A DNA stretch of 64,000 nucleotides from an uncultured Acholeplasmatales bacterium. GTDB lineage: Bacteria; Bacillota_I; Bacilli_A; Acholeplasmatales; Anaeroplasmataceae. The position numbers were made by a program, and so were the translations under genes. Positions within the stretch are counted from its first letter, which is position 1. Every line of letters starts with the position of its first letter. The notes under the pieces are model-generated. The model was not told the DNA's origin, did not search any database, and saw only the letters and a list, made by a program, of their open reading frames with translations. Positions 1 through 64,000 of this stretch are shown here, piece after piece. The DNA is taken from NCBI GenBank assembly GCA_944324795.1, contig CALUXR010000008.1, positions 5,753 to 69,752 on the forward strand, in the 5' to 3' direction.

Positions 1-2118
1 TTAAAAAGAATTAAAGAAGCTTATTTATTTGCTGATGAAAAGCATAAAAACCAGATGCGTAAATCAGGAGATCCTTATATTACCCATCCCCTTCATGTCG
101 CTATAATTTTAGCTGAATTACATGTAGGTCCTGATACAATTATTGCCGGTTTATTACATGATGTAGTTGAAGATACTGATGTTATTTTAGCTGAGATTAA
201 AGATAAATTTGGTGAAGATGTAGCGGGTATGGTTGATGGTGTTACTAAACTTACGAAGATGAAATTTAGTTCACTTGAACAAAAACAAGCTGAAAATCAT
301 CAAAAAATGTTATTAGCAATGGGTAAAGATATTAGAGTGATCGTCGTAAAATTAGCTGATAGATTGCATAATATTCGCACCATTGATGCCCAAAGTCCAG
401 AAAAAAGAGAACGTATATGTAAAGAAACTTTAGAAATATATGCTCCACTTGCTCATAGGCTTGGTATGTTTAAAATTAAAGCTGAACTTGAAGATAGATC
501 GCTTCGATATACAGACCCATTAATGTTTAAAAAGATTGAAGAAGATATTTCATCTACTAATTCAGCTAGATTAGAAAATATTGATCATATTATAATTGAA
601 ATTAAAAAATATTTAGAAGACGAAAAAGTTGATGATTTTTATATTAAAGGTCGCGTTAAAAATATATATTCAATCTATAAAAAGATGATTAATCAACATA
701 AAGAATTTGAAGATATATATGATGTTTTAGCAATTAGAATTATCGTCGACACAATTGATAATTGTTATCGTGTATTAGGTTTAATTCATGCTAAATATAC
801 TCCTGTTCCTAAAAGATTTAAGGATTATATCGCTGTTCCTAAACCAAATATGTATCAAAGTTTACATACGACAGTTATTTCTGGTAATGGATTAACTTTT
901 GAAGTTCAAATAAGAACTAAAGAAATGGATGAAGTTGCAGAACTTGGTATCGCCGCACACTGGGCTTATAAGGAAAATGTTACATATTCAAAAGAAAAAG
1001 AACAATTTGAAATAGCACAAAAATTAAAATGGTATGCTGATTTATTACAATTTAATGAAGAAGATAAAGATGAAACTGACCCTAAAACCTTTGTTGATAG
1101 TATTAGAAAAGATATCTTAACAACTTCAGTTTATGTCTATACACCAACAGGAGATGTAATCGATTTACCTAAAGGGGCTACCCCACTTGATTTAGCTTAT
1201 AAGATCCATACAGAACTTGGTAATACGATGATTGGGGCTTTAGTTAATAAAAGAATCGTTCCAATCGACTATGAATTACAAAATGGTGATATAGTTTCGA
1301 TTAGAACTAATAAAAACTCGCAAGGTCCTACTTCTTCATGGTTAAAAATAGCTAAAACAACTCATGCTAGACATAAAATTAAAACATTCTTAAATAAGCA
1401 AAATAAAGATATTTTAATTGAATCTGGTAAAAGAGAATTAGATGAAGAATTTCAAAATCAAAAAATCTACAATTATGATATTAAAGAAGATTTTGTTATT
1501 AAGAATTTTAGTAAAAACAATATCAACACATTAGATGATCTTTATATGGACATTGGTAAAGGAATCTTAAGTGAGAAAACGGTTGTTGCTAAATATTTAG
1601 GTGAACAAAAGAAAAATAGAGAAGAAATTATTCAAGCATCAATTGCTAAATTTAATAAAAATCAAAAACAAATCTCAGATACCGGAGTTATAGTTGATGG
1701 CCTATCTAATCCCCAAATTAAACTTGGAGTTTGTTGTAATCCGATTCCTGGTGATCAAATTGTAGGTTATATAACTAAAGGTAGTGGGATAGTTGTTCAT
1801 CATAAAGATTGTAAAAATCTAACTAATTTACAAAATGAAAGATTAATCAATTTAACTTGGGCTAATAATATATCAAGAAAATATCCGGTTTTATTGAAAA
1901 TTGTCGCAACTGACCGCAACGGCTTATTAGCTGATGTAATGGATACCTTATCTTCTAATAATATTAATATTTCGAGCTTAAATGTTAAAACTAATAATAA
2001 TTTTGAGGCTATTATGAAAATAAAAATAATGGTTTTAAATACTTTAGAATTAGATAAGATAATTGCTAATTTACGTAAAGTACCGTCTATTATTGAAATA
2101 AGGAGAGAGGGATTATGA
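1..2118 (+). CDS. relA: bifunctional (p)ppGpp synthetase/hydrolase, RelA/SpoT family; 5' end outside window
   Basis: Frame 1 is open from base 1 (LKRIKEAYLFADEKHKNQ precedes the listed Met). It has the HD-hydrolase motif SGDPYITHPLHVA, a RelA/SpoT synthetase core, a TGS-like segment and a C-terminal ACT-like region. Confidence 0.95.
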   Translation, partial: LKRIKEAYLFADEKHKNQMRKSGDPYITHPLHVAIILAELHVGPDTIIAGLLHDVVEDTDVILAEIKDKFGEDVAGMVDGVTKLTKMKFSSLEQKQAENHQKMLLAMGKDIRVIVVKLADRLHNIRTIDAQSPEKRERICKETLEIYAPLAHRLGMFKIKAELEDRSLRYTDPLMFKKIEEDISSTNSARLENIDHIIIEIKKYLEDEKVDDFYIKGRVKNIYSIYKKMINQHKEFEDIYDVLAIRIIVDTIDNCYRVLGLIHAKYTPVPKRFKDYIAVPKPNMYQSLHTTVISGNGLTFEVQIRTKEMDEVAELGIAAHWAYKENVTYSKEKEQFEIAQKLKWYADLLQFNEEDKDETDPKTFVDSIRKDILTTSVYVYTPTGDVIDLPKGATPLDLAYKIHTELGNTMIGALVNKRIVPIDYELQNGDIVSIRTNKNSQGPTSSWLKIAKTTHARHKIKTFLNKQNKDILIESGKRELDEEFQNQKIYNYDIKEDFVIKNFSKNNINTLDDLYMDIGKGILSEKTVVAKYLGEQKKNREEIIQASIAKFNKNQKQISDTGVIVDGLSNPQIKLGVCCNPIPGDQIVGYITKGSGIVVHHKDCKNLTNLQNERLINLTWANNISRKYPVLLKIVATDRNGLLADVMDTLSSNNINISSLNVKTNNNFEAIMKIKIMVLNTLELDKIIANLRKVPSIIEIRREGL

Positions 2119-2579
2119 GATTAGTAATTCAAAGAGTTAAAAAGGCTAAATGTATTATTAATAATGAATTATATCAAGGAATTGATGATGGTCTTTTAAT
2201 CTTTATTGGGTTTACAGAAGGTGATTCTTGTGAACTTTTCCCTTATTTTTATAAAAAAATTACTAATATGCGCATTTTTAATGATAAATTTAACAAATTA
2301 AACTTATCAATTAAAGATATTCATGGTAAAATATTAGTAATAAGTCAATTCACTTTATATGCTTGGCCTTATAATGGAAATAGACCCTCATTCACAAAAG
2401 CTCTAGCTTATGATAAAGCTTTTGATTTATATGAAAAATTTTGTAAAGGATTAAATGAAATAGTAGAAACTAAAATGGGGATTTTTGGAGAAGATATGAA
2501 GATTGAATTATTAAATGATGGTCCTGTGACCATATTATTAGATTCTGATGACCTTAAGGAGGCAAATTATGGAAAATAA
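2115..2579 (+). CDS. dtd: D-aminoacyl-tRNA deacylase
   Basis: 154 aa with the SQFTLYA...GNRPSF motif. It overlaps the rel stop by 4 nt, the classic rel-dtd pair. Confidence 0.93.
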   Translation: MRLVIQRVKKAKCIINNELYQGIDDGLLIFIGFTEGDSCELFPYFYKKITNMRIFNDKFNKLNLSIKDIHGKILVISQFTLYAWPYNGNRPSFTKALAYDKAFDLYEKFCKGLNEIVETKMGIFGEDMKIELLNDGPVTILLDSDDLKEANYGK

Positions 2580-3687
2580 CACTAAATATCATTTTTTAGG
2601 AGAAACTTATGATAATGTTTCTGACTTTACTTTAGCATTAGCTAATAATTATGCTGATGCCTTGAACTTCATTTATCAAGATGAATTTATAGATTTATTT
2701 ACAGATTCATATTTAAAAGGTAGAATTCTTGCTGAAAGAGAACGTTCTTATTATGCAACAAGTGCCTTAGCTAGCATTATATATATTTTAAATCCTAATT
2801 TAGGATTGATCTTAAACGGAGCTAGTTTAAAAAGTTATGAAGATATTGTTGATGCTTTAGATGATGAATTCTTAAGAATCTCTGTAATACATTTATTTAA
2901 AGATCATACTATTTCTCATACATTTGGACGTATTAATAAAACAATACCTTATCTTTTCGATATTGAAAATAATATTGATGATCCAGGTGTTGTAGCTTAT
3001 CTACAATTATTATTTGATAATCGTCTAAAAGAAGAAGATATTCATGGTTATAAAGTTTTAGATTATTATTTATTTAAAACTTTAGGAGCTAAAGATCCAT
3101 TTGGTGAATATTTAAAATTATTATATAGTCCTGAATTTAAAGGTATTCTAGCTCATCGCTATGGTTTAAGTTTAATTTTAGATTTATATAAAAAACCTAG
3201 CTATGAATATGAAATATTAGAAAAAATTAGTGAAGAAATGTCTTTAAATGTTAATCCTATAATAACATCTGGTATGCATAATTATTTCTTTAATAATATT
3301 AAATATTTAAAGAATTATAAAATTAGAAAATATGCTAAAAAGATTAAAAATAAAGCTAAAAAAGCAGGTAAGAAAGCTAAAAAAGATATAACATTTACTT
3401 TAAATTGTTCACGAATTTATTTTGAATTATATCGTTTCATCTTAGCTAGTCATAAACTTGGCTTAATTTTACCAAAAGTTAACAATTATGATTTATCTAT
3501 TAAATATGATTATCAAGTAGTTAATAAAGATTATTTAATTTCTTTATCTTATAAAAATGAATGTGAAGAAATTGAAAATGTTATTTTACCAAAAGATTCA
3601 TTTAAGGTACAATATAAAGAATTTAAAAAACAATTAAAAGATTATTTAAAACATACATATAAAGATTATTTTAAAAAGATGGAATAG
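2569..3687 (+). CDS. hypothetical protein (about 372 aa) with a Lys-rich internal patch
   Basis: Long ORF. I prefer the ATG at 2569 (MENNTKY) because AGGAGG lies at 2556-2561, over the listed 2548 start. I recognise no family. Confidence 0.6.
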   Translation: MENNTKYHFLGETYDNVSDFTLALANNYADALNFIYQDEFIDLFTDSYLKGRILAERERSYYATSALASIIYILNPNLGLILNGASLKSYEDIVDALDDEFLRISVIHLFKDHTISHTFGRINKTIPYLFDIENNIDDPGVVAYLQLLFDNRLKEEDIHGYKVLDYYLFKTLGAKDPFGEYLKLLYSPEFKGILAHRYGLSLILDLYKKPSYEYEILEKISEEMSLNVNPIITSGMHNYFFNNIKYLKNYKIRKYAKKIKNKAKKAGKKAKKDITFTLNCSRIYFELYRFILASHKLGLILPKVNNYDLSIKYDYQVVNKDYLISLSYKNECEEIENVILPKDSFKVQYKEFKKQLKDYLKHTYKDYFKKME

Positions 3688-3718
3688 CAATATTCCATTT
3701 TTAAATGAAAGGACAACA

Positions 3719-5014
3719 ATGAAAATATATTTAATAAGTTTAGGTTGTGCTAAAAATATGGTCGATAGCGAATTAATCGTGGGTTTATTAGAAAAAAATG
3801 GAGCGATTTTAGTAGATGATCCAAATGATTGTGATTTATTGATGGTTAATACATGTGCTTTTATAGAAAGTGCAAGAAAAGAAGCTATTGATACTATATT
3901 AAATTTAGCAGATTATAAAATAAATAATAGAAAATTAATTGTATGTGGATGTTTACCTCAACGATATGATAATTTAACAAAATTATTACCAGAAGTTGAT
4001 GCTTTTATTAGCATTAGAGATTATAAAAATATTTGTAATATTATTAATAATTTATTTAAAGCTAATTATAATGGCGAATTATCTTATTTAAATAAACATT
4101 TATCTACTCAAAATTATATGCGATATATTAAAATATCTGAAGGTTGTTTAAATCGTTGTGCATTTTGTGCTATACCTTTAATTAGAGGTAAATTAGTATC
4201 AAGAGAAATAGCTGATATTGTAAATGAAGTAAAAGAAAGTGTCAATAAAGGAGCTTATGAAATTAATTTAATTAGTCAAGATACAACTCGTTATGGTTAT
4301 GATTTATATAAAGAAAATAAAATTGTTGATTTATTAAAAGAATTAGTTAAAATCGAAGGTAATTTTAAAATAAGACTATTATATTTATATCCTGATATTG
4401 TAACTGATGAATTAATTGATTTTATTAAAAATAATCCTAAAGTTATGCCTTATTTTGATATACCTATTCAACATAGTGAAGACCATCTTTTAAAACTTAT
4501 GAATAGAAGAGGTAATAAAGAATATTTATTAAAATTATTTAAACATATTAAAAAAGAGATACCACAAGCTATTATAAGAACTACTTTAATTGTTGGTTTT
4601 CCTAGTGAAACTGATACTGATATAAAAAATTTAATCAACTTTATGAAAGATGTTAAATTTGATCATTTAGGTGCTTTTACCTATTCACCTGAAGAAGGAA
4701 CAGTTGGTGAAACTTTAGATATGCAAATACCTGAAAGCATAAAAAATAAAAGATATGAAAAAGTCATGGAAGCACAAAATAAAATAAGTTTAAATTTACA
4801 ACAAAATTATTTAAATAAAGTTTTAGAAGATTGCTTTATTTGTGGTTATGATGAAGAAAATATGATGTATCTAGCTAGAAATTATATGTATGCTCCTGAT
4901 GATATTGATGGTATAATTTATGTTGCTTGTAAAGATGGTCATAATCTTGGTGATTTAATTAAAGTTAAAATTTTAGATTGTGATAGTTATACATTAACTG
5001 GTGAAGAATTATGA
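3719..5014 (+). CDS. rimO: ribosomal protein S12 methylthiotransferase RimO (radical SAM MTTase)
   Basis: N-terminus SLGCAKNMVDSE, radical-SAM CxxxCxxC (CLNRCAFCAIP), C-terminal TRAM-like end, 431 aa. Confidence 0.85.
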   Translation: MKIYLISLGCAKNMVDSELIVGLLEKNGAILVDDPNDCDLLMVNTCAFIESARKEAIDTILNLADYKINNRKLIVCGCLPQRYDNLTKLLPEVDAFISIRDYKNICNIINNLFKANYNGELSYLNKHLSTQNYMRYIKISEGCLNRCAFCAIPLIRGKLVSREIADIVNEVKESVNKGAYEINLISQDTTRYGYDLYKENKIVDLLKELVKIEGNFKIRLLYLYPDIVTDELIDFIKNNPKVMPYFDIPIQHSEDHLLKLMNRRGNKEYLLKLFKHIKKEIPQAIIRTTLIVGFPSETDTDIKNLINFMKDVKFDHLGAFTYSPEEGTVGETLDMQIPESIKNKRYEKVMEAQNKISLNLQQNYLNKVLEDCFICGYDEENMMYLARNYMYAPDDIDGIIYVACKDGHNLGDLIKVKILDCDSYTLTGEEL

Positions 5015-5538
5015 AATTAAATGTTGTATTATTTGAACCTGAAATTCCGCAAAATACGGGTAACATAATGCGTAGTTGTGTAGGTTTTGATGCTAAATTA
5101 CATTTGATTAAGCCATATGGTTTTTCTCTTGATGAAAAGCATTTAAAACGAGCTAGATTAGATTATTTTAAATATTTAAATTATGAAGAATATGATAGTT
5201 TAACAGATTTTTTAAATAAAAATAAAGGTGATTTTTTCATATTATCACGCTATGGTCATAAAAGTCCGAAAGAAATAAAATTTAATCAATATAAAAATGA
5301 TATATATTTAATATTTGGTAAAGAATCTACCGGACTGCCTTATGATTTTATAGCTAATAATTTAGATAAAACTTTTAGAATACCAACCACTGATAAAGTA
5401 AGAAGTTTAAATTTAAGTAATTGTGTAGCCATTATGCTTTATTTAGCAAGTAGTGAAATTGATGATCCAAATTTAATTTTTCACGAACCAGACACTTTAA
5501 AAGGTGAAAACTTTATTGATAAATTTAAAGGAGAATAA
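5011..5538 (+). CDS. trmL: tRNA (cytidine/uridine-2'-O)-methyltransferase TrmL (SpoU/TrmH family)
   Basis: 175 aa with LFEPEIPQNTGNIMRSC and a C-terminal SLNLSN knot motif. Overlaps the rimO stop. Confidence 0.85.
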   Translation: MKLNVVLFEPEIPQNTGNIMRSCVGFDAKLHLIKPYGFSLDEKHLKRARLDYFKYLNYEEYDSLTDFLNKNKGDFFILSRYGHKSPKEIKFNQYKNDIYLIFGKESTGLPYDFIANNLDKTFRIPTTDKVRSLNLSNCVAIMLYLASSEIDDPNLIFHEPDTLKGENFIDKFKGE

Positions 5539-5540
5539 GG

Positions 5541-6395
5541 ATGTTAGATTGTATTATAATTGGTATGGGGCCTTGTGGAATTAGTTGTGCAACATATTTA
5601 AAAAGAGCGAATAAAGATGTTTTAGTAATTGGTAAAGATTTAGGAGCTTTAAGTAAAGCTAGTGAAATAGAAAATTATTACGCTGTTGGTAAAATAAGTG
5701 GTGAAAAACTTGCTACTAAAGGATTAAAAGAAGCGATAAGTCTTGGTATCAATTGTCTTCATGATGAAGTTTTAGCTATTGAATATTTAGATAATGGTTA
5801 TAAGGTTATTACTAAAAAAAATAGTTATGAATCAAAAACTATAATGTTAGCTTTAGGTAAAGTTAGAAACAGTTTTAATGAAGCTAAGAAATTTGAAGGT
5901 AAAGGGGTATCATATTGTGCTACTTGTGATGGTTTCTTTTATAGAAATAAGAAAATAGCTATTGTTGGTTATAATAATTATATGGCTATAGAATTAGATT
6001 ATTTATTAAATTTAACTAAAGATATTATTATATTTACTAATGGTAATAAGATGGAAGTTGATAATAAAGGTTTATTAGTTGTAGAAGATAAAATAAGTTC
6101 ATTTAATGGTGAAAATAAATTAGAATCTATTACAGCCGCTTCAACTACATATGATGTTGATGGCTGTTTTATCGCTTTAGGAAGCCAAAATGCATTTACA
6201 TTAGCTAAACAACTTGGCCTTGAAATTAAAGATAATAATTTAATTGTAGATAATAATTATATGACTAATGTTCCTGGTATATTTGCTGGTGGTGATGTAA
6301 TTGGTGGTCTATTACAAGTTGCTAAAGCTGTAAGTGATGGTGCGATTGCCTCTATAAATATTATAAATTTTTTAAAAGGAGTAAATAATGTTTAA
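5541..6395 (+). CDS. thioredoxin-reductase-like flavoprotein lacking NADPH-binding motifs
   Basis: It has FAD GxGxxG (IIIGMGPCG), the redox CATC at nt 5916-5927, and a GGDV FAD tail. The GGGxxA and HRRxxxR NADPH motifs are replaced by GYNNYMA and FTNGNKME. Confidence 0.8.
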   Translation: MLDCIIIGMGPCGISCATYLKRANKDVLVIGKDLGALSKASEIENYYAVGKISGEKLATKGLKEAISLGINCLHDEVLAIEYLDNGYKVITKKNSYESKTIMLALGKVRNSFNEAKKFEGKGVSYCATCDGFFYRNKKIAIVGYNNYMAIELDYLLNLTKDIIIFTNGNKMEVDNKGLLVVEDKISSFNGENKLESITAASTTYDVDGCFIALGSQNAFTLAKQLGLEIKDNNLIVDNNYMTNVPGIFAGGDVIGGLLQVAKAVSDGAIASINIINFLKGVNNV

Positions 6396-7293
6396 GGTTG
6401 GTATAATTGGTCTAGGTCATGTAGGTAGAGCGATTGCATTTAATTTGATTAATAAAGAATTAGTTGATGAATTAGCAATCTATGATATAAATAAAGAAAT
6501 TTTAATTGCTAATAAATTAGATTTAGAACAAGGTGGGGCATTAAATAATAATATAACTAAAATTAATATTGCCGATTTTGCTATTTTAAATGAATGTGAT
6601 ATTTTAATTAATACAGCTTCAAGTAAAATCTTAAGTCCTGATCGTTTAACAGAACTTAAAGAAAATAAAAAAATAGTTAAAGAAATATTTAAAAATTTTA
6701 AAAATTATAAAGGAATTATTATTAATGTTTCTAATCCATGTGATATTATTTCTAAATTAATATTAGATGAAACTAATATAGATAAAAAAAGAATATTTAG
6801 TAGTGGAACTTTACTAGATACTATTCGTTTTAAAATGACTTTAGCTAATCATTATAATATTTCTCCTAAATATGTTTTTGCCTTAGTAGTCGGTGAACAT
6901 GGTGAAAGTCAAGTATTATGTTATGATGAAGTTAAGATTAAAAATGATACTTTAATTACTTATTTAAAAAAGAATAACTTAAATTTTGATAAAAAGATAA
7001 TTGATCAAGAAGTAATTAAATCAGGTGCTAATATATTTTATGCTAAAGGTACGACTGAATATGGTATTGCTGGAGTTGTAAGTTTTATAATTAAACAAAT
7101 TAAAGAAGATACTAATGCTATTTTACCTCTTAGTGCCCCTTATATAATTGATGGTAAATTGATCTATATTTCTCATTTAGTTAAAATAAATAAATTAGGA
7201 ATTGAAGATGTCCTTATGAATCTAAGTTTAGATGAAGAAGAATCATTTAAATCATCAGCCTTAAAACTTAGTAAATTATTATATTTAAATTAA
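6388..7293 (+). CDS. L-lactate/malate dehydrogenase family (L-2-hydroxyacid dehydrogenase)
   Basis: Rossmann start VGIIGLGHVGRA and catalytic region VVGEHGESQV; 301 aa. The substrate-specificity loop is atypical. Overlaps the upstream gene by 8 nt. Confidence 0.7.
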   Translation: MFKVGIIGLGHVGRAIAFNLINKELVDELAIYDINKEILIANKLDLEQGGALNNNITKINIADFAILNECDILINTASSKILSPDRLTELKENKKIVKEIFKNFKNYKGIIINVSNPCDIISKLILDETNIDKKRIFSSGTLLDTIRFKMTLANHYNISPKYVFALVVGEHGESQVLCYDEVKIKNDTLITYLKKNNLNFDKKIIDQEVIKSGANIFYAKGTTEYGIAGVVSFIIKQIKEDTNAILPLSAPYIIDGKLIYISHLVKINKLGIEDVLMNLSLDEEESFKSSALKLSKLLYLN

Positions 7294-7334
7294 TATTTAT
7301 TTATGTTAAAATTAACAAAAGGAGACGAATAAAT

Positions 7335-7871
7335 ATGAATATATGGCACGATATCGATGATGATAGAATTAATAAGGAAGATTTTATAGTATGTGTTGAA
7401 ATACCAAAGGGAAGTAAAAAGAAATATGAATTAGATAAAGAAACAGGTCTAATTCTTTTAGATAGAGTTTTATATACATCAACTCATTATCCTGCTAATT
7501 ATGGTTTTATACCAAGAACTTATTCGCAAGACCATGACCCACTTGATGTTTTAGTTTTATGTAGCGAAATATTAGATCCTCTTGTACTTGTTAGATGTTA
7601 TCCGATTGGTGTAGTTAAAATGATTGATAATGATGAAGTTGATGAAAAAATAATCGCTATTCCTTTTGGAGATCCATCATATAATTCATATACTGATATA
7701 ACTGAATTACCTAATCATCAATTTGAAGAAATAAGACACTTTTTTACAGTATATAAACAATTAGAAGATAAAGAAACATCAGTATTAGAAGTACTTGGCC
7801 GTAAAGATGCAATAAAAGTTATTGATGATGCGATTGCGGCTTATAATGATTTATATATAAATAGAAATTAA
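7335..7871 (+). CDS. ppa: inorganic pyrophosphatase, family I
   Basis: 178 aa with the KYELDKETG...YPANYGFIPRT...DPLDVLV signature. Confidence 0.93.
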   Translation: MNIWHDIDDDRINKEDFIVCVEIPKGSKKKYELDKETGLILLDRVLYTSTHYPANYGFIPRTYSQDHDPLDVLVLCSEILDPLVLVRCYPIGVVKMIDNDEVDEKIIAIPFGDPSYNSYTDITELPNHQFEEIRHFFTVYKQLEDKETSVLEVLGRKDAIKVIDDAIAAYNDLYINRN

Positions 7872-7885
7872 AAGGAGATTTTATT

Positions 7886-8992
7886 ATGCCACTTACTGCT
7901 GGTATAGTTGGTTTACCTAATGTTGGTAAATCTACTTTATTTAATGCTATTACAAAAGCTCAAGTTCTAGCAGCCAATTATCCATTTGCGACTATTGAAC
8001 CTAATGTAGGAATTGTAGCTGTCCCTGATGAAAGATTAAATGTTTTATCTAAAATGTATAATCCTAAAAAAACTACACCTGCGACTTGTGAATTTACTGA
8101 TATTGCGGGACTTGTTAAAGGAGCTTCTAAAGGCGAAGGTTTAGGAAATCAGTTTTTAGCAAACATTCGTAATTGTGATGCTATATTACAAGTTGTTAGA
8201 TGTTTTAAAGATAGTAATGTTATCCATGTTGAAGGTTCAATCGATCCAATAAGAGATGCAAAAATTATTAATTTAGAACTTATTTTAGCTGATTTAGATG
8301 TTGTATCTAAAAGATTACCAAAGCTTGAAAAGAAAGCTCAAGCTAAAGTTGAAGATGCCCCTTTTGAATATGAATTATTAAAGAAAATTGAAGCATGTTT
8401 AATTGATGAAAAACCAGTTAGAAGTTTAAAATTTAACGAACAAGAAGAAAAATATGTTAAAAATTATAGTTTATTAACATATAAACCATTTATGTATATT
8501 GCTAATATTAAAGATGATTATTTAACTGACCCAGAAAGTGATGAAGTATATAAAAATTTTAAACAATATGCACTAGAAGAAGGTTCAATGATTTGCCCAA
8601 TTAGTGCTCAAATTGAAAGTGAACTAGCTGGCTTATCAGATGAAGAAGAAAAAGAATTCTTAGAAGATTTAGGCTTAAATGAACCAGGATTAAACCGTTT
8701 AATTAAAGAAACTTATAAACTTCTAGGATATCAAACATTCTTTACAACAGGTCCTGATGAATGTAAGGCTTGGACATTTAAAAGAGGAATGAAAGCCCCG
8801 GAATGTGCAGGTATCATCCACACTGATTTTGAAAAAGGTTTTATTAAAGCTGAAACAATTTCATACAATGATTTAATTAAAGAAGGTACTTATTTAAAAG
8901 CACGTGAAGCAGGTTTAGTAAGACAAGAAGGTAAAGATTATATCGTTCAAGATGGCGATATAATGTTATTTAAATTTAATGTTACAAAATAA
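7886..8992 (+). CDS. ychF: redox-regulated ribosome-binding ATPase YchF
   Basis: GIVGLPNVGKSTLFNA P-loop and a C-terminal TGS-like YchF domain (IHTDFEKGFIKAE); 368 aa. Confidence 0.95.
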   Translation: MPLTAGIVGLPNVGKSTLFNAITKAQVLAANYPFATIEPNVGIVAVPDERLNVLSKMYNPKKTTPATCEFTDIAGLVKGASKGEGLGNQFLANIRNCDAILQVVRCFKDSNVIHVEGSIDPIRDAKIINLELILADLDVVSKRLPKLEKKAQAKVEDAPFEYELLKKIEACLIDEKPVRSLKFNEQEEKYVKNYSLLTYKPFMYIANIKDDYLTDPESDEVYKNFKQYALEEGSMICPISAQIESELAGLSDEEEKEFLEDLGLNEPGLNRLIKETYKLLGYQTFFTTGPDECKAWTFKRGMKAPECAGIIHTDFEKGFIKAETISYNDLIKEGTYLKAREAGLVRQEGKDYIVQDGDIMLFKFNVTK

Positions 8993-9017
8993 ATGATTAA
9001 ATTCATTTATTTTTTTG
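8987..9017 (+). terminator. rho-independent terminator of ychF
   Basis: 10-bp stem AAATAAATGA/TCATTTATTT with a 6-nt loop and a T-run. Overlaps the stop codon. Confidence 0.7.
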
Positions 9018-9058
9018 GAATACACGTTAACCTTATATGTTAAAAATGGAGATAGATT

Positions 9059-9220
9059 ATGACAAAACAAGAATTAGCAACTAAAATATGGCAAGTTGCA
9101 AACGATTTAAGAGGTAGTATTGCTGCATCTAAATATAAAGATTATATATTAGCTATAATGTTTTACAAATATTTAAGTGAAGCAGATATAAAAATATCAA
9201 CAGTGTTGCTAAAAGATTAG
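9059..9220 (+). pseudogene. hsdM: type I restriction-modification methylase HsdM, N-terminal ~41 codons only
   Basis: MTKQELATKIWQVANDLRGSIAASKYKDYILAIMFYKYLSE matches the HsdM N-terminal domain pattern (LW..A..LRG....YK.yiL...F.KylS). The ORF then runs into integrase-like codons and stops at 9218-9220. Confidence 0.7.
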
Positions 9221-9324
9221 GTCATTCTAGTATGACAACTACTCAAAAAACATATTTACATATTATAAATGAGTTAGAAAATAAAGATATTGATCTTATA
9301 ATGAGAGCTATATCTAACTTATAA
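9194..9324 (+). pseudogene. tyrosine recombinase/integrase, C-terminal stub
   Basis: It reads INSVAKRLGHSSMTTTQKTYLHIINELENKDIDLIMRAISNL*. This carries the LGH...T..Y.H box II motif with the catalytic Tyr. It is frameshifted relative to the hsdM stub, and no upstream integrase body is present. Confidence 0.7.
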
Positions 9325-9402
9325 TGTTATATGGGATAGAGGATATTATTGATTGTTTTGTCAAATTTAAATAAAACTTAATATGGTTTAAATAATATCT
9401 AG

Positions 9403-9468
9403 TCATAAACACTTCATAATCGTTTCATAATTATGTCATAATCGAGTCATAATCGCGTCAAAAAATTG
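9403..9468 (+). repeat. five exact TCATAA cores at an 11-bp period, plus a sixth degenerate unit
   Basis: TCATAA starts at 9403, 9414, 9425, 9436 and 9447; TCAAAA starts at 9458. The unit consensus is TCATAATCGnn. The array ends at the -35 box. Confidence 0.85.
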
Positions 9469-9494
9469 ACACGATTGAATTGATTTGATATAAT
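9466..9494 (+). promoter_or_regulatory. sigma-A type promoter of the AlbA_2 gene
   Basis: TTGACA (9466-9471), 17-bp spacer, TATAAT (9489-9494). GAAGGTGATGA RBS region before the ATG at 9527. Confidence 0.7.
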
Positions 9495-9526
9495 ACAGGT
9501 AATAATATATATGAAGGTGATGAAAT

Positions 9527-10870
9527 ATGCTTTTTAGAGAAAGTGAAACTATAGAATTAAAAGAAATTGTAGTTGATGAAATAAAAAAAGAAATTATCGC
9601 GTTTGCTAATAGTGATGGTGGGAAAATATTTATAGGAGTTTCTGATGATGGTATGGTAGTTGGTGTTGATGATCCAGATGATGTGTCTTTGCAAATCAGT
9701 AATATGGTAAGAGATGCAATCAAACCAGATGTAACGATGTTTGTGCATTATAAAACTATTGAAGAAGATGGAAAGAAAATTGTTGTTGTAGATATACAGC
9801 GAGGAACGGATAGACCTTATTATCTCTCAAAAAAAGGGATGAGACCTGAAGGAGTGTACGTTAGGCAAGGCTATTCATCAGTTCCAGCCTCTGATACAGC
9901 AATCCGTTATATGATTAAAGAAACGGATGGTGACCGCTTTGAGGCTATGCGTTCTTTAAATCAAGAACTTACTTTTGAAGCTGCGAAAAAAGAATTTAAC
10001 CTTCGAAGGGTAGAGTTTGGCCTAAAACAAATGCGTACTTTGAAAATGATTGATTGTGATAATCTTTATACTAATTTAGGATTGCTGCTTTCTGATCAGT
10101 GTGTTCATACAATTAAAGTTGCGACTTTTCAAGGAACTGATCAAACTGTTTTTAAAGATCGGCGAGAATTTAGTGGATCATTGCTTCGTCAAATGAATGA
10201 AACATATGATTATATAGATTTTCGTAATCAGACTCGTGCGACAGTAGAGAAATTAGTAAGAATTGATGTTAGAGATTATCCTGTAATTGCTGTTAGGGAA
10301 GCATTATTAAATTTGCTTGTACATCGCGATTATTCTTTTAGTGCTAGTGCACTTATTAGCATCTATACTGATAGAATTGAATTCGTATCTATTGGTGGAT
10401 TAATGCCAGGTATTGATTTAGAAGATATTATGCTTGGGATTTCAGTATGTAGAAACCAAGATTTAGCAAATATATTTTATCGTTTACATTTGATTGAGGC
10501 TTATGGTACTGGAATAGGAAAAATAATGAACGCATATGATGGAATGTCAAAAAAGCCAACTATTGAAGTTACTAAAAATGCCTTTAAAATTATGCTACCA
10601 AATATTAATGCTAAATATGAAAACAATATTGAATTAATTCAAAACAAAACAGAAAAAAGTAATCACTTTAATACCTTATTAAATGATGATGAAGAAAAAA
10701 CGTTAGAATATGTTAAAGAACATAATTTTGTTACAAGAAATCAAGTTAGTAAATTGTTAAAAGTTAGTGACTCTACTAGTACAAGAATTCTTCAAAAATT
10801 AGTAAAAGAGAATTTTTTAAAACAAAAAGGTGCTGGTAGAAACACTAGGTATACTATCATAAATGAATAG
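9527..10870 (+). CDS. AlbA_2 (Schlafen-like) domain / RecG-C-like HATPase_c_4 domain / wHTH protein
   Basis: N-terminus ESETIELKE...IAFANSDGGKIFIGVSDDG.VVGV; middle REALLNLLVHRDYS...SVCRNQDLANIF...EAYGTGIGKI; C-terminal wHTH (VSDSTSTRILQKLVKENFL). Often mis-annotated as RecG-related. Confidence 0.8.
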   Translation: MLFRESETIELKEIVVDEIKKEIIAFANSDGGKIFIGVSDDGMVVGVDDPDDVSLQISNMVRDAIKPDVTMFVHYKTIEEDGKKIVVVDIQRGTDRPYYLSKKGMRPEGVYVRQGYSSVPASDTAIRYMIKETDGDRFEAMRSLNQELTFEAAKKEFNLRRVEFGLKQMRTLKMIDCDNLYTNLGLLLSDQCVHTIKVATFQGTDQTVFKDRREFSGSLLRQMNETYDYIDFRNQTRATVEKLVRIDVRDYPVIAVREALLNLLVHRDYSFSASALISIYTDRIEFVSIGGLMPGIDLEDIMLGISVCRNQDLANIFYRLHLIEAYGTGIGKIMNAYDGMSKKPTIEVTKNAFKIMLPNINAKYENNIELIQNKTEKSNHFNTLLNDDEEKTLEYVKEHNFVTRNQVSKLLKVSDSTSTRILQKLVKENFLKQKGAGRNTRYTIINE

Positions 10871-11081
10871 AAGCATAATGATCGATATTTTTAAAATTGA
10901 CCTCTTATATATATTACTTAATATGCTAAAATAACTAAATTAGCATAAAAAAACATAATTAATAAAGTCTTAATTTAAAAAAATCTATTAAGTGAACCTT
11001 TTTCTTTACAATTAATATTTATTTATTATATAATATTTCCGCTATGGGGACCTTTATGGCCTCAAGAGAAAGGAATATATA

Positions 11082-11750
11082 ATGAATAATAGTTTTAAAA
11101 TTAAAAGAGTAGTAGGAATAGGTGTCTTATTAGCTTTAGTTATTGTATTTCAATTAATATCTAATTATGTTCAATTTGGCCCTATTAGTATTACATTAGC
11201 TCTTATACCACTTGCGATGGGAGCTATACTTTATGGACCAATTGTTGGCTTAATTTTAGGTTTAGTTATGGGTGCTTTAATTCTTACAGCTCCTTCAACT
11301 AGTTTATTTTTAAGTTTTAATATTTGGTATACCATTTTATTATGTTTATTAAAAACTGGTTTAGCTGGTTTAATTAGTGGCTTATTATTTAAGCTTTTTA
11401 TAAGATTAAATTTCTTAAAAAAGGCTAAATTACCTCTAGCTATAATTATTTCTGCTTTAATTTGCCCAATTATCAATACTTTTACATTTATTTTAGGTAT
11501 TAGTTTGATGTTTAAAGGGGCTGATATTGGCGGAGGATTAATCGTATCTAATGATTTTGCAACAGCTTTTAGTAGTGTTTATAGTGCTGTAATAACCTTA
11601 AACTTCTTAATTGAGTTTTTAGTTAGTGCAATTTTAAGTCCGGCTTTAGTTTATTTAGTAAAAATATTAGCAAAACAAAATAATTTAGGCTTTCAAAACG
11701 ACTTTTATATTAATACATATAATGAAGAAAATATTTTTGATAGTGATTAG
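11082..11750 (+). CDS. polytopic membrane protein, ECF-transporter S-component-like (possibly pantothenate, given coaX downstream)
   Basis: 222 aa with about 6 hydrophobic helices. It lies 9 nt upstream of coaX. The promoter is TTTACA (11005-11010), 18 bp, TATAAT (11029-11034). Substrate assignment is inferred from context only. Confidence 0.5.
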   Translation: MNNSFKIKRVVGIGVLLALVIVFQLISNYVQFGPISITLALIPLAMGAILYGPIVGLILGLVMGALILTAPSTSLFLSFNIWYTILLCLLKTGLAGLISGLLFKLFIRLNFLKKAKLPLAIIISALICPIINTFTFILGISLMFKGADIGGGLIVSNDFATAFSSVYSAVITLNFLIEFLVSAILSPALVYLVKILAKQNNLGFQNDFYINTYNEENIFDSD

Positions 11751-11759
11751 GAGTATTAT

Positions 11760-12506
11760 ATGCATTTATTAATAGATATTGGTAATTCAAGTATTTTTCT
11801 TGGTTTAGAAGAAAATAAAAATATTATTAAAACATATCGTATTAATAGTGATATAAATAAATCGGCTGATGAATATTTATTTACTATTGCCCCATTTTTA
11901 ACAAGTTATCAAATAGATGATGTCTTAATTTGCAGTGTTGTGCCAATTTTAACAAGCACTTTAAAGAAAAGTATTAAAACTTTATTAAAACTTGAACCAA
12001 AAATAATGGGCTTTGGTATGAAAACTGGCCTAAATATTAAAACAGATGATCCTAAAACGGTTGGTTCTGATTTAATAGCCGATAGTGTTGCAGCAAGTTT
12101 AAGTTATAAAGAATGTTTAATTTTAGATTTAGGAACAGCTACTAAATATTTATATATTAAAAATAACACTTTATGTGGAGTAGCGATTGGTCCTGGGGTT
12201 GCTGTATCGACAAAGGCAATGATCAATCATGCAGCATTATTACCAAATATTGAATTAGTAGCTCCTAAAAAAGTCTTAAATACAGCCACTATACCTTGTA
12301 TGCAAAGTGGAATTATATATGGTTTTAGTTCAATGATTGATGGAATGATTGATAAAATAAAAGTAGAAGTTGCAAATCCTAATTTAAAAGTAGTAGCCTG
12401 TGGGGGATTGTCATCACTTATTATTCCTATTTGTCATAATGAAATTATTATAGATGAAGATTTAATCTTAAAAGGATTAATTGCTATATATTATAAAAAT
12501 ATATAA
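11760..12506 (+). CDS. coaX: type III pantothenate kinase
   Basis: N-terminus LLIDIGNSSI and an ASKHA-fold pattern; 248 aa. Confidence 0.85.
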   Translation: MHLLIDIGNSSIFLGLEENKNIIKTYRINSDINKSADEYLFTIAPFLTSYQIDDVLICSVVPILTSTLKKSIKTLLKLEPKIMGFGMKTGLNIKTDDPKTVGSDLIADSVAASLSYKECLILDLGTATKYLYIKNNTLCGVAIGPGVAVSTKAMINHAALLPNIELVAPKKVLNTATIPCMQSGIIYGFSSMIDGMIDKIKVEVANPNLKVVACGGLSSLIIPICHNEIIIDEDLILKGLIAIYYKNI

Positions 12507-12530
12507 TAAATCAAATATGATATAGATAAG

Positions 12531-12557
12531 AACAGTTTAAAAATAAACTGTTTTTTT
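12531..12557 (+). terminator. rho-independent terminator after coaX
   Basis: 9-bp stem AACAGTTTA/TAAACTGTT, loop AAAA, T-run. Confidence 0.75.
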
Positions 12558-12576
12558 CTTTTCTTTTTCATAAAAC

Positions 12577-12605
12577 TTGAAAGCCTTTTCATTTTATGGT
12601 AGAAT
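12577..12605 (+). promoter_or_regulatory. promoter of pgcA
   Basis: TTGAAA (12577-12582), 17 bp, TAGAAT (12600-12605). AGAGG RBS before the ATG at 12628. Confidence 0.6.
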
Positions 12606-12627
12606 TAATCGAAAGAGGTATTAGGAA

Positions 12628-14313
12628 ATGAATTATTTAGAAAAATATGATTTATGGAAAAATTATAAAGATTTAGATCCTAAATTAAAAGAAGAACTTT
12701 TAAAAATGGATGATAAAGCAAAACAAGAAGCTTTTACAAATGATTTAGAATTTGGTACTGGTGGTATGCGTGGTATTCTTGGTGCTGGAACAAATCGGAT
12801 GAATATTTATATTGTTGCGAAAGCTACTCTTGGTTTTGGTAGATATTTAGCAAATTATGATAATGCTTATCAAAGAGGTGTCGCAATTTCATATGATAAT
12901 AGACATTATTCACCTGAATTTGCGCGCATTTCTGCTGAAGTTTTATCAACATTAGGCTTCAAAGTTTATTTATTTGAATCTTTAAGACCAACACCTGAAT
13001 TATCATTTGCCGTAAGACATTTTGGTTGTGTTGGTGGTATTATGATTACTGCTAGTCATAATCCTAAAGAATATAATGGATATAAAATTTATGATGAAAC
13101 AGGTTGTCAATTAGTACCTAAAGATGCTGATAAAGTTATTGCTGAAATTAATAAAATTGCTGATTATTTTGGTATTGATCATAGTAAAAATCACGAATTA
13201 ATTCAAATTATCGGTAAAGATGTTGATGATGTTTATATTAATGAAGTAAAAAAGATCATTTTAAGACCTAATTTAAAGAAAGATTTTAAAATGGTTTATA
13301 CTCCACTTCATGGTACAGGACAAGTTTTTGCGGTAGATGTACTTCGTTCATGTGGTTATGATGTAACTCCTGTAGCTCAACAAATGACATGCGATCCTGA
13401 TTTTAGTGGTGTTAAAACTTCAAATCCTGAAAATAAAGAAGCTTTTGATGAAGGTATTGAACTTGCTCGTCAAATTGGTGCTGATATTGTTTTAGCTACT
13501 GACCCTGATGCTGACCGTCTTGGCATAGCTGTACTTCATAATGGAACTTATCATTTATTTACAGGAAATCAAACTGCAGCTATCGTTTTAAAATATATTT
13601 TATCAACTCGTAAAGAACTTGGAACACTTCCTAAAGATGGTTATGTTTTCACAACTAATGTATCATCAAGCCTACCGGTAGTTATTGCTAAAGATTATGG
13701 TATGAAAGTAGAAATTACTTTAACTGGTTTCAAATTCATTGGTGAAAAAGCTAGAGAAATGGAACAAGGAAAAGGTACTTATGTATTTGGCTTTGAAGAA
13801 TCTTATGGTTGTCTTGTAAGCCCAATTGTTCGCGATAAAGATTCTATTCAAGCTATCTTAATGCTTAGTGAAGCTGCTGCTTATTATCGTTCAAAAGGTA
13901 TGGATTTATATGATGCCTTAGAAGCTATTTATAAAGAATATGGTTATTATAAAGAAAGTATCACTAATATTGTTTTAAAAGGTTTAGATGGTTCTAAAAA
14001 AATACAACAAATTATGGATTATTTCCGTAATAATGAGATTCATTTAGATGGCTTTGAAGTATTAGTTAAAGATGATGTTAAAAAAGGTATTAAATATGAT
14101 TTAGTAAATAAAACAGAATCTAAGATTGACCTACCTTCATCTAATGTTATTAAATATTATCTTCCTGATGATACTTGGTTTGTATTACGTCCAAGTGGTA
14201 CAGAACCTAAATTAAAAGTATATTATGGTGTTAAAGCTAATTCAGAAAAAGAAGCTGACATTAAGGTTAAAGAATTAACAGATAAAGTTTTAGCAATTGT
14301 TAATAAAATTTAA
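12628..14313 (+). CDS. pgcA: phosphoglucomutase/phosphomannomutase (alpha-D-phosphohexomutase)
   Basis: Active-site TASHNPKEYNGYK and Mg loop DPDADR; 561 aa. Confidence 0.88.
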   Translation: MNYLEKYDLWKNYKDLDPKLKEELLKMDDKAKQEAFTNDLEFGTGGMRGILGAGTNRMNIYIVAKATLGFGRYLANYDNAYQRGVAISYDNRHYSPEFARISAEVLSTLGFKVYLFESLRPTPELSFAVRHFGCVGGIMITASHNPKEYNGYKIYDETGCQLVPKDADKVIAEINKIADYFGIDHSKNHELIQIIGKDVDDVYINEVKKIILRPNLKKDFKMVYTPLHGTGQVFAVDVLRSCGYDVTPVAQQMTCDPDFSGVKTSNPENKEAFDEGIELARQIGADIVLATDPDADRLGIAVLHNGTYHLFTGNQTAAIVLKYILSTRKELGTLPKDGYVFTTNVSSSLPVVIAKDYGMKVEITLTGFKFIGEKAREMEQGKGTYVFGFEESYGCLVSPIVRDKDSIQAILMLSEAAAYYRSKGMDLYDALEAIYKEYGYYKESITNIVLKGLDGSKKIQQIMDYFRNNEIHLDGFEVLVKDDVKKGIKYDLVNKTESKIDLPSSNVIKYYLPDDTWFVLRPSGTEPKLKVYYGVKANSEKEADIKVKELTDKVLAIVNKI

Positions 14314-14328
14314 TTTTTAAATTATAAG

Positions 14329-14368
14329 AGCTAGAAAGTAGAAGATTACTTTTTAGCTTTTTATTTTT
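14329..14368 (+). terminator. rho-independent terminator after pgcA
   Basis: 12-bp stem AGCTAGAAAGTA/TACTTTTTAGCT (1 mismatch) followed by a T-run. Confidence 0.65.
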
Positions 14369-14435
14369 ATAAATAATAAAATTTTATATATAAAAGTGAT
14401 ATAATTAACATGTATTATAAAATGGAAGTGAAAAA

Positions 14436-15371
14436 ATGAAAAAATTGATAGCTATAGGTGAAGCATTAATTGATTTTATTCCAAATGTAAAAGGATATGA
14501 GCCTAAAGTAGGTGGAGCCCCTTTAAATGTTTTAGGTGCTTTTAGAAAACTTGGAGGAAATGTTTTATTATATAGTGCAGTTGGTAATGATTTATTTGGC
14601 CAAATGATTATTAATTATTTAATTAAAAATAAAATAGATTATAAAAGAATTAAAAAAGTACAAGAAAAAACCTTACTTTCATTTGTTACTTACAATAATA
14701 ATGATCGAGAATTTTATTTTTCTAATCTTAATCCAAGTTACAAATATTTTAATGAATTTGATTTATATGAAGAAGATTTTCTTAATACTTATGCTATTCA
14801 TTTTTGTTCTGTTGCTTTAAAAGATGGGGATATGTTATTAGCTCATAAAAAAATGATAGAAATTGCTAAAAAATATAATGTTTATATTAGCTTTGATTTA
14901 AATATAAGAAGACAATTATATAATGATGATAATTTACTAAGAAATAGAATAGAAGAATTCATTAATGAAGCAGATATTATTAAAATTAGTGATGATGAAT
15001 TTAATTTTTTATATCCTAATGAAAATTTTAATACAATTTTTAATAATTTATTAAATAAGAATGCTAAATTAATTTTATATACATTAGGTAGTAAAGGAAG
15101 TTATGCGATTAATAAAGAAAATCTTATTTATCTAGATGCATATAAAATAAATAAGATTGTTGATACAACCGGAGCTGGAGATGGTTTTATTGGGAGTTTT
15201 TTGTATCAATTAGCTAAAAATAATATTGATTTAAATAAAATAGATAAATTAACTTTAACTAATTTTTTAAAATTTTCTAATATGTTTTCAGGATTAAGTA
15301 TCAGAAAAAAAGGTGCAATTGCTTCATATCCTAGTAAAAAGGAAGTTTTAAGCAATTTAATTAATAATTAA
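14436..15371 (+). CDS. PfkB-family carbohydrate kinase (fructokinase-like)
   Basis: IGEALIDFIP N-terminus and DTTGAGDGF ATP-site motif; 311 aa. Confidence 0.8.
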   Translation: MKKLIAIGEALIDFIPNVKGYEPKVGGAPLNVLGAFRKLGGNVLLYSAVGNDLFGQMIINYLIKNKIDYKRIKKVQEKTLLSFVTYNNNDREFYFSNLNPSYKYFNEFDLYEEDFLNTYAIHFCSVALKDGDMLLAHKKMIEIAKKYNVYISFDLNIRRQLYNDDNLLRNRIEEFINEADIIKISDDEFNFLYPNENFNTIFNNLLNKNAKLILYTLGSKGSYAINKENLIYLDAYKINKIVDTTGAGDGFIGSFLYQLAKNNIDLNKIDKLTLTNFLKFSNMFSGLSIRKKGAIASYPSKKEVLSNLINN

Positions 15372-15469
15372 TTAGAATTAATGTATAATTATTTATTATA
15401 AATTAATATTATTAATAAGTATTATACATAATAAAATTGATGTTATATAATTAAGATGAGGTTGATATA

Positions 15470-16312
15470 ATGAATAAAATAGAAAATAAGACTTTTTCTA
15501 GTGAAAGAAGTTTATATAATTTGATTGATACAATCGTTATAAATTGTCAATTTTCAGGTATTGAAGATGGTGAATCGCCATTAAAAGAAGGAAGAAATAT
15601 ATCATTATTAAATTCATTAATTGATTTACGTTATCCTTTATGGCATGACGTTAATTTAATTGTTGAAGATACTACTTTAACTACTAATAGTAGAGCCGCA
15701 TTATGGTATTCAAAAAATATAAAAATTAATAATTCATATCTTCATGGTATTAAAGCTTTAAGAGAATGTGAAAATATTGAAATAAACAATACAGATATTA
15801 TATCTGATGAATTTGGTTGGCGAAATAATAATTTAAATATTTCTAATTCTAAATTAGAAGGTGTATATGCATTTTTTGAAACTAAAAATATTGAAATTGA
15901 TAATTTAACATTTAAAGGTAAATATAGTTTTCAATATGTAAATAATATGCATATAAAAGATTCTAATTTTAATACTAAAGATGCTTTTTGGCATGCTAGT
16001 AATGTAGTAGTTAAAGATAGTTATTTAGAAGGTGAATATTTAGGTTGGTATAGTAATAATTTAACATTAATAAATTGTACTATTAAAGGAACACAACCAT
16101 TATGTTATTGTAAAAATTTAAAATTAATTAATTGTAAAATGATTGATTGTGACTTAGCTTTTGAATATAGTGAAGTTGAAGCTAATATTATTGGTAATAT
16201 TTTAAGTGTTAAAAACGTTTTAAAAGGTGAAGTTATAGCTGATAGTATTGGTGAAATTATAAATAAAGACTCTATTTATAAAATAGAAGGAGTAGTTAAA
16301 ACTAGAAAATAA
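15470..16312 (+). CDS. parallel beta-helix repeat protein (DUF3737-like)
   Basis: 280 aa with repeated ~22-aa N(I/L)x(I/L)xNSxL/C segments. The family name is from memory only. Confidence 0.5.
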   Translation: MNKIENKTFSSERSLYNLIDTIVINCQFSGIEDGESPLKEGRNISLLNSLIDLRYPLWHDVNLIVEDTTLTTNSRAALWYSKNIKINNSYLHGIKALRECENIEINNTDIISDEFGWRNNNLNISNSKLEGVYAFFETKNIEIDNLTFKGKYSFQYVNNMHIKDSNFNTKDAFWHASNVVVKDSYLEGEYLGWYSNNLTLINCTIKGTQPLCYCKNLKLINCKMIDCDLAFEYSEVEANIIGNILSVKNVLKGEVIADSIGEIINKDSIYKIEGVVKTRK

Positions 16313-16337
16313 GGAGGAAGTTAAATACTTCCTCCTT
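16311..16337. terminator. bidirectional hairpin between convergent genes
   Basis: 11-bp stem AAGGAGGAAGT/ACTTCCTCCTT with loop TAAAT, flanked by A/T runs. Overlaps both stops. Confidence 0.7.
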
Positions 16338-17521
16338 TATTTAGCTAAAACATATTTTCTAAATATTTCCATATCATCATAATTTTTAAATATAGCTGTA
16401 AATTGTTCATTTCCCATCGCAGCACTCAAGATTTCAGGCATTCTTTCATGCATTTTAATATTATTTTGATATTTATATAAGATATTTTCAGTAGTATTTA
16501 AATAATTATAACGATCACGACGAGCAACATAAACACAATAAAATTTTTCTTTATTTATATCAACATTGGTTTGATTAAAGCACATTATATCAGCCCAAAT
16601 TTTATAAGTATCTACCGAACCTGCAAAATTGATCATATCAGGCGTATAACCCCCAGGTGGACGCATATTAACTTCAAGCGCTACGATATCACCAACTTCA
16701 CCAAGACCTGGTTTTGGCTTAGTTAAGCGGAAAAATTCTAAATGAAAATATCTTTTTTGAATACCAAAAGCTTTTAAGACGGCTTGACCAATATCAAAGA
16801 CATCTTTAGGACATTCTTTATTTACATAATAAGAAACTTCTAGATTTTCATTAACAATATCCATGATTGAAGGTGGGAAAATTTCATTATCACAATATAC
16901 AACATTGCTTTGTTCATCGCAAATGCCATCAAATGATATAATATTACCTTCAATAAATTCTTCTAAAATATAAGGTACAGTATAATGATGATCATGAAAG
17001 TTTAATAAATCATCATAACATTTAATTTTAAAAGTTTCTGCAGCTCCAACCCCTACATCAGGTTTAGCAACAATAGGATAACCAACTAAATTAATAAATT
17101 CTAAATCACTATTTATATCACTTGAAAATTTATATCTAGCATGGGCGACACCAGCTTTTTCATAATATTTTTTCATTTTTGATTTACTTGTAAAATCAAC
17201 AACATTTTTTAATTTAGGTCCCCAAATATTAAAATCTTCTCTTAGCTTTGCATCTTGATGTAGCCAATATTCGTTATTAGATTCTAAATAATCAATTTTG
17301 CCATATTTAAAACTAAAATAAGCAACGGCTTTAAAAACTTGTTCATAATCTTCCATATTATTAACATAATAATATTCACTTAAACTATCTTTACATTCAT
17401 TAGTTAAAGCATCATATGGTGTATCACCTATTCCTAAAACATTAGTTCCATTATCTCTTAATTTTTGACAAAAACGATAATAAGTCTTAGGGAATGCAGG
17501 TGATCTAAAAATAAAATTCAC
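16337..17521 (-). CDS. ATP-grasp domain protein (carboxylate-amine ligase-like)
   Basis: 394 aa with an ATP-grasp core (GYPIVAKPDVGVGA...ILEEFIEG...LEVNMRPPGG). Confidence 0.7.
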   Translation of the reverse strand: MNFIFRSPAFPKTYYRFCQKLRDNGTNVLGIGDTPYDALTNECKDSLSEYYYVNNMEDYEQVFKAVAYFSFKYGKIDYLESNNEYWLHQDAKLREDFNIWGPKLKNVVDFTSKSKMKKYYEKAGVAHARYKFSSDINSDLEFINLVGYPIVAKPDVGVGAAETFKIKCYDDLLNFHDHHYTVPYILEEFIEGNIISFDGICDEQSNVVYCDNEIFPPSIMDIVNENLEVSYYVNKECPKDVFDIGQAVLKAFGIQKRYFHLEFFRLTKPKPGLGEVGDIVALEVNMRPPGGYTPDMINFAGSVDTYKIWADIMCFNQTNVDINKEKFYCVYVARRDRYNYLNTTENILYKYQNNIKMHERMPEILSAAMGNEQFTAIFKNYDDMEIFRKYVLAK

Positions 17522-17638
17522 AATATCGCCTCCTTGATTTTATTATATCATAATAAATATAAAATTGCTAAAATAATTGCATATATTTACTTATCTATTA
17601 TATAATATAGAAAATTTATTAAAGAAAGTAGTGATTAT

Positions 17639-18376
17639 ATGAAGAAAAAAATTAAAGTACAAGTTGAAGAAGAAATTAAAGTTAATAATAAACTCACTAA
17701 TCCTCTATTAGGAGTTAAATTTTGGCTTTTTACAATAGCTAGTGCCCTACTTATTGCTGTTGGAATCTGGTTGTTAGTTGACAAAACGCTTGCATCTAGT
17801 CTTGCAGTTGGTTTTACAGGTATTGTTATTTGTTTATTTGGTTTAATTAGAGTTATACCATTAGTTAAAACAAGAAAAGGAAATATGGCTAAATTTGTAA
17901 CCATTTTAGAAATTGTAATAAATGTTTTATTAGGCTTATTCCTATTATATGCAGCAGCTATTATTAAAAAAGAAGATAATGCCCTAGGTGATTTCGTAAC
18001 AAAATATTATAGATTTTTCTTAGGCTTTGCATTCTATTTAAAATCTATATTTTATTTTATTAATACAAGTTTATTAAAAGAAGAAACTAATAAATTTGAA
18101 TTTTGGGTTCATATTTTAATAATTACAATTGCGGTTGTTATTTTTGCTGCTAATTTTGATGCTTCTAATTTAGCGATATTTATAGCTATATTAGCATTAA
18201 TTTGTGGTATTTTCTTAATTGGTATGGCTGGTGGTTCTTATTTTAATTATCGTAAGACAATTAATAAAAAACCAAGAAAAGTTAAAGAAGAAAAGGAAAA
18301 TATTGAAGAAAATAAAGAAGAAGAATTAATATTACCAACTAATGATGAAAAAAATAATGAAACTTATGTAAATTAG
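17639..18376 (+). CDS. membrane protein, hypothetical, with a Lys/Glu-rich tail
   Basis: 245 aa with about 6 hydrophobic segments. The antisense ORF 17635-17904 is rejected. Confidence 0.6.
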   Translation: MKKKIKVQVEEEIKVNNKLTNPLLGVKFWLFTIASALLIAVGIWLLVDKTLASSLAVGFTGIVICLFGLIRVIPLVKTRKGNMAKFVTILEIVINVLLGLFLLYAAAIIKKEDNALGDFVTKYYRFFLGFAFYLKSIFYFINTSLLKEETNKFEFWVHILIITIAVVIFAANFDASNLAIFIAILALICGIFLIGMAGGSYFNYRKTINKKPRKVKEEKENIEENKEEELILPTNDEKNNETYVN

Positions 18377-18455
18377 GTTTCATTTTTTGTAAATATCTTT
18401 TGCAATTTTTATTTAGATATGGTAAAATTACTTAATGTATGAAAGGAAGATAAAT

Positions 18456-19745
18456 ATGATTACAGAAAAATTAGAACATAGCCGTATGAAGGCCACTTTT
18501 GCTGTAACTAAGGAAGAATTTGAAACAGCTTTAGACTACTCATTTAAAAAAAATAATGAAAAAGTAACAATCAAAGGCTTTAGAAAGGGTAAAGCACCAC
18601 GCGATATGTTTGAAAAGATATATGGTGTTGAAGCTTTATATGAAGATGCTATTGATTATGTTTTAAATAATAAGCTAAAGGAAATTTATAATGATAAAGA
18701 ATTAGTTAAAATTGTTCTTGGTAACTTCATTCCTGAATTTGAAGAAGGATTTAAATTAGAACGTGGTAAAGACTTTAATATTTCACTTGTATTTGATGTA
18801 AGACCTGAATTTAATTTACCTCAATATAAAGGTGTAGAAGTTAAAGAAGCTGATACAACAGTCACTAAAGAAGATGTATTAAATGCTATTAATAATCTAT
18901 TAAAACCAAAAGCTAAAAAAGAAGATAAAGAAGATAAAACTATCGCTCTTGGAAATATTGCTAAATTTGACTTTAAAGGTTATGTAAATGATGAACCTTT
19001 TGCAGGTGGCGAAGCTAAAGATTATGAATTAAAGATTGGCTCAAATCAATTCATTCCTGGCTTTGAAACACAAATGGTTGGTATGAAAGAAGGAGAAACT
19101 AAAGATATTTTAGTTACATTCCCTAAAGAATATCAAGCTGAAGATTTAGCTGGTAAAGATGCTAAATTTGTAGTTACTATACATAATGTTTATGAAGAAG
19201 TTTTACCAGAATTAAATGATGATTTCATTAAATCTTTAAATATTAAAGATGTTAATAATAAAGAAGAACTTGAAGCTTATGAAGAAAAAGAATTAAAATC
19301 TCGTAAAGAAATAGCTGAAAAAGATCGTCAAACTAATGAAATTATTAATAAAATTTTAGATAATACTGTTATTGATTTACCAAATATTTTAATTGATGAA
19401 CGTGTTAATGCTATGCGTGCTCAATATGAAAATCAAGCTAAACGTTATAATATTCCTTTTGACACATTCTTATCATTAATGGGAACTGATAAAGAAAAAT
19501 TTGATAAAGAAATCTATGAACAAGGTAAACGTAATGCAATGTTTAGTGAAGTAATGTCTAAGATTATTGAAGTTGAACATTTAGAACCTAAAGAAGAAGC
19601 TATTAACAATTATTTAGGTATTAATGAAAATAATAAGAAAAAAGTTACTCAACAAGAATATCAAGCTGCATTTTCAAATTTAGCATATAATAATATAATT
19701 GAATTCTTACTAGCAAATGCTAAATATGTAAGTAATAAAGAATAA
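18456..19745 (+). CDS. tig: trigger factor
   Basis: Ribosome-binding GFRKGKAPR motif and an FKBP PPIase core (FIPGFETQMVGMK). I prefer the ATG at 18456 (AAAGGAAG RBS) over 18435. Confidence 0.92.
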   Translation: MITEKLEHSRMKATFAVTKEEFETALDYSFKKNNEKVTIKGFRKGKAPRDMFEKIYGVEALYEDAIDYVLNNKLKEIYNDKELVKIVLGNFIPEFEEGFKLERGKDFNISLVFDVRPEFNLPQYKGVEVKEADTTVTKEDVLNAINNLLKPKAKKEDKEDKTIALGNIAKFDFKGYVNDEPFAGGEAKDYELKIGSNQFIPGFETQMVGMKEGETKDILVTFPKEYQAEDLAGKDAKFVVTIHNVYEEVLPELNDDFIKSLNIKDVNNKEELEAYEEKELKSRKEIAEKDRQTNEIINKILDNTVIDLPNILIDERVNAMRAQYENQAKRYNIPFDTFLSLMGTDKEKFDKEIYEQGKRNAMFSEVMSKIIEVEHLEPKEEAINNYLGINENNKKKVTQQEYQAAFSNLAYNNIIEFLLANAKYVSNKE

Positions 19746-19883
19746 TGAATATTAGGGGCTTAGGTCCCTTTATTTTTATTTTAAGTAATTTTGGCAAACT
19801 ACTTGCAATAGTGCCAAAAAATGATATAATATGAAAACGTAGGACTTAATGTCTTAATTTTGTGAAAGGAGAATGTATTAATT

Positions 19884-22187
19884 ATGGCTGAAGAAAATAA
19901 ACTAATTTTACCAGCAATTGCCATTAGAGGTATTACTCCATTCCCGCATGTTGATTTTAGAATTGAAGTAGGCAGAGAAATTTCTGTAAATGCTTTAGAA
20001 GAAGCTGAAAAAATGTATGGGGGAAATATTATCTTATTAATTCAAAAAGAAGCAAATAAAGAAGAAATTAAACAAGATAATTTATATGAAGTTGGGGTTT
20101 TAGCTAAAATTCAATTAAAGCTTAAAATGCCAAATGGTAATTATAAAGTAAAATTTAAAGTTACTGATCGTATAAAAGTAAAAAATTATGAGAGTTTTGA
20201 CCCTTATATTGTAGTAAATTATGAAAAAATATCATCAATTAGCTTAAATGATGAAGAAGAGTTAGCTCTTGTAAGAAGAGTTTTAAATGTTTTTCAACAA
20301 GATGGTAAAATTTTCTTAACTGCTGTTGATGAAGTATCACGTTTATTACAAAGTGGTTTAACTCCTGAAGAAACAACTGATGTTATGGCTTATTATCTAA
20401 AGACTAATGATAAATATAAATATTTAGCTGAAGTTAGTGTAGCAGTTCGTCTTGAATATATTTTAGAAGATGTTGAAAAAGAAAAACAAATTATTCAAAT
20501 TGAAAATAAAATAAATCAAGATGTTAAAAAATCAATTGATGAAAGCCAAAAAGAATATTATTTAAGAGAAAAAATGCGAGCCATTCAAACTGAACTTGGT
20601 GATAAGGCTCGTCAAGATGAAGAAGTAGATGAATTAAGAAAGAAAATTTTAGAAGCTAAAATGCCTAAAAAGATAGAGGATAAAGCTTTAAAAGAATTAG
20701 AACGTTATTCTAATACTAATAATCAAATGGCTGAAAGTGGGATTATTAGAGCATATCTTGATTTCTTAATCGCTCTTCCTTGGTATAAAACAACTGAAGA
20801 TACTAAAGATTTAAAAGAAGTTGAAAAAGCTTTAGATAAAAATCATTATGGTTTAACTAAAGTTAAAGAAAGAATTTTAGAATATTTAGCTGTTAAAATG
20901 ATGACAGGTAAAAATCCATCAACAATTTTATGTTTTGCAGGCCCTCCTGGAGTTGGTAAAACATCTTTAGCTAAATCTATTTCTGAAGCTTTAGGTCGTA
21001 ATTTTATTAAACAAAGTTTAGGTGGGGTTCGCGATGAATCTGAAATCAGAGGTCATCGTAGAACATATGTAGGAGCATTACCAGGACGCATTCTAAAAGG
21101 AATGAAAGATGCAGGAACTATTAATCCTGTTTTCTTACTTGATGAAATTGATAAAATGGCATCAGATTATAGAGGAGATCCGGCAGCGGCTATGCTTGAA
21201 GTTTTAGATCCTGAACAAAACACTAACTTTTCTGATAATTATTTAGAAGAAGCGTACGACTTATCTCAAGTTATGTTTATAACTACTGCTAATTCTTTAG
21301 AAAGTATCCCTGCTCCACTTCGCGATAGAATGGAAATAATTGAATTATCAAGTTATACAGAATATGAAAAATTTAATATTGCTTTTAAACATTTATTACC
21401 TAAAGAATTAAAAAATCATGGTTTAACTAATGAACAATTAGAAATAAAAGATGAAGCTATGATTAAAATAATTCAAGGCTTTACTAGAGAAGCTGGAGTT
21501 AGAGAATTAGATCGTTTGATTCAAGCTATTTGTCGTAAAGTAGTTAAAGAAATCTTAATTGACCATAAAGAAAAAGTAGTAATCACTGTAGATAATTTAA
21601 CAGATTATTTAGGTAAAGTTCGTTTCTTTAATAATGAAGGTCGAGAACAAGGCCAAATTGGTATCGTTACAGGTTTAGCTTATACTGAATTTGGTGGTGA
21701 CACACTTGATATTGAGGTTACAACTTATCCTGGTAAAGGTGGCTTAATATTAACAGGCAAATTAGGTGATGTAATGAAGGAATCAGCTCAAGCAGGTCTT
21801 TCATACGTTAAAGCCCATTCAAAAGAATTAAATATCGATATAGATTTTAGTACAATCGATATTCATATTCATGTTCCTGAAGGAGCTGTTCCTAAAGATG
21901 GTCCTTCAGCAGGCGTTACTTTAATTACTGCTTTAGTTAGTGCTCTATCTAATCGTCCGGTTCCAGCTAATATTGGTATGACAGGTGAAATCACATTAAG
22001 AGGCAGTGTTCTTCCGATTGGTGGTTTAAGAGAAAAATCAATTGCGGCAGTAAGAACAGGTCTTAAGACAATTTATATCCCTATTGAAAATGAACGTGAT
22101 TTAGATGAAGTACCTAATGAAGTTAAAGAAAAATTAAATATAATTCCTATTAAAAATATCGATGAATTATTACATAAAATATTTTAA
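19884..22187 (+). CDS. lon: ATP-dependent Lon protease
   Basis: LON N-domain, AAA+ GPPGVGKTS, and protease site PKDGPSAG; 767 aa. Confidence 0.96.
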   Translation: MAEENKLILPAIAIRGITPFPHVDFRIEVGREISVNALEEAEKMYGGNIILLIQKEANKEEIKQDNLYEVGVLAKIQLKLKMPNGNYKVKFKVTDRIKVKNYESFDPYIVVNYEKISSISLNDEEELALVRRVLNVFQQDGKIFLTAVDEVSRLLQSGLTPEETTDVMAYYLKTNDKYKYLAEVSVAVRLEYILEDVEKEKQIIQIENKINQDVKKSIDESQKEYYLREKMRAIQTELGDKARQDEEVDELRKKILEAKMPKKIEDKALKELERYSNTNNQMAESGIIRAYLDFLIALPWYKTTEDTKDLKEVEKALDKNHYGLTKVKERILEYLAVKMMTGKNPSTILCFAGPPGVGKTSLAKSISEALGRNFIKQSLGGVRDESEIRGHRRTYVGALPGRILKGMKDAGTINPVFLLDEIDKMASDYRGDPAAAMLEVLDPEQNTNFSDNYLEEAYDLSQVMFITTANSLESIPAPLRDRMEIIELSSYTEYEKFNIAFKHLLPKELKNHGLTNEQLEIKDEAMIKIIQGFTREAGVRELDRLIQAICRKVVKEILIDHKEKVVITVDNLTDYLGKVRFFNNEGREQGQIGIVTGLAYTEFGGDTLDIEVTTYPGKGGLILTGKLGDVMKESAQAGLSYVKAHSKELNIDIDFSTIDIHIHVPEGAVPKDGPSAGVTLITALVSALSNRPVPANIGMTGEITLRGSVLPIGGLREKSIAAVRTGLKTIYIPIENERDLDEVPNEVKEKLNIIPIKNIDELLHKIF

Positions 22188-22190
22188 AAA

Positions 22191-22228
22191 AGAAGGTTAC
22201 AACTACAAATTGTAGAAGTAACCTTTTT
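22191..22228. terminator. bidirectional terminator between lon and the convergent hypothetical gene
   Basis: Stem GAAGGTTAC/GTAACCTT with an inner CTACAA/TTGTAG pairing, flanked by A-runs and T-runs. Confidence 0.6.
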
Positions 22229-22868
22229 AATTTAAGATAAAATTTAAATCTTCAAACGATAAATTTTCAATTTTAAAATCATTATCAATAAGTTTATTAA
22301 ATAAATCTAATTTATGATTTTGTAATTCTATTATTCTTTGTTCAATCGTATCTAAAGAATCAAATTCTTTAAAATTAGCATTTATTAATTCTATATCGTT
22401 ATAATTTTTAATTATTTCTTTTAAAAGATTAATGTAGCTATTAATAGTAGGATAATAATAAATATTATAAATATTATAAATATTATAATTATTAAATTTA
22501 TTTAAAATATGATATTTATAAGCAATAGCTTTATAAAATTGATTTTTATATTTTTTAGAAAATTCATCTATTATATTTAAATTTTTATCAATAGTGATAT
22601 CAGCATCATAATGATAATTATATTTAAATTTAACAAACGCTCTTTTAGAACTATGACAAAAAGAAAAATTAAGATCTCTATTATTAGAATTATAATAATC
22701 ATTATAAATATATTTTAAAGAATCTTGATCTATTTCATAAAAAGAACTAGTAATAGGTATTTTAAAACTATGACGAGAACTAGAGATAGCTATTACATAA
22801 TTATTATTAATTTCGTTTATTAAAACTAAATCTTTTCCGTTATAAAATCCAAAACTACCAACTTTCAT
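22227..22868 (-). CDS. hypothetical protein with an internal (YNI)n repeat
   Basis: I prefer the start at 22868 (GAGGTG RBS, MKVGSFGF). It contains 3 exact 9-bp units AATATTATA at 22461-22487. It is divergent from the LysR regulator gene. Confidence 0.55.
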   Translation of the reverse strand: MKVGSFGFYNGKDLVLINEINNNYVIAISSSRHSFKIPITSSFYEIDQDSLKYIYNDYYNSNNRDLNFSFCHSSKRAFVKFKYNYHYDADITIDKNLNIIDEFSKKYKNQFYKAIAYKYHILNKFNNYNIYNIYNIYYYPTINSYINLLKEIIKNYNDIELINANFKEFDSLDTIEQRIIELQNHKLDLFNKLIDNDFKIENLSFEDLNFILN

Positions 22869-22979
22869 TATATACACCTCAAGGGTTATCATATCATAAT
22901 AGGTTTTATTTTACAATTAATTAATTTACTTTTTAGATGTTTATGGATATAATAAATAAAGAAAGAAAGAAGGGATAAA

Positions 22980-23873
22980 ATGTATGATATTAGGCTTAAA
23001 ACATTATTAAAATTAACTGAACTAAAAAATTATACTAAGACAGCTCAAATCTTAAATTTTACCCAACCAACCGTAACTCAACATATAAAATCATTAGAAA
23101 AAGAATATAATATTAAAATATTTGTAGATAAAAATTTAAATTTAACTAAAGCCGGACATATGTTACTTGAATATGCAAAACAAACTGATATTAATTATTC
23201 ATTATTTAATAATAAAATGGAAAATTTAGCTTTATCAGAAGATATAATAAATATTGGTTTAACTAGAAGTGTTTATCCTATATTACTAGAAAGTAAAATA
23301 TTAGAAGATTTAATAAAACATACTAAGAATCGTTTAGCTATTTTAGTTTTATCAAAAGAAGAATTAGCTTTAAGTTTAGAAGAAGGTAAACTTGATTTTG
23401 TTTTCGCAAATAATATTGTTAATTCTAATAATAAATATTATGAAATTTATGAAGATGAAATTATTTTAGCTGTTAATAAAGAACATAATTTAATTAAAAA
23501 AGATAAAGATAATAAATTTAAAAAATATTATTTAGTAACTTTAGATAATAATGATATCAATTATAATAAATTAAATATATTTTATGAAAATGAACAAGTT
23601 AATTATAAATCTTTTAAAGGCATTATTGAGACTAATTTAAGAGATATAGCTAAAAGAATGGTTATTAAGAATAATGCGATTGGAGCTTTTTATAAAAGTA
23701 ATATTAAAGAAGAACTTAAAGAACATCAATTAGTTGAATATAAAAAAACGAATATTAAAAATAAAATATATTTATTGATAAATAATATTAATTATTTAGA
23801 TAATAATAAAAAAGAAATTTTAAATTTAATATTAGATAAATTAATAGGTAAAAAAGATGAAAATAATTTATGA
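22980..23873 (+). CDS. LysR-family transcriptional regulator
   Basis: N-terminal wHTH (YTKTAQILNFTQPTVTQHIKSLE) plus a LysR substrate-binding domain length; 297 aa. Confidence 0.85.
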   Translation: MYDIRLKTLLKLTELKNYTKTAQILNFTQPTVTQHIKSLEKEYNIKIFVDKNLNLTKAGHMLLEYAKQTDINYSLFNNKMENLALSEDIINIGLTRSVYPILLESKILEDLIKHTKNRLAILVLSKEELALSLEEGKLDFVFANNIVNSNNKYYEIYEDEIILAVNKEHNLIKKDKDNKFKKYYLVTLDNNDINYNKLNIFYENEQVNYKSFKGIIETNLRDIAKRMVIKNNAIGAFYKSNIKEELKEHQLVEYKKTNIKNKIYLLINNINYLDNNKKEILNLILDKLIGKKDENNL

Positions 23874-24516
23874 AGATAATCATGTTATTGTTGTATATAA
23901 AGAAAGAGGAATATTAGCTCAAGCAGATGGTAGTGATAAATTAGATATTTTAAATATGACAAAATCTTATCTTAAAGAAAAATATCAAAAACCTGGTAAT
24001 GTCTATTTAGGTTTAGTACATCGTCTTGATATTAATACAGAAGGATTAATGGTTTTTGCTAAAACTTCTAAAGCAGCAAAAAGACTTAGTGAAGATATAA
24101 AATTACATAATTTTAATAAATTTTATCTTGCTTTAGTTGAAGGTAAAACTAGTAATGGAAGATTAGAAAATAAATTAATTAAGGATGAAAACAAAAAGAA
24201 ATCTTTTATTTCTAATGAAGGAAAAATAGCTAAATTAAGCTATAAAACATTAAAGAATATAAATATAAATAACACTTTATGCTCAATTGTTGATATTACT
24301 TTAGAAACAGGTAGATTTCATCAAATTAGATGTCAATTTGCTAATATTGGTCATCCTTTATATGGTGATATAAAATATGGTTCTAAAAATAATAATAGAT
24401 ATGCTAATTTACAAGCTTATAAATTAGAATTTATTCATCCAACAACAAAAGAATTGTTAAGTTTTAAAGTTATTGATTATAATGATTATTTTAAAGATTT
24501 AGAAGGGATTATATGA
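23857..24516 (+). CDS. RluA-family pseudouridine synthase (no S4 domain)
   Basis: HRLDINTEG catalytic motif and FHQIRCQ; 219 aa. Confidence 0.85.
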   Translation: MKIIYEDNHVIVVYKERGILAQADGSDKLDILNMTKSYLKEKYQKPGNVYLGLVHRLDINTEGLMVFAKTSKAAKRLSEDIKLHNFNKFYLALVEGKTSNGRLENKLIKDENKKKSFISNEGKIAKLSYKTLKNININNTLCSIVDITLETGRFHQIRCQFANIGHPLYGDIKYGSKNNNRYANLQAYKLEFIHPTTKELLSFKVIDYNDYFKDLEGII

Positions 24517-25466
24517 TTAAATTAAATATTTTAAATATAAATAGTTTAAAAATGCTTGCAGGAGCGAATAATATAAATATTAAAACAATAGAAGGTATTT
24601 ATGATATCGAAATTAATTTAAATGGTGATACTATTTATTTAATTAAAGGAGATGAAAAGTATTTACTTATTTTAAATATTTTGTTTAATAAATTATTAGA
24701 AGCGATTGATTTAGGTGCTAAAATAACACCACGTGATATTGTTTATTTAGCTAATTTAATAAAAAATAAAGAGGAAGATAAATTTATTAAATTATATCAA
24801 AATAAAAAAGCTATTGTTTATACTTATAATAATAAGCCAATATTTCCTAAAACTATTAAACAAATTGAATATATTGAACTATTAAATAAAAAAGATATTT
24901 TATTTAGTTTAGGGGCAGCTGGGACAGGTAAAACCTATATAGCAATAAGTTATGCTGTAAATTTGCTTAAAAATGGACATATTAATAAAATCATCTTAAC
25001 TAGACCTGCAGTTGAAGCAGGTGAATCTCTTGGTTTTTTACCTGGTGATTTAAAAGAAAAAGTTGATCCTTACTTAAGACCTTTATATGATGCCTTATAT
25101 GACACATTAGGTATTGAACAAACTGAAGATTTAATAGCTAAAAATATAATTGAAATTGCTCCATTAGCTTATATGCGTGGTAGAACACTTGAAAATGCCT
25201 TTATAATTTTAGATGAAGCACAAAACGCAACAATCGAACAAATAAAGATGTTTTTAACAAGACTTGGTTTTCATTCTAAAATGGTTATAACAGGAGACCC
25301 TACACAAATAGATTTAAGAAATCAAAATCAAAGTGGTCTTAGTTTTTCTGCTAATTTATTAAAAAATATTAATGAAATTGGTGTAATTTATTTTTCTAGT
25401 ATGGATGTAGTACGTCATCCTTTAGTTGGTAAAATAATTGAAGCTTATGCTAGTTCTAAAGTTTAG
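24513..25466 (+). CDS. phoH: PhoH-family ATPase
   Basis: GAAGTGKTY Walker A, ILDEAQN, ITGDPTQIDL; 317 aa. Confidence 0.9.
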   Translation: MIKLNILNINSLKMLAGANNINIKTIEGIYDIEINLNGDTIYLIKGDEKYLLILNILFNKLLEAIDLGAKITPRDIVYLANLIKNKEEDKFIKLYQNKKAIVYTYNNKPIFPKTIKQIEYIELLNKKDILFSLGAAGTGKTYIAISYAVNLLKNGHINKIILTRPAVEAGESLGFLPGDLKEKVDPYLRPLYDALYDTLGIEQTEDLIAKNIIEIAPLAYMRGRTLENAFIILDEAQNATIEQIKMFLTRLGFHSKMVITGDPTQIDLRNQNQSGLSFSANLLKNINEIGVIYFSSMDVVRHPLVGKIIEAYASSKV

Positions 25467-25517
25467 ATATATATGATATTATTAATTAAAATATAAAAAA
25501 AGGATTCATAAAGACTA

Positions 25518-25550
25518 AAATAACTATAGTTTTCTGTAGTTATTTTTTAT
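25518..25550 (+). terminator. rho-independent terminator after phoH
   Basis: 12-bp stem (one G-U), loop TTTT, T-run. Confidence 0.7.
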
Positions 25551-25628
25551 TTTTTTATATCATTTAATTACTAATTATGTTATAATGCACTTTGGTAAAA
25601 AATTAGAGAAAAGAATAGGAGAACGTTA

Positions 25629-27764
25629 ATGAGTGAAGTAAAACGTTTTGAGATGGAGTGGGCGGGACGTCCACTTAAAGTAGAAATAGGAGAAGTTGCT
25701 AAACAAGCTAATGGCGCCTGTTTAGTTACTTATGGGGAAAGTGTTGTTTTATCATGTGTTTGTTCAAATGATGAAGTTTCAACTCAAGATTTTTTCCCAT
25801 TAATGGTATTATACCAAGAAAAATTATATGCAGCAGGTAAGATTCCTGGTGGTTTCTTAAGAAGAGAAGGTAGACCTAGTGAACATGAAACATTAGTTTC
25901 ACGTTTAATTGATAGACCGATAAGACCATTATTTGCTGAAGGATTTAGAAATGAAGTACAAGTAGTAAATACTGTTTTATCTAGTGATCCAAATTGTTCA
26001 CCTGAAATGGCAGCGATGCTTGGCTCATCTATAGCTTTAATGATTTCTAGCGTTCCTTTTGAAGGACCTATTGCTGGTGTAGTTGTTGGAATGATCGATA
26101 ATAAATTTATTATTAATCCAACTCCTGAAGAATTAGAAAAAAGTGATTTAAATTTAACAGTTGCTGGTACACATGAAGCTATAAACATGGTTGAAGCTGG
26201 TGCTCGTTTTGTAGATGAAGACACAATGTGGGAAGCTTTAAAATATGGTCATGCTGAAATTAAAAAATTATGTGAATTTGAAGAACAAATAGCTAAAGAA
26301 TGTGCTAAAGAAAAAATTCAAGTTGAATTATTTTCTCTTGATCCAAATATTGATAAAGAAGTAAGAGCTTATGCGGAAGAAAATATGAAAAAGGCTATCC
26401 GTATTGAAGATAAATTAGAACGTTATGAAGCTATTGATAGAGTAGAAGAAGATGCTTGTAATCATTTTGATGAAAAAGTATTTATCACTGAAGTTGGTGG
26501 TATTAAAGTATTAGATAATGAAGCTAAAGCTTTATATTTAAAAAATGTAAAAATTAGTTTAGAAAATATTTTACATGAAGAAGTTCGTCATATGATAGCA
26601 GTTGAAAAGATTAGACCTGATGGTAGGGCACTTGACGAAATAAGACCATTATCTAGTAGAATTGATGTTTTACCAAGAACACATGGTAGTGCTTTATTTA
26701 CACGTGGTCAAACTCAATCACTTGGTACTGTAACACTTGGTAGTCTATCAGATAATCAAATAATTGATGGACTAGGTTTAGAAGATACTAAGCGTTTTAT
26801 GTTACATTACAATTTCCCTCAATTTTCAGTAGGTGAAACTGGCCGTTATGGTTCACCTGGTCGTAGAGAAATTGGTCATGGCGCTCTTGGTGAAAGAGCC
26901 TTATCATATGTAATTCCATCAGAAGATGAATTCCCATATACAATAAGAGTAGTATCAGAAATATTAGAATCAAATGGTTCATCAAGTCAAGCTACAATTT
27001 GTTCTGGTACCCTAGCTTTAATGGCAGCAGGTGTTCCGATTAAAGCTCCGGTTGCTGGTATTGCGATGGGTTTAATTATGCAAGATGAAGAAAATTATAC
27101 AATTTTAACTGATATTCAAGGTATGGAAGACCACCTTGGTGATATGGATTTTAAAGTTGCTGGTACAAGAGATGGTATAACTGCTTTACAAATGGATATT
27201 AAGATTAAAGGTATAACATATCAAATTTTAAAAGAAGCTTTAGCTCAAGCTAAAAAAGGTAGATTACAAATTTTAGATCATATGGCTACTACAATCGCTA
27301 AACCAAGAGAAGAATTATCTAAATATGCACCTAAAGTAGCAATGACAAGAATTAATCCAGATAAGATTAAAGATGTTATTGGTACAGGTGGCAAAATTAT
27401 TAATCAAATCATTGAACAATTTGATAATGTTAAAATTGATATTGAACAAGATGGTAGAGTATATGTAATGCATTCAGATATGAATACTTGTAAATCTTGT
27501 ATAGCATATATTGAAAATTTAGTTAAAGAAGCAAAAATTGGCGAAATATATGAAGGTAAAGTTACTCGTATTGAAAAATATGGTGTATTCATTGAATTAT
27601 GGGATGGTTGTGAAGGATTATGTCATATTTCAAAACTTTCAAAAGATAGAGTTGCAAAATGTGAAGACGTTGTTTCTTTAGGAGATATAATTTTAGTTAA
27701 ATGTATCGGGATTAATGAAAAAGGTCAAATTGACCTATCAAGAAAGGATGCAATAAATAATTAA
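25629..27764 (+). CDS. pnp: polyribonucleotide nucleotidyltransferase (PNPase)
   Basis: Two RNase PH domains, KH and S1 domains; 711 aa. Confidence 0.97.
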
Positions 27765-27799
27765 GAGGGCATGTGCCCCTTTTTTAAGCGGTAAAGATT

Positions 27800-28603
27800 A
27801 TGGAAAATTTCATGAATAATGTAAAAGATTTATTTGGTGAAACTTTATTTACTATCTTAAATGGAATAATTGTCTTAGTTGTAGGTTTTTTCATTGTTAA
27901 ACTTTTAAGATTTGGACTTAAAAGAATTTTAAATAGATTACCTATAAATACAACTATAGCTACATTTTTAAATAGCATTTTAACAGCTGTACTTTATTTA
28001 ATTTATATTTTAATCGTTTTAAATTCATTTAATATTGCTACAGATGGCATTGTTGCTTTAGTTGGTAGTGTTGGGGTAGCTATTGGTCTTGCATTAAAAG
28101 ATAGTTTATCAAATATAGCAAACGGAATTATGCTTGTTACAATGAAACCTTTTAATGTTGGCGATTTTGTTGAAGTTAATGGGACAACTGGTACTGTTGT
28201 AGCAATCCATATGATTTCAACAGTTTTACAAACAACAGATAATAAATATATTACAATTCCTAATAATGAGGTTTTATCAAATAATATAATCAATTATAAT
28301 GCGATGACAACAAGAAGATTAGATTTAGTTGTAAGTTGTAGTTATGACAGCGATATTAAATTAGTTAAAAAAACTTTACTTGATTTAGTTGAAAAGGATA
28401 GTAGAATCTTTAGTGACCCTGCTCCTGTTTGTGAACTTGATGTTATGAATTCCTCAAGTCTTGATTTTACATTAAGAGTTTGGTTAAAAAGTAGTGATTA
28501 TCATGCTGTAAGATGGTCATTAAATGAACAAATTATTAATAAATTTAATGAACTTAATATTGAAATCCCATATAACCAATTAGATGTAAGAGTTAGGAAG
28601 TAA
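27800..28603 (+). CDS. small-conductance mechanosensitive channel (MscS family)
   Basis: 3 N-terminal TM segments plus the MscS beta-domain (PFNVGDFVEVNGTTGTV); 267 aa. Confidence 0.85.
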   Translation: MENFMNNVKDLFGETLFTILNGIIVLVVGFFIVKLLRFGLKRILNRLPINTTIATFLNSILTAVLYLIYILIVLNSFNIATDGIVALVGSVGVAIGLALKDSLSNIANGIMLVTMKPFNVGDFVEVNGTTGTVVAIHMISTVLQTTDNKYITIPNNEVLSNNIINYNAMTTRRLDLVVSCSYDSDIKLVKKTLLDLVEKDSRIFSDPAPVCELDVMNSSSLDFTLRVWLKSSDYHAVRWSLNEQIINKFNELNIEIPYNQLDVRVRK

Positions 28604-28606
28604 AAT

Positions 28607-29602
28607 ATGAAAAAAATAATTTTAATCATATTATTATTAATTACATTTTTAATTCCTTTAAATGTTGAAGGTTTTGATATTAATAATGATGGTTCAATAA
28701 ATATTTTAAGTTCTACTAAATCATTTACATATGGTGATAAAACAGATACTTTTATTTATGATAATAATCTATTATATTTAAAAGAAAATACTAATGAATT
28801 TATAATTATTACCCCTACAAACACTAATATAATTATAAATCCAAATAATGAAAACAAAATATTATCTTTAAATTATGTAACACCAGAAGCTAGTGAATTA
28901 AGTTTAAAATTAATAGATGATACATATTATGTTTATTATAATGATAATATTTTATATGGTGATTTCTCCTTTAATGTAGATGGAAATGAAGTCAATAGTT
29001 TAAATGCTAAAGGAGATAATGTAAGTTTAATTTATAATGATACAACAATAACTAACAATAATACCCCTACAAGAGGACTAATAAGTGATTTTATTATTTT
29101 AATTATAGGTATAATTGTTATATTAATTGTTATTGCATATATAATATATTTATTTTTTCCAAGAAATTATCATAAAGAATTATATAAAGCATCTAAACGT
29201 TTAATTAATTATTTAAATAAAAATAAAAATGTTAAACAAGTTATTTTAAATTTAAGAATTAAAGTTACTAATTTAAATACTTTATTTAGAGGAATTAAAG
29301 AAGAAGATCCAATTTATTATTCTATTAAAATGAATTTAAATGAGATTAATTTAACTTTAGATAATATTATTAAAGTTAATACTTTAATTAAAGAAGAAGA
29401 TAAAATCAATTTAATTAATTATTTTAAGTTAAGAATTAATAATATTATTACTCTATTAAATAATGGTAATTATAAATTTAAAAATAACAAAAAAAATCAA
29501 CATAAAAAAATTAAAATTGATTTATTAAAACCAAAACAATTAGATAAACAAGAAGAAGATGCCCTTCATTATTTAGAAGGGGTAAATATTATTAAAAAAT
29601 AA
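28607..29602 (+). CDS. hypothetical single-pass membrane protein (signal peptide, Asn/Ile-rich ectodomain, TM, coiled cytoplasmic tail)
   Basis: 331 aa with hydrophobic segments at the N-terminus and around residue 160-185. No recognised family. Confidence 0.55.
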   Translation: MKKIILIILLLITFLIPLNVEGFDINNDGSINILSSTKSFTYGDKTDTFIYDNNLLYLKENTNEFIIITPTNTNIIINPNNENKILSLNYVTPEASELSLKLIDDTYYVYYNDNILYGDFSFNVDGNEVNSLNAKGDNVSLIYNDTTITNNNTPTRGLISDFIILIIGIIVILIVIAYIIYLFFPRNYHKELYKASKRLINYLNKNKNVKQVILNLRIKVTNLNTLFRGIKEEDPIYYSIKMNLNEINLTLDNIIKVNTLIKEEDKINLINYFKLRINNIITLLNNGNYKFKNNKKNQHKKIKIDLLKPKQLDKQEEDALHYLEGVNIIKK

Positions 29603-29605
29603 GAC

Positions 29606-29633
29606 TTGCAAAAAATAATAATTTTGCTAAAAT
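29606..29633 (+). promoter_or_regulatory. promoter of rnpB
   Basis: TTGCAA (29606-29611), 16 bp, TAAAAT (29628-29633). Confidence 0.55.
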
Positions 29634-29638
29634 TATAA

Positions 29639-29961
29639 GGCAATATGGTAATCGAGCAGAAATGTTAGGAAAGTCCATGCTAGCACAGTCTGCGATGACT
29701 GTAGTGTTTGTGCTTAAGGAAAAAATAACTTAAGGTACCTTTTGGTAACGGCGAATGAAATCTAAGTCGAAAGATATGATGTAGTTTATAATGTGCCACA
29801 GAAACGAGTTATAGGGAAACCTATAAATGAAACGCGGTAAACCCCTCAAGCTAGAAATCCAAATTTTGGTAGGAGAGCTTAAACTGACGAAATGAAGTTA
29901 AGTTTAGGTCACATATGTGAAGATAGATGATTACCCTTGACAGAACATGGCTTATATATTG
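29639..29961 (+). ncRNA. rnpB: RNase P RNA, type B (Bacillus-like)
   Basis: It has GGTAATCG...AGGAAAGTCCATGCTAGCAC...GTAGTGTTTGTGC near the 5' end and AGATAGATGATTACC...GACAGAACATGGCTTAT near the 3' end. P1 is CAATAT/ATATTG and P2 is GGTAATC/GATTACC. Ends are approximate. Confidence 0.9.
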
Positions 29962-29987
29962 CAGGAGACCTTCGGGTCTCTTTTTTT
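29962..29987 (+). terminator. rho-independent terminator of rnpB
   Basis: Stem GGAGACC/GGTCTC(T), loop TTCG, followed by TTTTTTT. Confidence 0.85.
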
Positions 29988-30284
29988 ACTGTTAAGCATA
30001 TTTAAATCATTTACATGTTGAAAAAAAGAAATTCAAAATTTATATTAAAACAACAAAGAATATTTTATACATCAAAATGTAAAATATATTATATTTTAAT
30101 TTTCGTATTATAAACGAAATATTATATAAAGCTATTCTTGACCTATTTGATTTATTTCTATATACTATTTAAATAAAATGTATTGTTTATATATTTTTAT
30201 TTATTTGGTGCTAAAACTAAAAACTTTTTTTGAAAGGAGAGATATCACACAAATTAAGCACTAAATAGAGATACACTAAGCAAT

Positions 30285-30869
30285 ATGAAATAACTATTTT
30301 ATTTATTATTAATTTTATTGTTGTTAGCATCGTGTAATAAAATTAAAACATCTGAAACTACAAAAATTCATTTTAAATATTTTTCTATAAATAGAGATTT
30401 AGATGAAGATATTAATATCAATAATATACCATATTTTCTTCATCAGCTATTGAAAGTATCTATAATGATGAATCTTATAGTATTACTTATGATAAAAATA
30501 ATGATTCTGATATTTATATAAAGTTATGATTTGATGACATTTTATATAATGAAAATGAAATTATTGATATAATCGATACACATAGTAAAGTTAAAGATGT
30601 TTATAAAACAACAATTAAAATTAAATATAATTTAGTAAATTATAATTGAGACTAATGTTGCACTTATTAGTTGTTCAGAATATTCACATACACAAGACAT
30701 CTATACTAAGGAAGTTGCTGATGTAAGTTTTACTTATTTTGAACATAATGAAATAGAAGTATCATATAATAAAAATTTATATTCTTTAGAAGATTCTTAT
30801 ACTAATAATATATTAAATATGGGAGATATTATTAAAATAAGTGAAGTATATAATCATTTAATTGATTAA
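30285..30869 (+). pseudogene. decayed lipoprotein gene (nonsense codon at codon 3, at least two frameshifts)
   Basis: It starts ATG AAA TAA, then LFYLLLILLLLASCNK, a signal peptide with an LLASC lipobox. Reading continues in two other frames (..SAIESIYNDESYSITYDKNNDSDIYIKL*FDD.., then ETNVALISCSEYSH...VYNHLID*). Confidence 0.55.
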
Positions 30870-31028
30870 TTTTATAAAATATGAAAAATTATTTAGACAC
30901 TCTGGTCTCTTTTAATTAAAGAAAAATAAAATAATTTTAAAAAATACTTGAAAGAAAACGTCTTATGTATTAAAATTGTAATGAAGAAGCGCTTTTTGTG
31001 GGAGTGTTTAATTGAAATAGGAGGAGAT

Positions 31029-31307
31029 ATGAGAAAATTTACTAAATATTCTATAATACTTACAGCCATTATAGTTTTATCTTTTTGTATAATTTATTAT
31101 ATTGTTTTAAAATTAAAGAATATTGATTTAAGTTTTCTACCATTTATGATAACAAATATTATTTTACTTGTAATTTTTGCTATTATAGATTTAATTAAAT
31201 TTAATGATAACAATAAAGCATTTAGTTTATTTATGAAGGATTTATTAATTATAATTATATTAATGATAATATATATTCCTTTTATAATAATTCAAGGTTT
31301 TGTATAA
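31029..31307 (+). CDS. small membrane protein (92 aa, 3 TM)
   Basis: I prefer the ATG at 31029 behind the AGGAGG/GGAG RBS (31019-31025). The listed 30948 start adds non-hydrophobic leader codons with no RBS. Confidence 0.55.
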   Translation: MRKFTKYSIILTAIIVLSFCIIYYIVLKLKNIDLSFLPFMITNIILLVIFAIIDLIKFNDNNKAFSLFMKDLLIIIILMIIYIPFIIIQGFV

Positions 31308-31356
31308 AATTTGTATAATTATAGAACTTATTTATTAAAATTATTAAGTAGATAGT

Positions 31357-32391
31357 ATGAAATTAAAATTAATTATAGTATCTATAATGATATTATTAAT
31401 ATGTAACTTATCTAATTTAGTTACTGCAAATGAATATGTCTATGTAAACGATAACAACGTGACAATATCAAGTCGACTATATGATAAATTAGTAAGTGTG
31501 GGTTATACTGAAAAAGAAATTAAAAAATTAGAACTAGATAAAATTGACAAAGTTAAATTTATGAACATATTTGATATAACAAAAGATGAACTTTATGTTA
31601 GAACTACTACAGTTCATAATATAGATGGCTCTATGACATCGACAAATGAATATATTGATGTTAATGAATATAATGAATCAATTGCTACATATGCGAGTTA
31701 TCCAAATGAGTATTCTACTGTAACTATAGATTATAAAAAACTTACGATTACGGGTACTTATTATTATGATCAAGAAGATGAGGGTCTGTTTTTTATAAAA
31801 GTCAATGTTGAATATTTGGATACACCTAATGATCGGTATGAAGATATGTTGGCTATAAATTTTACTGATGATATCCAATTGAAAAGTTATTATTCTAGTG
31901 GTAGTCAATATATAGATTTTGAAGCAAAAATTACTTATACAGAACATTTTTTCCAAGATTATAAACATCAATATGGAAATCCAATTTATGAAGATAGAAC
32001 AACAGAAAAAGAAGTTGTTATAACAGGTGAAAGTGTTGGACAATATAATCATGATTTAAATAAACATATTGCAGTTAAATTCCAATTACCTAAAGATGAA
32101 GTGTGGGACTATACGGGTGAAATTGTGGATCAATATCATGAATATGAATATTATGATTTTTTCTTTACAATGGAAGCTAATTTTATTCCACAAGTTACTA
32201 ATTTAAACGCCTGTGGATTTGCTGGAGTTTTTATCCATCAAAATGGTTTTGGCTCTATTGATTGGGGAAAAATTACTTTTACTCCAACATACCCATATTT
32301 TTCATATTCAACAAGTATATGGGTAAATGACCCAAATTTTGATGCTACTGTTGCTAAAGAAATAATGTTTGAAAATTTAAGCTCTTATTAA
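31357..32391 (+). CDS. secreted hypothetical protein (signal peptide)
   Basis: 344 aa with N-terminus MKLKLIIVSIMILLICNLSNLVTA. No recognised family. The antisense ORF 31678-32052 is rejected. Confidence 0.6.
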   Translation: MKLKLIIVSIMILLICNLSNLVTANEYVYVNDNNVTISSRLYDKLVSVGYTEKEIKKLELDKIDKVKFMNIFDITKDELYVRTTTVHNIDGSMTSTNEYIDVNEYNESIATYASYPNEYSTVTIDYKKLTITGTYYYDQEDEGLFFIKVNVEYLDTPNDRYEDMLAINFTDDIQLKSYYSSGSQYIDFEAKITYTEHFFQDYKHQYGNPIYEDRTTEKEVVITGESVGQYNHDLNKHIAVKFQLPKDEVWDYTGEIVDQYHEYEYYDFFFTMEANFIPQVTNLNACGFAGVFIHQNGFGSIDWGKITFTPTYPYFSYSTSIWVNDPNFDATVAKEIMFENLSSY

Positions 32392-32557
32392 TGTCATAAA
32401 ATTTAGCACTTCCACAAAATAATGTGAGTTTCTTCAAAAAATAAAATTGTGCTGAAATGTATTAATTAAAAAATAACGCTTGCTAGCTTTTTTAATAATT
32501 TATTTAATTATTTTAAAAAGGGCTTGCAATTAGATTAAAAATTAGTATAATTTAAAC

Positions 32558-32807
32558 AAGCAAGAAAAAGAAATAGTAATCTTCCCCTATATTTAGCGAG
32601 CTACAGGTTGGTGAAAGTGTAGTATAATAAGGTTGATGAACGCATCTTTTATGTAATGCTAGGAATTGAGTATTAGCATTAGGGTTCGCCCTTTACAGCG
32701 ATAGAGTATGTTTGTACTTGAAGGGTATATCTTTTTTAAGATATAAATTAAGGTGGCACCGCGGATTATTCGTCCTTAAATGATTAATTTCATTTAAGGC
32801 TTTTTTT
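32558..32807 (+). promoter_or_regulatory. T-box leader, probable Arg specifier (CGC at 32641-32643)
   Basis: - Promoter: TTGCAA (32524-29), 16 bp, TATAAT (32546-51).
- Stem I: AAUAGUA/GAACGCA specifier loop and AGCGAG...GGTGAAAG distal motifs.
- T-box sequence: AAATTAAGGTGGCACCGCGG (32746-32765).
- Terminator: CCTTAAATGA/TCATTTAAGG plus a T-run (32774-32807). Confidence 0.9.
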
Positions 32808-32828
32808 GTTTTTAAGGAGGAAAATATA

Positions 32829-33980
32829 ATGGATAAAATGATTAAAAAACAGAATGAATTATTAGAAGAATTTAAAGGATATGTTAAAGAAATTTATTTA
32901 AATCCTGAACTTGGTAATGCAGAATACAAAACTTCAAAATTATTAAGTAATGTATTAGTTAAATATGGTTTTAATACTAAATGTCCTAATTTATTAAAAA
33001 CTGATTTTTTAGGTATTTATGAAAGTAAAAAGGAAGGACCAAAGCTTGCTTATTTATGTGAATATGATGCATTGCCAGAAGTAGGACATGGCTGCGGACA
33101 TAATTTAATTGGAGTTACTTCAATACTTGCAGCTATCATGTTAAAAGAAGTTATTGATGAAATTGGTGGTAGCATTTATGTTTTTGGTTGTCCTGCTGAA
33201 GAAAATTTTGGTGGTAAGGTTGAACTTGCAAAACTTAATGCTTTTAAATGTTGTGATGTTGCAATGATGTTACATCCTTCTAGTAAATATGCAGTAGGTT
33301 CAAGAACGCAAGCTTTAATCCCAGTTCGTTATACTTTTCATGGTAAAAGTGCTCATGGATGTCATCCTGAAGATGGGGCTAGTGCTTTAGATGGGGTAAT
33401 TAGTACATATAATGGTATTAGTATGTTACGTCAATTTATTAAACCTGGTTGTTTTATACATGGTGTTATTACAAATGGAGGTAAAGCTGCAAATGTTATA
33501 CCAGATTTAGCTGTAATAGATTATTATTTCCGAGCTCCTGATATTAAATATGCTAATTATATTAAAGAAAAAGCTGATAATATTGCTAAAGGGGCAGCCT
33601 TAATGTATGGCCTAACTTTTGATGAAGAGATTTATGAATGTATTTATGAAGATAAAAAAATAAATTATACATTAGCTAAAGAATTAAAAAAGATTTTTAA
33701 AGAAATGAATATAGAAGCAGAAGATGTTAATGAAATAGCTGCTGGTTCAAGTGATGTTGGGGCTGTATCATATCAAATACCTACGATTGAAGGTAATATG
33801 AAGATTTGTGATAAAAATATATGTGGGCATAGTAAAGAATTTGCGGCTGCGACTATTAGTGATATGGGTACCTTAGCTTTAAAGAATGGTAGTTTAGCTT
33901 TAGCTAAGCTTGGTTATAATTTAATTTGTAATAAGGAATTATTAGCGGAGGTTAAAGATGAATTTGAAAAAAATAATTAG
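32829..33980 (+). CDS. M20-family amidohydrolase (AbgB/AmhX-like)
   Basis: HGCGHNLIG metal-binding motif, CPAEE, M20 dimerisation insert; 383 aa. Confidence 0.8.
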   Translation: MDKMIKKQNELLEEFKGYVKEIYLNPELGNAEYKTSKLLSNVLVKYGFNTKCPNLLKTDFLGIYESKKEGPKLAYLCEYDALPEVGHGCGHNLIGVTSILAAIMLKEVIDEIGGSIYVFGCPAEENFGGKVELAKLNAFKCCDVAMMLHPSSKYAVGSRTQALIPVRYTFHGKSAHGCHPEDGASALDGVISTYNGISMLRQFIKPGCFIHGVITNGGKAANVIPDLAVIDYYFRAPDIKYANYIKEKADNIAKGAALMYGLTFDEEIYECIYEDKKINYTLAKELKKIFKEMNIEAEDVNEIAAGSSDVGAVSYQIPTIEGNMKICDKNICGHSKEFAAATISDMGTLALKNGSLALAKLGYNLICNKELLAEVKDEFEKNN

Positions 33981-35502
33981 TTTTCTATTTTTAAGTTTTG
34001 TTATAATTTTCACTTTAACAAGTTGTAAAAAAGATTTACCAGAAAACTATCCTAATTGGCAAGAAGAAACATATGAACAAAAAGTAGAAGTACCAAAAAA
34101 TATTCAACTTGCTAATCCTGGTTATCTAACAATTGCGACATCACCAGATTATACTCCTTATGAATATAAAGATAATAATGTTTCTGGGATGTTAAAATAC
34201 ATTGGTTCTGATATGTATTTAGCTAATTATTTAGCTCAAACAATGGGATTGGAACTTAAAATAGTTGAATCTAATTTCGATGGTTTAACTATTCAACTTG
34301 ATCAAGATAAAGCGGATATAGTTTTAGCTGGTATGACTTATAAAAAAGAAAGAGCGGAAAATTATACATTTAGTGATATATATTATAATTCTAGTGAAGG
34401 TGGAGGCCAAATTATTTTAGTTTTAAAAAGCAATTATGATAAATATAATTCTTTTGAAGCTTTAAACAATAGTGATGTAAAAATTGGATGCCAAAATGCT
34501 TCCGTTCAACAAGAATTAGTAGAAGATCAATTACCTAATGCTACCCCAACAACAATTGGGCAAATAGCGGATGGTATCAATCTTTTAAAACATGGTAATA
34601 TTGACGCTATTGCCTTAAGCAATAGTAATGCTGAAACTTTAGTTGCATCTAATAGTGATTTAATTGTTTTAGATGGTTTTAAATTTGATTCTACATTATA
34701 TGAAGGTACAAGAGGTCTTTTAAAGAAAGCTAGTCCTTTAACTGAATATATTAATGAAGCTTTAAGTTATTTAAAAGATGGAAGTTATCAAAAATGGGTT
34801 GATCTTGCTAAAGCATATGTTCCTGAGCTTAGTATTGGAGATACTGGTAATACTAATTTCTTTGTTAGATTTTGGAATGTTTTAAGTACTTATATTTTAG
34901 AATTTTTAAGCGGAACTGGTATAACTCTTGCCTTATCTGCTCTTACTGTTATCTTTGGTACAATTATTGCCTTATTTCTTCATTTAATAAGAAGTTCAAG
35001 ATTCTTATTATTAAGAAGTATTGGTAATATTTACGTACAGTTTGTTCGTGGTATTCCGCTATTGTTATTATTGTGGTTATTATATATGATAGCTCCTTCA
35101 TCTTGGCCAAGTTATGTTTCAGTTGGTGTTGCCTTATTTTTAAATAGTGGTGCCTATGTAGCTGAAATAATAAGAGGTGGTATTTTAGCAGTAGATAAAG
35201 GTCAATATGAGGCTGCTAGAACTCTTGGTTTATCTAAGATGCAAACTTTCAAAAAAATCATTTTACCTCAAGCTACTAAAAAAATCTTACCAGCTTTAGG
35301 TAATGAGTTTGTAGCCTTAATTAAAGAAACCAGTTTAGCATCAGTCTTCTTTATTGGTGATTTAATGACTGTTAAAAATAACATAACCGCTTTAACTTAT
35401 TTATCTATTGAACCATTTATCATTGTTGGTATTATTTATTTTGTATTAACATATGGAATAACTAGATTAATTAGACATTTTGAATTAAAGATGGAGGCTT
35501 AA
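33958..35502 (+). CDS. amino-acid ABC transporter, fused lipoprotein substrate-binding domain and permease
   Basis: N-terminal lipobox LTSC; a family-3 SBP domain ([14 protein letters not shown]...AGMT); a C-terminal His/Glu/Gln/Arg-type permease with the EAA loop ([22 protein letters not shown]). Confidence 0.85.
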
Positions 35503-35503
35503 T

Positions 35504-36388
35504 ATGCAAAATATAGATAATAAAGTGCTTCCTTTAATTGAAGCTAAAGATATTTATAAAAATTTTAAAGATTTACAAGTGTTAAAAGGAATTAATTTAA
35601 GTATTCATAAAGGTGAAGTTATTTCAATAATTGGGGCTTCTGGTAGTGGTAAATCAACATTCTTAAGATGTCTAAATTTATTAGAAATTCCTCAAAATGG
35701 TCAAATTTATTATAAAGGTGATTTAGTATTTGATATTGAAACTAACCATAAAGAAATTGAAGAAATAACTAAATTATTGGCTGAATCTAATGATAAGAAA
35801 TTAGAAAAAAAGCTAAAAAAAGAAATGAAAAAAGAAAATAAATATACTTTAAAAAAATCTTATTATATTGAGAAAACAATTAATCCTTATAGACAAAAGG
35901 TAGGTATGGTTTTTCAACATTTCAATATTTTTAAAAATTTATCAGTAATTGATAATATTACCTTAGCTCCTACTATGTTAGGATTAATGAGTGAAGAAGA
36001 AGCTAAAAATAAATCCTTAGAGTTGTTAAAAAGAGTTAATTTAGAAGAAAAAGCTGAATTATCTGTTAAAGGCTTATCAGGTGGTCAACTTCAAAGATTA
36101 GCTATTGTTAGAGCCCTTGCGATGAATCCGGATGTCTTATTATTTGATGAGCCAACTTCTGCATTAGACCCAGAAATGGTAAAAGAAGTTTTAAATGTTA
36201 TTAAAGAATTAGCTAATCAAGGGATGACTATGGTAATAGTTACACATGAAATGGGTTTTGCTAGAGAAGTGAGTGATAGAGTTTTATTTATGGATGAAGG
36301 ACTAATTAAAGAAGAAGGAACACCAGAAGATATATTTACTAATCCTAAGACAGAAAGATTAAAACAATTCTTAGAAGCAGTATTATAA
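35504..36388 (+). CDS. amino-acid ABC transporter ATP-binding protein with a ~45-aa Lys/Glu-rich insertion
   Basis: Walker [29 protein letters not shown]. It is 294 aa, against about 240 for the family as I remember it. The extra segment is about nt 35735-35878. Confidence 0.88.
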
Positions 36389-36767
36389 TTAATTGTCAAA
36401 ATATTTAGTATCTATATACTTTATATTTTGATTTTTTTATTTAAAATTTTAAAACATACTAAAATAGTTTTAGATAGACTATTTACATTAATATGGTAAA
36501 GAATATAGGATTAAGAAAGAAATATATTATTAGTTTAATAATTATAATTTTATCATCAGCTATTATTTTATTAATATTTTTATCATAAATTATAGTAAAA
36601 GCCTCTAAATATTTATATTTAATATCATTTTTCATCTAGAGAAAGTAATTATATTTATACAACTAACTCTAAAAATATAGAATATAGTTTACATATCATA
36701 ATTTAGTAATTTTATATTATGAAATTAATAATAATATAATTCATTTAACATAAAAAACTTATCTTTT

Positions 36768-36791
36768 ACCTTATTTAAGATAAGGTTTTTT
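36768..36791 (+). terminator. orphan rho-independent terminator with no annotated gene upstream
   Basis: Stem ACCTTAT/ATAAGGT, loop TTAAG, T-run. It lies directly before the lepA promoter: TTGCAA (36793-98), 17 bp, TATAAT (36816-21). Confidence 0.6.
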
Positions 36792-36840
36792 ATTGCAAGA
36801 AAAGGGGATTTTTGCTATAATCAAAAATTGTAGAAAGTAG

Positions 36841-38676
36841 TTGATAAATTTGAGTATTGATAAAAATGAATTTATTTTAAAACAAAATAAAATTAGAAAT
36901 TTTTGCATAATTGCTCATATTGACCATGGTAAATCAACTTTAGCTGATCGTATACTTGAAATTTGTGATAGCATTGAAGAAAGAGAAATGCAAGAACAAA
37001 TCTTAGATAGTATGGATTTAGAACGTGAAAGAGGAATAACGATTAAATTAAACGCTGTTGCGCTAAAATATAAAGCTTTAGATGGTTTAACTTATGAATT
37101 TAATTTGATTGATACGCCAGGACATGTTGACTTCACTTATGAAGTATCACGTAGTTTAGCTGCTTGTGAAGGTGCTATACTTGTTGTTGATGCTACTCAA
37201 GGTGTTGAGGCTCAAACCATTGCAAACGTTTATTTAGCATTAGATAATAATTTAGAAATCCTACCATTAATTAATAAAATTGATCTACCTTCAGCTGATA
37301 TAGAAAAAGCTAAACATGAAATAGAAGATGTAATCGGTTTGCCTGCTAGTAATGCTGTTAGTTGTTCAGCTAAAACCGGAATAGGGGTTAGAGATATTTT
37401 AGAAGAAATTGTTAAATATGTTCCTGCTCCTAAAGGTGATATTTTTGCTCCAACAAAAGCTTTAATTTTTGATAGTGCTTTTGATCCTTATCGTGGTGTT
37501 GTTGTTTTAATATGTGTTAAAGAAGGTATGATTAAAACTGGTGATGTTATTTATTTTATGGCGACAGGAGCTAGTTATCAAGTTGTAGAAATTGGAGTTA
37601 GGACTCCTAAAGAAGTTAAAAAAGATTTTTTAATGGCAGGCGAAGTTGGTTATTTAACTGCTAGTATAAAAGATATAAATAAAGTCCATGTTGGTGATAC
37701 AATAACAACATTGCCTAATAAAGCTAGTGAACCACTTCCTGGTTATAAAAAAATGAATCCAATGGTTTATTGCGGTTTATATCCAATTGATTCAAAACAA
37801 TATGAAGATTTAAAAGAAGCTTTAGAAAAATTAAAATTATCAGACTCTAGTTTAGTTTATGAACCAGAAACTTCTCAAGCTTTAGGTTTTGGCTTTAGAA
37901 CAGGCTTTTTAGGCCTTTTACATATGGATATTATTCAAGAAAGAATATCTAGAGAATTTGGTATTGAATTAATTGCTACTGCCCCAAGTGTTTCATATCA
38001 TGTTTATCTTACAAACGGCGAAATGAAAATCATAGATAATCCAGCAGATCTTCCTGATACAGGTTTAATTAGTAGAATTGAAGAACCTTTTGTAAAAGCT
38101 ACTATAATGACTCCAAGTGATTATGTAGGTGCTATTATGGATTTATGTCAGAAAAAAAGAGGAACTTTTATCGATATGCAATATATTGAAGAAACTAGAG
38201 TTTTAATTCATTATCAAATGCCTCTTTTAGAAATTGTTTATGATTTCTTTGATAAATTAAAAAGTTATACTAAAGGTTATGCTAGCCTCGATTATGAAAT
38301 AGCTGATTATGAACCATCTAAACTTGTTAGAATGGATATTATGTTAAATGGTGATGTAATCGATGCTTTATCAACAATAGTTCATAAAGATTTTGCCTAT
38401 CAAAGAGGGAAGGTACTAGTTGAAAAATTAAAAGATATAATACCACGTCAATTATTTGAAGTACCAGTTCAAGCTGTAATTAATCATAAAGTTATAGCGC
38501 GTTCAGATATTAAAGCGATGCGAAAAGATGTTCTTGCGAAATGTTATGGTGGCGATATTTCACGTAAGAAAAAATTATTAGAAAAACAAAAAGAAGGCAA
38601 GAAGAAGATGAAGGCAATCGGTAGTGTTGAAGTACCTCAAGAAGCTTTCCTTGCTATATTAAAAACAGATGAATAG
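36841..38676 (+). CDS. lepA: elongation factor 4 (LepA)
   Basis: [21 protein letters not shown]1 motif, DTPGHVDF, and a LepA C-terminal domain. There is no in-frame ATG near the 5' end, so a TTG start (36841 or 36850) is assumed. Confidence 0.93.
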
Positions 38677-38686
38677 GAGATTTAAA

Positions 38687-39115
38687 ATGTTAAAAAAAGA
38701 TTGTCAATATTGTTTAAAAAGAGAAGATATCGAAAATTTTGGTAGAATAGCTTTTGAAACTGAAACATCAATTATTATTGCTTTTAAGGATCAATCACAT
38801 AAAGGTAGAATGGTAGTTGCTTATAAAAATGATCATGTTGCTGAAATTGGTGATTTATCAGAAGAAGAAAGAAAGAATTTTATTGATGATGTTGTTAAAT
38901 GTGCAAATGCTATAAAGAAATGTTATCATCCTGATCGTATCAATTATGGTGCATATGGTGATGCACTTGGTCATCTTCATTTCCATTTAGTACCTAAATA
39001 TAAAGATGGTTTTGAGTGGGGTGGAACCTTTGTTATGAATACAGGTAAAGAAAATTATTGTTCTGAAGAAGAATTAACTGAATTAATTAATAATATCAAA
39101 AACAATTGGGAATAA
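38687..39115 (+). CDS. HIT-family hydrolase
   Basis: Histidine triad HLHFHLVP. I prefer the ATG at 38687 (AGGAG at 38674-38678). Confidence 0.8.
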   Translation: MLKKDCQYCLKREDIENFGRIAFETETSIIIAFKDQSHKGRMVVAYKNDHVAEIGDLSEEERKNFIDDVVKCANAIKKCYHPDRINYGAYGDALGHLHFHLVPKYKDGFEWGGTFVMNTGKENYCSEEELTELINNIKNNWE

Positions 39116-39134
39116 AAAAACAGCCTAAGCTGTT
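39112..39134 (-). terminator. terminator of the minus-strand M20 gene
   Basis: On the minus strand: AACAGC-TTAG-GCTGTT followed by TTTTTTTT. Confidence 0.6.
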
Positions 39135-40246
39135 AGTAAATTTAATAAAATTTGACTTCCATAATCAATCGTTTCAAATGCCACTACGAAATGACTATTA
39201 TGTAAATCATAATATTTAGCTCCTTTTTCTCTTGCACCTATCCAGGTAAGACAAATAGGAGCTATTTCTTTATAATAAGCAAAATCTTCACCAATTAAGG
39301 CTGGCTCTTTTAATTTAATTAAATTATTATCACCTAAAAATTTTGCAGCAATAAATATTTTATCTGCTAAAATATCTGAATTATATAGTGGTGGATAAGC
39401 ATAATGAAACATAAATTTATAATTTGCCTTATATTTATCACATATATTTTTAATAATATTTTCCATTTCATTATTTAAAAAATCTCTATTTTTTTGGTTA
39501 AAACTTCTAGCAGTACCTTTTAAATAGGCCATATCTTTAATAATATTCATATTTATTCCACTATTAAAATAAGTAGTAGATAAAACGATATTTTCTCTTT
39601 TTTTAAGTTCTTGAAAAAAATCTTCAAATTTTAAAACAATTTCACTACCAATTATAATAGGATTAATTCCCTTTTCTGGTCTTGAACCATGGCTACCTAT
39701 TCCTTTAATTTCTAATTCCCATAGATCAGGGGCCGCACAAGCTTCACCAATTTTAATGCCAATTTGGCCAACTTCTAAATCTGGTGAAACATGATAAGCA
39801 TAAAAATAATCAACTTTTTTAACTAAAGGATGTTCTTTTAAATAATAAGCTCCACCAGGAAGAGGTCCTTCTTCAGCAGGTTGAAAAATGAATAAGATAT
39901 TATAATTTATTTTATCAATATTTTCACAAATCAATTTAGCTGTATTAAGCAAAATTGTCATATGAGCATCATGACCACAAGCATGCATATAATTATTTTT
40001 ACTTTTAAAAGGACAATTACTCTCTTCAATAATAGGTAAGGCATCCATATCAGAACGAAGTCCAACCGTTTCTTTTTTTCCTAAATCTAAATAACATAAG
40101 ACAGCTCTATTTTCCATCGCATAAATAGGTTTTAATCCTAATGATTCTAAAGTGTTATAAATAAATTTAGCAGTATTATATGTTTCATAACCAATTTCAG
40201 GAAATTCATGTAAATATTTTCTTACTTTATAGATAAATTCATTCAT
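39125..40246 (-). CDS. M20D-family amidohydrolase (N-acyl-amino-acid/hippurate hydrolase-like)
   Basis: MHACGHDAH motif, FQPAEEG; 373 aa. Confidence 0.82.
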   Translation of the reverse strand: MNEFIYKVRKYLHEFPEIGYETYNTAKFIYNTLESLGLKPIYAMENRAVLCYLDLGKKETVGLRSDMDALPIIEESNCPFKSKNNYMHACGHDAHMTILLNTAKLICENIDKINYNILFIFQPAEEGPLPGGAYYLKEHPLVKKVDYFYAYHVSPDLEVGQIGIKIGEACAAPDLWELEIKGIGSHGSRPEKGINPIIIGSEIVLKFEDFFQELKKRENIVLSTTYFNSGINMNIIKDMAYLKGTARSFNQKNRDFLNNEMENIIKNICDKYKANYKFMFHYAYPPLYNSDILADKIFIAAKFLGDNNLIKLKEPALIGEDFAYYKEIAPICLTWIGAREKGAKYYDLHNSHFVVAFETIDYGSQILLNLLTA

Positions 40247-40447
40247 AAAATCAACTCTTTTCTTAAAAATTATACTTTAATTTATTTAATTATTCAAATA
40301 TTTATTTAATTCATAAAAATAATTTTTTTACAATTTAAATAAATAAAATATCTAAAATTGTTAATATATATTTTATATTATGAAAAAAAGTTAAAATAAT
40401 ATTTAAAAAAACACTTGCATAAAATATAAAAATTTGTATAATATAGA

Positions 40448-40700
40448 CAATCGATGAAAAGAAGAGTAATTTATTTAGTAGTTTTAAGAGAGTCTAGGTT
40501 AGGTGTGACTAGATAATGAAAAATAAATGAACATGGTCTTGGAGAAATGATACCAATATGTAGGTTTCATGAGGATTCGCCTCTTATAGCGATAGAGTAT
40601 GTTAGTACTTGAAAATAGGTCAATTTATTTAATTGATGAATTAAGGTTGGTATCACGAATTTTACAGTTTCGTCCTTTTGTTAGGATGAGACTGTTTTTT
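40448..40700 (+). promoter_or_regulatory. T-box leader, probable Met specifier (AUG at 40533-40535)
   Basis: - Promoter: TTGCAT (40415-20), 16 bp, TATAAT (40437-42).
- Stem I: AGAGUA/GAACAUGG specifier loop between helices AAGA/TCTT and ATTTATTT/AAATAAAT, with an AGAGAG box and GGTGTGA.
- T-box sequence: GAATTAAGGTTGGTATCACG.
- Terminator: 40664-40700. Confidence 0.85.
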
Positions 40701-40718
40701 AATTTTAAGGAGGGCAAA

Positions 40719-41705
40719 ATGATTAGATTTATAAATGTAGTAAAAAAATATAGTGACTTAGTAGCTTTAAAAAATATTAATTTAGAAATTTCTGATGGGG
40801 AAATATTTGGCCTTGTTGGTCCTAGTGGGGCTGGTAAATCTACATTACTTAGAACTATTAATAAACTTGAAGAAGTAGATGATGGGCAGATTTTAGTTGA
40901 TACTATTAATGTATGTGAATTAAATGGGAAAAATTTAGCAAATTATAGACAAAAAGTAGCAATGATTTTTCAACATTTTGCCTTATTAAATACGCAAAAT
41001 GTCTATAAAAATATTGCATTACCACTTGAAGCTAGACATTTTAAAAAGAAAGAAATTAAAGAAAAAGTTTTAAAATTAGCAGAAATCACAGGCATTAGCG
41101 ATAAATTAGATTCATTACCTACAACATTATCAGGTGGTCAATGTCAAAGAGTAGCGATCGCGCGAGCTTTAGCATTAGATCCTAAAATATTACTTTGTGA
41201 TGAAGCTACTAGTGCACTTGATCCTAATACAACTATTCAAATATTAGATATCTTAAAGAAAATAAATAAAGAATTAAAGATAACAATTGTTATTGTAACT
41301 CATCAAATGGAAGTTGTTAAATATATTTGTGATAGAGTAGCAGTTATAAATAAAGGAGAAATTTTAGAAATAGGAAAAACAGAAGATATTTTCCTATATA
41401 AAAATAAAGCATTAGAAACTTTAGTTGATGAAAAGCCAATTGTCCCAACAAATGGTAAAAATATTAAATTGATATTCCCTAAAAAATCAGCTAGTGAATC
41501 ATTAATTACTAAAATGGCTCGCGACTTAAATATCGATTTTGATATAGTGTGGGGTAAACTTGAAAAATTTGGTGATGATGTTCTTGGTAGTTTAGTTATC
41601 AATGTTAAAGATAAAGATTTTATTAATGTTTTAACTTATATTAATAAAACTGATGTTAAATATGAGCTTATAAAGGGGGATAATAAAGATGACATTTCTA
41701 GATAA
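40719..41705 (+). CDS. metN: methionine ABC transporter ATP-binding protein
   Basis: Start at ATG 40719 behind AAGGAGG; the listed 40599 start reads through the T-box leader. Walker A GPSGAGKST, LSGGQCQR, and a C-terminal NIL/ACT-like domain. Confidence 0.9.
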   Translation: MIRFINVVKKYSDLVALKNINLEISDGEIFGLVGPSGAGKSTLLRTINKLEEVDDGQILVDTINVCELNGKNLANYRQKVAMIFQHFALLNTQNVYKNIALPLEARHFKKKEIKEKVLKLAEITGISDKLDSLPTTLSGGQCQRVAIARALALDPKILLCDEATSALDPNTTIQILDILKKINKELKITIVIVTHQMEVVKYICDRVAVINKGEILEIGKTEDIFLYKNKALETLVDEKPIVPTNGKNIKLIFPKKSASESLITKMARDLNIDFDIVWGKLEKFGDDVLGSLVINVKDKDFINVLTYINKTDVKYELIKGDNKDDISR

Positions 41706-43236
41706 ATTAAAGGAATATGTATGTAATGATTTGCCTAAATATTTAGGGGAAACTATTGAAATGGTATTTATAACTGTTTTAATAGCTTTAGTATTTGGTT
41801 TACTTTTAGGTTTAGTTTTATTTTATACTAAACGTTCAAAAAGAAAAGGAATAAGAATTATTTATAAAATATTAGATATTATAGTCGGTATAGTTAGATC
41901 ATTTCCATTTTATGTTTTGATGTTTTTTGTAATACCTTTTACAAGAATTATAATGAAAATTTTTACTGGAGTCGGACAAGCATTTTCAACTAGCGCTTTT
42001 ATCGTTCCTTTAAGTATTGCGGCAATACCTTTTTTTGCTAAACTTTTTGAAAATAGTTTGCAAGAAACAAATAAAGATATTATTGAAGTAGGTGAGGCAT
42101 TAGGTTTAAGTAAAGTTCAAATCACAACTAAAATAATTCTAAAAGAAGCCTTACCATCAATTATTTCAGGTACTACTTTAGCTATTATAACATTGATTGG
42201 TTATAGCGCTATGGCTGGGGCAATAGGAGGCGGTGGACTTGGATTCTTCGCTTATGATAAAGGCTATGTTTCATATGATTTTCTAATGATGTTATTTGCG
42301 GTAATCACAATAATAATATTAGTTTTATTAATTCAATTATGTGGAAATATTTTATATAAATTAGCTAAAAATGGTCATTTATCTTATTTAAAAATAGGAA
42401 TTGGTTTAGGGGTTTTATTATTAACTTTCATCAGCGTAAAGGTAGCTGTTTATGCTTCTAATAAAACGGATTTAATAACGATTAAAGTTGGAACAATGAG
42501 TCAACCAGGTGAACCAATATTTGAACATATTAAAGATGAAATGGAAGAATTAGGCTATAAATTAGAAATTGAAATTTATAGTGAATTTGATCCTTTAAAT
42601 AATGCCCTTGTTGATGGTTCAATAGATGTTAATTTATTTCAACATGAGCCATATTTAATAAGCTATAATGAAGCTCATAATACTAATTTATTTAATGCTT
42701 GTACAATGTATGATTGTGTTTATGGAGCTTATTCATATAAAATTGATGAAATAGCTGATTTAAAAGGAAATGATAAAAAAGTTATAGCTATAGCTAATGA
42801 TAGTTCAAATCTAAAAAGATGTTTAGATTTATTAGCTGCTAATAATATTATAAGAACAACTTATGGCGATATTACAAGTTTTTCTGCTACTGACATATTA
42901 AATTATTATGAATTATTACCAGGTTATGAAAATTTAGTAATCACTCCTATGGCAACTTCAAGTATAGCTGAAGCTTTAAATGATTCTAATTGCTATTTAG
43001 GTATTGTTAATGCTACATTTGCAATTAATGCAGGACTTGGTAGCTCTGAATTAATTTTTGAAGAAGCTGACCCAAATCATATAAATGCTAATATCTTAGC
43101 TTGCAGAGATGAAGATAAAAATGCTAGTTGGCTTCATGATTTAATAAATATTTTAACAAGTGATGAAACAGCAAATTTTATAGAAGAAGAATTTATGGGT
43201 ACGATTAAGCCATATTTTGTTAGTCATATTTCTTAA
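41689..43236 (+). CDS. fused methionine ABC permease (MetI-like) and NlpA/MetQ-like substrate-binding domain
   Basis: The N-terminal ~220 aa form a 5-TM permease with an EAA loop (EVGEALGLSKVQITTKIILKEALPS). An extra TM follows, then a C-terminal ~270-aa MetQ-like domain (IKVGTMSQPGEPIF...FQHEPYL). Confidence 0.85.
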   Translation: MTFLDKLKEYVCNDLPKYLGETIEMVFITVLIALVFGLLLGLVLFYTKRSKRKGIRIIYKILDIIVGIVRSFPFYVLMFFVIPFTRIIMKIFTGVGQAFSTSAFIVPLSIAAIPFFAKLFENSLQETNKDIIEVGEALGLSKVQITTKIILKEALPSIISGTTLAIITLIGYSAMAGAIGGGGLGFFAYDKGYVSYDFLMMLFAVITIIILVLLIQLCGNILYKLAKNGHLSYLKIGIGLGVLLLTFISVKVAVYASNKTDLITIKVGTMSQPGEPIFEHIKDEMEELGYKLEIEIYSEFDPLNNALVDGSIDVNLFQHEPYLISYNEAHNTNLFNACTMYDCVYGAYSYKIDEIADLKGNDKKVIAIANDSSNLKRCLDLLAANNIIRTTYGDITSFSATDILNYYELLPGYENLVITPMATSSIAEALNDSNCYLGIVNATFAINAGLGSSELIFEEADPNHINANILACRDEDKNASWLHDLINILTSDETANFIEEEFMGTIKPYFVSHIS

Positions 43237-43255
43237 AAGGGAGCAATCCCTTTTT
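43237..43255 (+). terminator. rho-independent terminator after the met transporter
   Basis: Stem AAGGGA/TCCCTT, loop GCAA, T-run. Confidence 0.65.
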
Positions 43256-43310
43256 ATTTTATCTATTAAATCATTTTAATAAATGATATAATTATAAATG
43301 GAGTGATATT

Positions 43311-44435
43311 ATGCTTGAAACCAAAAATTTTGATCAATTAGATTCACCTATAAATAAGACTACTATGGATAAAAATTCGGCAATATATTTTATTGATGAA
43401 AAGAAACATAAAATTATTGAATTATATTCTGAAATAAATAAATATACAATAGCAGTTGATATTTTTAAACAAATTAGAAATTATTATGAAGAACTTATTG
43501 ATTTAGCAATTAAATATGATCTACATTTAGAATATTTATATGATTATGTTATTTTTTTATATCAACAAAATGATTATAAAAGATCACTTGAACTTTCTAA
43601 AATATTAGAAGAAAAATTTAAGAATAAAAGTATCACTAATTTAACTTTATATGAAATTTATAATCATATTGCCTTAACATTATTTAAATTAAAAAAATAT
43701 AAAGAAGCTAAAAAATATTATTTAAAAGCTATTGATTTATGCCAAAAAGATTTAAATAATAATCATAATTTAAGATATATATTAGCAGTTTATTATACTA
43801 ATTTAGGTAATTTATATGCCCATATTTATAGATATAATACTAGTAGATTTTATCATTTAAAATCTATAGCTATATTAGAAGAATATGTTAAAAAAGATTC
43901 TAATAAATATAATATTTTTTTAGCATTAAGTTATTATAATTTAGGATTTTTATATATTAAAAAACATAAATTTAAATTAGCTGAAAAATATTTAGAAAGT
44001 GTAATTAAAATAAGATTAAAAAAATATGAAGGAAATAATAACTTGATCAATAATTTATATTTAGTAAAAAGTTATAATCTTATATGTGAATTATATTTAA
44101 AATGGAAAAATGATTATGGATTTAAAAAATATATTAAATTATCATTAAATGTAAGTGAAATAATAGCTAAAATAAATCCTGAAGCATATAACTATATTTT
44201 TGCAGATACAAATTTATTATATGCTAAATATATAAAAAAATTTAATTATGAATATGCTATAGGTAAATATGTTATTGCATCAGAAATATATGAAAATTTA
44301 GTTAAGGATAATAAAATTTATATTAATAATTTAAAAAATATTTATTGTAATTTAATTAAATTAAATAAGAAAATTAAAGATTATGATAAATCTACAATAT
44401 ATAAAATTAAACTTCATGATTTAGGAGTTGATTAA
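43311..44435 (+). CDS. tetratricopeptide-repeat protein
   Basis: 374 aa with repeated A..YY.KA/LG.LY 34-aa TPR-like units. Confidence 0.65.
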   Translation: MLETKNFDQLDSPINKTTMDKNSAIYFIDEKKHKIIELYSEINKYTIAVDIFKQIRNYYEELIDLAIKYDLHLEYLYDYVIFLYQQNDYKRSLELSKILEEKFKNKSITNLTLYEIYNHIALTLFKLKKYKEAKKYYLKAIDLCQKDLNNNHNLRYILAVYYTNLGNLYAHIYRYNTSRFYHLKSIAILEEYVKKDSNKYNIFLALSYYNLGFLYIKKHKFKLAEKYLESVIKIRLKKYEGNNNLINNLYLVKSYNLICELYLKWKNDYGFKKYIKLSLNVSEIIAKINPEAYNYIFADTNLLYAKYIKKFNYEYAIGKYVIASEIYENLVKDNKIYINNLKNIYCNLIKLNKKIKDYDKSTIYKIKLHDLGVD

Positions 44436-44436
44436 T

Positions 44437-45309
44437 ATGTTTGAATTAATTCATTTAAAAGGTAATACTTATTATATAAATGCTAAAACTAATTTAGGTT
44501 TATATAAAATAAATGAAAAAGATGTTATTTTAATTGATGTACCAATTAAAAGATATGGTCCTAAAATTGATAGTTTATTGCGTTCGTATGGTTTTAATTT
44601 AAAATATATTATTAATACACATTCTCATGCTGATCATACCGGATGTAATGAATATTTAATTAAACAAACAGGGTGTAAAGTTATAACTAGTAGAATAGAA
44701 CGCGCTTTTTTACGTAATGATAAATTAGATATTGGCTTTTTAAGCGGTGGTTATCCTTTAAATAATTATGACACTCCTTTAATGCATGTTAATGAACAAC
44801 ATGATATTTTATCTTTAAGATATTTACCTGATTGCTTGCATAGTTTTAAACTACCTGGTCATCATTATGATATGCGGGGTTTTAAAACAAGAGATGGAAT
44901 TTATTTTATAGCTGATAGTATATGTACTAAAGAATTAATAGATAAAGAACATATCATGCTTATTTATGATGTAGATGGTTATATTAAAAGCCTTAATTTT
45001 ATTAAAACATTAAAAGGTAAAATAATGGTTCCAAGCCATTGTTGTATCAGTACAAATTTAGATGAACTTGTAGATTATAACTTAGCTAAAATAGCTGAAA
45101 TTATTAATGTTTTATTAAATTATTTAGATATTCCTAATACTTATGATAATATTTTTTCATATATTTTTTCTTATTATAATTTACATATTTCTTATAATAA
45201 ATATTTATTAATTTGTTCTACAATTCGTTCTTATTTAGCTTATTTAGTAAATAATAATTTATTAACTACATACTTCTTAGATAATAAATTATATTTTAAA
45301 AGGATTTAA
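44437..45309 (+). CDS. MBL-fold metallo-hydrolase
   Basis: HSHADHTG motif. I prefer the ATG at 44437 (GGAG at 44424-27) over the TTG at 44428. Confidence 0.8.
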   Translation: MFELIHLKGNTYYINAKTNLGLYKINEKDVILIDVPIKRYGPKIDSLLRSYGFNLKYIINTHSHADHTGCNEYLIKQTGCKVITSRIERAFLRNDKLDIGFLSGGYPLNNYDTPLMHVNEQHDILSLRYLPDCLHSFKLPGHHYDMRGFKTRDGIYFIADSICTKELIDKEHIMLIYDVDGYIKSLNFIKTLKGKIMVPSHCCISTNLDELVDYNLAKIAEIINVLLNYLDIPNTYDNIFSYIFSYYNLHISYNKYLLICSTIRSYLAYLVNNNLLTTYFLDNKLYFKRI

Positions 45310-45310
45310 G

Positions 45311-46390
45311 ATGAAAGGTTTATATATTCATATTCCTTTTTGTAAGCATATTTGCTCATATTGTGATTTCCCTAAAAAAATAGCTTATAATGAAGAACAA
45401 ATTACTAATTATTTAAATAAATTAATAAAAGAAATAAATGGATTAAATACTAATTTATTTGATACAATATATATAGGTGGAGGTACTCCTAATAGTTTAA
45501 ATAATAATAATTTAGAATTATTATTAAAAACTATTAAAAATAAATTTAATAAATATAAAGAATATACAATTGAATGCAATCCTGAATTAATAAATAAAGA
45601 ACAAGTTTTATTATTTAAAAAATATGGTATTAATAGAGTTAGTTTAGGGGTTGAAACATTTAATGATAAGGGTTTAAAATTATTAAATCGTCATCATAGT
45701 GAAAAAGATGTTATTAATAGTGTCAAATTATTAAAAGAAAATGATATTAATAATATAAATATTGATTTAATATATGGCTATTTTAACGAAACTATAGAAG
45801 ATTTAAAATATGATTTAGAGATGATTCATAAATTAAATATTATGCATGTATCATGTTATACTTTAATTTTAGAAAAAAATACATTATTATATAAATTACA
45901 TCAAGAAAAAGAATTAAATGAAGATTTAATAGCGGATATGATGGATTATACTTATAAATATTTAGCTAAGATTGGTTTTAATCATTATGAGATATCTAAT
46001 TTTTCTAAAGTAGGATATGAATCATTACATAATTTAAAATATTGGAATAAAGAAGATTATATAGGACTTGGGATGGGTGCTACATCTTGCATTAATAATA
46101 AAAGAATTACTAATTCATATTTTATCAATAATTATTTAAAAGATATTGATAAGAGTGTTGAAATATTAGATTTAATTGATTTAAAAAAAGAATTTATAAT
46201 AATGGGATTAAGAAAAATAAAAGGAATTTTAAAAGAAGATTATTATAATAAATTTAATAGTAAGATTAATGATGATTTTAATTATAAGAAATTGATAGAT
46301 TTAAAATTATTAGAAGAAGATGATAAAAGTTTAAAATTGACTTATAGAGGTCTTTTTTTAGCAAATATTGTTTTTGAGGAATTTATATGA
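45311..46390 (+). CDS. hemW: radical SAM heme chaperone HemW (oxygen-independent coproporphyrinogen oxidase-like)
   Basis: LYIHIPFCKHICSYCDF; 359 aa. Confidence 0.88.
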   Translation: MKGLYIHIPFCKHICSYCDFPKKIAYNEEQITNYLNKLIKEINGLNTNLFDTIYIGGGTPNSLNNNNLELLLKTIKNKFNKYKEYTIECNPELINKEQVLLFKKYGINRVSLGVETFNDKGLKLLNRHHSEKDVINSVKLLKENDINNINIDLIYGYFNETIEDLKYDLEMIHKLNIMHVSCYTLILEKNTLLYKLHQEKELNEDLIADMMDYTYKYLAKIGFNHYEISNFSKVGYESLHNLKYWNKEDYIGLGMGATSCINNKRITNSYFINNYLKDIDKSVEILDLIDLKKEFIIMGLRKIKGILKEDYYNKFNSKINDDFNYKKLIDLKLLEEDDKSLKLTYRGLFLANIVFEEFI

Positions 46391-47325
46391 TTAAAAAAGA
46401 AAAAGAAATAATTTTTTATGAAATAACTGATTTTATATATTATTTAGAAGATGAAAAAAGATTAAGTAAAAATACAATTATTGCTTATAAAACTGATTTA
46501 TTAGAATATCAAGATTTTTTAGTTAAATATCAACATATTGATAATGTATGTGATATTGATAAAGATATGATATTAAAATATTTAGCTTCATTAAAAAGAG
46601 CTGAATTAGCTAAAAGAACTATTAATAGAAAGATTATTGCAATAAAGAATTTTCATAAATTTTTATATAATGAAAAAATATGTAAAAATGATGTTTCTTA
46701 TTATATTGATTTACCTAAATTAGATAGTAAATTACCAACTGTATTAAGTGAAGAGGAAATAAATAAAATGATAAATAGTATTGATACATCAGATATTATT
46801 GGTAAAAGAAATAGAGCTATGTTAGAATTATTATATAGTTCAGGACTTAGAATAAGTGAATTAATAGACTTAAAAATTGGTGATTTACATATGAATGAAA
46901 AATATTTAAATGTCATTGGAAAAGGTGATAAAGAAAGGATTATTCCAATTGGAGAAATGGCGATTGTAGCTTTACGTGATTATATTGAAAACGCTAGATC
47001 TAAGATTAGTAAAAAACCTGGTCAATGGTTATTTTATAATTATCAAGGAAATAAAATGTCAAGACAAGGATTTTTTAAATATTTAAAGAAATTAGCTCTA
47101 GATAATGGAATAACAAAAAACATTTCACCACATACTATAAGACATAGTTTTGCAACTCATTTATTAGCTAATGGGGCTGATTTAAGAATAGTTCAAGAAT
47201 TGCTAGGTCATGAAGATATTTCAACAACACAAATATATACACATATTGATAAATCACATTTAAAAGAAATGTATTTAAATACTCATCCATTAAAAAATAA
47301 AGGAGAAGATAAAAATGAAATATAA
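46387..47325 (+). CDS. xerD: site-specific tyrosine recombinase XerD/XerC type
   Basis: N-terminal SAM-like domain (LSKNTIIAYKTDL). The catalytic residues are RAMLELLYSSGLRISE...HTIRHSFATHLL...LGHEDISTTQIYTH. It sits directly upstream of deoB. The XerD versus XerC assignment is tentative. Confidence 0.8.
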   Translation: MIKKEKEIIFYEITDFIYYLEDEKRLSKNTIIAYKTDLLEYQDFLVKYQHIDNVCDIDKDMILKYLASLKRAELAKRTINRKIIAIKNFHKFLYNEKICKNDVSYYIDLPKLDSKLPTVLSEEEINKMINSIDTSDIIGKRNRAMLELLYSSGLRISELIDLKIGDLHMNEKYLNVIGKGDKERIIPIGEMAIVALRDYIENARSKISKKPGQWLFYNYQGNKMSRQGFFKYLKKLALDNGITKNISPHTIRHSFATHLLANGADLRIVQELLGHEDISTTQIYTHIDKSHLKEMYLNTHPLKNKGEDKNEI

Positions 47326-48493
47326 AAGAATATTTACGATTATTATGGATTCAGTTGGCGTAGGAAGCGAAGAAAAAAGTAAATTTTATGGTGATGATGG
47401 AGCTAATACAATAAGCCATATCGCAAGCGCTTGTAATGGTATTACTTTGCCAACATTAGAAAGCTTTGGTTATGGTAATTTAACTAATATTTTAGGTGTT
47501 AAAGAAAATAAAAGTCCTAAAGCTTATTATGGTAAAATGCAAGAAGCAAGTGTAGGAAAAGATACATTAACTGGGCATTTTGAATTTATGGGTGTTTTAA
47601 CGACTAAACCATTAAAAACTTTTACTGATACTGGTTTTCCAAAAGAATTAATTAAAGAATTAGAAGAAAAAACAGGTCATAAAGTAATTGGTAATTATTC
47701 TGCAAGTGGAACGGAAATTTTAAAAGTTTTAGGTGAAGAACATCTTAAAACAGGAGCTATGATCGTCTATACTTCAGCTGATAGTGTCTTACAAATTGCT
47801 TGTCATGAAAAATATTTTGGACTTGATGAGTTATATCGCTGTTGCAAGATTGCCCGCGAAATTTGTATGAAAGATGAATGGAAAGTTGGTAGAATCATCG
47901 CAAGACCTTTTATAGGTGAAACAAAAGATACTTTTGTAAGAACAGCAAATCGTCATGATTATGCCCTAAATCCACCCCATAAGACAACTTTAGATTATTT
48001 AAAAGAAAAAGGTTATGATGTTATAAGCATCGGTAAAATTAATGATATTTATAATGGTTGTGGTATTACTAAAGCCTATAAATCAGTATCTAATCATAAT
48101 GGAATGGAAATTATGCAAAATTTAACTAAAGAAGATTTTATAGGTTTATGTTATGCAAATTTAGTAGATTTTGATGCTTTATATGGCCATAGAAGAAATC
48201 CTGAAGGCTATAAAATGGCATTAGAAGAATTTGATAAAGATTTAGCTAATTTATTACCACTATTAAATGAAGATGACTTACTTTTAATTGCGGCAGACCA
48301 TGGTAATGATCCGACATGGCACGGAACTGACCATACTAGAGAATATGTACCAATTTTTGCCTATAATAAAAAATTAAATGGTGGCAATTTAGGTTTAAGA
48401 AAGAGTTTTGCTGATCTTGGGCAAACAATTAATGAAAATTTTAATTTAAAACCACAAGAGATTGGAAAATCATTTTTAAAAGATTTAAAATAA
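47315..48493 (+). CDS. deoB: phosphopentomutase
   Basis: IIMDSVGVG N-terminus, DFDALYGHRRN, ADHGNDPT; 392 aa. Confidence 0.93.
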   Translation: MKYKRIFTIIMDSVGVGSEEKSKFYGDDGANTISHIASACNGITLPTLESFGYGNLTNILGVKENKSPKAYYGKMQEASVGKDTLTGHFEFMGVLTTKPLKTFTDTGFPKELIKELEEKTGHKVIGNYSASGTEILKVLGEEHLKTGAMIVYTSADSVLQIACHEKYFGLDELYRCCKIAREICMKDEWKVGRIIARPFIGETKDTFVRTANRHDYALNPPHKTTLDYLKEKGYDVISIGKINDIYNGCGITKAYKSVSNHNGMEIMQNLTKEDFIGLCYANLVDFDALYGHRRNPEGYKMALEEFDKDLANLLPLLNEDDLLLIAADHGNDPTWHGTDHTREYVPIFAYNKKLNGGNLGLRKSFADLGQTINENFNLKPQEIGKSFLKDLK

Positions 48494-48502
48494 GGAGAAC
48501 AT

Positions 48503-49681
48503 ATGAAAGATTTTATTTATAATACACCTACTAAAATATATTTTGGTGCAAATAAAGAAGAAGAATTAGGTAATATTTTAAAAGAAAATAAAGTTAATAA
48601 ACTATTATTACATTATGGTAAATCATCAATTAAAAAAAGTGGTTTATATGATAAAATTGTAAATATTTTAAATATAAATAATATTAATTTTATTGAACTT
48701 GGTGGGGTAGAAGCTAATCCTAAATTAAGTTTAGTTGAAAAAGGAATTAAATTAGCTAGAGAAAATAATATAGATTTTATTTTAGCTGTAGGAGGAGGTA
48801 GTGTAATCGATTCGGCTAAGTCAATTTCAGCTGGAATTTATCATGATTTTAGTCCTTGGTTATATAATACAGGAGAAAAAATATTAGATAAAAACATTCC
48901 TATTGGCGTTGTTTTAACTATAAGCGCGGCTGGTAGTGAAATGAGTAATTCATGTGTTATAACTAATGATTATACTAACGATAAGAGAGGATTTACCTCT
49001 GAATTAAATAGAGTAAAATTTGCTATTTTAAATCCTAAATTAACTTATAGTGTTTCAAAATATCAAACAGCATGTGGAATAACTGATATTATGATGCATA
49101 CATTAGAAAGAGTTTTATCATATGATAATTGTTATAATCCTTTAACTGATAATTTAGCATTTGGATTAATAAAAGCAGTCTTAGAAGTAGGTAAAATTGC
49201 TTATAATGAACCAAATAATTATGATGCAAGAGCTACATTAATGTGGGCATCTAGTCTTACACATAATGGCTTAACAGCGTGTGGTAGAGAATATGTTATG
49301 CCAGTCCATCAAATTGAACATGCTTTATCAGGAACATATGATAGTATAGCACATGGGGCAGGCCTTGCTGTATTATGGCCTAGTTGGGCGACTTTTGCAA
49401 GTCTTAAAGACCCATCTAGATTTGCAGAACTTGGATATAATTCATTTGGAATAAGTAGAAATTTAAATCAAAAGGAAGCAGCAAAAACAGCAATTCAAAT
49501 GATGAAAAATTACTTTTTAGAAATAGGAATGCCATCAACTTTAAAAGAATTAAATGTTAAAAAAGCTGATTTAGAAAAAATAGCTAATTTATATACATTT
49601 AATGGCAAAAGAGTAATTGATGATATCATATTAGTAGATTATGATATGTGTTTAAAAATATTAGAAAATTGTTATGAATAA
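48503..49681 (+). CDS. iron-containing alcohol dehydrogenase (butanol dehydrogenase-like)
   Basis: GGGSVIDSAK motif and conserved His cluster (HQIEHALS...HGAGLA); 392 aa. Confidence 0.85.
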   Translation: MKDFIYNTPTKIYFGANKEEELGNILKENKVNKLLLHYGKSSIKKSGLYDKIVNILNINNINFIELGGVEANPKLSLVEKGIKLARENNIDFILAVGGGSVIDSAKSISAGIYHDFSPWLYNTGEKILDKNIPIGVVLTISAAGSEMSNSCVITNDYTNDKRGFTSELNRVKFAILNPKLTYSVSKYQTACGITDIMMHTLERVLSYDNCYNPLTDNLAFGLIKAVLEVGKIAYNEPNNYDARATLMWASSLTHNGLTACGREYVMPVHQIEHALSGTYDSIAHGAGLAVLWPSWATFASLKDPSRFAELGYNSFGISRNLNQKEAAKTAIQMMKNYFLEIGMPSTLKELNVKKADLEKIANLYTFNGKRVIDDIILVDYDMCLKILENCYE

Positions 49682-49816
49682 CAGATTGATTTCTGTTATT
49701 TTTTTTAAGCAAAATTAATAAATATTATTGAATGTGCAAGTTTCTATAAATTCATATTTAGTTTTATTTAAGAACAAGCCGCTTTATTAAAAATAATTTA
49801 GAAATATAAATCATTA

Positions 49817-50494
49817 ATGATTTATTTATATATAATTATAATAAATCCATATATCAAATATATATGTTTCATTATATTATTAATGGTTTCTTCAACGTTG
49901 GTGGCTTGTCAAAATGATAAAATTGAAATAGAATACTTCCCTTATATATTTGAAGATGAATATGGCAAAATTGTAACTAAATATGCTGTTAAAAGAATGT
50001 TTTATAGACCTGAGTATAAATATTTTGAAGATGTAAACCAAGAAATTGTCATTCCAGAAACTTATAATGATGTTGAAGTCACTTATTTATTGCCAAATTC
50101 AATAAATATTATTACTCATCGGCTTGATTTAAATAAAATTAAAGTTATTCAAAAAGAAGCCATTTCAACATTTAGTACTTTTTATGAATTAGATTTAGGT
50201 GAGGTTGAAATCATTGAAGAATATGGGATTTTGTATACACGATGTAAAACAATAACAATCCCTAAAAGTGTCAAATATATAGGAGATTATAATTTTTATT
50301 TTACAGGTTATATACAAGATGTGTTTTTTGAAGGAAATCCAGAATATATAGCACCAACTGTATTTAATTTTGAAAGAAATCAAAGCTCTTCTAAAAAAAT
50401 AACTATATACGGACCATCAGGAGGGACTGTAGAAGAATTTGCAAAGATAAATAATGAAAAATTTGAAGTATGGGATCCTGCTACAAATAAATAA
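49817..50494 (+). CDS. putative lipoprotein with BspA-type leucine-rich repeat; start uncertain
   Basis: It has an STLVAC lipobox and the LRR_5-like ITIPKSVKYIGDYNFYF. There is no clear RBS and the N-terminus is odd, so the gene may be 5'-degraded. Confidence 0.5.
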   Translation: MIYLYIIIINPYIKYICFIILLMVSSTLVACQNDKIEIEYFPYIFEDEYGKIVTKYAVKRMFYRPEYKYFEDVNQEIVIPETYNDVEVTYLLPNSINIITHRLDLNKIKVIQKEAISTFSTFYELDLGEVEIIEEYGILYTRCKTITIPKSVKYIGDYNFYFTGYIQDVFFEGNPEYIAPTVFNFERNQSSSKKITIYGPSGGTVEEFAKINNEKFEVWDPATNK

Positions 50495-50522
50495 TGTTTA
50501 TTATTATAAATAAATTTAAAGT

Positions 50523-50560
50523 AAAGGTATTAGAAGATAGCGTGAGTCTAATACCTTTTT
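50523..50560 (+). terminator. strong rho-independent terminator; last plus-strand signal before the terminus tract
   Basis: 12-bp perfect stem AAAGGTATTAGA/TCTAATACCTTT, 12-nt loop, T-run. Confidence 0.8.
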
Positions 50561-52125
50561 AATTTCATAAACATGAACTGACACTTAGACTGTTCATCAT
50601 ATATAAATAAAATAATCTAATTATTTCAAAATACGATAATTTTTCGATATCATTTAACATAATTATATAAGACGACAAATTCAAAATTAAAGGCTTGAGT
50701 AATTGAGATTTATTGATAGAAAATTTAATTTTTAAATATAGTGTAAAAATTGATTTACTAACAATCATAATAATTAAGTACGTTTATTCATTTATTTTGA
50801 TTTATAAATATTTATTTATATACTTAAATAAAGTTAAGCTCAACACATTAAAATATTTAATTCTAGCGTTATATGTTGTTTAAGGGATTTTAAAGTCTCA
50901 AAATGAATAAGTTCCTTTAAGAATGATATTTTATGCATTTGTACTTAAACAATTAAAATTAAGCTAATTTAAAGGCTTATAAGTAGACTTTAACAATAAA
51001 TTGGAAAATAACCATATATAAAGTTAGAAACATCATTAACATAAATTATATTACCATATTGAATTAAAGGAACAATTCACATATATCTATTCATTTTTTG
51101 TTGGTTCTTTATCTAAATTGATTTGATGTTCTAGCAGCTGGATAATTTATGGATTTAAAAAATAAAATTTTTAAACACTAACCAGTTATTAAAACTAAAT
51201 ATAATAAATATGTTAATTATTATTTGCTAATAAATTAATAGATATCTAATAATCAAAACTAGAAAAATATTTAAATTTAAAAGTTGTTAAAATCAGATAA
51301 AAATAAATTAAAAATAAGACAAATCGACATGTATAAATACCTTTATTTTGGATTCTCGATTTGTCTTTTTCATGATAGCATTTTTGACGAAAATAAAAAA
51401 ATTTCAAAAGGCAACTAGTTTTAATTACTATATTTAAAAATATTAATATTTATTATAAGCATTAATTAATATTAGATGACTGATGAAAAAAATTATGTAA
51501 AGCAAATATATAAAATAATTATATTTTATTGTATTATTCGATTTACATAAAAATAAAGTTAATTAAGAAAAATTTAATAGTTAATATAATAAATAACCAA
51601 TGAAAATTTAATTAGATGTAGAAGAATAAGTCGTTTAAAATATACAGTCGTCTAATATATAGATTTTCACTATAAAAGAAATTAAAAATTAGTAAATTAT
51701 TATATAAAAAATTAATTTAAAAATTAAACTTAGTAGGATTGCTAAAGATATAATTAAAAATATAAATCATTCTGAAAATTAAGAGAAGCTATTTAAACAT
51801 TAATAAATATTAGTTGATTAATGTTTCTAAACAATCAATTTAAAATATATAGATATAAAATTAATACAAATAGTAATTTATAAATAAATAGACTTTATAG
51901 CAAGTATTTAAAATATGAATGAAGAAGATTATTTTATTTTTTTAGAATAAAAATTTTAACAACGTGAGCTTAGAGTTTGGATGTAAAAATAATATTGTAA
52001 TATTTGCAGAAGATGATAATAATAATCAAAACGAATTCACTTGTTTTAGATAACGGCATATAAAATAATTTAAAAGTAAATAATAAATAGCTCATAAAAA
52101 TTGGAAGTGAGTAAAAAATGAAATG

Positions 52126-52306
52126 ATTTAATTAAAATGAAACATAAGTTAAAGAAATATTATAGTTCTTATAAAGTTAAAAATAGCTGATAATGCCTAA
52201 AGAACAAAATATAAAAATAAATGAAAGTAAAATTAAAAACAAAACTATTTAATTAAAATGAAACATAATTAAAAAAATATTATAGTTCTTATAAAGTTAA
52301 AAATAG
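52126..52306 (+). repeat. two ~60-bp direct repeats spaced 121 bp apart
   Basis: 52126-52186 and 52247-52306 share ATTTAATTAAAATGAAACATAA...ATATTATAGTTCTTATAAAGTTAAAAATAG. They differ by one indel and one substitution. Confidence 0.85.
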
Positions 52307-53002
52307 AAGAAAATTGTATGAAAATTAAGATATGAAAATAAATAAAAAAATTCGTAAAAGCATATGGTTTAGTAATAATTAGTAACATTAAAAATAGTGA
52401 AAACAATTATGAAAATATGTCAACCTAGTATAAATTAAAGTGAATTAAGATTAATGGGGATTATGAAAATGAGTAACTAAAACATCTAGAATAAGATCTT
52501 AAATAGCTATAATTAAATTGAATGATTTATAAAAATTAGGGTTTCGCCCGGTATTTTTATTATAAATCATGAACATAAAATTAGTTATTTTTTTAATGAT
52601 AAAATAATAATTTGTTAATAAAAATCTAAATAACTTTTTAGAATATTGATCTATATATTACAAACAATAGATTAAATAAGTAAAAACAGACCAATCATTA
52701 TGTATATATAAAAAAGAATAGTAATAATAAAATTTTCGCAGTCTATCTAGTTTTGATAACTAGATGCGATGCAATATTAAACTAGATTTGTTGCCAAATT
52801 TTATGTAAACATTTTTTGAATTATACAAAATTTTTAAAGACAAATAAAAATCGAATTTAGGGATTGGTAGGTAAATGATTTTTCGATTTGTCATTTTTTC
52901 GTTTTTTTAGGAAGTACAACAAAATTCGTTTTTTTGAGTATCGTAAAGAAATCCACATATCCACTTAATTTAAATTATATGATTATTCTTAACTAATTTA
53001 TT

Positions 53003-53030
53003 GGTTAACATAATATATATTATAGGAAGT
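53003..53030 (-). other. dif: dif chromosome-dimer resolution site (XerC/XerD target)
   Basis: The minus strand reads ACTTCCTATAA-TATATA-TTATGTTAACC, a 25/28 match to B. subtilis dif ACTTCCTAGAA-TATATA-TTATGTAAACT. It lies at the coding-strand polarity switch. Confidence 0.85.
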
Positions 53031-53330
53031 AAAATAGATAAACAAAAATCACTAAAATTGATATGAAAAGATGTTCGTTGATGGTGTTTAGTGGTAATTA
53101 TTGATTGCTTTTACTATTTCTTCTATTCTTAAACATACTCATTTGTATCTTGTTGAATATGTTTTTAGCTTATTTTTGTTGAAAAGAAGAAAACGAAAAG
53201 GCGAAACGTGATGATTTCCCCGTGTCGATTGCCTCATTTTGCCATTGAAAATATATTTTGCTATTAGTTTACACTTTGACTTTTATTTCTTCTTCTTCAT
53301 TTACCTTGACATATGTATTTCGCTACTTCG

Positions 53331-53361
53331 TAAAAAAAGACGAGTTTTTATTTCTCGTCTT
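53331..53361 (-). terminator. rho-independent terminator of the Fic-like gene
   Basis: Minus strand: AAGACGAG-(9 nt)-CTCGTCTT followed by a T-run. The stop codon lies in the loop. Confidence 0.75.
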
Positions 53362-54442
53362 CGTCATTATTCATTATTAAATCATATAAGCTCATTTGAC
53401 GACTTGAAGTTGGTTCAAATCTATCATAGTTTGATATCCGAACCCAAGTTGCACTACGACCTACACCATTTGGTCTAATTTTATTTTCATCGCGCATCCT
53501 CTTAAGTGTTCTATCGATTGTTGATTCTGATACATAAGGATGTTTAGCTCTAATTTCATCTTTAGTAAATACTTCTCCAAGTTTTAAAATTGTATTTTCA
53601 ATGTTAAATGTTTTCGCAATGTTTTTATCAAATTTAGTATCTGAAGCTAGTTTATCAACTTTTCTATATCCATTAATTAACACATCAATTATAAAATTAT
53701 TTAGTGGGGTTGTTTTAGCATAACCATCTACCCAATTAAAATTAGCCTTAGAAACTAGTGATTTAAATTCTTCATATTCTTCATAAATCATTTCAAAAAA
53801 TGAAACATAATGGAACATCTTAAACTGTTCTTTTAACAATAACAAATAGATAATTAGCAATCCAATTTCCCAATTTCCTTCTGTAAATGGAGCTATATTT
53901 AAAAAATCTATGTAAAAATTTATTACAATTTCTGTCAATTCATATTTGCCTGAATTTATTAATTTTATATATTTATTTAATAATTCCTCCATTTTTTTAC
54001 GCCTTGATTCATGCTTTTTCTCTTCTATTAGGTTAACTTTTACAACCACATTTTCTGTTACATAGGCAATTTGTTTCACTTCTTTAAATATTCTAATTCC
54101 AAGTCTTAAAAATTCATTGCTAGTTAATTCTAATTTATCTGATTCTTCTGCTACAATTTTAAAGACATTTTTAATATTTTTTAATATTTTTTCATCATTG
54201 TTTTTTGGATTTGAATCTTTTTTTATTAATAATTTAAATCTATTGTTAGTAATATTTAATTTCATTATTTTACCAAAATAGAAAGTATCACGTTCAACCG
54301 TTTGTTTAATTATTTGTGATAAACTACCTTTTAGAATATTTTCAAAATAGAAATCTTTCCCTTTATATTCGTATAATGTAAGTAATTTCATCATGGTTTC
54401 GTTTGTTATTTGTAAGCGATCCATGTTATTTAAACAATTCAT
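53348..54442 (-). CDS. Fic-fold protein with a degenerate active-site motif and C-terminal wHTH
   Basis: The architecture resembles ~370-aa Fic proteins. The position of HPFxDGNGRxxR reads APFTEGNWEIGL. The C-terminus is STIDRTLKRMRDENKIRPNGVGRSATWV (wHTH). GAGGTG RBS. Confidence 0.7.
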   Translation of the reverse strand: MNCLNNMDRLQITNETMMKLLTLYEYKGKDFYFENILKGSLSQIIKQTVERDTFYFGKIMKLNITNNRFKLLIKKDSNPKNNDEKILKNIKNVFKIVAEESDKLELTSNEFLRLGIRIFKEVKQIAYVTENVVVKVNLIEEKKHESRRKKMEELLNKYIKLINSGKYELTEIVINFYIDFLNIAPFTEGNWEIGLLIIYLLLLKEQFKMFHYVSFFEMIYEEYEEFKSLVSKANFNWVDGYAKTTPLNNFIIDVLINGYRKVDKLASDTKFDKNIAKTFNIENTILKLGEVFTKDEIRAKHPYVSESTIDRTLKRMRDENKIRPNGVGRSATWVRISNYDRFEPTSSRQMSLYDLIMNNDEDEK

Positions 54443-54460
54443 TTTCTCACCTCTATTACA

Positions 54461-54517
54461 ATTATAATAAAAGTTAATTTCTAAATCAATATAGTCATTT
54501 TTAAAAAATGACTATAT
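54461..54517 (-). promoter_or_regulatory. promoter of the Fic-like gene with an abutting 29-bp palindrome
   Basis: Minus strand: TTGATT (54484-89), 17 bp, TATAAT (54461-66). The perfect inverted repeat ATATAGTCATT-N7-AATGACTATAT spans 54489-54517 and touches the -35. Confidence 0.6.
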
Positions 54518-54529
54518 TTAGTTTTTAGT

Positions 54530-54567
54530 TATGAAAAAGAAAAAAACTTGACATTTTGTCAAGTTTA
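54530..54567 (-). terminator. rho-independent terminator of the kinase gene
   Basis: Minus strand: AAACTTGACA-AAA-TGTCAAGTTT followed by TTTTTCTTTTT. Confidence 0.8.
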
Positions 54568-56211
54568 ATTTTTATCATCTGTGTAAAATATTGAATCGCC
54601 AATGAATTCTCTTAAAATTGAATTGCATGGAACCCAACGATCTTGAATATCTTTAAAATATTTTAAGAACTTGATTAAACGGTTCGCAGCTATATAATGA
54701 GGACTAGTTGAAGGTATCTTTTCTAATAATGGTAAAGCATATTTTTTCATTACACAAAGTTCATATGTAAGCTCACTATTATATACATAATCTGCTTTTT
54801 CTTGATATGGATAAATCCATCTAAATTCTCCTCTTCTTACAGATGGCCAAATAGCTAATGTTTTTTCGCATTCATAATTTCTATAATTATGATCTCTTAC
54901 CATACGTCTTATTAATCTAATGTCTGAAATACTTATAGGATTTTGGTCGTCTATATGTAATTGAGCTTGTGGAGCTATATAAATACGATATTTTTGTTCT
55001 GACGGAATTGATGGAGTTAAATCATCATTTAAAGCATGAATTCCTTCAATCATTATTGGCTGATTTTTACCAAGTTTAACGGTTTTACCAATTTTACGAC
55101 TGCTAGTTTCAAAATCAAAATGTGGCAATGTTACTTCTTCTCCAGCGATTAAACGATACATATGTTCATTAAATAATTCGCGATCTAAAGCATCAATATG
55201 TTCTAAATCTGGTTTTCCTTCTGCGTCTTTAGGAGCTTTATCCATTCCTAAATAATAATCATCTATTGATATCATTAAAGGCTTAATTCCACGACTCATA
55301 AGCTCTATTTTAAGTCTATTTGTAAATGTGGTCTTACCACTTGATGATGGGCCTGCAATAGCGATTAATTTAATATCGTCAATGTTCTTTTTAATTGTTT
55401 CGCCAAGTTCAGCAAGCATATTGTTATGTCTTGTTTCACAAATGTTTATGAATTCTAAGGCTTTTTTATCTTCTATAATTTGGTTCATTTGAGAAATATA
55501 ACTAGCTTCTACGATATTCCCCCAATTATTAGCCTCTCTAAGTGCATGTGTGAAAACAGGAGCATCTTCAAATTTAGGAATTTTACCACCAGCTTCAGCA
55601 CGTGGGTATTGAATTAAGAAACCAGGTGAATAAAAACGTAATTTATAGTCTTTAATATAGCCTGTTGAAGGTAACATATAACCAAACATGTAGTTTTTGT
55701 AATCTTTACATTCATAAATATGAACAGTATCTTCGGGACGATATTTTAAGATTTTAACTTTATCTTGATATCCCTGTGTTGCGTAATAGGCTTCTGCTTC
55801 TTGTTTAGTTATAGTTTTTCTTTTAATTGGTAAATCAGATTCGATTAATTCTTCTAGAACTTGCTCAATCTTTTTTAAATCAACCATTGTAAATGCTCTA
55901 TTAATGTTAGAAATTGAAGCAAAAATCGACCTTGAAATGCTATAATTGTATATAATTCTAGCGTTTGGGAAAACTATTTTTGTAGCCATAGCAATTAAAT
56001 ATCTAAGTGTTGATTGATAAATCCTACAGGCATCAGAATCAGTCAAATCTAAGAATTCTACGCTAGCATCACTATCTAAAATGTAATCTAATTCGCGAAT
56101 TCTATTGTTAACTTTAGCTGCTTGGTAATGTCTATCATTTTTTTCTAATAATTCATGTAATCTTATTGGCTTAGTAAATTCTAAGCTTTTATCATTTAAT
56201 TTAATAATCAT
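54565..56211 (-). CDS. uridine/nucleoside-kinase-family P-loop kinase with an N-terminal TGS/ThrRS-like extension
   Basis: The N-terminus IKLNDKSLEF...AAKVNNRIRELDYILDSDASVEFLDL is TGS-like. The Walker A IAIAGPSSSGKTTF plus a uridine-kinase/PRK-like core occupy the C-terminal half. 548 aa. Confidence 0.7.
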   Translation of the reverse strand: MIIKLNDKSLEFTKPIRLHELLEKNDRHYQAAKVNNRIRELDYILDSDASVEFLDLTDSDACRIYQSTLRYLIAMATKIVFPNARIIYNYSISRSIFASISNINRAFTMVDLKKIEQVLEELIESDLPIKRKTITKQEAEAYYATQGYQDKVKILKYRPEDTVHIYECKDYKNYMFGYMLPSTGYIKDYKLRFYSPGFLIQYPRAEAGGKIPKFEDAPVFTHALREANNWGNIVEASYISQMNQIIEDKKALEFINICETRHNNMLAELGETIKKNIDDIKLIAIAGPSSSGKTTFTNRLKIELMSRGIKPLMISIDDYYLGMDKAPKDAEGKPDLEHIDALDRELFNEHMYRLIAGEEVTLPHFDFETSSRKIGKTVKLGKNQPIMIEGIHALNDDLTPSIPSEQKYRIYIAPQAQLHIDDQNPISISDIRLIRRMVRDHNYRNYECEKTLAIWPSVRRGEFRWIYPYQEKADYVYNSELTYELCVMKKYALPLLEKIPSTSPHYIAANRLIKFLKYFKDIQDRWVPCNSILREFIGDSIFYTDDKN

Positions 56212-56620
56212 TTATTTCATTCCTTTCATAGTTTTTAATATTATTAAAATTATTTTTAATAAGCATTATATATAATATTTAAAATTAATTAATCTAGTTT
56301 TAATAACTATATGTCTTTTGAATTTTTTTGATCCGTTTTCCCGTGCTTATATTTTATAATATTTAAATTAAAAAATAAAGATAATATATTTTGGAATAAA
56401 TCTTATTTTAATTATTAGATTTAGTAATGTTTAAATTAAATTTTTACATATTATTATTAGATAACATAATTATTAAAACTAAATATAAATTGAAATTTTT
56501 TGTTTTTTGGTATAATTTTTAAAACTAGATATAAAATATTAAGTATTCTATTTTTGTTGTTTCAAAATATATGTTCTAGTTTTTAAAACTATTTTTGTTA
56601 TAAAAAAAAGATTTGGCAAG

Positions 56621-57742
56621 CTAGTCACCAAATCTAATCTTATTATTATATAAATCCTCCATATAACGATATGTTTCTTCACCTAAATCTAAATAAACTT
56701 CTGCTCTACTACCTGCTTCATCAATTATTAAGGCTGGATTATATGCTTCTATGGAAGTTATATCTTCCCATTCAGAATCACTAAATATATCATCATAAAC
56801 AACTTGCAATGTTGGACAATAACCAACTGCTTCAGTATTTATATAACTATTTTCTGCATCTAAAATAAAATCAATGAATTTGTAGGCTAATTCAGTTTCC
56901 GCACTTGTAATTGGAATTACCATACCATCATAAAACACATTGTTAGCGTTAGTTGGAGCATAAATACTATAAGTTTCAGCATTTTCTGCTGTATCACCTT
57001 CTGTATCTGCATAATATGCATCGAAGAAATCACCTGAATAAACTAATGCTACATCGCAATTCCCGGCTGCAACATCAATTTTTAAATCATCTGTACCCCA
57101 TTTTTGAAAATTTCTACTACTTATTAATTCAGCACATTTAAGAAGCTCTTCTTCACTAGTTGTGTTTAAACTATAGCCTAAGTAAAGCTCCGCACAAGCA
57201 AATGCATCTCTTGATGAATCATACATACCAATTTTTGCACCTTCAGGCAAAACATCTTCATAAAACACAGCAAAGCCATATTCCTCAATTATTTCCCCTA
57301 TATTAGGAAAATTCTTCTTACTATACATTATACCAAGACTACCCCAAAAATAAGGAATATAGTAGCTTTTATAGTGTTTATTTTGATTATTTGACATAAG
57401 TGTATTTAATTCACTAACAAACATATCAGGCTCATAATTTTCTAATTTTGAATAATCAATTTCTTTAAGCAAATTATTCTTATAAAGTTTATCAATCATA
57501 TAATCTGAAGGTATAACAATATCATAAGGTACTCTCCTATTTAAAATATCATTATACATATTTTCATTACTAGATGTAGTAAGTTCAGTTACAATACAAT
57601 CGTTTTCTTCTTCAAAAGCAGTTATTAAATCATACGATAAATAGTCCTGCCAATTTAAAATAATCAATTCTTTATAATATGAACAACTACTTAAAATTAA
57701 TATTGATATTAACATATATAAAATACATACTATTTTCTTCAC
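56621..57742 (-). CDS. potD: spermidine/putrescine ABC transporter substrate-binding lipoprotein
   Basis: LSSC lipobox, SBP family 1 fold, last gene of the pot operon; 373 aa. Confidence 0.8.
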   Translation of the reverse strand: MKKIVCILYMLISILILSSCSYYKELIILNWQDYLSYDLITAFEEENDCIVTELTTSSNENMYNDILNRRVPYDIVIPSDYMIDKLYKNNLLKEIDYSKLENYEPDMFVSELNTLMSNNQNKHYKSYYIPYFWGSLGIMYSKKNFPNIGEIIEEYGFAVFYEDVLPEGAKIGMYDSSRDAFACAELYLGYSLNTTSEEELLKCAELISSRNFQKWGTDDLKIDVAAGNCDVALVYSGDFFDAYYADTEGDTAENAETYSIYAPTNANNVFYDGMVIPITSAETELAYKFIDFILDAENSYINTEAVGYCPTLQVVYDDIFSDSEWEDITSIEAYNPALIIDEAGSRAEVYLDLGEETYRYMEDLYNNKIRFGD

Positions 57743-57837
57743 ATTTTTAACCCCTTAAAACTTGAACTGTATAACTATAAGCATTCAAGTTTAATAATTT
57801 TTAATGTAATTTAAACGTTTTTTAGTTACTTGAACAG

Positions 57838-58665
57838 CTATTTTACATTCTTTTTCTTTCTTAATGAAATAAATTCATATCCGAAAACAACAATTAAAGT
57901 TATTAAAATAAGCAACGTATTATAAGCACACGCTTGATTCCATAGGCCATTCCTTAAGGTTTTTAAACTTCCATATAACCAAGTTGAAAAATTTTGTCTT
58001 TTTCCTGTTACAAAATAAGTAATTATAAAGTCGTCTATACTCATAGTAAATGCTAATAAACCACCTGTAAAAATACCAGTTTTAACATTAGGAATCACGA
58101 TTTTGAATAGTGTTTTTGTTGGCGAACATCCTAAATCCAAACTTGCTTCATATAATGAACTATCATTCATAGTATTTAATTTAGGTAAAACACTTAAAAC
58201 AACATATGGTGTTGAAAACATTACATGAGCTATTAAAGTAGTTGTAAAACCAAAAACACTTCTACCAAAAATCATTCCAACTAATTGAAATATAACTAAT
58301 AGAAACACTGCCGAAACAATATCTGTATTTAATATTGGTACGTTATTTAGCATTATTATTCTTCTTTTAGCCACTTTGCTTAAACTATGTATACCAATGG
58401 CTGAAAATGTTCCTAATATTATTGAAATCAAAGTACTAAAAAATGATATTTGTAAAGTATAAATAATGGAATTCATTAAGCTTCTTGACTTCCACATTGC
58501 TATATACCAATCAATAGTAGGCTTTGTCATAGATAAACCGAATTTATCACTTGAAATGCTAGTTAAAGCTATAACTATTATTGGCAAATAAGTAATTAAT
58601 AAAACAATTACTAAAAAAGTTATTGCAATTGCTTTAATTAGATAATTTTTAGTTTTCTTATTCAT
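57838..58665 (-). CDS. potC: spermidine/putrescine ABC transporter permease
   Basis: 6-TM permease with an EAA loop (EASLDLGCSPTKTLFKIVIP); 275 aa. Confidence 0.85.
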   Translation of the reverse strand: MNKKTKNYLIKAIAITFLVIVLLITYLPIIVIALTSISSDKFGLSMTKPTIDWYIAMWKSRSLMNSIIYTLQISFFSTLISIILGTFSAIGIHSLSKVAKRRIIMLNNVPILNTDIVSAVFLLVIFQLVGMIFGRSVFGFTTTLIAHVMFSTPYVVLSVLPKLNTMNDSSLYEASLDLGCSPTKTLFKIVIPNVKTGIFTGGLLAFTMSIDDFIITYFVTGKRQNFSTWLYGSLKTLRNGLWNQACAYNTLLILITLIVVFGYEFISLRKKKNVK

Positions 58666-59507
58666 AGTAAAGTTTCTCCTTCCTGGTCAACTCTACTAAT
58701 TAAATAAATAGATGATAGAGTAAATATTAATATAAATAAACTCATTAAACTTCCAACATTGTACTGTGGACTAGAAGACATAAATTGTCTTTCAATAAGT
58801 TGTCCAAGCATCGCATAATTAGGATCACCATCAGTTACGATTTGAGGAATTGTAAAACCCATCGCACATGGTAAGAAGACCATAATAAAACCACTAAATA
58901 TTCCTTTTAAACTTAATGGAAATGTAATTTTAAAGAAAGATTTAAACGGTGATGAACCAAGATCATTAGCCGCTTCTATTAAGGTGTGATCCATCTTTTC
59001 AAGCACTGTGTAACATGGGAATATCATAAAAGGTAAATAAACAATAGTCATTACTAATATAATTTTTAAGCTTTTATAATTCGTTAAATCAATTGATAGA
59101 CCAAACGTGTTCGATAAAAAAGAATTTGGCTTAAATAAATTATTTAAGGTTTGAATTCTAAGCAACATATTAGTCCACATTGGCATAATAAAGACTAATA
59201 ATAGCAAAAATTTATATTTTGATTTCATTTTTGAAATTATATAAGCTATCGGATAACCTATTAAAAATGTCAAAATTGTTGATATTAAAGCATAGCCAAA
59301 TGAACGTAAGAATGCTTTAAAAAAGACTGTTGAAAAAGCTTTTGATGCATGTGTTAAACTAAAAGCAAATTCATCAAATTTAAATGTATAAGTTGAGAAA
59401 CTATTAGTATTAGAAATACTAAATATTATCATCAAAATGATTGGAATTCCTGTTAATATAAGAAGCCAAACGATATAAGGAATTGCTAAATTTTTATATT
59501 TTTTCAT
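58662..59507 (-). CDS. potB: spermidine/putrescine ABC transporter permease
   Basis: Permease with an EAA loop ([20 protein letters not shown]); 281 aa. Confidence 0.85.
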
Positions 59508-61035
59508 TTACTTTCATTAGATGGATTTCATATGGATCAACCATCAATCCAATCTTATCTCCTTCATGGAATAATTCATATTTTCTAATAATAAATGTTT
59601 CTCCTTCTACTAAGGCAGTAATTTCAAAATGAATTCCTTTAAATATAACTTTTTTAACTTCACCAATCAATTTAGCTTCTTCTAATGGAACAACATCAAA
59701 ATCTTCTGGTCTTATTACAACATCAACTATTTCACCGTCGTTAAAATTTTCATCAACACATTTAAATTCTTTACCTAAAAACTTAACTGTTTTATTTCCT
59801 AAATATGTTCCTTTAATAATATTAGATTCACCAATAAAGTTCGCAACAAAGCGATTTTTAGGTTCATTATAAATATCTTCTGGGGTTCCTATTTGTTGAA
59901 TTAAACCACCATTCATTACTACAATTGTATCACTCATTGTCAAAGCTTCTTCTTGGTCGTGTGTAACAAAAACAAATGTAATACCTAATTTCTTTTGCAT
60001 TTCTTTAAGTTCATATTGCATAGCTTGTCTAAGTTTTAAATCAAGAGCCGCAAGAGGTTCGTCAAGTAATAAAATTCGTGGTTTATTAACAATGGCTCTA
60101 GCTATTGCGACACGTTGTTGTTGGCCACCAGACATTTCATCAATTTTTCGGTATTCAAAACCTTCAAGTTTAACAAGTTTTAAAGCGTTTAATACTTCTT
60201 CTTTAATTTGTTTTTTATTTTTCATTAATGATTTAGCTGATTTTATTTCTAAAGCTTTATTTTTTAAAGCTTCTTTCTTTTCTTTTTCTAAAGCAGTTAA
60301 TTTAGTCCAATCAGCTACATTTTTTAATTTTTTAATTTCTGACTCATATTTTTTATATTCTTTTTCTTCTTTAGCACCTTTACTAACTGCTTCAGCAACT
60401 AAATTATCAATTTCTTTAAGCTTTAATTTAGCTTCTTTAACTTCATCATCTTTGTCCCATTCAATATCTATTTGTTCATCTAATTTAGCAATTAAAGGCT
60501 CATATTTAGTTTCAACTTCTTGAAGTTTTTCTTCTATTAATCTACTTTTTTCATCTAACACTTCAGTTTTAATTTGCCCTTTTAGATGCTTTAACTCAGT
60601 TTTTAAAGTTAACTTTTCTTCTTTTGTTATATTTTTAGCCTTTAATTTATTTTCAATGATTTTACGTTCATTTTCATATTTTCGACTAACATTAGTTTTA
60701 ATATCTGATATAGTTCTATTAAAATTACGAAGTCCAAAAGCAACATTATCAAACACATTTAAATGTGGAAATAATGCATAACGTTGAAAAACCGTATTTA
60801 CCGGCCTTAAATGAGGTGGTACATCATTAATTTTTACCCCATCTAAAATCACATCACCATTATCAGTTTCCTCAAACCCTCCTATGATCCTAAGTAAAGT
60901 AGTTTTACCACAACCAGAAGGTCCTAGTAAGGTGATAAATTCATTTTCATTAATATATAAATTTAGATTGTTTAAAACTAAATTATCTCCAAAACTTTTT
61001 GAAATGTTTTTTAATTCAATCAATTTTTTAGCCAT
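59494..61035 (-). CDS. potA: spermidine/putrescine ABC transporter ATPase with a ~170-aa Lys/Glu-rich coiled insertion
   Basis: I prefer the ATG at 61035 (GGAGGAAATATG). Walker [29 protein letters not shown], and a C-terminal TOBE-like domain. The insertion is about 60214-60720. Confidence 0.88.
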
Positions 61036-61043
61036 ATTTCCTC

Positions 61044-61577
61044 CTAAAAATTTGGGGGACAAGAAACCCAAATTATATGTGCTTCATCCTCACCAATATT
61101 TTCTATATAATGGGTTTTATCAGTTTTATAATAATAAGATTCCCCCATTTTAATTATCTCTTCTCTATTGTCATAATGAAGTTTAATAATTCCTTTTATG
61201 ACATATCCAAATTCTTCACCTGGATGCGGATAATCAATATCAGTTTTACCATTTTTTCTTAAAATTACATAAATAGGTTCCATCCTTAAAGACTGTGCAG
61301 ATGGTACGAGCCAGGATTGAACATAATCTCCATAATCTTTATCTAGCTGTTCTTCTTCACTAAATTTAATTTGTATATTTTCATCCTCTTTAAAAAAAGA
61401 CGAAAAACTGAACCCTAAAGCATCTAAGATGATTTTTAAAGTTTCGATTGAAGGATCAGTTTTATCATTTTCAAGTTGTGAAATATAACCTTTAGTAAGT
61501 TCACATCTATCTGCTAATTCTTCTTGTGTTAAACCTAAAAGTATTCTTTTTTCTTTTATTTTCTTACCGATTTCCAT
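61044..61577 (-). CDS. XRE-family HTH plus cupin-domain transcriptional regulator
   Basis: N-terminal HTH_3 ([32 protein letters not shown]) and a C-terminal cupin ([10 protein letters not shown]...). It ends 8 nt before potA. Confidence 0.85.
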
Positions 61578-61606
61578 TATTTCACCCCGTTTTATAATTT
61601 TAAACT

Positions 61607-61626
61607 TTTAGTAAAAAATTACTAAA
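61607..61626. promoter_or_regulatory. 20-bp palindrome (candidate operator) in the pot-operon leader
   Basis: TTTAGTAA-AAAA-TTACTAAA. It lies just downstream of a minus-strand TTGTTT-17-TGtTATAAT promoter (-10 at 61630-61635) and about 30-50 bp upstream of the regulator ATG. Confidence 0.45.
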
Positions 61627-61740
61627 CGAATTATAACAAAAATATCATTTAAAAACAACAAATATTTAAATTTATTAAACAAAAAATAAAGAAATATTAA
61701 ACAAAGTTAAAATAAAAAAAGTTAAATACTTATTTAAAGA

Positions 61741-62004
61741 TTATTTAACTATATTTTTATTATTATTTTTAAATAAAAGACTAAATACGACCAGAGTTAT
61801 AACACATAAAATAATTAAGCATATAATAATTATATAATCAATATCTTTTTTTATAAAAAAGCCATATATTCCTAAACCCATATACAATAAAGATATAATA
61901 ATAAAACAAATTCCTTTAATTTTATCTTTATTAACAATTAATTTAATTGCGTAAAATATTATAATCAAACCTAAAATTATAGCTACTAAATTATAAAATA
62001 ACAT
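61741..62004 (-). CDS. small membrane protein (87 aa, 3 TM)
   Basis: Hydrophobic ORF. No recognised family. Confidence 0.5.
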   Translation of the reverse strand: MLFYNLVAIILGLIIIFYAIKLIVNKDKIKGICFIIISLLYMGLGIYGFFIKKDIDYIIIICLIILCVITLVVFSLLFKNNNKNIVK

Positions 62005-62118
62005 AATGATGGCACCTCATATAAATTTATGTGTTTTAATTATAACAAATTTATTATTATCTTAATAGATATTAATTATTTATTTTAATTTTATTAGATC
62101 TAAAACATTAAAGAAAAA

Positions 62119-62283
62119 TTATAAATTAATATCAATTTCTAAACTATCAAATATTAAATAATCTGATGCTGATAAAGTAGATATACTCTTACCTAGCCAC
62201 ATATCTAAAGCAACTAAGATTTTCTTAGTATTAATAATTTTATCTATTATAAACCTTTGATATTCATGTGGTTCAAACTTCAT
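62119..62283 (-). pseudogene. SNF2/DEAD-like helicase, N-terminal 54 codons only
   Basis: MKFEPHEYQRFIIDKIINTKKILVALDMWLGKSISTL resembles the phage SNF2 start (..YQ......ALDMGLGKT). It ends prematurely. Confidence 0.5.
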
Positions 62284-62677
62284 TTGCTTACCTCATTATG
62301 TTATAATAGCAATTGTCATATTAGTGACTAGTTTTAAGGACGACTATAGATGTATTATATTCATAGGGGTAACTCTATAGATTAAATTTGGAGGTTCAAG
62401 GTAGAATGCCTTGTAGCCCTTATTTTGGTATTGGTATTAATCGCTTATATCATTAAGGGTAATAACGATGATAAATAATTATCATTAAAACCTTTTTTCA
62501 AATCTTCTATAGGCCCCTAAAAACTAAAAGAGTCTAGAATTGCAGTTCTAGTCTCTTTCTTTTTAACCTTTTTTTATCTTCTATAGTTTGAACAGTTCTT
62601 CTATTCACCTAAAGTATAAACTAAAACTAGTCTTATGTCAATTACTACAATTTGCTTTTTCTTTCTAATCTTATTTT

Positions 62678-62854
62678 ATGTCCCTTTCATCGCATAAATG
62701 GCGACATACCTTATCTTCTACTCTATTGGCTAATGGCGTAAATTTAAAAACTGTACAAAATATTCTAGGCCATTATAATATATCAGTGACAAGCAAATAT
62801 ATCCATACTAATGAAGAAATTGACAAAGAAGCATTTTATAAAGTTTTTAATTAA
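62678..62854 (+). pseudogene. tyrosine integrase, C-terminal 58 codons only
   Basis: MSLSSHKWRHTLSSTLLANGVNLKTVQNILGHYNISVTSKYIHTNEEID.. contains the HxxR and LGH...Y catalytic boxes. No upstream integrase body is present. Confidence 0.7.
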
Positions 62855-62910
62855 TTTAGCTAACAAAATCAATTTACATTTTTTAAAATATTTTTACATT
62901 GCCCCACTTT

Positions 62911-62985
62911 TGGCAGAAGCAGTAGGATTCGAACCTACGTATGATGGGGTCAGAGCCCATTGCCTTACCGCTTGGCGATGCTTCC
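62911..62985 (-). tRNA. tRNA-Gln (anticodon CUG), CCA encoded
   Basis: The reverse complement is GGAAGCATCGCCAAGCGGTAAGGCAATGGGCTCTGACCCCATCATACGTAGGTTCGAATCCTACTGCTTCTGCCA. It forms a cloverleaf with anticodon loop CUCUGAC and closely resembles Bacillus tRNA-Gln apart from the anticodon. Confidence 0.9.
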
Positions 62986-63103
62986 ATATACATTATTAAA
63001 AGATATAATTTTCTTTATTTCAAAAAATCATATTATTTCTTTAATTTTTAACATAATTATAACATAATTTTTTTATATACTATAGCAAAAGTGAGGTAAA
63101 AAC

Positions 63104-64000
63104 ATGAAAAAAATTAATTTATTGCTCATAGGATTATTAGTTTTACCATTTATCACTGGGTGTGATGCAAAAAATAAAGCTAATGTTCTAAATTCTACCC
63201 CTATATTTACTTACAATGTAAATGAAATTCCGCCTTCAAGTGTTGAAGAAATTGTTGAAAATACATATGATAGTGTTGTATCTATTAAAGCTGATTATAA
63301 TCAATATAGTTATAGTTCAGGTAGTGGTACATTCATTTCTTATGATGAAGAATTGAATTTAAGCTATATTCTAACTTGTTATCATGTTATTGATGATGCA
63401 TCTAGTTATACAGTAACCTTATCCGATCAAAAGACAACTCTAATTGCTTCACTTGTTGGTGGTGATCCTACTAACGACATAGCATTATTGTCAGTTTCTG
63501 GAACAAATTATAAATATGCTACTATCCCAGAGACTTCTTCTTTAAAACTTGGCAGTCAAGTTGTGGTTATAGGAAATCCTCTAGGTACATTACCTGGTAG
63601 TGTTACAAGCGGTTATGTATCATTTTTAAATAGAGAAGTTTTATCTGAAGATTATAGAACTATGAAATTAATTCAAACGGACGCCTCTATTAATAGTGGT
63701 AATAGTGGTGGAGCTATGTTTGATAGTTTAGGCCGTTTAGTTGGAGTTGTTAATGCTAAGTATGTTGATGAAGGCGTTGAAGGATTAGGGTTTGCAATTC
63801 CAATTGAAAAGGCGATGGATGTTGTAACATCAGTCTTAAAAACAGCTCAATACGATGGCACAAATTGGACAACTAAAGGTTATTATGAAGGCTCATTTGA
63901 GTTTGCTTTTACAGTTAGTGATTTTTCATCATTCTTTAGCTCTAGTTATGTCGCTGTAAGCGCAATATCAGACAATTCTTCTACTTCTGGTTATAATCAA
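63104..64000 (+). CDS. trypsin-like serine protease (HtrA/S1C family) lipoprotein; 3' end outside window
   Basis: The frame is open from ATG 63104 (GTGAGG RBS) to the window end. It has an ITGC lipobox and the catalytic triad contexts TCYHV, NDIALL and GNSGGA. Confidence 0.85.
   Translation, partial: MKKINLLLIGLLVLPFITGCDAKNKANVLNSTPIFTYNVNEIPPSSVEEIVENTYDSVVSIKADYNQYSYSSGSGTFISYDEELNLSYILTCYHVIDDASSYTVTLSDQKTTLIASLVGGDPTNDIALLSVSGTNYKYATIPETSSLKLGSQVVVIGNPLGTLPGSVTSGYVSFLNREVLSEDYRTMKLIQTDASINSGNSGGAMFDSLGRLVGVVNAKYVDEGVEGLGFAIPIEKAMDVVTSVLKTAQYDGTNWTTKGYYEGSFEFAFTVSDFSSFFSSSYVAVSAISDNSSTSGYNQ

Follow-up and report, generated by a model that had tools for sequence, protein, structure and literature searches.

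Opposed arrays of a polar composite motif around dif, candidates for a terminus barrier, in an uncultured Acholeplasmatales bacterium

Replication fork traps of only two kinds have been described, Tus-Ter and RTP-Ter, mutually unrelated and each limited to a narrow clade (PMC10331603), and it is not settled whether any other bacteria restrict termination (PMC10331603). Both have composite Ter sites in two opposed clusters, with one site located in a terminus-adjacent promoter (PMC10331603). The locus described here contains a 41-bp composite motif, designated M1, arranged around dif in a comparable way. Like M1, the RTP-Ter site of Bacillus subtilis is asymmetric, a dimer-binding inverted repeat joined to a weaker adjoining part (PMC10331603), and the two also share several back-up copies on each side, an arrangement in two clusters, opposite in polarity, that flank the terminus and dif, and a site in the promoter of a terminus-side gene. 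If the M1 palindrome corresponded to the strong B site of RTP-Ter, origin-derived forks would reach the weak arm before the palindrome, in the permissive direction. M1 differs from RTP-Ter in that the genome has no RTP homologue (the best match to PF02334 scores 13.9 bits versus a cut-off of 26.7), the site sequences are unrelated, and both the binder and an arrest of forks at M1 are putative. Tus-Ter, present in E. coli and its relatives, similarly has opposed polar sites flanking dif, one in a terminus-adjacent promoter, but the genome has no match to Tus (PF05472) and the M1 core is palindromic whereas the 23-bp target of Tus, a monomeric binder, is non-palindromic. The locus thus has the opposed polar site groups of a fork trap flanking the terminus but neither an RTP nor a Tus homologue. 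The scales also differ, as the M1 arrays lie within ~4 kb of dif whereas the known traps span tens to hundreds of kb, hundreds in the case of Tus-Ter.

M1 shares its limitation to the terminus region with two further sets of protein-binding sites. In B. subtilis, terminus-specific XerD sites that resemble dif half-sites unload SMC, and in E. coli the symmetric matS sites of the matS/MatP system are distributed over ~800 kb. Unlike these, M1 is a one-sided site, has its copies clustered within a few kb and is not dif-like. REP and BIME elements have, as does M1, a palindromic core and are often positioned right after gene terminators, but they occur in many copies genome-wide whereas M1 is present in three to five copies, all within 5.2 kb around dif.

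The ORF-free tract and the dif island

In the window, the whole 64,000-nt stretch of DNA analysed, the region from 50495 to 53347 has, with translation table 11, no ORF of at least 60 aa except a 67-aa low-complexity frame on the minus strand (50565-50768). This confirms the ~2.8 kb AT-rich tract near dif, with its single, low-complexity, listed ORF, that was reported in a preliminary description of the sequence. The tract ranks first among all ORF-free gaps in the genome (51 contigs, 1.70 Mb), at 2470 nt versus 973 nt for the runner-up with the 60-aa threshold, and 2853 nt versus 1345 nt when the threshold is 80 aa, and its GC content is 0.19 versus 0.26 for the genome. Spacers elsewhere in the window are not limited to 450 bp, as had been stated; the same ORF rule gives gaps of ~715-1345 nt at 29.6-30.9 kb and of ~800-1100 nt at 62-63 kb. 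The single tRNA in the window is encoded at 62911-62985. Decoding with an alternative code (table 4, TGA=W) yields no credible frame, only low-complexity ones, and the neighbouring genes suit table 11. Six-frame translations of the tract with stops masked contain no pseudogene remnant with a Pfam match at E <=0.1, and no Rfam family is matched at E <=1 across 49.5-54.5 kb.

Comparison with relatives divides the tract into three parts, a ~1.7 kb insertion, a hypervariable filler and a ~650 bp conserved, indel-free dif island. We read the tract as the left-hand arm of a module at the terminus that the family as a whole has kept. The features of the island, together with the hairpins within and bounding the tract, are:

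50523-50560, plus strand: intrinsic-terminator hairpin with T-run (dG -12.1, z -3.3)
51316-51372, plus strand: hairpin H1 (AAGACAAATCGA...TCGATTTGTCTT followed by a T-run; dG -15.9, z -3.2)
52780-52787 and 52801-52810, plus strand: third half-site AACTAGAT and conserved TTATGTAAAC, XerD-arm-like
52837-52907, plus strand: hairpin H2, which repeats the stem words of H1, then a T-run (dG -12.4, z -0.6)
52952-52964, plus strand: tandem TCCAC-N3-TCCAC, DnaA-box-like
53003-53030, plus strand: dif (GGTTAACATAATATATATTATAGGAAGT), 11-6-11 layout, unique in the genome and at the skew switch
53331-53361, minus strand: terminator of the Fido-wHTH gene (dG -10.6, z -2.4)

With 22/22 arm matches the dif sequence stands alone in the genome, where the second-best site reaches 18/22, and its core is single-copy in 38 of the 39 family genomes with a match. 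Both GC and AT skew switch at ~53000, and genes converge there. A single 28-bp site with an 11-6-11 layout that resembles the Firmicutes dif consensus, located at the terminus of a genome with Xer genes, conforms to a XerCD/dif system; xerD itself (TIGR02225, 363 bits) is at 46387-47325, 5.7 kb from dif, and a 38%-identical paralogue is encoded on contig C18. In the alignment of the closest species pair, the island, from -316 to +345 relative to dif (~650 bp), has just one gap column. Both of the isolated dif half-site look-alikes listed in the preliminary description exist, but only TTATGTAAAC (52801) is kept, in six of the seven genus members, whereas TTAGGAAGT (52908) has no conservation. 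Apart from dif, the best site in the tract has 15/22 arm matches, which is genome background, and sites with at least 14 matches number 12 versus 9 +/- 3 in shuffled sequences. The TCCAC pair is conserved in the family, 40-55 nt to the left of dif. It was rejected as a DnaA-box cluster; here each box has two mismatches to TTATCCACA, and the actual DnaA-box cluster (oriC) is on contig C2.

Both inward-pointing terminators reported to bound the tract fold stably, and were overlooked by a simple terminator scanner because their loops exceed 8 nt. The two related hairpins reported within the tract were also recovered, at 51321-51362 and 52848-52889, both 42 nt in length with the common stem AAATCGA..TCGATTT. 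The right arm of H2 is positioned at -123/-124 from dif in five of the seven genus members. H2 is no more stable than shuffled sequence (z -0.6), and RNAalifold returned no consensus structure for H1 and H2 as a structured RNA.

To the right of dif, the island contains an inverted repeat, IR2, that recurs at the promoter of the adjacent gene:

53133-53162, unstranded: IR2 inverted repeat ACATAnTCAT-N10-TGAnTATGT, at +126 from dif
53348-54442, minus strand: 364-aa Fido/Fic-fold protein with a C-terminal winged helix (Fido-wHTH), in which the Fic motif position reads APFTEGNWEIGL
54489-54517, unstranded: second IR2 copy (ATATAGTCATT-N7-AATGACTATAT), immediately next to the -35 box of the Fido-wHTH promoter

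IR2 is located +124 to +126 from dif in eight genera. A frame beginning ATGAGTATGTTTAAG was considered as a small protein encoded right of dif and rejected; the region is regarded as non-coding because a 1-nt indel breaks the frame in one relative (L011) and the conserved feature is IR2. The Fido-wHTH gene, which is preceded by a kinase-like gene, keeps its synteny with dif in 13 genera and at three of six loci from other families, and its promoter bears IR2 and no M1. IR2 is the probable target of the Fido-wHTH protein, both in front of its own gene and at the copy 125 bp from dif. For PDB 8uqu, which among solved structures is the nearest relative of this protein, a literature search found nothing.

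M1, a polar motif confined to the terminus

M1 is a one-sided motif, AAAAAnATTTCAAAA-N-ATCTAGTTTTnAAAACTAGAT, in which an A-rich arm, ATTTCAAAA, is followed by 8 nt and then by the 21-bp palindrome ATCTAGTTTTnAAAACTAGAT. The copies in the window are:

51162-51202, plus strand: weak degenerate M1 (24 bits)
51395-51435, plus strand: M1 (AAAAAAATTTCAAAAGGCAACTAGTTTTAATTACTATATTT; 38-40 bits), homologous to the ADH-proximal M1 of congeners
52727-52767, plus strand: innermost left M1 (34-40 bits), with the 21-bp palindrome ATCTAGTTTTGATAACTAGAT at 52745-52765
56290-56330, minus strand: right-hand M1 (32-38 bits), dif-facing, ~80 nt upstream of a TGS/uridine-kinase-like gene
56462-56502, minus strand: possible second right-hand M1 (14-18 bits here, strong at the equivalent place in congeners)

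With a position weight matrix trained on six congeners only and a threshold of 18 bits, the 1.70-Mb genome has four matches, all within the window (51395+, 52727+, 56290- and 51162+). The best score elsewhere in the genome is 15 bits and shuffled sequences reach at most 13, so that M1 is confined to 51162-56502 of the window. A scan of 78 genomes of the family gave 2-13 matches to the M1 pattern per genome in most, versus 0-2 with a reversed control, and ~90% of the matches are in one cluster of at most 8 kb per genome. The orientation is polar. Here, copies to the left of dif are on the plus strand and the copy to the right is on the minus strand, and at 40 dif loci from 13 genera, 133 copies face dif versus 8 that face away. 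The innermost left M1 starts at -278 to -280 from dif in six of the seven genus members, and at -257 in the seventh. Same-strand terminators are concentrated directly upstream of M1, with 31 of 108 copies having one in the -50..-1 bin versus ~5 per other bin; in this genome, H1 ends 23 nt upstream of the M1 at 51395. M1 does not resemble the dif arms, and has been maintained in sequence, orientation and position over 13 genera amid saturated surroundings. Among the loci from other families, M1 is present at one of six (a single copy, L024). In sister families, the f2 word AAGTTTAGTA(A/T)A is a candidate for the same role.

A terminus region with protein-binding sites was one of three explanations put forward in the preliminary description, the others being a decayed integrative element that exploits Xer (IMEX) or prophage, and unannotated non-coding transcripts. 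The comparative evidence, a terminus-restricted, polar and family-conserved M1 and an IR2 common to dif+125 and the Fido-wHTH promoter, supports the first of these. It is reasonably likely that M1 is a protein-binding site with a terminus-specific role.

Turnover of the DNA between the motifs

Three of the features that make up the left part of the tract belong to an insertion, and the fourth is the filler that follows:

49682-51388, unstranded: lineage-specific insertion, ~1.7 kb, from the stop codon of the Fe-ADH gene to the first strong M1
49817-50494, plus strand: 225-aa BspA-type LRR (LRR_5) lipoprotein ORF within the insertion, the true left boundary of the ORF-free tract
50751-50846, plus strand: 5'-truncated copy of a ~150-nt dispersed repeat, inside the insertion
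51436-52726, unstranded: hypervariable AT-rich filler, unalignable with congeners, that includes a tandem duplication with a 120-nt period (52096-52314)

The insertion is missing in six congeners, in which M1 sits 20-90 nt past the ADH terminator. Only this leftmost 1.7 kb is a lineage-specific acquisition, and it lengthens the gap further in this genome. The dispersed repeat is present in 8-10 copies in the genome, has congener copies that are 90-97% identical, and matches no Rfam family. A group II intron source for the repeat was rejected, as the RF00029 match near one copy is single-copy and outside the repeat.

In the closest species pair, identity is 76% at 4-fold sites and 74-93% in the dif island versus 39-59% in the filler, which is non-homologous even at this distance. 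The duplication reported in the tract was found as 52096-52194 and 52216-52314, with 120-nt spacing; the suggestion that the 60-bp duplicated unit resembles split dif arms was rejected, the unit being located in non-conserved filler. The preliminary description had held that a dedicated function would be weakened if the tract were unconserved in close relatives. The filler is indeed unconserved, but the position of the tract, its M1 sites and the dif island are retained.

Across 31 loci of the family, the number of left-hand M1 copies correlates with the ADH-dif distance (Spearman 0.83, a raw correlation that ignores kinship). These distances are bimodal, either <600 nt or >1300 nt, and 13 of the 31 loci combine a distance of <600 nt with at most one M1. 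In one relative (L048), there are three tandem units that are 94-96% identical and so are fresh duplicates, whereas in older arrays the similarity between units is limited to the ~40-50-nt M1. Since the number of M1 copies tracks the spacer length, and fresh tandem duplicates are present in one relative, the tract has grown by amplification of M1 units followed by spacer decay. The ORF-free DNA between M1 copies is spacer generated by tandem duplication of ~350-600 nt M1-bearing units, in which only M1 is retained after duplication and the remainder decays or is replaced. We have considerable confidence in this structural account of the tract, as spacer between M1 copies produced by duplication and decay and extended by an insertion.

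Possible roles of the terminus module

How M1 might function is less certain. On the available sequence comparisons, we tentatively favour polar arrays of bound protein that act as a fork-trap-like terminus barrier, with an arrest of forks as the mechanism being a more doubtful part of the proposal. A sequence-specific protein would occupy each M1, as a dimer on the palindrome with an additional contact to the arm, giving a polar complex. The two opposed arrays would be one-way barriers that forks, or another DNA translocase, could enter but not exit, and the trapped zone of ~3.6 kb would contain dif, the Fido-wHTH gene and the kinase-like gene. Transcription would be kept off the complexes by the gene terminators that immediately precede M1. 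The filler might be gene-free and subject to fast turnover because, as proposed, a barrier-adjacent zone is poor for genes and prone to rearrangement. In its most extended and rather speculative form, the M1 arrays and their putative binder would constitute a third fork trap, with an origin separate from those of Tus-Ter and RTP-Ter, that is present family-wide in uncultured gut Acholeplasmatales. It would be compact, with barriers 0.3-3.5 kb from dif, the putative, catalytically dead Fic-fold/winged-helix protein at IR2 would be part of the same terminus machinery, and stalled forks would have destabilised the region, leaving the gene-free hypervariable DNA as their trace.

Several observations count against a barrier, among them the short span of the arrays and the missing RTP and Tus homologues. 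The right-hand M1 has an operator-like position, ~80 nt ahead of a gene start, and the innermost left M1 in this genus is part of a ~175-nt unit that ends in a terminator-like hairpin, as a small transcription unit might. Equal polarity would also be expected of a local promoter or operator, because M1 orientation follows the direction of genes and of replication as well. M1 could then be an operator or activator site of a local regulator that heads short non-coding transcription units (an sRNA, or a regulatory or decoy transcript), with one copy governing the kinase-like/Fido gene pair, and the tract would consist of unannotated non-coding RNA genes and their decayed duplicates. Consistent with this, the ~175-nt unit, designated U, is present in the genus, has a hairpin and T-run ~85 nt after M1 at a spacing that is indel-free in six of seven species, and has a full-length paralogue after ADH in L010 and L014 (nhmmer E 8e-8). 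There are also -10-like boxes between the right-hand M1 and the kinase-like start codon ~80 nt on, and confinement of sites to a few kb is typical for local regulators. M1 was, however, rejected as a promoter by itself, as it has no sigma-70 promoter fit and no -10 box at a conserved distance downstream in 109 copies, and a same-strand terminator lies between the innermost M1 and dif at only 10 of 32 loci. Conservation within the body of U is poor and, as noted above, it is M1 that outlives duplication and not the putative RNA; the shuffle-like stability of H2, the lack of a hairpin consensus and the negative Rfam search similarly argue against a structured RNA. We consider this explanation unlikely.

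The same M1 data, its restriction, polarity and conservation, would equally be expected if M1 and IR2 were terminus-specific protein sites with a non-replicative role, in unloading or blocking SMC loop extruders, in positioning or regulating XerCD/FtsK at dif, or in anchoring the terminus for segregation, with the Fido-wHTH pseudoenzyme as one binder. The fixed distance of IR2 from dif and its recurrence at the Fido-wHTH promoter, the synteny of that gene with dif, the proximity of xerD and the precedents of the SMC-unloading XerD sites and matS/MatP are all in accord with such a role. M1 is, however, unlike the dif arms, known organisers use symmetric sites across large domains rather than tight one-sided arrays, and M1 is tied to SMC, FtsK or Xer by position alone. 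A role of this type seems to us improbable, to about the same degree as an operator.

Less probable still is that the tract has no dedicated function and is junk, tolerated where the genes of both replichores end, in which insertions and a selfish or neutral palindromic repeat, REP- or MITE-like in its local amplification, have accumulated around a functional dif and its flanking terminators. The filler that differs completely between close species, the 1.7-kb insertion with its dispersed-repeat fragment, the ongoing tandem duplication in L048 and the 13 family loci that get by with <600 nt and at most one M1 would all fit. The retention of M1 in saturated DNA across 13 genera, its absence from the other 1.7 Mb, which is unlike dispersed selfish repeats, and a dif island that is more constrained than 4-fold sites would not. 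An IMEX (of the CTXphi, TLCphi or gonococcal GGI type) or prophage decayed at dif would likewise leave extra variable DNA that differs among relatives beside dif, and dif-arm look-alikes such as those at 52801 and 52908, but is already largely refuted and scarcely credible, given that there is no second or degenerate dif flanking the tract, no element gene or Pfam domain remnant in six frames, no similarity to any of 50,697 phage records (blastn, distant mode), a conserved 280-bp island that separates the variable DNA from dif, and an equivalent ORF-free architecture in every genus of the family.

With M1 regarded as a candidate terminus barrier, the motif provides a defined 41-bp site, locked to dif, with a known layout and candidate proteins encoded nearby, in small, AT-rich genomes related to the Mollicutes, and so a concrete handle on the question of whether bacteria beyond the Tus and RTP clades restrict termination. 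The arrays further hint at why, in evolutionary terms, a compact genome has its largest non-coding gap here, namely that functional sites amplify, and the intervening DNA decays, where genes are disfavoured. Should the M1 copies instead be operators or promoters of non-coding RNAs, they would still make up a terminus-restricted regulon tied to dif and a Fic pseudoenzyme.

The gene-free tract at the terminus

Between 50495 and 53347, translation with table 11 yields a single frame of at least 60 aa, a low-complexity one of 67 aa (50565-50768, minus strand), and no credible gene is opened by table 4, consistent with the preliminary description of this tract as ORF-free. No ORF-free gap in the 1.70-Mb assembly, surveyed across its 51 contigs with the same ORF rule, is longer: with a 60-aa threshold the tract measures 2470 nt and the runner-up 973 nt, and with 80 aa the lengths are 2853 nt and 1345 nt. 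Its GC content of 0.19, versus a genome mean of 0.26, is the lowest among the large gaps. The terminators reported to bound it both fold as such (50523-50560, dG -12.1, z -3.3; 53331-53361, dG -10.6, z -2.4). The tract also contains the duplicated unit, here with a 120-nt period, the two related hairpins, which have a common stem, and the sequences resembling dif arms. The assertion that other spacers measure 450 bp at most was mistaken, as the window has further gaps of 0.7-1.3 kb. The second-largest stretch in the window lacking an ORF of at least 80 aa is ~1.3 kb long (29603-30948; 715 nt at the 60-aa threshold).

GC and AT skew both switch sign at ~53000, where genes converge from both sides, which places the tract at the replication terminus. 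The dif site (53003-53030) is unique in the genome, with 22 of 22 arm matches versus 18 of 22 for the next best.

Genes flanking the tract
Left: HemN-like gene
Left: xerD (TIGR02225, 363 bits)
Left: phosphopentomutase-type metalloenzyme
Left: Fe-alcohol dehydrogenase (ADH)
Left: LRR_5 lipoprotein ORF, 225 aa
Right: 53348-54442, minus strand, 364-aa Fido/Fic-fold protein with a C-terminal winged helix (Fido-wHTH)
Right, beyond the Fido-wHTH gene: TGS/uridine-kinase-like gene, then pot-type ABC transporter

The relatives compared are MAGs throughout, many of them fragmented. Six genomes of the same genus have a common layout, in which ADH is followed by 1.3-1.9 kb of ORF-free DNA, dif, 337-346 bp and then the Fido gene facing dif; in three of the six, no frame of at least 45 aa is present across the whole interval.

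Parts of the tract distinguished by comparison with congeners
49682-51388: insertion, counterpart missing from congeners
~51436-52726: filler, unalignable with every congener
~52726-53347: dif island, 67-78% identity to congeners, nearly indel-free

In the congeners, the homologue of 51389-51571 begins 20-90 nt past the ADH stop codon. The insertion carries the LRR_5 ORF with its terminator. It also includes, at 50751-50846, a 5'-truncated copy of a dispersed repeat, ~150 nt long with an internal AAAACGTCCT...AGGACGTTT hairpin, that is present in 8-10 copies in this genome (for example at C14:33715-33863, and on other contigs) and in copies 90-97% identical in the congeners G004 and G008. No Rfam family corresponds to this repeat. 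Its copies are frequent at contig ends and immediately 3' of a terminator hairpin. Outside the window, C14:33361-33432 matches RF00029 (group II intron domain V/VI) at 44.3 bits, which exceeds the gathering score; the match is single-copy, and the 900 nt inspected beside it contain no intron ORF. In the closest species pair, loci L010 and L014 (ADH proteins 91% identical, 4-fold sites 76%), the islands are 74-93% identical with one gap column, and in the spacer, identity over the central 650 nt is 39-59%, so this DNA has been replaced, not mutated.

The composite motif M1 and its polarity

The conserved block at the island's left edge reappears directly past ADH in all congeners. This block, M1, is a one-sided composite motif of 41 nt, consisting of AAAAAnATTTC(A/G), 8 nt and a 21-bp palindrome, ATCTAGTTTTnAAAACTAGAT. 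A position weight matrix built from the six congeners only, with this genome excluded and thresholds of our choice, has four matches of at least 18 bits in the 1.70-Mb genome, all inside the window.

M1 copies
51395, plus strand: M1, 38 bits
52727, plus strand: M1, 34 bits
56290, minus strand: M1, 32 bits
51162, plus strand: M1, 24 bits

The top score elsewhere in the genome is 15 bits and the maximum in shuffled sequence 13 bits; a matrix including the window's own copies gave the same picture. Every copy faces dif: the three to its left are on the plus strand, the one to its right on the minus. A search of 78 genomes with a 14-base skeleton, allowing at most one mismatch, gave 2-13 matches per genome in most cases versus 0-2 for a reversed control, with ~90% of them, as estimated by reading the listed matches, in one cluster of at most 8 kb per genome. 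Of the 141 copies at 40 dif loci in 13 genera, 133 face dif and 8 face away, several of the latter being the same palindrome read in reverse. M1 is absent from five of six dif loci in the order's other families; the remaining locus, L024, has one copy, at 3.5 kb from dif. In three loci of family f2 (L022, L026 and L027), dif is flanked by inverted pairs of another word, AAGTTTAGTA(A/T)A (at -327/+422, -151/+237 and -868/+878, for example), and sister families may have their own polar dif-flanking motif.

Several observations speak against a promoter role. Among 109 aligned copies, information content falls to zero immediately past the palindrome and no -10 box occurs at a fixed offset; M1 itself does not match a sigma-70 promoter; and, with terminators called by a simple RNAfold-based rule of our own, a same-strand terminator separates the innermost M1 from dif at just 10 of 32 loci. 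By this rule, same-strand terminators are instead concentrated immediately 5' of M1 (31 of 108 copies in the -50 to -1 bin versus ~5 per bin elsewhere), the T-run of the ADH terminator typically ending 2-15 nt before the first M1. On the right-hand side, a further palindrome variant (TTCTAGTTTTTAAAACTAT; 56574-56598/56603-56637) directly follows the hairpin that terminates the solute-binding-protein gene, repeating the terminator-then-site order.

Sequence-level conservation of both palindrome halves, the one-sided extension, the multiple copies of the same sense and the two opposed arrays locked on dif together suggest polar protein-DNA complexes, and M1 copies are probably polar protein-binding sites with a terminus-specific role. 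The functions proposed here for M1, for a second inverted repeat (IR2) and for the TCCAC boxes come from comparative patterns alone. The closest functional analogy would be a replication fork trap. Each RTP-Ter site is composite and asymmetric, with a strong inverted repeat that binds a dimer and a weaker part next to it; the sites lie in two opposed clusters, one site being in the rtp promoter, and the arrangement of Tus-Ter is similar, the two systems being mutually unrelated (PMC10331603). The M1 arrays of opposite sense around dif resemble the RTP-Ter clusters; homologues of the RTP and Tus proteins of the known traps were not found in this genome, so any M1 binder would be new. That the arrays act as a fork barrier is possible, if rather doubtful. 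If the palindrome corresponds to the strong site, the weak arm would be the first part met by origin-derived forks, the permissive direction, a weak agreement that would arise half the time by chance.

The presence in this genus of an M1-bearing unit (U) and an M1 copy ~80 nt upstream of the kinase-like gene would suit local operator or promoter modules driving non-coding RNAs, a reading we consider unlikely. Some other part in organising the terminus, such as SMC, FtsK or Xer control, is likewise improbable. Neutral or selfish DNA would hardly be expected to have a motif confined to the terminus and conserved across 13 genera, and we give this explanation little credence. Descent from a decayed integrative element (IMEX) or prophage is very improbable, as no second dif, gene remnants or phage similarity were found and the variable DNA does not adjoin dif.

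Further conserved elements beside dif

Elements of the island and its surroundings
51316-51372: hairpin H1, paralogue of H2
52837-52907: terminator-like hairpin H2, closing U
52952-52964: TCCAC-N3-TCCAC(A) tandem pair, family-wide, 40-55 nt left of dif
53133-53162: IR2 (ACATAnTCAT-N10-TGAnTATGT), at +126 from dif
54489-54517: IR2 at the Fido-wHTH promoter, adjoining the -35 box

In this genus, U is ~175 nt long, contains M1 and ends in H2; L010 and L014 have a second full copy past ADH (nhmmer E 8e-8). The TCCAC pair can be likened to DnaA boxes, with a perfect TTATCCACA in L011 and two mismatches per box in this genome. The genome's real cluster of DnaA boxes lies outside the window, at C2:24000-25700, where perfect TTATCCACA boxes, 10 in all, occur on the two strands; it is likely the oriC.

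In 8 genera, IR2 is found +124 to +126 from dif, and it is present at the Fido-wHTH promoter in this genus and at L016, L025 and L034. Relatives of the Fido-wHTH protein are from uncultured Acholeplasmatales gut MAGs; its nearest solved relative is PDB 8uqu (E 4e-16), it scores 19 bits against Pfam Fic, under the cut-off, and the expected position of the Fic motif reads APFTEGNWEIGL. The simplest reading is that Fido-wHTH would autoregulate via IR2 and also bind 125 bp from dif. Recurrence of this IR2 pairing in several genera suggests that this Fic pseudoenzyme binds DNA beside dif.

Origin of the gene-free DNA

The distance from ADH to dif is bimodally distributed over 31 loci of the family. 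The 13 loci with less than 600 nt have one M1 copy each, save one with none, and the 18 with more than 1300 nt have 2-4 (Spearman 0.83 between distance and copy number, n=31, without phylogenetic correction). The right side is also expanded in some genera, as at L034 and L035, where gaps are ~2 kb per side with M1 copies on the minus strand. At L048 (G083:C1), the terminus array was amplified recently: three tandem M1 units of ~350-500 nt, 94-96% identical, lie between -2823 and -1475 from dif. Two units at L015 are 84% identical over 176 nt, and in older arrays similarity between units is limited to the ~40-50 nt of M1. Bimodal distances, the correlation with copy number and the tandem units all argue that the tract very probably lengthens as M1 units duplicate in tandem, with M1 retained and the remainder decaying or being replaced. 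In this genome, the separate 1.7-kb insertion adds further length. Duplication, decay and insertion together would explain an ORF-free, extremely AT-rich and unconserved tract without calling for any function of the filler itself.

Follow-up and report, generated by a model that had tools for sequence, protein, structure and literature searches.

The closest described counterparts of the locus analysed here are the dif site of Bacillus subtilis, which works with the recombinases CodV (XerC) and RipX (XerD), and that of Escherichia coli, which works with XerC, XerD and an FtsK translocase guided by KOPS motifs; both Xer systems, on which the mechanism considered below is modelled, have been reviewed (PMC5357621). 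The genes of the classical XerCD systems were described as 'distant from dif' (Le Bourgeois et al. 2007), and xerD genes were found mostly near the origin in a survey that counts Acholeplasma laidlawii among the XerCD-bearing genomes and treats dif as a marker of the terminus region, not necessarily as the exact meeting point of the forks (Kono et al. 2011, PMC3025954). We analysed a 64-kb stretch of DNA, called the window in what follows, from an uncultured gut bacterium related to Acholeplasmatales and Anaeroplasmataceae. A 28-bp sequence on its minus strand (53003-53030) was annotated as dif, the chromosome dimer resolution site, on the basis of its sequence, its uniqueness, its identity to known dif sites, its conservation and the terminus-type skew flip seen around it elsewhere. 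We conclude that it is very probably the chromosomal dif of this bacterium, located at the terminus region. It is a canonical Firmicutes-type XerC/XerD dif, of a kind already well known, and its biology is textbook Xer/dif.

The minus strand at 53003-53030 reads ACTTCCTATAATATATATTATGTTAACC (plus strand, GGTTAACATAATATATATTATAGGAAGT). This reverse complement of the plus strand can be parsed as ACTTCCTATAA-TATATA-TTATGTTAACC, and the 11-6-11 layout of XerC arm, central region and XerD arm proposed in the earlier note was thereby recovered: the site has the 28 bp, the two 11-bp arms and the 6-bp centre of a classical Firmicutes-type dif. The reference dif sequences used for comparison were verified against Kono et al. 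2011 (PMC3025954; Table S1 for the predicted ones). A recount against the experimentally proven B. subtilis dif (ACTTCCTAGAATATATATTATGTAAACT) from that source confirmed that 25 of the 28 bases are shared, as had been claimed from a hand alignment; the corresponding figures were 26/28 for the predicted Staphylococcus aureus dif and 20/28 for E. coli dif. The putative XerC (CodV-type) arm ACTTCCTATAA (53020-53030, minus strand), whose assignment to XerC is by analogy, equals the predicted S. aureus XerC arm and matches that of B. subtilis at 10 of 11 positions. The central region TATATA (53014-53019, minus strand), the proposed place of strand exchange, is the same as the B. subtilis and S. aureus cores. 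The putative XerD (RipX-type) arm TTATGTTAACC (53003-53013, minus strand), which faces the xerD gene of the window, is identical over 11/11 positions to that of the predicted A. laidlawii PG-8A dif (AGTGCCTATAATGTATATTATGTTAACC), and the resemblance to the E. coli XerD arm reported earlier holds with a small correction, at 9 of 11 positions. The dyad symmetry of the arms is partial (6/11 positions), with symmetric inner ATAA and TTAT. When up to three mismatches were allowed, the 28-mer had a single match in the 64-kb window, which is the one copy that had been expected, here with the window as scope, and none of 100 shuffles gave any. The runner-up site in the window had 7 mismatches, a value comprised in the range of the best sites found in 200 composition-preserving block shuffles (6-9 mismatches). 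The match to dif is not a chance one.

In order to follow the site in other genomes, we scanned reference assemblies (one genome per species, 185,579 species) for the exact 28-mer only. It was found in 70 assemblies, with one copy in each. The carriers included Anaeroplasmataceae, Acholeplasmatales, Izemoplasmatales and Haloplasmataceae, as well as many metagenome-assembled genomes (MAGs) labelled 'Bacilli' or 'Mollicutes'; further carriers were Virgibacillus litoralis and two MAGs, one of Erysipelotrichaceae and one of Thomasclavelia. In two complete chromosomes the 28-mer lies at 46% of OW818673.1 and at 73% of CP074575.1, values that are record coordinates and not distances from the origin. 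As the loci were chosen by exact match, conservation inside the 28 bp is given by construction; it drops to background immediately outside. Where 1.5 kb or more was available on either side, as in 38 loci, 32 displayed a terminus-type skew flip, defined as positive skew on the left and negative skew on the right, none displayed an origin-type flip and 6 were mixed.

Closer relatives were examined separately. Metagenome contigs from the same species (97-100% identical) were retrieved via the 364-aa protein encoded next to the site, and all eight carry the exact 28-mer at an equal distance from the 364-aa gene. The nearest reference genomes, none of the same species, are gut MAGs labelled Acholeplasmatales or Anaeroplasmataceae (L010, L021, L030 and L059); their nucleotide identity is about 77-80%, and in all four the 28-mer is syntenic. 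Conservation at the equivalent position, on which the earlier reading as dif had been made to depend, was therefore observed in 8/8 same-species contigs and in the four related species. The gene nearest dif (53348-54442, minus strand), which encodes the 364-aa protein, has no family assignment and gave only a sub-threshold Fic match. Next to it, the 548-aa product of 54565-56211 (minus strand) combines a uridine-kinase/PRK domain with an N-terminal region weakly similar to the N-terminus of threonyl-tRNA synthetase. Both genes are kept beside dif in the four related species.

The window also carries a tyrosine recombinase gene (46387-47325, plus strand), which is read in the direction of dif and lies 5.7 kb away. 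The earlier note had described a XerD/XerC-type recombinase at this distance, and family models allowed us to specify it as a XerD equivalog: the product scored 362.9 bits on the XerD model TIGR02225 (cut-off 329.6) and 316.7 bits on the XerC model, below the cut-off of 335.15, so that XerD is preferred by 46 bits. Its best PDB match is E. coli XerD (1a0p, 190 bits, full-length), XerH being a distant match (89.7 bits), and its score on the XerS model is 113.8 bits vs a cut-off of 267. In an alignment of 17 sequences, the columns of the catalytic residues (R, K, HxxR, H and Y) did not vary. Family-model searches detected no XerC or FtsK gene within the 64-kb window; since xerC is normally unlinked to dif, its absence from 64 kb is uninformative. 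Apart from xerD, the only trace of a tyrosine recombinase in the window is an ORF of 58 aa for the C-terminal fragment of an integrase (62678-62854, plus strand). The fragment aligns to the final 44 positions of the Phage_integrase domain and to no others. It lies beside tRNA-Gln(CTG) (62911-62985, minus strand) and was probably left behind by an element that had inserted at this tRNA gene. The stretch around 62678-62985 is less conserved between strains.

We then used the window XerD in tblastn searches of the 70 loci that carry the 28-mer. A XerD-like gene was found 1-8 kb from dif in 36 of them (L014-L077). Without exception, the linked xerD lay on the XerD-arm side and was read toward dif, and the window is arranged alike. 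The 8-kb locus blocks are cut arbitrarily, and a fair count of linkage has therefore to be restricted to loci with enough flank. On the XerD-arm side, xerD was present in 19 of the 20 loci with at least 5 kb and in all 13 with at least 6 kb, while the XerC-arm side gave 0/25 and 0/16, respectively. No second recombinase was detected near dif in any of the loci by tblastn with the window XerD. All ten linked proteins that were tested scored best on the XerD model, seven of them above the cut-off; the preference was narrow for the proteins of L020 (318.7 bits for XerD vs 312.2 for XerC) and L092 (312.7 vs 301.2). The genes located between xerD and dif differ: deoB, an Fe-alcohol dehydrogenase gene and an LRR_5 gene in the window, a ZIP transporter gene alone in L042 and L020. 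The converse approach, a metagenome scan seeded with xerD, returned 80 loci with mostly distant XerDs (35-53% identity) and gave little resolution within the clade. A Firmicutes-type dif was present 3-6 kb downstream, in the same arrangement, in three of these 80 loci (L079, L081 and L092). Only these three closest low-GC loci carry a downstream dif, which indicates that the linkage is clade-specific. The linkage group comprises Anaeroplasmataceae, Acholeplasmatales, RF39-like 'Bacilli' MAGs, some Erysipelotrichaceae, Haloplasmataceae and the Mycoplasmatota strain zrk6.

This near-universal linkage within the clade, which contrasts with the descriptions of Le Bourgeois et al. 2007 and Kono et al. 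2011, is the only point of the present analysis that goes beyond routine. Its simplest reading is an ancestral gene order retained in small genomes. It is rather unlikely, in our view, that the unit made up of xerD and a canonical dif in a broad group of wall-less or reduced Bacilli is conserved because the linkage itself is functional. If it were, one might speculate about a terminus-local supply of XerD, co-inheritance of site and recombinase, or a step toward single-recombinase systems of the XerS/difSL type. The xerD-dif linkage could in any event inform the origin of linked modules such as XerS/difSL.

The same data raise the question of whether a single cis-linked XerD-like recombinase acts on both arms of a functional dif, as in XerS/difSL or XerH/difH. 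The constant arrangement of xerD in 19/20 loci whose flank on that side reaches 5 kb, which resembles that of xerS and difSL, the near-equal scores of some linked proteins (L020, L092) on the XerD and XerC models, and the lack of a second recombinase near dif in any locus all point in this direction. However, the two arms are clearly different, with 6/11 symmetric positions, the window protein prefers the XerD model by 46 bits, and a missing xerC carries no information over 64 kb, given that this gene is normally unlinked. Moreover, the arms are those of two-recombinase species, the XerC arm being that of S. aureus and the XerD arm that of A. laidlawii. The distinctness of the arms and their identity to the matching arms of such species favour a two-recombinase system, and we regard action by a single recombinase as improbable. 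Our preferred reading therefore remains a classical dif served by XerC and XerD.

We also considered whether a mobile element (IMEX, plasmid or phage) introduced the 28-mer as a dif-like attachment or resolution site, in which case it would not be the dimer resolution site of the host. Dif-like sequences are indeed carried by plasmids of Bacillus and Priestia and by phages of Listeria, and strains differ in the adjacent 2.5-kb stretch free of ORFs as well as in the LRR_5 gene. Against this, homology between relatives continues across the site and is lost further on, after about 330 bp when strains are compared and after about 55 bp when species are; because the break lies beyond the site, the latter is not the edge of an inserted element. 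In addition, the site is flanked by housekeeping genes, no second dif-like or half site occurs in the window, a degenerate Firmicutes-type dif pattern had no match in 2.9 million viral contigs, and the 28-mer is present once per genome with a terminus-type skew flip in 32/38 species. Origin from a mobile element is thus very improbable. More specifically, an IMEX or other element integrated at dif was rejected, as no second site was better than 7 mismatches and the breakpoints do not coincide with dif. A partial second site about 90 bp from dif (52910-52915, 'TAGGAAGT') was judged to be due to chance, its remaining positions being mismatched and the site being absent among those with up to 10 mismatches. 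As to the sequences on mobile elements, those of a family of Listeria phages (P70, LP-114, LP-026 and others) are about 90% identical over 32 nt, and similar ones are found on many Bacillus and Priestia plasmids; they are presumably Xer-dependent resolution or integration sites.

The ORF-free spacer that separates the last plus-strand gene from dif (50495-53002, about 18% GC) is part of the context and not of the recombination site. Within these 2.5 kb we found no Rfam match, no tRNA, no terminator-like sites and no protein-level remnant of the genes present in the alternative strain variant, and promoter-like sites were below shuffle expectation. A single repeat was found in the gap; it is direct, imperfect and about 99 nt long (52096-52194 and 52216-52314, spacing 120 nt), with 71% identity overall and a near-identical core of about 60 nt. 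A variant of the gap occurs in L003, L004 and L007, where it is collinear and 72-77% identical, vs 97-99% for the flanking genes. The gap is adjoined by a gene for a BspA-type LRR_5 surface protein (49817-50494), which is intact here (225 aa). It is split into ORFs of 87 and 104 aa in L002 and L006, and its place is taken in L003 and L007 by two LRR_5 genes plus an ORF of 419 or 472 aa.

The location of the site with respect to replication was assessed from base composition and gene orientation. The cumulative G-C skew reached its maximum at 53213, 183 bp from the 28-mer, on a plateau (53083-53353) that forms the compositional switch point. We extended the window on its right-hand side with contig L159, which comes from the same strain, shows 100% identity across the 12.3 kb shared with the window and adds 8 kb past it. 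The strain is also represented by contig BRZ_KM NODE_264 in ERZ24773411. The skew stays at -0.2 to -0.3 in this extension and the maximum remains at 53213, so that the extremum anticipated near 51-53 kb was found both in the window and in the window plus 8 kb. The ORF lists likewise agreed with the flip in coding polarity that had first drawn attention to the site. The interval 1-50494 (plus strand), taken as the end of one replichore, has a GC skew of about +0.2 and carries 40 of its 43 genes on the plus strand and 3 on the minus strand, and in the interval 53348-62004 (minus strand), the start of the other replichore, all eight genes are on the minus strand. This pattern carries on in L159, where 7/8 additional protein genes beyond the window are on the window's minus strand. 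Altogether 16 of the 17 genes to the right of the site, the 8-kb extension included, are on the minus strand and point toward it, the orientation and skew data covering about 19 kb on this side. Within the window and L159, the site thus lies at the shift point of the skew and between converging leading-strand genes.

Skew and orientation are nevertheless not independent evidence, because the skew is dominated by a coding-strand effect. The coding-strand skew of the three lagging-strand genes on the left was +0.19 vs +0.24 for the leading-strand genes. GC skew mostly tracks the coding strand here, and its flip is therefore largely the flip in gene orientation, although the intergenic skew changes sign too, from +0.184 on the left (883 G, 608 C) to -0.075 on the right. 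Since dif lies in the intergenic gap where the replichores converge, it also marks the replication terminus region. That the switch would be a mere local block of oppositely oriented genes, with another role for the 28-mer, fits the dependence of the skew on the coding strand and the roughly 19 kb examined on the right, but is hardly credible given that the switch persists over at least 19 kb with 16/17 genes directed toward the site, that intergenic skew flips as well, that a convergent, terminus-type flip surrounds the 28-mer in 32/38 other species and a divergent flip in none, and that 25/28 of its bases are those of a proven dif.

Polar motifs were searched as candidate guides for a translocase. 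The B. subtilis SRS GAGAAGGG and the E. coli KOPS GGGNAGGG have zero occurrences in the window; any guide motif must therefore differ from these, and might be A-rich like GAAGAAG, the guide motif of Lactococcus lactis (PMC3384302). The strand counts of GAAGAAG are 37:2 on the left of dif and 0:10 on the right, a bias that is confounded with the coding strand. Many purine-rich words flip at dif in the same manner, owing to the co-orientation of genes with replication, and only one informative lagging-strand occurrence tracks replication rather than coding. The polar-motif data are thus compatible with the proposed mechanism and do not decide the matter.

The window has about 25% GC and long intact ORFs in the standard genetic code, and its housekeeping genes include relA/spoT, dtd, lon, pnp, deoB, potABCD and the gene of trigger factor, among others. 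Three plus-strand RNA features (29640-29959, 32555-32780 and 40445-40680), namely an RNase P RNA of class B and a pair of T-box leaders, are ordinary in themselves and helped to assign the organism to the Firmicutes/Bacilli. The PotA-like ABC ATPase encoded at 59494-61071 (minus strand) matches family models in two separate stretches, about residues 17-117 and 284-520, which points to an insertion of about 165 aa inside this protein; its best model is the Mycoplasma-type MMSYN1_0197. A protein with Schlafen/AlbA_2 and HATPase_c_4 domains is encoded at 9527-10870 (plus strand), and a cluster encoding two SLFN-g3 helicase-like proteins and a MazG-like protein lies just to the right of the window (L159, 1-3791), past the terminus. 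The genes of this cluster may be defence-related genes near the terminus.

Taken together, the identity to known dif sites, the skew, the convergence of genes, the conservation and the presence of a XerD equivalog uphold the interpretation, first put forward in the earlier note, of the 28-mer as a dif site at the replication terminus. From the Xer systems of E. coli and B. subtilis we infer the pairing of arms with recombinases, the involvement of XerC and FtsK and the recombination activity itself. By this analogy, a XerC-type recombinase would bind the ACTTCCTATAA arm (the ACTTCC side), and XerD, encoded 5.7 kb away, would bind the TTATGTTAACC arm. A translocase of the FtsK/SpoIIIE type, following polar motifs that converge on dif, would pair the two dif sites of a chromosome dimer at the septum, and two sequential pairs of strand exchanges across TATATA would then turn the dimer into monomers. 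In practical terms, the site anchors the terminus on the contig, which helps to orient, close and annotate MAGs, and it can serve to estimate growth rates via the origin-to-terminus coverage ratio.

Comparison with named systems places the locus among the classical ones. In XerS/difSL of streptococci and lactococci and in XerH/difH of Helicobacter and Campylobacter, the recombinase gene is likewise linked to the terminus site. There, however, gene and site are immediately adjacent, whereas here they are 1-8 kb apart with unrelated genes between them, and difSL is 31 bp long with an 11-bp core, in contrast to the classical 28 bp and 6-bp core of the present site. With a classical site, a XerD equivalog and a non-adjacent gene, the locus was not assigned to these single-recombinase modules. 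E. coli dif, with XerC, XerD and FtsK-KOPS, has the same architecture, and the recombinase encoded here is a full-length homologue of E. coli XerD, but the outer XerC arm of E. coli dif is unrelated to the arm found here. The predicted S. aureus dif is the same up to base 23, which takes in the XerC arm, the core and the initial six bases of the XerD arm, and the predicted A. laidlawii PG-8A dif has the same XerD arm, TTATGTTAACC, so that the site reads as a combination of the two; the exact 28-mer is absent from Table S1 of Kono et al. 2011 (PMC3025954), the sites of which are computational predictions. The B. subtilis dif, with CodV (XerC) and RipX (XerD), is alike in its 28-bp 11-6-11 layout, its TATATA core and its location at the terminus, and differs by three bases, of which the XerC arm accounts for one and the XerD arm for two. 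Both systems have a XerD equivalog, but B. subtilis ripX lies hundreds of kb from dif, vs 5.7 kb for the xerD gene described here.
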